The notes under the pieces: generated by a model
Told to the model about the DNA's origin: nothing
What the model saw: only the letters and a program-made list of their open reading frames with translations
Databases searched by the model: none
Part shown: one piece after another, positions 1 to 5,318 of the stretch
How the letters are laid out: the number at the start of each line of letters is the position of its first letter
How positions within the stretch are numbered: the first letter of the stretch is position 1
Virus record (IMG/VR): IMGVR_UViG_2706794492_000015
From: a virus
Lineage: Duplodnaviria; Heunggongvirae; Uroviricota; Caudoviricetes
DNA length: 5,318 bases
Strand: one strand, 5' to 3'
Position numbers and translations under genes: made by a program

Positions 1-19
1 CATAATGTTTAAATGTCAT
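1..19 (-). CDS. 5' end of a gene leaving the window to the left (only 6 codons visible, MTFKHY...); product unknown
   Basis: Minus-strand ATG at 19..17 preceded by GGGAGG (29..24) with a 4-nt spacer, so a strong ribosome-binding site; the frame stays open to position 1. Too little sequence to assign a product. Confidence 0.3.
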
Positions 20-61
20 TATTCCTCCCGGCCGGGATAGTGTATTAAATCAGATATGGAG

Positions 62-108
62 TGGGCTGTAGTCCGGAAGCCTGAATGACACACGGGGACT
101 ACAGCCCA
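62..108. repeat. Perfect 13-bp inverted repeat (TGGGCTGTAGTCC / GGACTACAGCCCA) with a 21-nt spacer; function unknown
   Basis: Arms at 62..74 and 96..108 are exact reverse complements. No U-tract follows on either strand, so it is not a canonical intrinsic terminator. Confidence 0.5.
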
Positions 109-203
109 AGAAATGAAAAAAGGCCACGCAGTTGCGCAGCCTGATAAACCCTGGTTAAAATCCACACGATAACAACACAACAATATCAGTATCTCATGCT
201 ATT

Positions 204-228
204 GCCCGAACCCATTCGGGCATTTTTT
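204..228 (+). terminator. Rho-independent terminator, plus strand
   Basis: Stem GCCCGAA (204..210) / TTCGGGC (215..221) with loop CCCA, followed by A then TTTTTT (223..228). On the minus strand it lacks a U-tract. Confidence 0.5.
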
Positions 229-233
229 ACCCA

Positions 234-262
234 TAAAAAAATGCCCCTCCGGAGAGGGGCAT
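234..262 (-). terminator. Rho-independent terminator, minus strand, ending the methyltransferase transcription unit
   Basis: Perfect 9-bp stem ATGCCCCTC / GAGGGGCAT (241..262) with a 4-nt loop; on the minus strand the hairpin is followed by seven T (234..240). Confidence 0.6.
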
Positions 263-510
263 GTTTGCATGCACATTCTTTTTCTTGCATGGTGCCGGGT
301 GCCTCCCGGTGAATTCAGTATCAGCACCTGAACCCGCACAGAAAGGATAGAGTAGAAACACCTGCGCTGATATGCCCCTCCGCTCAGGGGGATTCACCAT
401 GCCAGTTTCTTTTAACAAACTCCCCGCAAACCAGACAACTGTCAACCGTCTGAATTGTGAGACATTTAAAATTTTCGGGGCGTACCTGATACCCGGTTAA
501 TTCTGCAATA

Positions 511-1569
511 TCATCCGTTCTGACTGACTAAATCCTGTACTTCCCTGACCGTCTGCTCAAAACGTTCAGTCTCCAGCTCAACGCCAGTTGCACGACGCCC
601 CAGCGCCATCGCGGCTTTGACTGTCGAACCCGACCCCATGAAGAAATCTGCAACCAGGTCACCCGGACGACTGCTCGCACTGATTATCTGCTGCAGCATT
701 TCTGCCGGTTTTTCGCACGGATGTTTCCCGGGATAGTACTGCACCGGTTTATGCGTCCACACATCCGTGTACGGCACCTGCGCCGTCACGCCAAAATACC
801 GCCGCAGATGCTTATATTCACTCTGTAGTTCCGCATACTGCCGGTTCAGTGAAGTATACGTCTCCAGCAGCTGGTGGTGGGGCTTCTCCAGTTCACCCCG
901 CTGATGCTTCTCTTCTGCCACCCGGGCAAACAGCGCCTGTAATTTCAGATAATCGCTTTCGTTCGGTAGCTGCCACTGACTGGCACTGAACCAGTGCGAC
1001 ACCATGTTTTTCTTTCCTGTGGCATCCACTATCTGTTTTGCCGTTATCCCCAGGGCAGCACGCGCATCACGAAAGTAAGAAATCAGCGGAGCCATCACAT
1101 GCTGTTTCAGTGCCCTGCCCTTCGCCTCATACCCGGCATCTTTCGGACGATACGGCCCCTGATAATGTTCCGCGAACAGAATGCGCTCTGTGGCGGGGAA
1201 ATACGCCCTCAGGCTTTCCTTGTTGCACCCGTTCCAGCGTCCGGACGGCTTCGCCCAGATAATATGGTTCAGCACACTGAAGCGTTCACGCATCATGATT
1301 TCAATGTCAGATGCCAGGCGATGGCCACAGAACAGGTAAAGACTTCCGGCAGGTTTCAGCACCCGCCAGAACTGCGCCAGACACTGGTCCAGCCACTTCA
1401 GGTAATCATCGTCGCCCTTCCACTGGTTATCCCAGCCCTCAGGCTTCACTTTAAAGTACGGCGGGTCCGTGACTATCAGGTCAACAGAATTTTCGGGTAA
1501 CGACCGGATAAATTCCAGGCAGTCAGCGTTGATCAACTCACAACTGGATATTTTTACAGTGTTAAACAT
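511..1569 (-). CDS. Orphan DNA methyltransferase, beta-class (N6-adenine or N4-cytosine; PF01555-like), 352 aa
   Basis: ATG start at 1569. Motif IV DLIVTDPPY at aa 30-38 and motif I DFFMGSGST at aa 305-313, in the IV-then-I order that defines beta-class amino-methyltransferases. The C-terminal segment HPCEKPAEMLQQIISASSRPGDLVADFFMGSGST parallels E. coli YhdJ as I remember it. No restriction endonuclease candidate is adjacent. Confidence 0.9.
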   Translation of the reverse strand: MFNTVKISSCELINADCLEFIRSLPENSVDLIVTDPPYFKVKPEGWDNQWKGDDDYLKWLDQCLAQFWRVLKPAGSLYLFCGHRLASDIEIMMRERFSVLNHIIWAKPSGRWNGCNKESLRAYFPATERILFAEHYQGPYRPKDAGYEAKGRALKQHVMAPLISYFRDARAALGITAKQIVDATGKKNMVSHWFSASQWQLPNESDYLKLQALFARVAEEKHQRGELEKPHHQLLETYTSLNRQYAELQSEYKHLRRYFGVTAQVPYTDVWTHKPVQYYPGKHPCEKPAEMLQQIISASSRPGDLVADFFMGSGSTVKAAMALGRRATGVELETERFEQTVREVQDLVSQNG

Positions 1570-1601
1570 GGATCATTAAGCCTGTCTCTGATAGGCTCAT
1601 T

Positions 1602-1620
1602 CTGCTTTTGCGCAAAGCAG
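1602..1620. promoter_or_regulatory. Palindromic operator-like site upstream of the methyltransferase gene
   Basis: CTGCTTT (1602..1608) and AAAGCAG (1614..1620) are perfect inverted 7-mers around a 5-nt centre TGCGC. The site lies about 35-65 nt upstream of the methyltransferase ATG, between the preceding terminator and the start codon. Confidence 0.3.
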
Positions 1621-1709
1621 TGGGCCTGAGGTTTGCTTGTGATCCAGACGCATGAGCAGATGGCTGGTGAGTGCCCCTAACACCCACCAGCCGCCCATTT
1701 ACCACAAAT

Positions 1710-1733
1710 AAAAAAGCCTTCAGGACTGAAGGC
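1710..1733 (-). terminator. Rho-independent terminator, minus strand, after the 65-aa ORF
   Basis: Minus-strand reading GCCTTCA-GTCC-TGAAGGC followed by TTTTTTATTT; 7-bp stem at 1716..1722 / 1727..1733 and T-run at 1710..1715. The stop codon of the upstream ORF lies inside the stem. Confidence 0.6.
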
Positions 1734-1917
1734 GTCTGTAACAACCGAACTGATAGTCTGCCAGACCCGCCATAACAAGCTGGGTCAGTATTAACTGGCA
1801 GCGTTCGCGTGAAAGGTAAGTATTCTGCGCAATCTCCCCGACTGTCGCCGGTTCGGTGACGCTTAATTCATTAAACACTGCTCTGGCGGTTTCTGTCATA
1901 TCCTGCTGTTTCAGCAT
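1720..1917 (-). CDS. Small hypothetical protein (65 aa), possibly a helix-turn-helix DNA-binding protein; first gene downstream of tR'
   Basis: ATG at 1917 preceded by AAGGGA with a 7-nt spacer. The 77-aa version in the ORF track begins at a TTG (1953) without a ribosome-binding site. The segment TVGEIAQNTYLSRERCQLILTQLVMAGL looks HTH-like by eye. Ends in the terminator at 1710..1733. Confidence 0.55.
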   Translation of the reverse strand: MLKQQDMTETARAVFNELSVTEPATVGEIAQNTYLSRERCQLILTQLVMAGLADYQFGCYRRLQS

Positions 1918-2040
1918 GTCTTTTTCCCTTTTTCGGTTAACGTGACACACCAATAACTCTTGTCAAAAAAGCCAGCAAGCTGAAAGACCGGTATTCACCG
2001 CCACCAGCGCGTTTACTGTACTGACGCGATTTCAGTCATA

Positions 2041-2061
2041 AAAAACCCGCCAGGCGGCGGG
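2041..2061 (-). terminator. tR'-like rho-independent terminator about 45-65 nt downstream of the pR'-like start
   Basis: Minus-strand reading CCCGCC-GCCT-GGCGGG followed by TTTTT; 6-bp GC stem at 2046..2051 / 2056..2061, T-run at 2041..2045. Confidence 0.6.
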
Positions 2062-2098
2062 GTGTAAAAAATCTTCTAACGTCAGGCATAAAACGCCC

Positions 2099-2138
2099 AT
2101 CGTTAGGGCAAATTTACCACAGATTCGGGAAAAATCAA
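2099..2138 (-). promoter_or_regulatory. Lambda pR'-like late promoter with sigma70-dependent pause element (Q-utilisation region)
   Basis: Minus-strand reading TTGATT (2138..2133), 16-nt spacer, TGG-TAAATT (extended -10; hexamer 2116..2111), then TGCCCT-AACGATGGG (AACGAT at 2104..2099). This parallels lambda pR' TAAATTTGACTCAACGATGGG as I remember it. It lies directly after the Q stop codon. Confidence 0.6.
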
Positions 2139-2143
2139 CAAAG

Positions 2144-2965
2144 CTATCTGGTCACCTTTTTCAGTTGTTGTTCTGCCCATGCTTCTTCAATATCAAACTG
2201 CACCACCAGCGTATCGTAAAAACGTTTAACTGTTTTTTTCCATGTATCAAGAGATATGGCATCGGTTACATTACATATGGCATTAAATGCCTCCGTTGAT
2301 GGTAGTCTTTCACAGCCACGACCACCACAACGCTGGCAGTCTCTGATAACAGGCATACCACGTTTTACCGACTCTTCACGATGAATGGCGACACCACGCC
2401 CACGGCAATCCTTACAGGCGGTGGAAACCTCACCCTTTCCGCCACACTCCGGACAGGCAACTTTTACCACCTCCCTGACTTTTTTCCATTCCTCCCAGTA
2501 AGACGGATACACGCCTTTTGTGCACTTTGCCCACACTGGCGGCTTACCATCCGGATACTGGATCTTGTTTGTAAAAACCTCGCTTTCAATAAATTTTTTT
2601 CCGTGACAGCAGGGGCACTGTTTTTTGCTCGCCGCGCTACGGGCATAATCTTCAAACGCATACGAAGCCATAATACGCATCACTGCCGGTTTTATTTCTG
2701 CCGGGAGTTTTCTTAACGCCGCCACGCGATCACACCGACTGAGTGCATATTCTGTCAGCAATTCTGTTGCCCGCTCTCTGTCATTCATACTAATGCCCAT
2801 TTTCCCAAGGAACGCAGAAAACCCCATCTCAGCCCGATTCTGTGTCATGCCCTGCGCGGCCATCACATCAGTGATACTCAGCGCATCTTTTGACGTTGAG
2901 GCCGATGCATCGGTCAGGCCAGGGGATTTTGGGGAGTAGTATTTCGGTAAATCTTCCAGTTTCAT
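2144..2965 (-). CDS. Q: Late antitermination protein Q, lambda-Q family, 273 aa with an expanded Cys-rich domain
   Basis: N-terminus MKLEDLPKYYSPKSPGLTD...ITDVMAAQGM and C-terminus TWKKTVKRFYDTLVVQ...KKVTR parallel lambda Q (MRLESVAKFHSPKSP...TDVMAAMGM...TWSRTVKPLYDALVVQ...NAVTR, from memory). Four CxxCxGxx-type motifs at C117, C171, C184 and C210. ATG at 2965 overlaps the rusA stop as ATGA. Position immediately upstream of the pR'-like promoter. Confidence 0.85.
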   Translation of the reverse strand: MKLEDLPKYYSPKSPGLTDASASTSKDALSITDVMAAQGMTQNRAEMGFSAFLGKMGISMNDRERATELLTEYALSRCDRVAALRKLPAEIKPAVMRIMASYAFEDYARSAASKKQCPCCHGKKFIESEVFTNKIQYPDGKPPVWAKCTKGVYPSYWEEWKKVREVVKVACPECGGKGEVSTACKDCRGRGVAIHREESVKRGMPVIRDCQRCGGRGCERLPSTEAFNAICNVTDAISLDTWKKTVKRFYDTLVVQFDIEEAWAEQQLKKVTR

Positions 2966-3336
2966 TTTTTGACCTGCCCTTCAAGCATTATGGGGTAAAT
3001 CTTCACCCCCAGACGTCCACCAGATACTGGCTTTCCACGTACAATATTGATTTCATCAAACTGCTCATCGTCCATTAACAACCCCGCGTGCGTCAGCGCA
3101 TCCAGCGGTGCTTTCAGAATATTGTCCAGGTCACGGCGGCGCTTATCCGGTGGCTCTGCAATAATTTTTATTGCCAGCCGTCCGGACAGGCTTAATTTCA
3201 GTCGCTGCTGGCGAACAATAAGCGCCACTGCCCGGCGATAACGCTCCCCGGCTTTTGATACAAAATATGTGCTGCCACGGCGTCGCCAGTAAGTGTTCAC
3301 CGTCGGCGGGTAAGGTAAAACCAAATCTATGAGCAT
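2962..3336 (-). CDS. rusA: Crossover junction endodeoxyribonuclease RusA (Holliday junction resolvase), 124 aa
   Basis: Translation MLIDLVLPYPPTVNTYWRRRG...PPDKRRRDLDNILKAPLDALTHAGLLMDDEQ...GGRLGVKI matches the RusA pattern (PPSxNxYYR, DRRRRDLDN, D-x-L, GGRLEL in K-12 RusA as I remember it). ATG at 3336 preceded by AGAGGTGA. Typical lambdoid position just upstream of Q. Confidence 0.9.
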   Translation of the reverse strand: MLIDLVLPYPPTVNTYWRRRGSTYFVSKAGERYRRAVALIVRQQRLKLSLSGRLAIKIIAEPPDKRRRDLDNILKAPLDALTHAGLLMDDEQFDEINIVRGKPVSGGRLGVKIYPIMLEGQVKK

Positions 3337-3348
3337 CAGTCACCTCTT

Positions 3349-3639
3349 TTACCCAAGCACGCCAGTTGCAAAGGCGTGATCAAGAAAACGAAAAATTAAA
3401 TCAACCTGAGAACCATGCTTTTCTTCGAACGCCAGCGGATCCGCATGAAGCTCGTTGTGATGCTCCCGACACAGCGGTAGCGTGAAAATATCGTGAGATT
3501 TTGTCCCCATTCCGCCCTGACCATGACCAATCAGGTGATGGGGATCGTCGGCTGGCTTACCACAACACGCACACGGCTGTGTCTTTACCCAGCGTGTGTA
3601 TTTCTCATTTACCCAGCGGCGACGTTTAGGTCGTTTCAT
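3349..3639 (-). CDS. Small Cys/His-rich protein with an HNH-like (beta-beta-alpha-metal) motif, 96 aa; putative phage nuclease or zinc-binding protein
   Basis: Preferred start is the ATG at 3639, which overlaps the upstream stop as ATGA (3639..3636). The ORF-track start at 3684 is a GTG inside the upstream gene. Motifs CACCG, DDPHH and LCREHHNELH are spaced like an HNH zinc-finger nuclease. Confidence 0.6.
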   Translation of the reverse strand: MKRPKRRRWVNEKYTRWVKTQPCACCGKPADDPHHLIGHGQGGMGTKSHDIFTLPLCREHHNELHADPLAFEEKHGSQVDLIFRFLDHAFATGVLG

Positions 3640-4187
3640 GAACGATTCAGGAGACTCCGGATCAAATGATTGCAGGCCGCCCACCAGGATAATTCGGCCA
3701 GCGATAACTCCCTCTCCTGCGTACCGCTTATTGCGTGACGGATGACATCAATCATCCAGGCAACCAGATTCTGCTGAGCAAGTTGATCGAGTGATTCTGA
3801 TGTCTGGTCGCGCAGCTGGTTGTCGCAGTGCCAGCACAACACCATCGCGCCGGTACCATAACGGTGAATGACTGTTTCGCTGTGATGATAATCGCCGTGT
3901 GGCCACTGGCAGGATTTCACGTGACGTAATAACCAGTCAGACAGTGCACCTGCACCACCTGCTGCACGAATAACCCGCTCATCGCTGAAAAATGGCAGTA
4001 ATGTTTTATCCTCTGCCAGCGGCTGGCGAACGGCAGGAACGACTCCGGACGGCAGACCGCGCATGTTTTTCGGTTCCGGCTCCACCAATATTCTGCCGTT
4101 ATGGAATACTGACATTGATTCACGGCCTGGCTTAACGATAACCAGACCGAGTTCCGGTACCAGAACAGGTCGAAGTAATACCCGCAC
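3636..4187 (-). CDS. Hypothetical nin-region protein, 183 aa, with Cys/His cluster (CQWPHGDYHH...CWHCDN)
   Basis: GTG start at 4187 preceded by GGAGG, with the upstream TAA stop between the ribosome-binding site and the start. First ATG is at 4115 (alternative start giving 159 aa). Same strand and tight packing with neighbours. No family recognised with certainty. Confidence 0.6.
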   Translation of the reverse strand: MRVLLRPVLVPELGLVIVKPGRESMSVFHNGRILVEPEPKNMRGLPSGVVPAVRQPLAEDKTLLPFFSDERVIRAAGGAGALSDWLLRHVKSCQWPHGDYHHSETVIHRYGTGAMVLCWHCDNQLRDQTSESLDQLAQQNLVAWMIDVIRHAISGTQERELSLAELSWWAACNHLIRSLLNRS

Positions 4188-4188
4188 G

Positions 4189-4467
4189 TTACCTCCAGAT
4201 GCGCTGCTGGAATGTGCGGGACGGACGCGGTGGGCGTTCGGAATAAGGGAGCCTGGCGGAGATTATCCAGTGACGACGATCGAAGCTGAGATCTTTCTGA
4301 AACTCGTAACCACGCCTGCGGTAGCACTGAATCAGCCATTCGGCCTGTTCTTCAGTGCATGGGTCATGCTGGAACCAGTCAGATTTGAATGCATGAGAAC
4401 ACCGCCCGTGCCTGCTGGCAAAGACGGCTGAATTATCAGAATTGTTAAGTTTCTTGTAATGCACCAC
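4189..4467 (-). CDS. Hypothetical protein, 92 aa, basic and Cys/His-containing
   Basis: GTG start at 4467 preceded by GAGGA with a 5-nt spacer; there is no ATG codon anywhere in the ORF. Stop TAA at 4191..4189, 1 nt from the next start. Product not recognised. Confidence 0.5.
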   Translation of the reverse strand: MVHYKKLNNSDNSAVFASRHGRCSHAFKSDWFQHDPCTEEQAEWLIQCYRRRGYEFQKDLSFDRRHWIISARLPYSERPPRPSRTFQQRIWR

Positions 4468-4532
4468 TACTATCCTCGTAATGGTGCGACAGACGCCAGT
4501 TGTTCAGGCTGGCTTTACTACAGCATTATAAT

Positions 4533-4700
4533 CTAGTCTCTTTTAATGCTGAAGTAACTGACCGAATCCGCATGCGATTCTTTGCTGATCAGAATAACAT
4601 CAGATGGCAATGGCATTACGATAAACTCACCATTCCCAAGAACTATTACTTCATAATTACCTGGTATAGAAAGCGCAGCAATTAATTCCTTATCGTTCAT
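4533..4700 (-). CDS. Small hypothetical protein (55 aa) inside an AT-rich islet
   Basis: ATG at 4700 (MNDKELIAALSIPGNYEVIVLGNGEFIVMPLPSDVILISKESHADSVSYFSIKRD). The ORF-track start at 4727 is a GTG embedded in an AAGGGGAGGTG stretch. Ribosome-binding site for the ATG is weak. The surrounding region (about 4500..4730) is visibly more AT-rich than its flanks. Confidence 0.3.
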   Translation of the reverse strand: MNDKELIAALSIPGNYEVIVLGNGEFIVMPLPSDVILISKESHADSVSYFSIKRD

Positions 4701-4890
4701 AACAAAAATCCCATGAACTATAAACACCTCCCCTTATGGGGGCCATCCCTCTTATCCCTGCGCGCTACTTAAGAGCCTCGATTCTAGCCGTGAAGACATG
4801 CCAATCAACAGCAATAAACCACCTGAATAACAGAATCAGCCAGCCACATCGGTACAACCAGATGCATCACGCTCACCGAAAATAAACAAC

Positions 4891-4908
4891 AAAAAACCGC
4901 CGAAGCGA
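4891..4908 (-). terminator. Candidate 3' terminator of the hok transcript
   Basis: Minus-strand reading CTCGC-TTCG-GCGG followed by TTTTTTGTTGTTTATTTT; the stem is short (3 GC pairs plus one GU) with a UUCG tetraloop, then a U-tract. Confidence 0.35.
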
Positions 4909-4978
4909 GTTAAGTGGGGTGCGTTGAGGATGCCTGACACATCAGAGGTGGCGAGGGATTTCTCCCCCGCCAGGTCTC

Positions 4979-5134
4979 TTACTCCTCAGGTTCGTAAGCT
5001 GTGAAGACAGCGACCTCCGTCTGGCCGGTTCGGATTCGTACCTCGCAGAGGTCTTTCCTCGTTACCAGTGCCGTCACTATGACGGTTAAACAGATGACGA
5101 TCAGGGCGATTAGCATCGCCTTTTGCTGCTTCAT
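4979..5134 (-). CDS. hokD: Hok/Gef-family type I toxin (small membrane-damaging peptide), 51 aa
   Basis: Translation MKQQKAMLIALIVICLTVIVTALVTRKDLCEVRIRTGQTEVAVFTAYEPEE matches my memory of E. coli HokD/RelF and is a typical Hok protein (hydrophobic N-terminal helix, TRKDLCE...R.G..EVAA/VF). ATG at 5134 preceded by AAGGAG with a 9-nt spacer. The 70-aa ORF-track version adds an in-frame N-terminal extension from an ATG at 5191. Confidence 0.85.
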   Translation of the reverse strand: MKQQKAMLIALIVICLTVIVTALVTRKDLCEVRIRTGQTEVAVFTAYEPEE

Positions 5135-5238
5135 AGCCTGCTTCTCCTTGCCTTTCGGCACGTAAGAGGCTAACCTACGTGTGTAGAGCATAGATATGGC
5201 CTCAGATTAATGTTAAGCGTCTTGCCGGACGCGTAATG

Positions 5239-5318: not shown

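Follow-up and report, generated by a model that had tools for sequence, protein, structure and literature searches.

M.EcoGII is a prophage-borne DNA methyltransferase that modifies adenine without sequence specificity; it is not expressed in the lysogen, and its constitutive expression is deleterious (Murray et al. 2018, NAR 46:840, and a review). No methylation by M.EcoGI, M.EcoGII or their homologs is detectable in growing lysogens of the O104:H4 and O111 strains, and a table in the O111 study lists homologs at 92-93% similarity as 'nonspecific'. A 2025 review makes the analogy between M.EcoGII-type enzymes and Mu mom explicit. M.EcoGII is in wide use, and the prior account of how a prophage silences its toxic activity amounts to 'probably switched on at induction'. 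A pR' moron site with convergent small RNAs has been described (Tree et al. 2014), and a relative in phage 1720a-02 of the gene analysed here was named by Murray et al. (2018).

The window, a 5,318-nt stretch of viral DNA (IMG/VR record IMGVR_UViG_2706794492_000015), contains the late-regulatory region of an E. coli O157:H7 prophage that is lambdoid but not a Stx phage. We put at roughly 70% the probability that its methyltransferase is an ortholog of M.EcoGI/M.EcoGII that is expressed late under the control of Q, with a further gate acting after transcription, and that the 65-aa ORF upstream is not its controller. What the prior account of silencing would gain is an architecture, inferred from sequence, in which Q-dependent read-through of two terminators is followed by a conserved structured leader that lacks a Shine-Dalgarno sequence.

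An M.EcoGII-type methyltransferase in the late cargo site

The methyltransferase gene occupies positions 511..1569 of the minus strand, on which all features discussed below lie unless stated otherwise, and encodes a 352-aa beta-class N6-adenine enzyme. The PF01555 profile matches it well above threshold (E=5.6e-44, 151.1 bits against a cutoff of 26.7) and over nearly its whole length (profile positions 1-219 of 221), with the catalytic TDPPY (residues 34-38) lying N-terminal to the SAM-binding FMGSGST (residues 310-316); PADLOC assigns it to MTase_II (E=5e-164), and M.RsrI, CcrM and 8URK are relatives in the PDB. When it is compared with M.EcoGII as printed in the supplement of the SUPREM paper, a machine-read reference that may contain errors, 327 of 349 positions (94%) are identical, with 2 gaps, and the 22 substitutions or gaps fall mostly at residues ~164-255, the putative target-recognition region. 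By sequence, the enzyme is thus already known: it is essentially the characterised M.EcoGII, which the earlier note had not recognised, and its 94% identity to M.EcoGII suggests that this allele, too, would be non-specific. The assignment made by that note, an orphan beta-class methyltransferase, is borne out by the profile search and by the neighbours, which are Q, a small ORF, small RNAs and an esterase; in the O157:H7 record with the identical sequence, neither side of the methyltransferase carries a nuclease gene, and the sole HNH gene of the surrounding ~23.5-kb locus adjoins the terminase. The two-subunit rRNA methyltransferase of a Stx phage (Gong et al. 2023) was considered as an identity for the pair of small protein and methyltransferase and rejected, because it is a DPPW enzyme of the MT-A70 type whose genes lie in another part of the phage.

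Read along the minus strand, the window presents a lambda-family Q, a pR'-like promoter, a terminator, the 65-aa ORF and a terminator belonging to it, a hairpin of 19 nt and the 352-aa methyltransferase; every feature of the layout that had been flagged earlier was found in place on that strand. The Q gene (2144..2965) encodes a 273-aa late antiterminator of the lambda-Q family with a DnaJ-type CxxCxGxG zinc finger; a profile search gives PF03589 at E=7.6e-50 (167 bits) and PF00684 at E=2.6e-6, the latter under the family cutoff, and the protein falls in phrog_127 ('anti-termination protein Q-like') and is annotated 'antitermination protein' in the record. The pR'-like late promoter (2099..2138) comprises a -35 element TTGATT (2138-2133), a 16-nt spacer, a -10 element TAAATT (2116-2111) and AACGAT (2104-2099), which in lambda serves as a sigma70 pause element. 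The -10 element and the AACGAT-GGG block are identical to those of lambda pR' (TAAATTTGCCCTAACGATGGGCG in the window, TAAATTTGACTCAACGATGGGTT in lambda), and a promoter-proximal, -10-like pause element, TAAATT-N6-AACGATGGG, is present as in lambda.

Two intrinsic terminators, both identified by a terminator scan, separate this promoter from the methyltransferase. The tR'-like terminator (2040..2061) consists of the hairpin CCCGCC-GCCT-GGCGGG (2061-2046) followed by TTTTTT; stretches homologous to many Stx phages whose Q is of another type begin or end at ~2061, which we therefore regard as a module boundary. The second terminator (1706..1733), GCCTTCAG-TCC-CTGAAGGC plus TTTTTTATTT, has a hairpin (1733-1716) and T run that overlap the stop codon of the 65-aa ORF, and ends ~9 nt ahead of helix P1 of the leader described below. 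Such a hairpin is common at this position in relatives: of 90 distinct leaders, 62 have a terminator-like one within the preceding 55 nt, which usually ends 5-11 nt before the leader; most of the remaining leaders carry a GC hairpin in that stretch. Between 2045 and 1570, a crude consensus scan of the minus strand, which may miss an internal promoter, turned up nothing that resembles a promoter; a perfect TTGACA at 1967-1962 is paired with a poor -10 and is not kept in relatives. The PF03589 match, the terminator scan and the comparison with lambda confirm the earlier placement of the methyltransferase just behind Q, its late promoter and a terminator; Q is of the lambda family and pR' is lambda-like. 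The claim that this is the slot in which such phages carry genes like stx is upheld by phage 1720a-02, whose stx2 occupies the same position, and the slot is the pR' moron site of Tree et al. (2014).

Downstream of the methyltransferase lie an STnc100-family small RNA (231..431; Rfam RF02076, 150 bits, E=1.8e-34) and, on the plus strand and convergent with the late transcript, the AgvB (anti-GcvB) small RNA (167..228; Rfam RF02702, 96.5 bits, E=1.6e-18), with terminators at 262-241, belonging to the STnc100-family RNA, and at 142-121. A hok/sok module is present in the same window. In the identical O157:H7 record the gene order is Q, the small ORF, the methyltransferase, small RNAs, a SASA/NanS-type esterase, holin and lysozyme. 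Phage 1720a-02 carries the same module between Q and stx2 (95.9% nucleotide identity to window positions 223-2061), whereas in Klebsiella, Salmonella and Pantoea the module lies between Q and holin, beside Q proteins of three families (PF06323, PF06530 and PF03589). A shorter arrangement, without the small ORF, is found in locus L014, which has Q, AACGATGGG, a terminator, the leader and the methyltransferase. Homologous DNA is present in 2195 of 5426 complete E. coli genomes (~40%), in up to 8 copies per genome.

The structured leader and a proposed two-layer control

Between the second terminator and the methyltransferase start codon lies a conserved structured 5' leader of ~128 nt (1570..1697), delineated by a covariance model, covariation and conservation. 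The leader has five helices: P1 (1697-1693/1625-1621), P2 (1692-1681/1673-1662), P3 (1658-1655/1637-1634 plus 1652-1651/1641-1640), P4 (1620-1614/1608-1602) and P5 (1597-1593/1583-1579); covariation scoring covered P1-P4, as the 3' strand of P5 is out of register. The window leader matches the model with 135.6 bits (E=2.4e-35) and folds with a z-score of -4.5. Nucleotide identity is 82-91% in the leader as against 72-75% in the coding sequence, where third codon positions reach ~45-50%, and unpaired junction nucleotides are near-invariant (ACAAGC-AACC-AGG, and GAGCCUAnCA before P5). In an alignment fitted to the model itself, 28 of the 29 pairs of modelled helices P1-P4 show double (compensatory) changes, 93.3% of paired cells can pair versus 78.4% when shuffled and 29-42% when slid, and the covariation score is 0.377 versus 0.121, with 0 of 500 shuffles attaining the former value. 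Structure-blind MAFFT plus RNAalifold, applied to 49 divergent leaders, recovered P1 alone because the variable hairpins fall out of register, and P2 and P4 were therefore examined without alignment: P2, folded in 73 distinct sequences, has a median z of -4.06, and the P4 apex is a perfect DNA palindrome in 25 of 58 distinct versions versus 3.5 in shuffles. Wobble pairs in paired columns (74 G.U cells versus 105 A.C cells) do not identify the strand.

The covariance model yields 93 matches at E<=1e-3 in 509 kb from 96 sources, with at most one per locus, and all 93 lie on the sense strand directly 5' of the methyltransferase gene. A motif-only pattern scan detects 120 viral loci, 117 of which have the methyltransferase within 400 nt and 3 of which are cut by the locus end; across the loci scanned, the leader is found only 5' of this methyltransferase family. 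Neither window positions 1570-1720 nor the leaders of 7 divergent loci have a match at E<=1 among the 4227 families of Rfam 15. We found no described RNA element upstream of M.EcoGII-type genes in the literature; a viral RNA catalogue holds four unnamed candidates upstream of 'DNA N-6-adenine-methyltransferase' genes. The leader is apparently an undescribed conserved structured RNA.

The start codon of the methyltransferase has no Shine-Dalgarno sequence. In the minimum-free-energy fold of a single sequence, GGUCA of distal P3 forms a long-range helix with UGAUC immediately before the AUG. This helix covaries no more than shuffles do and is rejected as a conserved feature, leaving no demonstrated conserved helix that sequesters the start site, and an alternative pairing of GCUCA (P3 5' strand) with UGAGC (P5 5' strand) shows only uncompensated disruptions (judged by eye). 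From the structure we infer that the leader most likely sets or gates translation or the fate of the mRNA.

We posit that the methyltransferase broadly methylates the replicating phage genome before packaging, so that progeny DNA would likely resist many host restriction systems, and that stacked controls keep it off in the lysogen because such an enzyme is toxic. The first control would be transcriptional: the gene has no detectable promoter of its own and stands behind pR', tR' and the second terminator, an anatomy that would allow only Q-modified RNA polymerase to reach it and that predicts silence of this copy in the lysogen. The second would act on the transcript, in which the five-helix leader, conserved across Enterobacterales prophages, precedes a start codon devoid of a Shine-Dalgarno sequence. 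Late Q-dependent expression and self-protection, both envisaged in the earlier note, would fit the published behaviour of the 94%-identical M.EcoGII. A bolder proposal, which we offer tentatively and with the odds against it, is that the leader represents a new class of effector-responsive RNA, either a methyl-cycle riboswitch or an operator for the methyltransferase or a phage late protein, that could be the missing post-transcriptional lock on M.EcoGII-type hyper-methylases until late lytic growth; the P4 apex, being self-complementary, would then offer a contact for a protein dimer or a kissing loop. If the leader is a true effector-responsive switch, it would add a new class of RNA regulator in the best-studied bacterium and provide a handle on hyper-methylase expression.

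The small ORF, the palindrome and competing explanations

The ORF between tR' and the terminator-leader-methyltransferase module (1720..1917 from the ATG; 77 aa if read from an upstream TTG) is a real gene. It matches phrog_331 (E=1.7e-37), has 340 homologs, with many genera represented at identities of at least 80%, and is 86-94% identical at codon positions 1 and 2 versus 39-59% at position 3. Its product is probably a stand-alone winged-helix protein: the matches to TrmB (18.9 bits) and DprA_WH (16.6 bits) are weak and below the Pfam cutoff, as that to Lrs14 is weak, the AF2 model has three helices (pLDDT 65), and the best Foldseek matches of the model are all winged-helix folds but have E values of at least 0.15. 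PADLOC returned nothing for it and a PDB sequence search nothing meaningful, and profile searches gave no HTH_3/Xre match; of the HTH-like character that had been ascribed to the ORF, the winged-helix likeness stands and an Xre-type HTH does not. Lambda orf-64 (64 aa, just after lambda pR') was tried as a counterpart, and its translation has no evident similarity. The gene is a dispensable accessory, missing from 18 of 45 genome loci and without a detectable homolog in any of 80 Serratia-like loci, and other lineages have unrelated-looking ORFs of 66-98 aa, with weak winged-helix matches, at the same upstream position.

The inverted repeat CTGCTTT-n5-AAAGCAG (1602-1620), which lies 33 nt before the methyltransferase ATG, had been linked speculatively with the small protein as a restriction-modification controller system. 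Alone it is not significant, because 1.8 perfect 7-nt inverted repeats with 3-8 nt loops are expected per shuffled window; what makes it significant is solely that it is conserved and covaries in relatives, where it is helix P4 of the larger structured leader tied to the methyltransferase. A model in which this palindrome is an operator for the 65-aa protein, which would govern transcription of the methyltransferase in the way of a restriction-modification C protein, we consider very improbable, even though a winged-helix product is predicted to bind DNA, the P4 apex is palindromic more often than in shuffles, as dimeric DNA-binding proteins prefer, and the small ORFs of other lineages occupy the same place. 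The palindrome outlives the supposed controller: it keeps its position, together with the whole leader, in loci that lack the small ORF (L014-L017, L019, L020, L022, L023, L026 and L037), and the leader is matched in 65 of the 80 Serratia-like loci, none of which has a detectable homolog of that ORF. P4 is part of an element with RNA-type covariation in P1-P3, neither a nuclease gene nor an Xre/HTH_3 match accompanies it, and the small gene precedes the palindrome, whereas a C-box sits upstream of the C gene. The controller claim is therefore abandoned, and with it a tempting wrong annotation of small ORF plus palindrome.

Other explanations concern what the leader does or when the enzyme acts. 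Were the leader to sense a metabolite, for example SAM or SAH, translation would proceed only when the methyl-donor supply suffices for genome-wide methylation; a multi-helix junction with near-invariant unpaired nucleotides, a fixed 5' UTR position in a single SAM-dependent enzyme family and conservation far above neutral divergence all have this flavour. We nevertheless think it unlikely, since the SAM, SAH and other riboswitch models of Rfam 15 are all without a match, neither an alternative terminator/antiterminator nor a conserved helix sequestering a Shine-Dalgarno sequence was found, and leaders tied to one gene family are more typical of protein-binding autoregulation than of metabolite riboswitches. 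The element could instead encode an antisense RNA that, as sok does for hok, keeps the methyltransferase silent in lysogens, or it could be a site acting at the DNA level: the wobble counts give the sense strand no advantage, perfect palindromes are frequent at P4, some lineages (L168 and L195) have a bidirectional upstream terminator, preceded by an A run and followed by a T run, and the hok/sok module implies that the prophage uses antisense control elsewhere. This is distinctly improbable, given that the upstream hairpin of the window has no plus-strand T run, so that an antisense transcript would not stop there, that a consensus scan found no plus-strand promoter-like site leading into the leader from the early part of the methyltransferase gene, and that orientation and distance to the start codon are fixed, as those of a leader would be. 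Least credible of all is a role in lysogenic conversion, with the methyltransferase as an epigenetic gene that alters host expression from its own promoter in the lysogen. M.EcoGIII has been reported to alter host gene expression, the pR' cargo site also houses stx and other conversion genes, and the family is very widespread and multicopy in E. coli; against this, growing O104:H4 and O111 lysogens show no detectable methylation by M.EcoGI, M.EcoGII or homologs, unregulated expression is deleterious, and the consensus scan detected no promoter for the gene, which is preceded by two terminators. A Q-dependent late methyltransferase with an additional gate on its mRNA is the reading with which we compare described systems.

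The locus among known regulatory systems

Type II restriction-modification systems with C proteins and C-boxes resemble this locus in having a small protein of a DNA-binding type beside a methyltransferase and an inverted repeat nearby. Here, in contrast, the fold is winged-helix-like instead of Xre-type, there is no nuclease, a terminator separates the small gene from the methyltransferase, and the repeat lies 3' of the small gene and survives its loss. A parallel to the leader is offered by autoregulatory and ligand-responsive 5' leaders (riboswitches, and the targets of T4 gene 32 and regA), which are likewise structured, covarying and fixed 5' of one family; the leader described here differs in matching none of the 4227 Rfam families. 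With M.EcoGII and M.EcoGI, from the C227-11 prophages of E. coli O104:H4, the enzyme shares the beta-class order of DPPY, central target-recognition region and FxGxG, a length of ~350 aa and residence in a lambdoid prophage; the M.EcoGII paper (Murray et al. 2018) makes no mention of the leader, the terminators or the small ORF that lie upstream.

Phage Mu com-mom, a late operon whose toxic modification gene is controlled at both transcription and translation, shares with this locus an anti-restriction activity that modifies DNA adenines, stays off in lysogens and is toxic on expression, traits that would extend to the present copy by analogy, and a structured mRNA region ahead of the modification gene. 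Mom is not a SAM methyltransferase of this family, however, and Mu has a single regulated stem-loop where the leader here has five helices. The window has no com-like ORF, whereas in L190, L196, L207 and L177 an ORF of 36-48 aa encoding a Com-like zinc ribbon lies between the leader and the methyltransferase (Com match 20.3 bits versus a Pfam cutoff of 22.9).

The late-control region resembles lambda Q/pR'/tR', with which it shares a PF03589 Q, the identical -10 TAAATT and AACGAT-GGG block and a terminator soon after the promoter. Only ~40-60 nt separate the terminator here from the promoter, as compared with ~194 nt for the lambda tR' transcript. As at the pR' cargo site of Stx phages, the cargo lies between tR' and the lysis genes and is followed by convergent small RNAs; unlike in lambda and Stx phages, a second terminator precedes the cargo gene. 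Since a crude consensus scan detected no promoter belonging to this cargo, the methyltransferase is probably late-operon cargo and not a classical, autonomously expressed moron.

Genomic setting and enzyme identity

Apart from one deletion, the window is 100% identical to a lambdoid prophage of many E. coli O157:H7 chromosomes, and all its relevant genes lie on the minus strand. The gene order in the annotated O157:H7 record (hokD, a DUF968 gene, rusA, an antitermination protein, a 65-aa hypothetical protein and a DNA methyltransferase, then an unannotated gap, a SASA-family esterase, holin, lysozyme, an Rz-type lysis protein and terminase) identifies the locus as the late-regulatory region of a non-Stx lambdoid prophage. 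The Q gene (2144-2965, minus) encodes a lambda-family antiterminator (PF03589, E=7.6e-50). Just 3' of Q on the same strand lies a pR'-like promoter, TTGATT-16 nt-TAAATT-TGCCCT-AACGATGGG; set beside lambda pR' (TTGACT-17 nt-TAAATT-TGACTC-AACGATGGG), its -10 hexamer and AACGAT-GGG block are identical. A GC-rich hairpin and T run, tR' (2061-2046, minus), stand 3' of this promoter, so the placement of the methyltransferase downstream of Q and pR'/tR' in the earlier note is borne out. Phage 1720a-02, a true Stx2 phage, carries the same small ORF and methyltransferase between Q and stx2A, and was named by the authors of the M.EcoGII study as bearing a very similar gene (Murray et al. 2018).

Several other features of the region were observed. 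The Q protein, at 273 aa longer than lambda Q, matches PF03589 in two stretches and also has a zinc-finger segment of the DnaJ-like CxxCxGxG type, an architecture shared by the Pantoea locus L008. The DUF968 gene (3349-4187, minus) is broken into two ORFs that overlap (3349-3684 and 3636-4187); O157:H7 records, otherwise 100% identical, are 211 bases longer at this point and specify an intact protein of 349 aa, and the window thus carries a 211-bp deletion or pseudogene allele. Upstream of the nin-like region lies a complete hok/sok type I toxin-antitoxin module (4979-5303, minus; Hok/Gef PF01848, E=2.9e-23; sok RNA RF01794, 111.7 bits), where the matching genome annotates hokD. Between the methyltransferase and the esterase gene, convergent small RNAs occupy 167-431: an STnc100-family sRNA (231-431, minus, 150 bits) and the anti-GcvB sponge AgvB (167-228, plus, 96.5 bits), in agreement with the published layout of "convergent sRNAs at the pR' moron site" (Tree et al. 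2014).

The 352-aa ORF (511-1569, minus) matches PF01555 (E=5.6e-44) and has DPPY N-terminal to FxGxG, the beta-class order; the annotated O157:H7 locus has no nuclease gene near it, confirming an orphan beta-class methyltransferase. Its product is identical at 327 of 349 positions to M.EcoGII, as printed in a paper supplement, with most differences in the presumed target-recognition region, and 2195 of 5426 complete E. coli genomes contain homologs of the leader-plus-methyltransferase DNA, with as many as eight copies in one genome. The enzyme is therefore already known, and the original finding about it is correct but not new; the prediction for the window copy, from this resemblance, is adenine methylation irrespective of sequence. 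M.EcoGII, the first characterised non-specific adenine DNA methyltransferase, resides in a prophage of E. coli O104:H4. Growing lysogens do not express it, and its uncontrolled expression is deleterious; the authors who described it suggested that the onset of lytic growth of the prophage turns it on (Murray et al. 2018). The earlier note describes the region accurately, and its main prediction, a late, Q-dependent, self-protective orphan methyltransferase, is reasonable; the M.EcoGII literature already implies as much, which makes this known biology. The new part of an otherwise ordinary finding is the leader, not the enzyme.

A conserved and covarying RNA leader

The inverted repeat CTGCTTT-n5-AAAGCAG is present at 1602-1620 as described; about 1.8 such 7-nt repeats are expected per shuffled window, and the palindrome is meaningful only through comparison with relatives. 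When the region is aligned from E. coli, Klebsiella, Salmonella and Pantoea, the best-conserved stretch is the ~128 nt between the hairpin of the small ORF and the methyltransferase ATG (1697-1570, minus), with 82-91% identity versus 72-75% for the methyltransferase coding sequence and 45-50% for its third codon positions. A hidden reading frame is excluded by single-base indels. A covariance model built from 41 leader sequences found 93 matches at E<=1e-3 (E=1e-46 to 3e-4) in 96 sources (509 kb, both strands), at most one per locus, each sense-oriented and immediately 5' of the methyltransferase; in the same search, L033, L043 and L051 gave no match. Among 80 divergent loci, whose methyltransferases share only 58-76% identity with that of Serratia, 65 have a leader match. 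A pattern drawn from leader motifs alone retrieved 120 viral contigs, with the methyltransferase at most 400 nt downstream in 117 and the retrieved DNA ending first in the other three. Neither the leader of the window nor those of seven divergent loci match any Rfam 15 family, and a search of the accessible literature yielded no account of the element; one large catalogue of viral RNAs mentions unnamed candidates upstream of adenine methyltransferase genes. What the palindrome marks is an RNA leader, widespread, strongly conserved and covarying, that is exclusive to M.EcoGII-type genes; set against Rfam 15 and the searched literature, this is a new result.

On the minus strand, P1 (UGGGC/GCCCA, 1697-1693 with 1625-1621) encloses P2, a 12-bp hairpin (1692-1681 with 1673-1662), and P3, which is irregular and keeps C.A and A.C mismatches across relatives (1658-1651 with 1641-1634); there follow P4, which is the palindrome (1620-1614 with 1608-1602), P5 (AGCCU/AGGCU, 1597-1593 with 1583-1579) and the methyltransferase AUG at 1569. 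In an alignment of 90 distinct sequences fitted to the model, 93.3% of P1-P4 cells form standard pairs, versus 78.4% when shuffled and 29-42% with slid partners; both-sided changes occur in 28 of 29 pairs, and the covariation score of 0.377 (versus 0.121) was reached by none of 500 shuffles. RNAalifold, given a structure-blind alignment of divergent members, recovered only P1. Free of any alignment, the 42 nt after the P1 5' strand form a hairpin in nearly all 73 distinct sequences (median z -4.06), and P4 has Watson-Crick arms of at least 5 in 47 of 58 distinct segments versus 5.2 in shuffles. Compensatory variants of P1 include UGAGC/GCUCA (L018) and UGGGG/CCCCA (L187), while P2 consists of wholly different stems by lineage (GGCUGGUGGGUG/CACCC-CCAGCC, GCUGCAGCAUG/CAUGCUGCAGC and GAUUGUAAUGUG/CACAUUACAACC). 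The closing pair of P3 is C-G, A-U and U-A in turn, with CCCGU/ACGGG instead in L038; P4 appears as GCUUU/AAAGC, GCUGAUG/CAUCAGC, GCUCU/AGAGC and GCGAUG/CAUCGC. The 3' strand of P5 is out of register, so its variants (AGCC/GGCU, AGCG/CGCU, AGUCU/AGACU, AGUU/AACU) were read by eye, and the score covers P1-P4.

The small ORF and alternative readings

The 65-aa ORF (1720-1917, minus) has its own terminator, as claimed: its stop lies within a good intrinsic terminator (1733-1716, minus) followed by a T run. Of 340 homologs detected, the best listed span many Enterobacterales genera at identities of at least 80%; identity is 86-94% at codon positions 1 and 2 but falls to 39-59% at position 3, a signature that points to a real, translated gene under purifying selection. 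The description of its product as HTH-like probably holds: profile matches are all of the winged-helix type (TrmB, DprA_WH, Lrs14) and weak, and an AlphaFold model (three helices, moderate confidence, pLDDT 65) finds as its best PDB matches only winged-helix domains (MarR, ArsR, GntR, Z-alpha), none statistically strong (E>=0.15). The ORF is missing in 18 of 45 species-level genome loci with the methyltransferase and in 80 of 80 loci of the divergent Serratia-like set, and some lineages without it have unrelated-looking 66-98-aa ORFs with weak winged-helix matches in the same place. A small winged-helix gene may thus be a recurrent accessory of the methyltransferase module, and it is not required.

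Two observations concern the surroundings of this ORF. A block, CTTG-TG...AC-AGAGTTAT--GT-TGTCA, common to E. coli, Klebsiella, Salmonella and Pantoea, lies 15-50 nt 5' of its ATG (about 1925-1975, minus) and may be a regulatory element or a weak promoter; the E. coli version includes a perfect TTGACA (1967-1962), which the other genera do not conserve. Lambda has an annotated 64-aa "orf-64" directly after pR' (L295 822-1016, lambda 44621-44815), where the window has the 65-aa ORF; the two translations have no evident similarity.

The idea that the 65-aa protein and the palindrome act like the controller of a restriction-modification system is not supported and has a low probability: the small ORF is optional, the leader, palindrome included, is kept at loci that lack it, the annotated locus has no nuclease gene nearby, and the profile search of the small protein gave no Xre-type match. 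The sole reason for retaining it is the P4 apex, almost always a self-complementary tetra- or hexanucleotide (window 1602-1620; equivalent P4 in L011-L222), with centres that include GCGC, GUCGAC, GUGCAC, CUGCAG, UUGCAA and CGAUCG. Perfect DNA palindromes make up 25 of 58 distinct P4 versions versus 3.5 in shuffles, and an RNA loop needs no self-complementarity; these palindromes could reflect (i) a dimeric protein site, (ii) a kissing-loop contact or (iii) neutral quasi-palindrome correction.

A metabolite riboswitch would be attractive for a SAM-consuming enzyme, and the architecture is junction-like; nothing further supports this reading, which we consider unlikely. An antisense RNA or a role at the DNA level is compatible with the wobble pairs, which carry no strand signal (G.U in 74 cells versus A.C in 105), and is rather less probable still; we favor the sense strand because the orientation of the leader and its distance to the start codon are fixed, and because the window offers neither a terminator nor a promoter that would suit an antisense RNA. 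That the methyltransferase is expressed in the lysogen as an epigenetic regulator is highly improbable, being at odds with published methylomes of strains that have close homologs (including Murray et al. 2018).

Proposed control of the methyltransferase

A promoter scan of the window detected no promoter of the methyltransferase's own, and the gene lies downstream of pR', tR' and the second terminator. A terminator-like hairpin and T run lie within 55 nt upstream of 62 of 90 distinct leaders, usually ending 5-11 nt before the leader, and most of the remainder have a GC hairpin at the same place. At locus L014, the order is simply Q, AACGATGGG, terminator, leader and methyltransferase; in Klebsiella, Salmonella and Pantoea, Q genes of three different families lie ahead of the module and holin comes after it. 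These arrangements argue that terminator, leader and methyltransferase form the conserved unit, apparently sited where only Q-modified polymerase can transcribe. We posit that such polymerase alone would reach the methyltransferase, making its expression late and Q-dependent; the anatomy thus supports the timing anticipated in the earlier note.

The leader could further gate the gene after transcription, at the level of translation or of mRNA fate. We propose this because the Enterobacteriaceae-type leader has no Shine-Dalgarno at the start codon, and because the L185 lineage places AAGGG in P5 just 5' of the AUG. A candidate helix that would sequester the start region had no covariation support.

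In L190, L192, L196, L207 and L177, TTGAGTACCTGAGACC...GAGAGG-AGC is conserved ~60 nt upstream of the leader, replaces the usual terminator and may be a separate structured element. This same lineage has a 36-48-aa CxxC...CxxC zinc-ribbon ORF between leader and methyltransferase (L190 1340-1465; L207 1323-1469; L196 1349-1465; L177 1358-1468), which resembles phage Mu Com (PF10122, E=3.7e-4, 20.3 bits, just under the 22.9 cutoff). Com is a translational activator of mom. The Com-like ORF is not evidence for the window itself; it does strengthen the functional analogy between the leader-methyltransferase module and Mu com-mom.

Follow-up and report, generated by a model that had tools for sequence, protein, structure and literature searches.

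In the Q-lambda type of late-gene control, a Q gene is followed by the promoter PR', the SDPE, a terminator and the late genes (PMC9388147). Q proteins of the PF03589 type were named the Q-lambda family by Yin et al. (PMC9388147), whereas the Q proteins of phages 82 and 21 belong to the unrelated families PF06323 and PF06530 (PMC9388147). In lambda, both the body and the zinc arm of Q read a Q-binding element (QBE) situated upstream of the pause element, and sigma region 4 is repositioned to a −35-like element in the Q-loading complex (PMC9388147). The scrunch/pause consensus TNYG, which stabilizes the scrunched paused complex 2–4 nt past pause capture, reads T+14 N Y+16 G+17 in lambda (PMC9191641). 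A short RNA from a late promoter can also have a life of its own: in lysogens of Stx phages, termination of the late promoter transcript yields StxS, which regulates rpoS and stx1 (Sy, Lan and Tree 2020, PMC7547250). The primary StxS transcript of 258 nt is cut by RNase E to 74 nt (PMC7547250).

We analyzed a stretch of 5318 bases, hereafter the window. It matches a lambdoid prophage segment of E. coli O157:H7-type strains, e.g. CP040316, letter for letter, except that it lacks 212 bp of the DUF968 gene. The window very probably holds the late-gene regulatory cassette of this prophage, made up of Q, pR', a sigma-70-dependent pause element and tR'. A PF03589 Q gene is located immediately upstream of the site, the pause element, a TNYG motif and an intrinsic terminator follow, and the late genes lie on the same strand. 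On the minus strand, the gene order is hokD/sok, DUF968, RusA, a 273-aa Q (2144–2965), a 65-aa winged-helix ORF (1720–1917) and a DNA methyltransferase (511–1569); beyond the latter, two convergent small RNA genes are found, an STnc100-like one on the minus and AgvB on the plus strand. In CP040316, the same strand continues with holin, the lysozyme RrrD, a lysis protein and terminase. As holin, lysozyme and terminase genes come next on the same strand, the pR'-like site sits where a late promoter would be expected, and the winged-helix ORF together with the methyltransferase (511–1917) would be the first cargo of the predicted Q-dependent late transcript.

The Q gene on the minus strand encodes a protein that matches Pfam PF03589 with an E-value of 7.6e-50 and 167 bits, compared to a cutoff of 26.7, and the same Pfam search also placed lambda Q in this family. 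Identity with lambda Q is 32%, with a gap of about 66 aa in the zinc region. The protein also matches the Q-lambda chain of PDB entry 7ubm (E 1e-39), where residues 1–113 and 182–273 align with lambda residues 1–113 and 116–207. Between these two stretches lies a 68-residue insertion that holds two added CxxCxGxx motifs, giving four such motifs versus two in lambda Q. A divergent, enlarged zinc domain had been proposed in a first-pass annotation made from the sequence alone, and the insertion with its two extra motifs bears this out. The protein keeps the torus-forming region at its N-terminus as well as the C-terminal ...VTR. A shorter form of the insertion is present in the 250-aa QuuQ of the K-12 Qin prophage and in the Q of phage SfV. 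Judged by its sequence, the gene upstream of the promoter is a true Q-lambda-family antiterminator.

The predicted promoter follows closely. Its −35 hexamer TTGATT (2138–2133, minus strand) begins 5 nt past the Q stop codon and is separated from the −10 hexamer TAAATT (2116–2111), the same as in lambda pR', by the 16-nt spacer TTTCCCGAATCTGTGG (2132–2117). The spacer ends in TGG, which supplies an extended −10 element (T−15 G−14). A gap of six nucleotides, TGCCCT (2110–2105), leads to the −10-like pause hexamer AACGAT at +1 to +6 (2104–2099) and to a discriminator-like GGG at +7 to +9 (2098–2096), both as in lambda. The arrangement TTGATT-16 nt-TAAATT-TGCCCT-AACGATGGG, which the first-pass annotation had read on the minus strand, is hence present at 2138–2096 as claimed. 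Its likeness to lambda pR', likewise stated there, agrees with the NC_001416 sequence, which shares 20 of 27 bases with it between −15 and +12. A search for the composite TTGAYT-N15-18-TAAATT-N5-7-AACGATGGG gave a single match in the window and no match in 200 dinucleotide-preserving shuffles. With only 8 of 12 core positions matching the consensus, the site escaped a generic promoter scan; this match and the 16-nt spacer weigh against the cassette reading. The negative scan by itself we do not count against a promoter, since lambda pR' itself reaches 9 of 12 and the site in the window adds the extended −10 TG.

Downstream of the pause hexamer, TATG at +15 to +18 (2090–2087) matches the TNYG of the lambda consensus. 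This position is kept in relatives, mostly as TATG or TGTG. The predicted transcription start is at 2104; with TATG at +15 to +18, the main paused RNA should be 17 nt long and end at position 2088 (+17). A pause near +16/+17 had been predicted before; the TNYG register favors +17 over +16. Pause positions at the late promoters of phages 82 and 21 differ from those of the lambda type. At −7 to −2, TTGCCC (2111–2106) is the counterpart of the −35-like TTGACT of lambda and matches TTGACA at four of six positions; other subtypes have TTTTCC or similar here and the element is poorly conserved. Since TTGCCC is only a 4/6 match and is not conserved across subtypes, contact of sigma region 4 with the enlarged Q arm may differ from that in lambda.

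Two further features of this region were considered and rejected. A scan flagged a terminator-like hairpin at 2110–2094 (GCCC-TAACGAT-GGGC followed by TTTTAT); other subtypes do not keep it, however, and its 5' arm would precede the predicted start. An ORF of 22 codons can be read from the ATG in AACGATGGG, yet lambda stops after two codons in this frame and a ribosome-binding site is lacking.

Conservation was surveyed in 260 usable loci with Q-lambda-family genes, comprising one genome per species as well as viral contigs that were queried with the 273-aa Q, lambda Q and Scandinavium Q. In each locus, the Q stop codon was placed by tblastn. The hosts include Escherichia, Shigella, Atlantibacter, Mangrovibacter, Phytobacter, Scandinavium, Kosakonia, Buttiauxella and Entomohabitans. 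A relaxed pattern, with a −10-like hexamer, 5–7 nt and A[AG]N[AG]AT[GA]G directly downstream of Q, was found in 253 of the 260 loci, with a 6-nt gap in 245. When the strict pattern TAnnnT-N6-AAYGATRGG was searched on both strands of the 1.77 Mb of survey loci, 214 of its 216 matches lay directly after Q. The TTG of the −35 element is kept in all Q-lambda-family loci examined. When 58 distinct sequences from the 250-aa Q subtypes are compared, the most conserved columns fall on the −35 element (CTTGC), TGG, the −10 element, AACGATGGG, +12 to +18 and CGTT at +24 to +27, and past this CGTT conservation falls to zero. Functional columns that are conserved across genera next to flanks that are not indicate purifying selection, rather than recency, as the probable cause. 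The analysis thus shows which elements are present, in what register they stand, how far they are conserved and to which family Q belongs.

The spacer between −35 and −10 behaves differently from the pause element. Loci of one Q subtype have almost the same spacer and those of different subtypes have unrelated ones, whereas the pause element is shared by all. Spacers read TTTCC[C/G]GAATCTGTGG with the 273-aa Q type, TTTTCAAAAAATATGGA with the SfV/Qin type, TGTGGGGAAAAATTGGC in Entomohabitans and TATTGAATAAAATTGGG in lambda. Such a pattern would be expected if the spacer held a Q-specific site while the host sigma factor reads the pause element. We hence regard the spacer at 2117–2132 as a candidate QBE.

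About 45–65 nt past the predicted start, a strong GC hairpin followed by a U-tract had been noted at first reading, and it is found at +44 to +65. The terminator scan and folding agree on a tR' stem-loop, CCCGCC-GCCT-GGCGGG, at +44 to +59 (2061–2046, minus strand), with six GC pairs and a ΔG of −11.6 kcal/mol. A T6 tract follows at +60 to +65 (2045–2040) and marks the predicted 3' end of the RNA. With +1 at 2104, the terminated RNA would measure roughly 63–66 nt, compared to about 192–194 nt in lambda. Depositors labelled the homologous hairpins of SfV and Ayreon as terminators. For the stretch from tR' to the winged-helix ORF (1918–2045), a further terminator or other structure was considered and dropped, as this stretch folded no better than its shuffles (z +0.43).

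The predicted RNA is much shorter than the 194-nt RNA of lambda, as the first-pass annotation had stated, but this is no peculiarity of one phage and is usual across the Q-lambda family. Of 131 distinct regions, 114, among them all those behind non-lambda Q subtypes, have a terminator-like hairpin and T-tract whose end falls at +49 to +68. Stems differ among these regions (CCCGCC/GGCGGG, CCCGC/GCGGG, CCTCGC/GCGGGG, CCCTGC/GCAGGG, CCCAC/GTGGG and CCTCGT/ACGAGG), and RNAalifold finds four terminator pairs with compensatory changes. Even among viral contigs whose Q is 99.5–100% identical to that of lambda, roughly half have a short tR' ending at about +53 to +56. A short tR' within 110 nt is missing only in the canonical lambda sequence and its close copies. 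Because 114 of the 131 regions, including many lambda-Q contigs, end in this range, a predicted short tR' is the norm in the Q-lambda family and the 6S RNA of lambda is unusual. The survey thus corrects a common assumption: a tR' about 50–65 nt from the start is the rule, and the 194-nt 6S RNA is the exception.

From homology with lambda, and with PMC9388147 and PMC9191641 as the basis of the mechanism, we infer how initiation, pausing, termination, binding of Q to the spacer and readthrough would act together. Sigma-70 holoenzyme would start near 2104 from the extended −10 promoter, and sigma region 2 would then re-bind the non-template AACGAT(GGG) at +1 to +9. The complex would scrunch and pause near +17 at TATG. 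Without Q, polymerase would escape, terminate at +44 to +65 and free an RNA of about 65 nt. After induction, the 273-aa Q would accumulate and bind its own site in the −35/−10 spacer, engage the paused complex and ride with the polymerase. Past tR', the Q-bearing polymerase could then transcribe the winged-helix gene together with the methyltransferase, lysis and morphogenesis genes.

In addition to serving as such a cassette, the locus might encode an RNA with a function. The ~65-nt transcript could be a trans-acting, StxS-like sRNA, or it could form a hairpin acting in cis on RNA stability, terminator folding or Q loading; we consider this possible but rather doubtful. Two hairpins make up the fold of the whole predicted RNA (−21.9 kcal/mol, z −2.45). 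The 5'-terminal one spans +1 to +27 (2078–2104, minus strand; RNAfold −8.6 kcal/mol) and pairs +1 to +4 (AACG) with +24 to +27 (CGUU) as well as +7 to +12 with +16 to +21. In favor of a function, the transcribed region is conserved up to +27, well past the pause site, and RNAalifold independently predicts the 5' helix on 24 diverse sequences. In a set of 44 distinct sequences, 93.5% of cells are paired, compared to 32–44% when the partners are slid by 1–3 columns. The 3' arm, CGTT at +24 to +27, is kept while loops are replaced: lambda-Q phages with three different loop sequences keep TCGTT at +19 to +23, complementary to AACGA. Moreover, in two lambda-Q phage contigs where the pause element reads AAGAAT, CATTCTT follows downstream, a perfect 7-nt complement. 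The StxS RNA of the Stx-phage pR'-tR' region provides a precedent (PMC7547250).

Other observations speak against such a function. Every change in the 44-sequence set is one-sided, from G-C to G-U, without a single double-sided pair change, and the shuffle control is marginal (3/500); for both reasons this set does not prove covariation. The 5' arm is not free to vary, because it is at the same time the pause element. Several lineages break the outer stem (GAAGTT, GGTGTT, ATAGTT) without compensation. Also, the RNA does not qualify as a StxS homologue. A blastn-short comparison of window positions 2030–2145 with the Sp5 Q-to-tR' region returned only terminator-like matches of 7–11 nt and no StxS homology, and an Rfam scan placed no family at 2038–2138, its matches in the window being STnc100, AgvB and sok elsewhere. 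A selected 5' hairpin is plausible but unproven, and that the RNA copy of the pause element forms the 5' arm of a family-wide conserved hairpin selected for its own function is a tentative idea, which we would sooner doubt than adopt. If present, the hairpin might possibly shield the RNA from 5'-end-dependent decay, keep the G-rich +7 to +10 off the C-rich terminator arm, or serve a trans role like that of StxS. In the last case, a family of trans-acting prophage RNAs of about 55–70 nt would exist.

Distribution of the module bears on whether the late-gene cassette is still in use. Of 5426 complete E. coli genomes, 2501, or nearly half, contain a match to a 121-nt module of the window, a variant is found in the Qin prophage of K-12, and the module is carried by the induced or sequenced phages Evi, mEp460_ev081 and Stx2_EH1910. 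We located no copy of the 273-aa Q type in strain Sakai, where Sp10, Sp14 and Sp17 were inspected and have other Q types; the published Hfq-CRAC peaks of this strain are therefore neutral as to an Hfq-bound RNA. BLAST against phages resolves two blocks of homology that meet at the terminator. The first, 2198–2038, extends from the end of Q through the promoter and pause element to tR' and is common to Evi and mEp460_ev081, in which tRNA genes then follow. The second, 2061–1900, runs from tR' onward into the winged-helix gene and methylase and is common to many Stx2 phages; in Stx2_EH2201 it stands behind a 126-aa Q of an unrelated type with its own upstream sequence. Two blocks that meet at tR' suggest that a Q-specific control module and exchangeable cargo are joined at the terminator, which agrees with the "moron insertion site" of O157 prophages (PMC4104026).

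Against this background, it seems quite improbable that the elements are an inactive relic, that is, a cryptic prophage with a dead promoter or a dead Q whose sequence survives only through recency. The neighboring DUF968 gene is split by the 212-bp deletion in the window, so that the prophage may be defective, and O157 genomes hold many defective lambdoid prophages as far as the reference list of PMC7547250 indicates; the 8/12 match of the core hexamers is weak, too. However, Q has an intact reading frame with conserved N- and C-terminal regions for RNAP contact, the module is widespread in E. coli genomes and in phages, and functional columns are conserved across genera where flanking columns are not. 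That the hairpin at 2046–2061 is a mere terminator of an early operon ending with Q, with only an incidental resemblance to promoter and pause element, is hardly credible: although it lies only ~100 nt past the Q stop and would also halt unmodified transcripts coming through Q, the promoter and pause motif stands at this place in nearly all surveyed loci and almost nowhere else, no shuffle reproduced the composite motif, the same terminator follows the late promoter region of the unrelated Q family in Stx2_EH2201, and both roles are in any case compatible and not mutually exclusive.

The late-gene cassette we describe is common, and yet the promoter of this Q subtype seems to be unstudied so far: in the literature searched and in the supplements on RNET-seq sigma-pausing, we found no account of its promoter, transcript, pause or termination. 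Its mechanism is textbook and leaves the understanding of antitermination unchanged; only the 5' hairpin and the family-wide short tR' go past it. The value is rather a practical one. With a pause element and a −10 hexamer identical to those of lambda, an enlarged Q zinc arm and an unrelated, presumably Q-binding spacer, the locus provides a natural Q/promoter pair, and thus a clean system in which DNA recognition by the arm and the body of Q, and their contact with sigma region 4, could be dissected. Production of the ~65-nt RNA would be widespread if pR' fires constitutively, as its counterparts in lambda and the Stx phages do.

Compared to StxS, this RNA would come from an equivalent genomic position and have the same predicted origin in termination of the late transcript; the Stx phages of the StxS study, however, have a different Q of 144 aa. 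The same layout is found in the K-12 Qin prophage with ydfT (quuQ) and in SfV with Q/orf47, where a Q-lambda-family gene with an enlarged zinc region is likewise followed by a promoter and AACGATGGGC. Qin and SfV also share CGTT at +24 to +27 and a CCCGC...GCGGG terminator ending near +62, and homology with SfV in addition covers the transcribed sequence from +1 onward as well as the cargo of winged-helix gene and methylase (78% identity). Their Q proteins have 250 aa, are 42% identical to the 273-aa Q and carry the shorter insertion. Their −35 element and spacer, TTGCAT-TTTTCAAAAAATATGGA, are not those of the window and imply another Q specificity.

Lambda, whose pR'/qut/tR' region reads TTGACT-17-TAAATT-TGACTC-AACGATGGG (NC_001416), has in common with the window a PF03589 Q, the −10 TAAATT, the 6-nt gap, the pause element AACGATGGG, a TNYG near the same position and an intrinsic terminator ahead of the late genes. 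The window differs from it by the 68-aa insertion with two extra zinc motifs in Q, by an unrelated spacer of 16 rather than 17 nt, and hence also in its presumed Q-binding element, by TTGCCC instead of the −35-like TTGACT, by a TNYG shifted by 1 nt, and by a distance from the Q stop to the −35 hexamer of 5 nt, where lambda has about 44 nt.

Where transcription from pR′ would end differs among phages that share an almost lambda-identical Q. Among viral contigs with a Q protein 99.5–100% identical to lambda's (L103–L182), the terminator ends at about +53 to +56 in about half of the phages, versus +194 in lambda. Because the early position is this frequent among phages with essentially the same Q, the long 6S RNA of lambda is the exception within its own family.

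The 5′ end of the pR′ RNA is itself predicted to fold. Nucleotides 1–27 of this predicted RNA (window 2078–2104, minus strand) would form a hairpin in which the transcribed pause element provides the 5′ arm. In the related loci (L003–L262) the 3′ arm is kept across genera, as CGTT at +24–27 and, in the lambda-Q phages, as TCGTT at +19–23; where the pause element reads AAGAAT, the complementary CATTCTT is present.

Downstream, the tR′ hairpin, the winged-helix ORF and the DNA methyltransferase gene make up an exchangeable cargo module (window 1900–2061). Phage Stx2_EH2201 carries the same module behind a 126-aa Q of another type (L266 1490–1660), and in Ayreon the module is flanked by duplicated copies of the terminator. 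The recombination junction of the module is thus the terminator. Within the window, the end of the 65-aa winged-helix ORF runs into a strong terminator-like hairpin, GCCTTCAG-TCCTGAAGGC followed by T6 (1716–1733, minus strand). This hairpin precedes the methyltransferase gene and would act as a second barrier, passable only for Q-modified polymerase.

Several neighboring features deserve mention. The methyltransferase is separated from the next late gene by a convergent pair of small RNAs (167–431), namely the anti-GcvB sponge AgvB (167–228, plus strand, 96.5 bits) and an STnc100/EcOnc06-like RNA (231–431, minus strand, 150 bits), an arrangement known from O157 prophages (PMC4104026). A hok/sok-type toxin–antitoxin locus occupies 4979–5303, with sok at 5129–5303 (Rfam, 111.7 bits) and the 51-codon hokD of the source genome annotation inside a 70-codon ORF (4979–5191). 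IsrK is a Gifsy-1 RNA expressed from an antitermination-regulated promoter; its weak, sub-threshold Rfam match at 4891–4970 on the minus strand (20 bits versus a gathering score of 50) is probably due to chance. At 3665–3667, 212 bp of the DUF968 gene are replaced by a single base, which splits the gene into two ORFs (3349–3684 and 3636–4187). The missing stretch, positions 9666–9877 of the CP040316 locus, is present in all 100%-identical genome records among the matches listed, and the gap could have arisen by deletion in the source or as an artefact of assembly.

A tR′-like hairpin is also present in the Stx2 phage Sp5 of strain Sakai (L267). Directly 3′ of its 144-aa Q gene, roughly 50–70 nt past the stop codon, a CCCGCC...GCGGG-T7 hairpin (1075–1095) is of the same kind as the window's tR′ and lies well upstream of the published 3′ end of StxS.

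Follow-up and report, generated by a model that had tools for sequence, protein, structure and literature searches.

A lambda-family Q antiterminator with a conserved insertion, probably a second Cys4 zinc ribbon, at the body–arm hinge

The Q gene of a 5,318-nucleotide stretch of caudoviral DNA (hereafter the window; IMG/VR record IMGVR_UViG_2706794492_000015) encodes, by profile and sequence match, a full member of the lambda-Q family that carries a single block of additional residues with two extra pairs of near-invariant cysteines. We consider it likely that this protein is the late-gene Q of a lambdoid Escherichia coli O157:H7 prophage, which acts as lambda Q does and bears a second, tandem Cys4 zinc ribbon. 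Most members of the family have four motifs, which makes this form an ordinary one, while the two-motif protein of lambda appears, from comparison of the homologues, to be a reduced derivative. Coordinates of the gene, its parts and the neighbouring elements are given in Table 1.

Table 1 Features of the window, with positions counted from its first letter
Feature	Position	Strand	Basis and remarks
AgvB anti-GcvB sRNA	167-228	+	Rfam 96.5 bits, above gathering score
STnc100	231-431	-	Rfam 150 bits, above gathering score
tR'-like intrinsic terminator, 6-bp GC stem and T-run	2035..2061	-	Terminator scan; conserved in related loci
pR'-like late promoter region	2096..2138	-	Sequence; alignment with lambda and phi80 pR'
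Sigma-dependent pause element AACGATGGG	2104-2096	-	
-10 TAAATT, then 6-nt gap	2116-2111	-	
16-nt spacer, presumed Q-binding element	2132-2117	-	
-35 TTGATT	2138-2133	-	
Q antiterminator gene	2144..2965	-	ORF list; 273 aa and stop; long (phi80/QuuQ-type) form, lambda-Q family
Q residues 219-273, body second half (helix-turn-helix in lambda Q)	2147..2311	-	Alignment, AF2; helix-turn-helix from PMC9388147
Q residues 182-218, canonical zinc-ribbon arm, corresponding to lambda Q 116-152	2312..2422	-	Alignment, AF2
Motif 4 CQRCGGRG (Cys210, Cys213)	2315..2338	-	Motif script; aligned with lambda Cys144/Cys147
Motif 3 CKDCRGRG (Cys184, Cys187)	2393..2416	-	Motif script; aligned with lambda Cys118/Cys121
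Q residues 114-181, insertion; predicted extra Cys4 zinc ribbon and long beta-hairpin	2423..2626	-	Gap relative to lambda Q, AF2, dN/dS
Motif 2 CPECGGKG (Cys171, Cys174)	2432..2455	-	Motif script
Motif 1 CPCCHGKK (Cys117, Cys120)	2594..2617	-	Motif script
Q residues 61-113, helical body, first half	2627..2785	-	
Q residues 1-60, homologous to lambda nozzle-forming segment	2786..2965	-	phmmer alignment, Foldseek; role in lambda from PMC9388147
sok antitoxin RNA, adjoining hokD ORF at ~4979..5134	5129-5303	-	Rfam 111.7 bits, above gathering score

Family membership and position of the insertion

The window protein (RefSeq 'antitermination protein', WP_000762904.1) matches the Pfam Antiterm profile (PF03589) with 167.4 bits against a cut-off of 26.7 (E 7.6e-50), and the best match of a phmmer search against PDB sequences was lambda Q (7UBM, E 1.1e-39), all of which was covered by the alignment. 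The best Foldseek match of the predicted structure was chain Q of the engaged complex 7UBN. Among the features by which we recognise the lambda-Q family, the helical body fold with its helix-turn-helix was found and so, as judged by alignment, was the Cys4 arm, in which Cys184, Cys187, Cys210 and Cys213 fall on the lambda ligands with an identical 26-residue spacing. The profiles for the Q21 (PF06530) and Q82 (PF06323) antiterminators were not listed for this protein in a Pfam scan with E up to 1; these two share the biological role and genome position of lambda Q but have unrelated folds (PMC9388147).

The Pfam DnaJ_CXXCXGXG profile (PF00684) matched residues 171–217 below its cut-off (28.1 versus 32.7 bits, E 2.6e-6), an NCBIfam scan returned just far-sub-threshold DnaJ and Anti-TRAP matches (23 bits for the DnaJ equivalog against a cut-off of 377), and the J domain, G/F region and C-terminal substrate domains were absent from the protein in both the Pfam and NCBIfam scans. 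We rejected a true DnaJ domain on the Pfam cut-off together with this domain context. Most homologues have a precomputed Pfam match to PF27659.1, and precomputed PF00684 matches are already present for these Q homologues in the protein database; the name 'chaperone protein DnaJ', given by one source to a single homologue (P0034), we take to be a naming artefact caused by the motifs.

In lambda Q, structural work has described an N-terminus that is disordered at first and, together with NusA, folds anew into a nozzle at the RNA-exit channel, a body of four helices with a helix-turn-helix (residues 61–113 and 153–207) and a zinc-ribbon arm (residues 114–152) that swings by ~75 degrees to reach DNA positions 11–13 (PMC9388147). 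The tip of the arm contacts sigma region 4, the beta' subunit of RNA polymerase is contacted at its zinc-binding domain by residues 110–112, 117 and 122–126, and the single zinc is held by Cys118, Cys121, Cys144 and Cys147 (PMC9388147). HMMER aligned the window protein to lambda Q in two blocks, with residues 1–113 matching lambda 1–113 (E 4e-23) and residues 182–273 matching lambda 116–207, so that the extra length (66–68 residues) is a single insertion, residues 114–181, which contains motifs 1 and 2. As this insertion falls between lambda residues 110–112 and 117, it lies exactly at the body–arm hinge, between two patches that contact the polymerase.

These results agree with most of a preliminary description of this DNA, which had recorded a Q frame of 273 residues with four CxxCxGxx motifs, set it against a lambda Q of 207 residues with two, and placed the extra length in the central region. 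The ORF list and a motif script returned the same frame, on the minus strand, and the same four cysteine pairs, and lambda Q translated from J02459 has 207 residues and only two motifs (CRDCHGTG and CGRCKGVG). The description had considered two bound zinc ions or an inserted domain possible, and this proposal is supported by a discrete 68-residue insertion with invariant cysteine pairs, a predicted fold and a signature of purifying selection. Window positions 2312–2617, on which the description had focused, correspond to Q residues 117–218. The protein contains 13 cysteines (78, 117, 119, 120, 148, 171, 174, 184, 187, 210, 213, 218 and 231); those listed as additional to the motifs (148, 218 and 231) are present, and Cys78 and Cys119 had been omitted. 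All four motifs conform to CxxCxG, with motif 1 ending in K rather than G. Chance was rejected as their origin, as 100,000 shuffles of the protein gave at least four CxxC motifs 117 times and four CxxCxG motifs never, with a maximum of three CxxCxG motifs seen twice. A mis-called reading frame or a frameshift fusing two genes was likewise rejected, as thousands of genomes, and isolated phages too, have the identical 273-residue frame in their annotation.

The structure of the window protein was predicted with AlphaFold2 (AF2), which does not model zinc, from an alignment of 44 long-form homologues of 41–71% identity, and gave a mean pLDDT of 85.1. The insert (pLDDT 74–88) is confidently modelled as a long beta-hairpin flanked by two extra knuckles: strand 114–116, knuckle 117–124 and strand 125–136 are followed by two short helices and then by strand 159–170, knuckle 171–178 and strand 179–181, such that 12-residue strands stand immediately after motif 1 and immediately before motif 2. 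In the canonical arm, the model places a strand (192–194), a helix (196–202) and a second strand (207–209), in agreement with the B1-H3-B2 description of lambda Q. The preliminary description had asked for such a prediction and had named two outcomes that would count against it, an equal motif count in lambda Q or extra cysteines that are dispensable and unstructured; lambda Q has only two motifs, and the extra cysteines are conserved and lie in an insert that is predicted to be folded. When the arm was modelled in isolation, its sole structural neighbours were the cysteine-rich domain of DnaJ/Hsp40 and Anti-TRAP (PDB 1EXK and 2BX9).

Distribution, conservation and pairing of the cysteines

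Prophages at the ynfA–speG (Qin) site in E. coli O157:H7 and related strains match the window with 100% identity, and of 5426 complete E. coli genomes, 2497 (46%) carry its Q gene at ≥80% nucleotide identity. Isolated phages, for example Evi and mEp460_ev081, carry the gene at 89–91% nucleotide identity. Protein matches were obtained in 249 phage records; 131 of these are matched over the full length in one piece, while records of lambda- and P22-type phages give a two-piece match with 78% coverage. A search of 1.84 billion cluster representatives returned 36 intact near-full-length proteins, of which ~31 contain motifs 1 and 2 and five are short. All four motifs are also present in phi80 Q (269 aa) and in QuuQ/YdfT of E. 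coli K-12 (250 aa). The unusualness implied by the preliminary description, which had set the protein against lambda Q, therefore falls away, the four-motif form being the commonest and occurring in both of these proteins. Four further entries (P0205, P0207, P0212 and P0217) have a Q C-terminal module, which begins shortly ahead of motif 2, joined to N-termini of other origin, one of them DUF968-like; these are probably recombinant prophage remnants.

The eight cysteines of the four motifs (C117, C120, C171, C174, C184, C187, C210 and C213) are invariant in all 44 aligned long forms. Across a wider set of 218 long forms, each motif cysteine is kept in 214–216 (Cys117 and Cys120 in 214, Cys171 in 216 and Cys174 in 215), and the few sequences without one of them are frameshifted or chimeric. 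Across the whole family, short forms included, motifs 3 and 4 do not vary. The remaining cysteines are not conserved: Cys148 lies in a variable loop and is usually replaced by a gap or Gly, and Cys78, Cys119 and Cys231 are specific to a subgroup. Conservation of the insert extends beyond cysteine, with K134 and G176 invariant in the 44 long forms and G122, F125, V130, F131, P154 and E165 invariant or nearly so. The length of the linker that separates motifs 1 and 2 varies between ~5 and 58 residues with the cysteines fixed. Estimates of dN/dS (Nei–Gojobori, seven E. coli and phage alleles) were 0.055 in the insert, compared with 0.079 in the N-terminus, 0.046 in the canonical arm and 0.072 in the C-terminus, and the insert is under purifying selection as strong as that on the rest of Q. 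We therefore read the module as a conserved part of Q under selection rather than as a disordered or dispensable stretch.

Motifs 1 and 2 are jointly present or jointly absent, while motifs 3 and 4 are always present. In a neighbour-joining tree, which was inferred from the flanking regions only, has no bootstrap values and describes mosaic phage genes, short forms occupy at least four separate places among the long forms, with the short P0168 at a distance of only 0.13 from the long P0132. The joint gain or loss of motifs 1 and 2, the scattered short forms and the position of the lambda zinc on motifs 3 and 4 favour two autonomous tandem Cys4 zinc ribbons, formed by pairs 1+2 and 3+4, over a nested arrangement of the DnaJ type, and this is our best reading.

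A DnaJ-type cysteine-rich domain, in which motifs 1 and 4 and motifs 2 and 3 would each bind one zinc within a V-shaped finger, is the strongest competing arrangement, and we regard it as unlikely. It would account for the four CxxCxGxG-like repeats and for the PF00684 match to residues 171–217, and K-12 YdfT scores above the PF00684 cut-off (35.4 versus 32.7 bits), although the window protein falls under it. In a sequence alignment, motifs 2 and 3 also resemble the single Anti-TRAP site through their 13-residue spacing, the first cysteines of that site being ~14 residues apart. The segment from motif 3 to motif 4, however, is homologous to, and has the same 26-residue spacing as, the lambda ribbon that holds one zinc alone. 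Moreover, motifs 1 and 2 have come or gone together on at least four occasions, and the lambda-type proteins without them work, whereas with nested pairing the loss of this unit would leave both remaining sites with half of their ligands.

We give still less weight to the insert being a tolerated decoration, a folded or partly folded loop without a role in antitermination, whose extra cysteines just prevent interference. Lambda, P22 and other short-form Q proteins do work without it, and the hairpin between motifs 1 and 2 is highly variable in length and sequence. This explanation is opposed by the purifying selection on the insert, equal to that on the rest of Q, by its several invariant or nearly invariant non-cysteine residues and by the retention of the long form in most of the intact cluster representatives, as well as by a hairpin tip (KPPxWxK...PSxWExW) that is common to the window protein and phi80 Q, which are only 40% identical overall. 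Metal-free extra cysteines, engaged in disulfides or in a redox switch, are hardly credible, as nothing beyond the presence of 13 cysteines speaks for them, while Q is a cytoplasmic protein, its CxxCxGxG knuckle is the same as that of the proven zinc ligands of lambda Q, and invariance is confined to exactly four cysteine pairs.

The homologues also suggest a direction of change. What short forms lack is the segment between the first cysteine of motif 1 and the first cysteine of motif 3, as after an in-register deletion, and the two-ribbon form appears to be ancestral, with short lambda-type Q proteins having arisen several times by deletion. A recent tandem duplication of the lambda ribbon was considered and rejected, as residues 150–178 and 189–216 are only weakly similar (E 0.001 in a single comparison) and partly through the motifs themselves; an old duplication of the ribbon may be hinted at by this similarity. 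Two homologues show other rearrangements, an in-register deletion between motifs 3 and 4 in P0226 and a partial internal duplication spanning motifs 1 and 2 in P0001 (337 aa), and the repeated motif-coding DNA seems prone to such in-register events.

Late promoter and proposed action of the long form

A simple promoter scan did not call the pR' site, whose hexamers score 8/12, and the site was found through alignment with lambda. The -10 hexamer TAAATT and the pause element AACGATGGG are identical to those of lambda and are separated by a gap of 6 nt in both, while the spacer between -35 and -10 has 16 nt compared with 17 in lambda and differs in sequence. The terminator follows the pause element at ~40–70 nt. 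Seven related loci were compared between -35 and -10, where six do not differ and Ec120899 departs by one spacer base; the promoter region is nearly invariant across loci whose Q genes are ~10% different. With promoter, pause element and terminator as in lambda, every cis-acting element expected for a lambda-type Q accompanies the window Q, and promoter geometry showed no change relative to lambda that could be tied to the extra module.

In the lambda-like action that we consider likely, the helix-turn-helix body and the zinc-ribbon arm would bind the Q-binding element between -35 and -10, just downstream of the gene, and Q would engage RNA polymerase paused at the sigma-dependent element AACGAT. 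[quoted passage not shown] Residues 114–181 would contribute a CxxC knuckle at either end (Cys117/120 and Cys171/174) of the long beta-hairpin, and this module would form a second Cys4 ribbon beside Cys184/187/210/213, giving two zinc ions per monomer. Inserted at the beta' contact patches and the hinge of the arm, the module would be placed to modify the contact with polymerase or with upstream DNA, or else the geometry of the arm.

We tentatively suggest, as one possibility, that the extra ribbon and its aromatic and basic hairpin touch a further partner, which may be polymerase, sigma region 4, NusA or the DNA lying upstream of the Q-binding element, and that most lambda-family Q proteins need this contact whereas lambda has dispensed with it. 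If so, the loading complex known from lambda would represent a pared-down exception, and promoter or host specificity would have a second determinant in the variable hairpin, also in those Q proteins by which some phages control Shiga toxin 2.

Comparison with known systems places the window protein as follows. Lambda Q (207 aa; PDB 4MO1 and 7UBJ–7UBN) shares with it the PF03589 match, ~40% identity over the 207 lambda residues, the nozzle-forming N-terminus, the helical body, the Cys4 arm of motifs 3 and 4, the C-terminal helix and the downstream layout of promoter, pause element and terminator, but lacks residues 114–181, has two CxxC motifs and one zinc, and has another spacer sequence between -35 and -10. 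Phi80 Q (gp17) is 40% identical to the window protein, with four motifs at equivalent positions and the same hairpin tip motif, and differs in that its motif 3 reads CxCxGxG. QuuQ/YdfT of the K-12 Qin prophage is 44% identical and also has four motifs, with a shorter hairpin; the promoters are not alike in the presumed Q-binding element. The DnaJ/Hsp40 cysteine-rich domain and Anti-TRAP (PF00684 and PF15777) resemble Q in their repeated CxxCxGxG knuckles and short beta-hairpin, whereas Q lacks a J domain or chaperone context, falls under the Pfam cut-off and probably pairs its motifs sequentially rather than in a nested manner.

The four-motif architecture is best described as already known at the level of sequence and annotation, through RefSeq, Pfam and phi80 Q, on which work dates back to 2004 or earlier. 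In 2004, Guo and Roberts reportedly set phi80 Q beside lambda Q in experiments (cited in PMC9388147), and the extra segment would very likely be visible in an alignment in that work and in Vorobiev 2014. A full-text literature search found no description of the second module, though an earlier one may exist. Q proteins are textbook antiterminators that gate toxin production in Shiga-toxin phages, and to our knowledge all structural knowledge of the lambda-Q family comes from the 207-residue lambda protein. Lambda Q is a minority and apparently reduced form, most members having at the hinge, near the polymerase contact, another Cys4 module that is conserved and under selection. This calls for caution when lambda structures are extrapolated to the Q proteins of prophages and Stx phages and offers a clear structural target. 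It does not make the long form a new kind of system.

Gene context and variant copies

In the source genome, the gene order is RusA, Q, pR', methylase, esterase and lysis genes. Phage Stx2_EH1910 encodes a protein 98.9% identical to the window Q, labelled quuQ, in the order Q, methylase, tRNAs and stx2AB. The late promoter would yield a short terminated transcript of roughly 60–70 nt; a regulatory sRNA has been reported for terminated Shiga-toxin pR' transcripts (PMC7547250).

Relative to otherwise 100% identical E. coli records, the window is without 211 bp at position 3665/3666, and this loss splits a DUF968 (ydfU-like) gene, which encodes 349 aa in the reference, into two ORFs on the minus strand (3349..3684 and 3636..4187). 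Position 218 of Q, directly after motif 4, is Tyr in 195 of 218 homologues and corresponds to lambda Tyr152 at the arm–body junction; E. coli alleles have C or Y, and the window protein has Cys (2312–2314). Given this replacement of a near-invariant Tyr and the neighbouring DUF968 deletion, the Q copy of the window prophage may not be fully functional. In one further allele (L009:301-1122, from E. coli O157:H7 strain 3384), Phe replaces Cys187, a ligand of the canonical ribbon, and that copy is probably inactive.

Follow-up and report, generated by a model that had tools for sequence, protein, structure and literature searches.

What is the AT-rich islet that lies between hok and the nin-like genes of this prophage, a passenger or a part of the prophage's own circuitry? 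The window (the whole stretch of DNA that was analysed, 5,318 nucleotides) comes from the early-right arm of an E. coli lambdoid prophage of the Rac/Qin/Gifsy type, and all of its genes lie on the minus strand. The genes sok and hokD are followed by a 55-codon open reading frame (ORF), a 92-codon gene and the genes for DUF968, RusA and the Q antiterminator; beyond Q are genes for a small winged-helix protein and an N6 DNA methylase, and the sRNA loci STnc100 and AgvB (Table 1). Strain CV261 matches the window at 100% identity except for 212 bp inside the DUF968 gene that are missing from the window. A sequence-only reading had taken the islet for a horizontally acquired moron spanning 4468–4740, containing a 55-aa ORF of no recognisable family, an antisense ORF and a perfect TATAAT, and bounded on the hok side by a G/C hairpin. 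What we find is somewhat more interesting than a generic moron: a genuine gene of an uncharacterised family, with its own promoter, in an antirepressor slot.

Table 1. Positions of the features discussed, in order of decreasing coordinate (the direction of transcription), with features outside the window last.
Feature	Position	Strand	Remarks
sok	5129–5303		Rfam match
hokD	ends at 4979	minus	HOK_GEF ORF
hok mRNA 3' terminator-like hairpin and T-run	4890–4913	minus	upstream cassette boundary
Hypervariable spacer	4809–4889	minus	between hok terminator and cassette promoter; unalignable between variants
Sigma-70-like promoter of the 55-aa gene	4781–4808	minus	TTGATT-16 nt-TAGAAT; consensus scan and alignment
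5' leader (inferred) of the 55-aa gene	4701–4774	minus	conserved block CTTAAGTAGCGCGCAGGGATAAGAGGGATGG (4773–4743) and G/C hairpin (4729–4742)
55-aa protein gene	4533–4700	minus	ATG at 4700, TAG at 4535–4533; WP_000998188.1 (RefSeq), phrog_34610; candidate small antirepressor
Imperfect 17-nt inverted repeat	4515–4557		spans ORF end, stop codon and TATAAT; 88% complementary; window clade only
TATAAT, -10-like hexamer of the nin leader	4525–4530	minus	outside the inserted cassette
Hairpin 1	4495–4513	minus	GCCAG-CCUGAACAA-CUGGC; 5-bp stem, invariant 9-nt loop; MFE and centroid folds
Hairpin 2	4461–4487	minus	10-bp stem; GAGGA Shine-Dalgarno in loop; GTG start of the 92-aa gene (4467–4465) in 3' arm
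92-aa gene (phrog_1212)	4189–4467	minus	first gene after the nin-leader element; then DUF968-RusA-Q
127-aa repressor gene	~5.5 kb upstream		outside window

The compositional dip is borne out by a windowed GC calculation. The segment 4468–4740 has a GC content of 39.9% as compared with 50.4% for the whole window, and it is the lowest 273-nt stretch; 51 of the 5046 windows of this size are equally low and all 51 overlap it, the next-lowest value (~0.41) being found at roughly 2010–2340. The 55-aa ORF alone is at 38.1%. Comparison with related prophages supports an insertion, in that the slot is empty in two of them (L002 and L223) and holds other cargo elsewhere, and the islet is present in only 64–79 of 5426 complete E. 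coli genomes, with hokD-type flanking sequence in 4776 of them. The idea of a variable low-GC insert thus stands, with different limits: alignment with relatives places the variable cassette at ~4531–4889, a length of ~360 bp. The G/C hairpin is also there, with four G-C pairs (4730–4733 with 4738–4741) and a 4-nt loop, but it does not form the boundary on the hok side, as the variable segment continues to ~4889; it lacks a T-run, and neither the terminator scan nor folding makes it look like a terminator. No terminator of the cassette's own was found, the terminator scan giving no terminator-like site in 4100–5318, and the hairpins that fold after the 55-aa stop codon lack a T-run. As delimited by alignment, the cassette is a promoter and gene unit between the hok terminator and a conserved leader of the nin genes.

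The minus-strand 55-aa ORF (MNDKELIAALS...) is present as described and is annotated in RefSeq. Copies in other E. coli prophages encode proteins with 76–91% identity, and we aligned the DNA of these. Pairwise comparison by the Nei-Gojobori method with three diverged copies (L006, L009 and L012) gives dN/dS values of 0.055–0.12 at dS > 1, with 22–25 differences at third codon positions and 8–9 at positions 1 and 2, and the length is constant at 55 codons even in copies that are only 76% identical. Because dN/dS is this low against diverged copies we conclude, from the substitution pattern, that the ORF codes for a protein and is under strong purifying selection. Its Shine-Dalgarno sequence is weak (GGGA, 8 nt upstream of the ATG). 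A GTG-extended version of 64 aa that begins at 4727 and is preferred by some annotators was rejected: its nine additional codons undergo non-conservative changes, and an indel between L009 and L010 breaks the frame. The antisense ORF also exists (4500–4685 on the plus strand, 61 aa), but we regard it as spurious because stop codons interrupt the diverged L006 and L009 copies.

The view that the protein has no recognisable family is correct for Pfam and NCBIfam, scans of which with the protein and its relatives gave nothing beyond chance-level matches (E > 0.03). It is not correct more generally, as the protein matches phrog_34610 (E = 4e-39) and belongs to a family of 55–60 aa proteins. An exhaustive profile search identified about 20 further clusters of this size at 31–45% identity, none with a Pfam domain or a name, and the family consensus is MNxxELIxxLxxPGRYEVxxxxxGxFxVxPLxxxAILIxPESHxxCxxxF. 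The hosts are E. coli, Salmonella, Cronobacter, Klebsiella, Yokenella and Entomohabitans. Linkage to hok is not obligate: no hok lies upstream of the family members in Cronobacter, Entomohabitans, Salmonella and Klebsiella. Searches of a phage collection by tblastn gave only marginal Klebsiella phage matches with the E. coli protein and no match with a Salmonella family member. An initial AF2 model, for which nine close sequences were used, scored poorly (pLDDT 69.5) and was superseded by one from 24 sequences (pLDDT 86.8), which has a helix-strand-strand-helix order; the sensitive structure search that had been proposed for this protein found no resemblance to the model in the PDB or BFVD.

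We infer the promoter of the cassette and its transcription starts from conservation. The TTG and TAGAAT elements maintain their 16-nt spacing in L006, L012 and L013 while the sequence of the spacer between them diverges, and the rem-type promoter has the related arrangement TTGAAG-18-TAGAAT; L009 and L010 have CGGAAT at the place of the -10 and a LexA box further upstream instead. The putative 5' leader contains a 46-nt block (4728–4773) that is ~91% identical upstream of rem. Of the 5426 E. coli genomes 2418 have this block, and so do three phages. The leader is predicted to fold no better than shuffled sequences (z = -0.7), and its small G/C hairpin is absent from L009/L010 in the alignment. 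At the equivalent of the hypervariable spacer there is a tandem array in L012 and a LexA box in L009/L010. There is no LexA box in the window at 4690–5000, nor in L006 or L012; perfect LexA boxes are located upstream in three of eight family contexts (L009, L014 and L017), and there is also a box in Gifsy-2. The hok terminator is weakened in the window, which has CTCGCTTCGGCGGTTTTTT where relatives have CCCGCTTCGGCGGGTTTT, and the hairpin is not called there by the terminator scan. A weak Rfam match to isrK at 4891–4970 (E = 0.4) lies inside the hok 3' UTR and was treated as chance.

The perfect TATAAT upstream of the 92-aa gene is present, one position away from where it had been placed (4530..4525 on the minus strand, not 4526..4531). 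It is part of the palindrome ATTATAAT (4525–4532), which gives a minus-strand TATAAT (4530..4525) and a plus-strand one (4527..4532); the window has no others, and as 1.67 would be expected by chance the count itself is not significant. Its inclusion in the islet was not upheld: the hexamer and the sequence from 4530 down to 4460 are outside the insertion, and the same element is found in empty-slot prophages and, in several genera, ahead of the first nin gene. In the alignment, the stretch that separates the 55-aa stop codon and the 92-aa gene is better conserved than the 55-aa ORF. The element follows rem in a diverged form, follows gftA in 25 of the 25 GftA-family loci inspected, and precedes NinG, NinB or DUF1367 in other genera and in phages mEp237, SEN34 and SPN3UB. 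Because it is found in empty slots, after gftA and in other genera, we interpret it as a leader of the nin module and not as a part of the cassette.

Among 36 distinct related sequences the hexamer follows the pattern T[TC]A[TC]A[AC]T, A2 and T6 being the same in every one, and the gap between it and hairpin 1 is 6 nt in 31; it is 11–12 nt in the clade of the window, where the insertion that creates the imperfect 17-nt inverted repeat also stretches this distance. A -35 partner for TATAAT was not found by consensus scan, the best -35 in the window being a 3/6 match. The GftA/Gifsy class has TTGACT-18-CATAAT with a spacer of variable sequence, and TTGACT is present in all 19 distinct sequences. 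The window sequence is predicted to fold into both hairpins, with a minimum free energy of -24.6 kcal/mol (z = -2.3). The stem of hairpin 1, which begins with a purine across the relatives, shows covariation among 17 sequences: both bases differ at four of its five pairs, and pairing holds in 98.8% of the cells, compared with 19–48% for slid partners. Between the two hairpins the element has CUGUCGC or CUGAC. In hairpin 2 the paired fraction for the six innermost-conserved pairs is 98% and one pair is compensatory (G-C/A-U), and the first seven codons of the 92-aa gene vary between clades in step with it; the equivalent hairpin in relatives occludes the ATG of DUF1367/irsA, NinG and other genes. 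In a pattern scan of viral contigs most matches were due to chance, and stem complementarity was used to filter these.

Phage and 5' leader RNAs with which this element can be compared are the boxB nut hairpins of lambda and P22, the put sites of HK022 and 5' stabiliser hairpins of the ompA type. In common with these it has a short covarying stem, a loop of invariant sequence and a second hairpin, and its location is also within the early-right operon and upstream of Q. It differs in having the 9-nt loop CCUGAACAA in place of a GNRA-like pentaloop and in having no boxA, in heading the nin region and not being beside pR or pL, and in the -10-like hexamer that stands at a fixed 6 nt before it. 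Folding hairpin 1 as a boxB-type pentaloop would need a 2-nt bulge and a lone U-A pair, and we rejected this. A lambda-like boxA (GCTCTTA) was considered as the start of the conserved leader and dropped, the stretch not being conserved in L006 and L012. Rfam gave no match at E ≤ 1 for window positions 4440–4540 or for the Gifsy-2 element. The TATAAT and the two hairpins constitute a conserved, apparently undescribed cis-acting leader of the nin genes; the most likely arrangement, judging from conservation and predicted structure, is an internal promoter with a transcript that starts at hairpin 1 and a first cistron that is translationally masked.

The position between the hok terminator and the 92-aa gene has varied contents. 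It is empty in L002 and L223, prophages that otherwise look intact, and it holds rem in the Qin prophage of K-12 and in many other strains. In L004 it contains a Doc toxin gene and two small genes, one of them Rem-like, and in L005 a gene for a 130-aa lipoprotein-like product. The Doc toxin and the lipoprotein-like gene are clearly cargo other than antirepressors, an observation that speaks against an antirepressor role for the 55-aa protein. In E. coli L006–L008 the 55-aa gene is followed by DUF1367-YbcO-Q, and in Klebsiella the order is LexA box-dinI-55-aa gene-NinG; a perfect LexA box is also found upstream of the family member in Cronobacter, as in E. coli L009/L010. In all contexts inspected the 55-aa family comes after the replication module and before the first nin gene. 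In Gifsy-2, dinI (11119–11352) and gftA (11464–11685) are followed by DUF1367 (a homologue of irsA) and ninG, and in the functional phage mEp237 the order is terminator-LexA box-dinI-unrelated 82-aa protein-DUF1367. With the mEp237 protein the slot houses at least four sequence families. Low GC is common to every occupant (0.38–0.42; rem and gftA are both at 0.405 and the others at 0.40–0.42). By gene order, this slot is the place where Qin and Gifsy prophages keep a small antirepressor, and the 55-aa gene is thus more likely to be part of an induction circuit than a passenger of benefit to the host. Of the moron interpretation, the variable insert with a conserved promoter is retained and the terminator is not.

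Rem (K-12 b1561, Pfam PF27490) is an antirepressor of the Qin repressor DicA and derepresses dicBp 165-fold (Ragunathan et al. 2023, PMC10448788). It occupies the same slot in the same order (hokD terminator-promoter-leader-small gene-92-aa gene-DUF968 [ydfU]-Q), shares the promoter hexamers and the leader block, is likewise small and low in GC and lacks a LexA box, and its inducing signal is unknown (PMC10448788). There is also a weak likeness in the N-terminal profile (MNxEEL...GxYxV...NG). The two differ in length (83 aa and 55 aa), and the C-terminal domain of DicA is different from that of the repressor of this prophage. BLASTP of the 55-aa protein against Rem gives no alignment, and hhalign of the 21-sequence family with 13 Rem sequences aligns only 24 N-terminal columns (P = 2.3e-4, probability 44%). 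The Pfam set that we scanned did not include PF27490, and Rem itself gave no match.

Gifsy prophages are induced by small antirepressors whose partner repressors are short and uncleaved, GfoA and GftA acting on GfoR and GtgR (Lemire, Figueroa-Bossi and Bossi 2011, PMC3121763). The Gifsy layout consists of a terminator, a LexA box, dinI, the antirepressor gene and irsA downstream of the replication genes (PMC3121763), and FsoA, like Rem, is outside of LexA control (PMC3121763, PMC10448788). The gftA gene is transcribed in most conditions and post-transcriptional control is suspected (Owen et al. 2020, PMC7067206); a further paper checked for the Gifsy-1 SOS locus (PMC9879122) deals with other genes. 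The 55-aa gene resembles those of Gifsy GftA, GfoA and GfhA and of Fels-1 FsoA in being outside the immunity region and downstream of the replication genes, in having a preceding terminator and its own promoter, in being followed by the same leader element and irsA/DUF1367 or nin genes, and in the short non-cleavable HTH repressor that would be its partner; relatives of the 55-aa gene have LexA boxes and dinI. The window copy, unlike the Gifsy genes, has neither, and GftA has a GUG start and 73 aa. An hhalign comparison of the 55-aa and GftA families is not significant (P = 0.2), and fold searches gave no link to GftA either. Rem and GftA do not align with each other either (P = 0.16), although both are proven antirepressors, and the missing similarity is therefore only weak evidence against a shared function. 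We assign the 55-aa protein to neither family and propose, as an evenly balanced judgement from position and architecture, that it may work like both. By eye, all of the small occupants of the slot appear to share G-x-[RL]-[YH]-x-[VIL]...N-G-x-[VFL].

The repressor of the CV261 prophage is a protein of 127 aa with HTH domains only, encoded beside YdaS-like and YdaT-like genes, and its C-terminal domain has the sequence ...LPPVERRNMLAAFQMRLQKLTEFYSEY. In the four other family-bearing prophages that we inspected the repressors are of 129–168 aa, also with HTH domains only, and an S24 protease domain is absent from the repressors of all five (127–168 aa). The five share a C-terminal motif, LPxxERRNMLAAFEMR...YSEY, even where their N-terminal HTH domains are unrelated, and the C-termini of DicA and GtgR, the partners of Rem and GftA, differ from this type. 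A common repressor C-terminus is what cognate pairing with the 55-aa protein would predict, although five contexts are few and the sharing may reflect common ancestry.

We propose that the 55-aa protein may be a small antirepressor and the induction trigger of this prophage, a reading to which we give about an even chance. It draws on the position of the slot, the regulatory architecture and the type of the partner repressor, and not on homology or experiment. When the cassette promoter fires the 55-aa protein would be made; it would bind the short, non-cleavable CI-like repressor of 127 aa, probably through the conserved C-terminal domain; and the repressor would leave its operators and the prophage would be induced, as with GfoA/GftA on GfoR/GtgR and Rem on DicA. 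In some relatives the gene would be under LexA (SOS) control, and the window copy would not. The nin leader would separately govern the genes for the 92-aa protein, DUF968, RusA and Q through the -10-like TATAAT, hairpin 1, and hairpin 2 over the start codon.

An alternative explanation is that the cassette is an ordinary moron, an acquired accessory gene with a role unrelated to the repressor such as superinfection exclusion, anti-defence or stress tolerance. Lambdoid morons are promoter-gene-terminator units inserted between conserved genes, as known from comparative genomics of HK97 and HK022, and the cassette is similar to them as a discrete insert of low GC (0.38) with its own promoter that is absent from otherwise collinear relatives. 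This presence/absence polymorphism, the accessory cargo (Doc toxin, 130-aa lipoprotein-like gene) in the same slot of other strains and the lack of detectable GftA homology all agree with such an origin. However, the cassette has no terminator of its own and sits in a regulatory slot, and the position of the family is fixed across several genera whatever the flanking genes; the single C-terminal type of repressor in five of five contexts, the linkage to a LexA box and dinI in relatives and a control region in common with the proven antirepressor gene rem are likewise not what a moron would suggest, and we consider this explanation possible and rather unlikely.

It is less probable still that the gene encodes a small early lytic protein whose position recalls that of lambda Ren or of the small nin ORFs, and which is expressed mainly by read-through from pR after induction and acts in replication, recombination or host takeover. 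The location in the early-right operon between the replication and nin genes, in the same orientation as its neighbours, is consistent with this, but the gene is preceded by a terminator and has its own conserved promoter, the LexA boxes of relatives are a signature of expression from a repressed prophage, and the gene is dispensable in that empty-slot prophages otherwise look intact. The location directly downstream of hokD in E. coli and the weak Shine-Dalgarno sequence could also suggest that the ORF is not translated at all, the islet having no coding function and serving as the 3' region of hok mRNA, as an sRNA or as a hok/sok accessory. This explanation is largely refuted by the codon-position pattern of substitution with dN/dS of ~0.1; the retention of 55 codons in the most diverged E. 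coli copies, the protein-level relatives at 31–45% identity in prophages without hok, the hok terminator upstream (~4890–4913) and the lack of an Rfam match also oppose it, and we regard it as very improbable.

The antirepressor reading can be joined with the other observations in a broader and more tentative proposal, one that we think possible and somewhat doubtful as a whole. The 55-aa family would be a third class of small antirepressor, essentially unrelated in sequence to the known ones and matched to one C-terminal type of repressor; in this clade, through the shared promoter and leader, it would respond to the same non-SOS signal as the rem-type genes; and the adjoining TATAAT/CCUGAACAA unit would be an undescribed RNA that gates the nin genes and Q in Gifsy-, Qin- and mEp237-like phages.

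Confirmation as an antirepressor would make the 55-aa protein the induction switch for E. coli prophages of a kind in which RecA cannot bring about cleavage of the repressor, a group that includes prophages from cattle and STEC-type strains. The antirepressor slot would then contain interchangeable, fast-diverging small proteins, of at least four sequence families so far, and such genes would be predictable from position and not from homology. The control region in common with rem points to a shared non-SOS trigger, a question left by the Rem study. The invariant-loop leader before the nin and Q genes is a candidate for the coupling of induction to late expression in lambdoid phages that lack N.

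The nin-leader element, which lies directly ahead of the 92-aa gene (4189-4467, minus strand), combines a -10-like hexamer with a covarying 5-bp stem, an invariant loop (CCUGAACAA) and a hairpin that occludes the start codon; its two stems are referred to as hairpins 1 and 2. The element occurs in prophages of E. coli, Salmonella (Gifsy-1/2), Cronobacter, Klebsiella and Entomohabitans, as well as in phage mEp237, and the first nin gene after it may be the 92-aa gene, DUF1367/irsA, NinG or NinB. Rfam contains no family for this element.

An imperfect inverted repeat is found in the window clade only, and is accompanied by a 5-6-nt insertion, with the gap between the hexamer and hairpin 1 increasing from 6 nt to 11-12 nt. 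The start codon and first seven codons of the 92-aa gene (4447-4467, minus strand) are also clade-dependent, being GTG-MVHYKKL in the window and ATG-MAH... elsewhere, and compensatory changes in hairpin 2 accompany these differences. Because these codons and hairpin 2 change together, the sequence comparison places a recombination breakpoint inside the 5' end of the gene.

At the opposite side of the cassette (the variable segment carrying the 55-aa gene), the hok mRNA terminator (4890-4913, minus strand) has two substitutions relative to related prophages (CTCGCTTCGGCGGTTTTTT against CCCGCTTCGGCGGGTTTT) that shorten the stem, and a terminator scan did not call it in the window. In the window, more hok transcripts may continue past it into the cassette. 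L012 has a diverged copy of the 55-aa gene; in this strain, TTGTTTGTA-like units repeated in a long tandem series (~2700-2960) lie in the spacer that separates the cassette promoter from the hok terminator. The leader block at 4743-4773 (minus strand), shared with the Qin antirepressor gene rem, has two GGGAU repeats (AGGGAUAAGAGGGAUGG) immediately before a small hairpin, and a protein or an sRNA may bind this block.

The DUF968 (ydfU-like) gene at 3349-4187 is broken into overlapping ORFs of 183 aa and 111 aa, and CV261, which otherwise matches the window exactly, has 212 bp at the 3665/3667 junction that are missing here. As this junction is contiguous in none of the complete E. coli genomes in the collection, it is either a deletion or an artefact of assembly or editing. 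Elsewhere in the window, AgvB and STnc100 form a back-to-back pair downstream of a methylase gene.

Locations of features in the window and in related prophage and phage sequences (L-numbers)
Feature	Sequence	Coordinates	Strand	Remarks
AgvB anti-sRNA	window	167-228	+	Rfam, strong match, 96.5 bits
STnc100	window	231-431	-	Rfam, strong match, 150 bits
sok antitoxin RNA	window	5129-5303	-	Rfam, strong match, 111.7 bits
nin-leader element	window	4461-4530	-	conserved; also L002, L006, L014-L017, L138, L139-L218, L224
Imperfect inverted repeat, 17 nt	window	4515-4557		brackets ORF end, stop codon and TATAAT
82-aa protein gene	L224 (mEp237)	4759-5007		between dinI and DUF1367; LexA box ahead
HTH-only repressor with C-terminal motif	L001 (CV261)	12668-13051		
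same	L221	2497-2886		
same	L220	766-1158		
same	L219	3110-3580		
same	L017	1569-2075		

Short HTH-only repressors in all five prophages with a member of the 55-aa family share the C-terminal motif LPxxERRNMLAAFEMR...YSEY, which is kept even between prophages whose HTH domains are unrelated; the C-terminal regions of DicA, the repressor partnered with rem, and of the Gifsy repressor GtgR are unlike it. The L221 prophage, whose copy of the 55-aa gene is 76% identical, also has a 241-aa pertussis-toxin S1 / enterotoxin A-like gene immediately downstream of Q (12044-12769). The 82-aa protein of mEp237 belongs to yet another sequence family and is a further candidate antirepressor; it shows that the slot is occupied by several unrelated small proteins.
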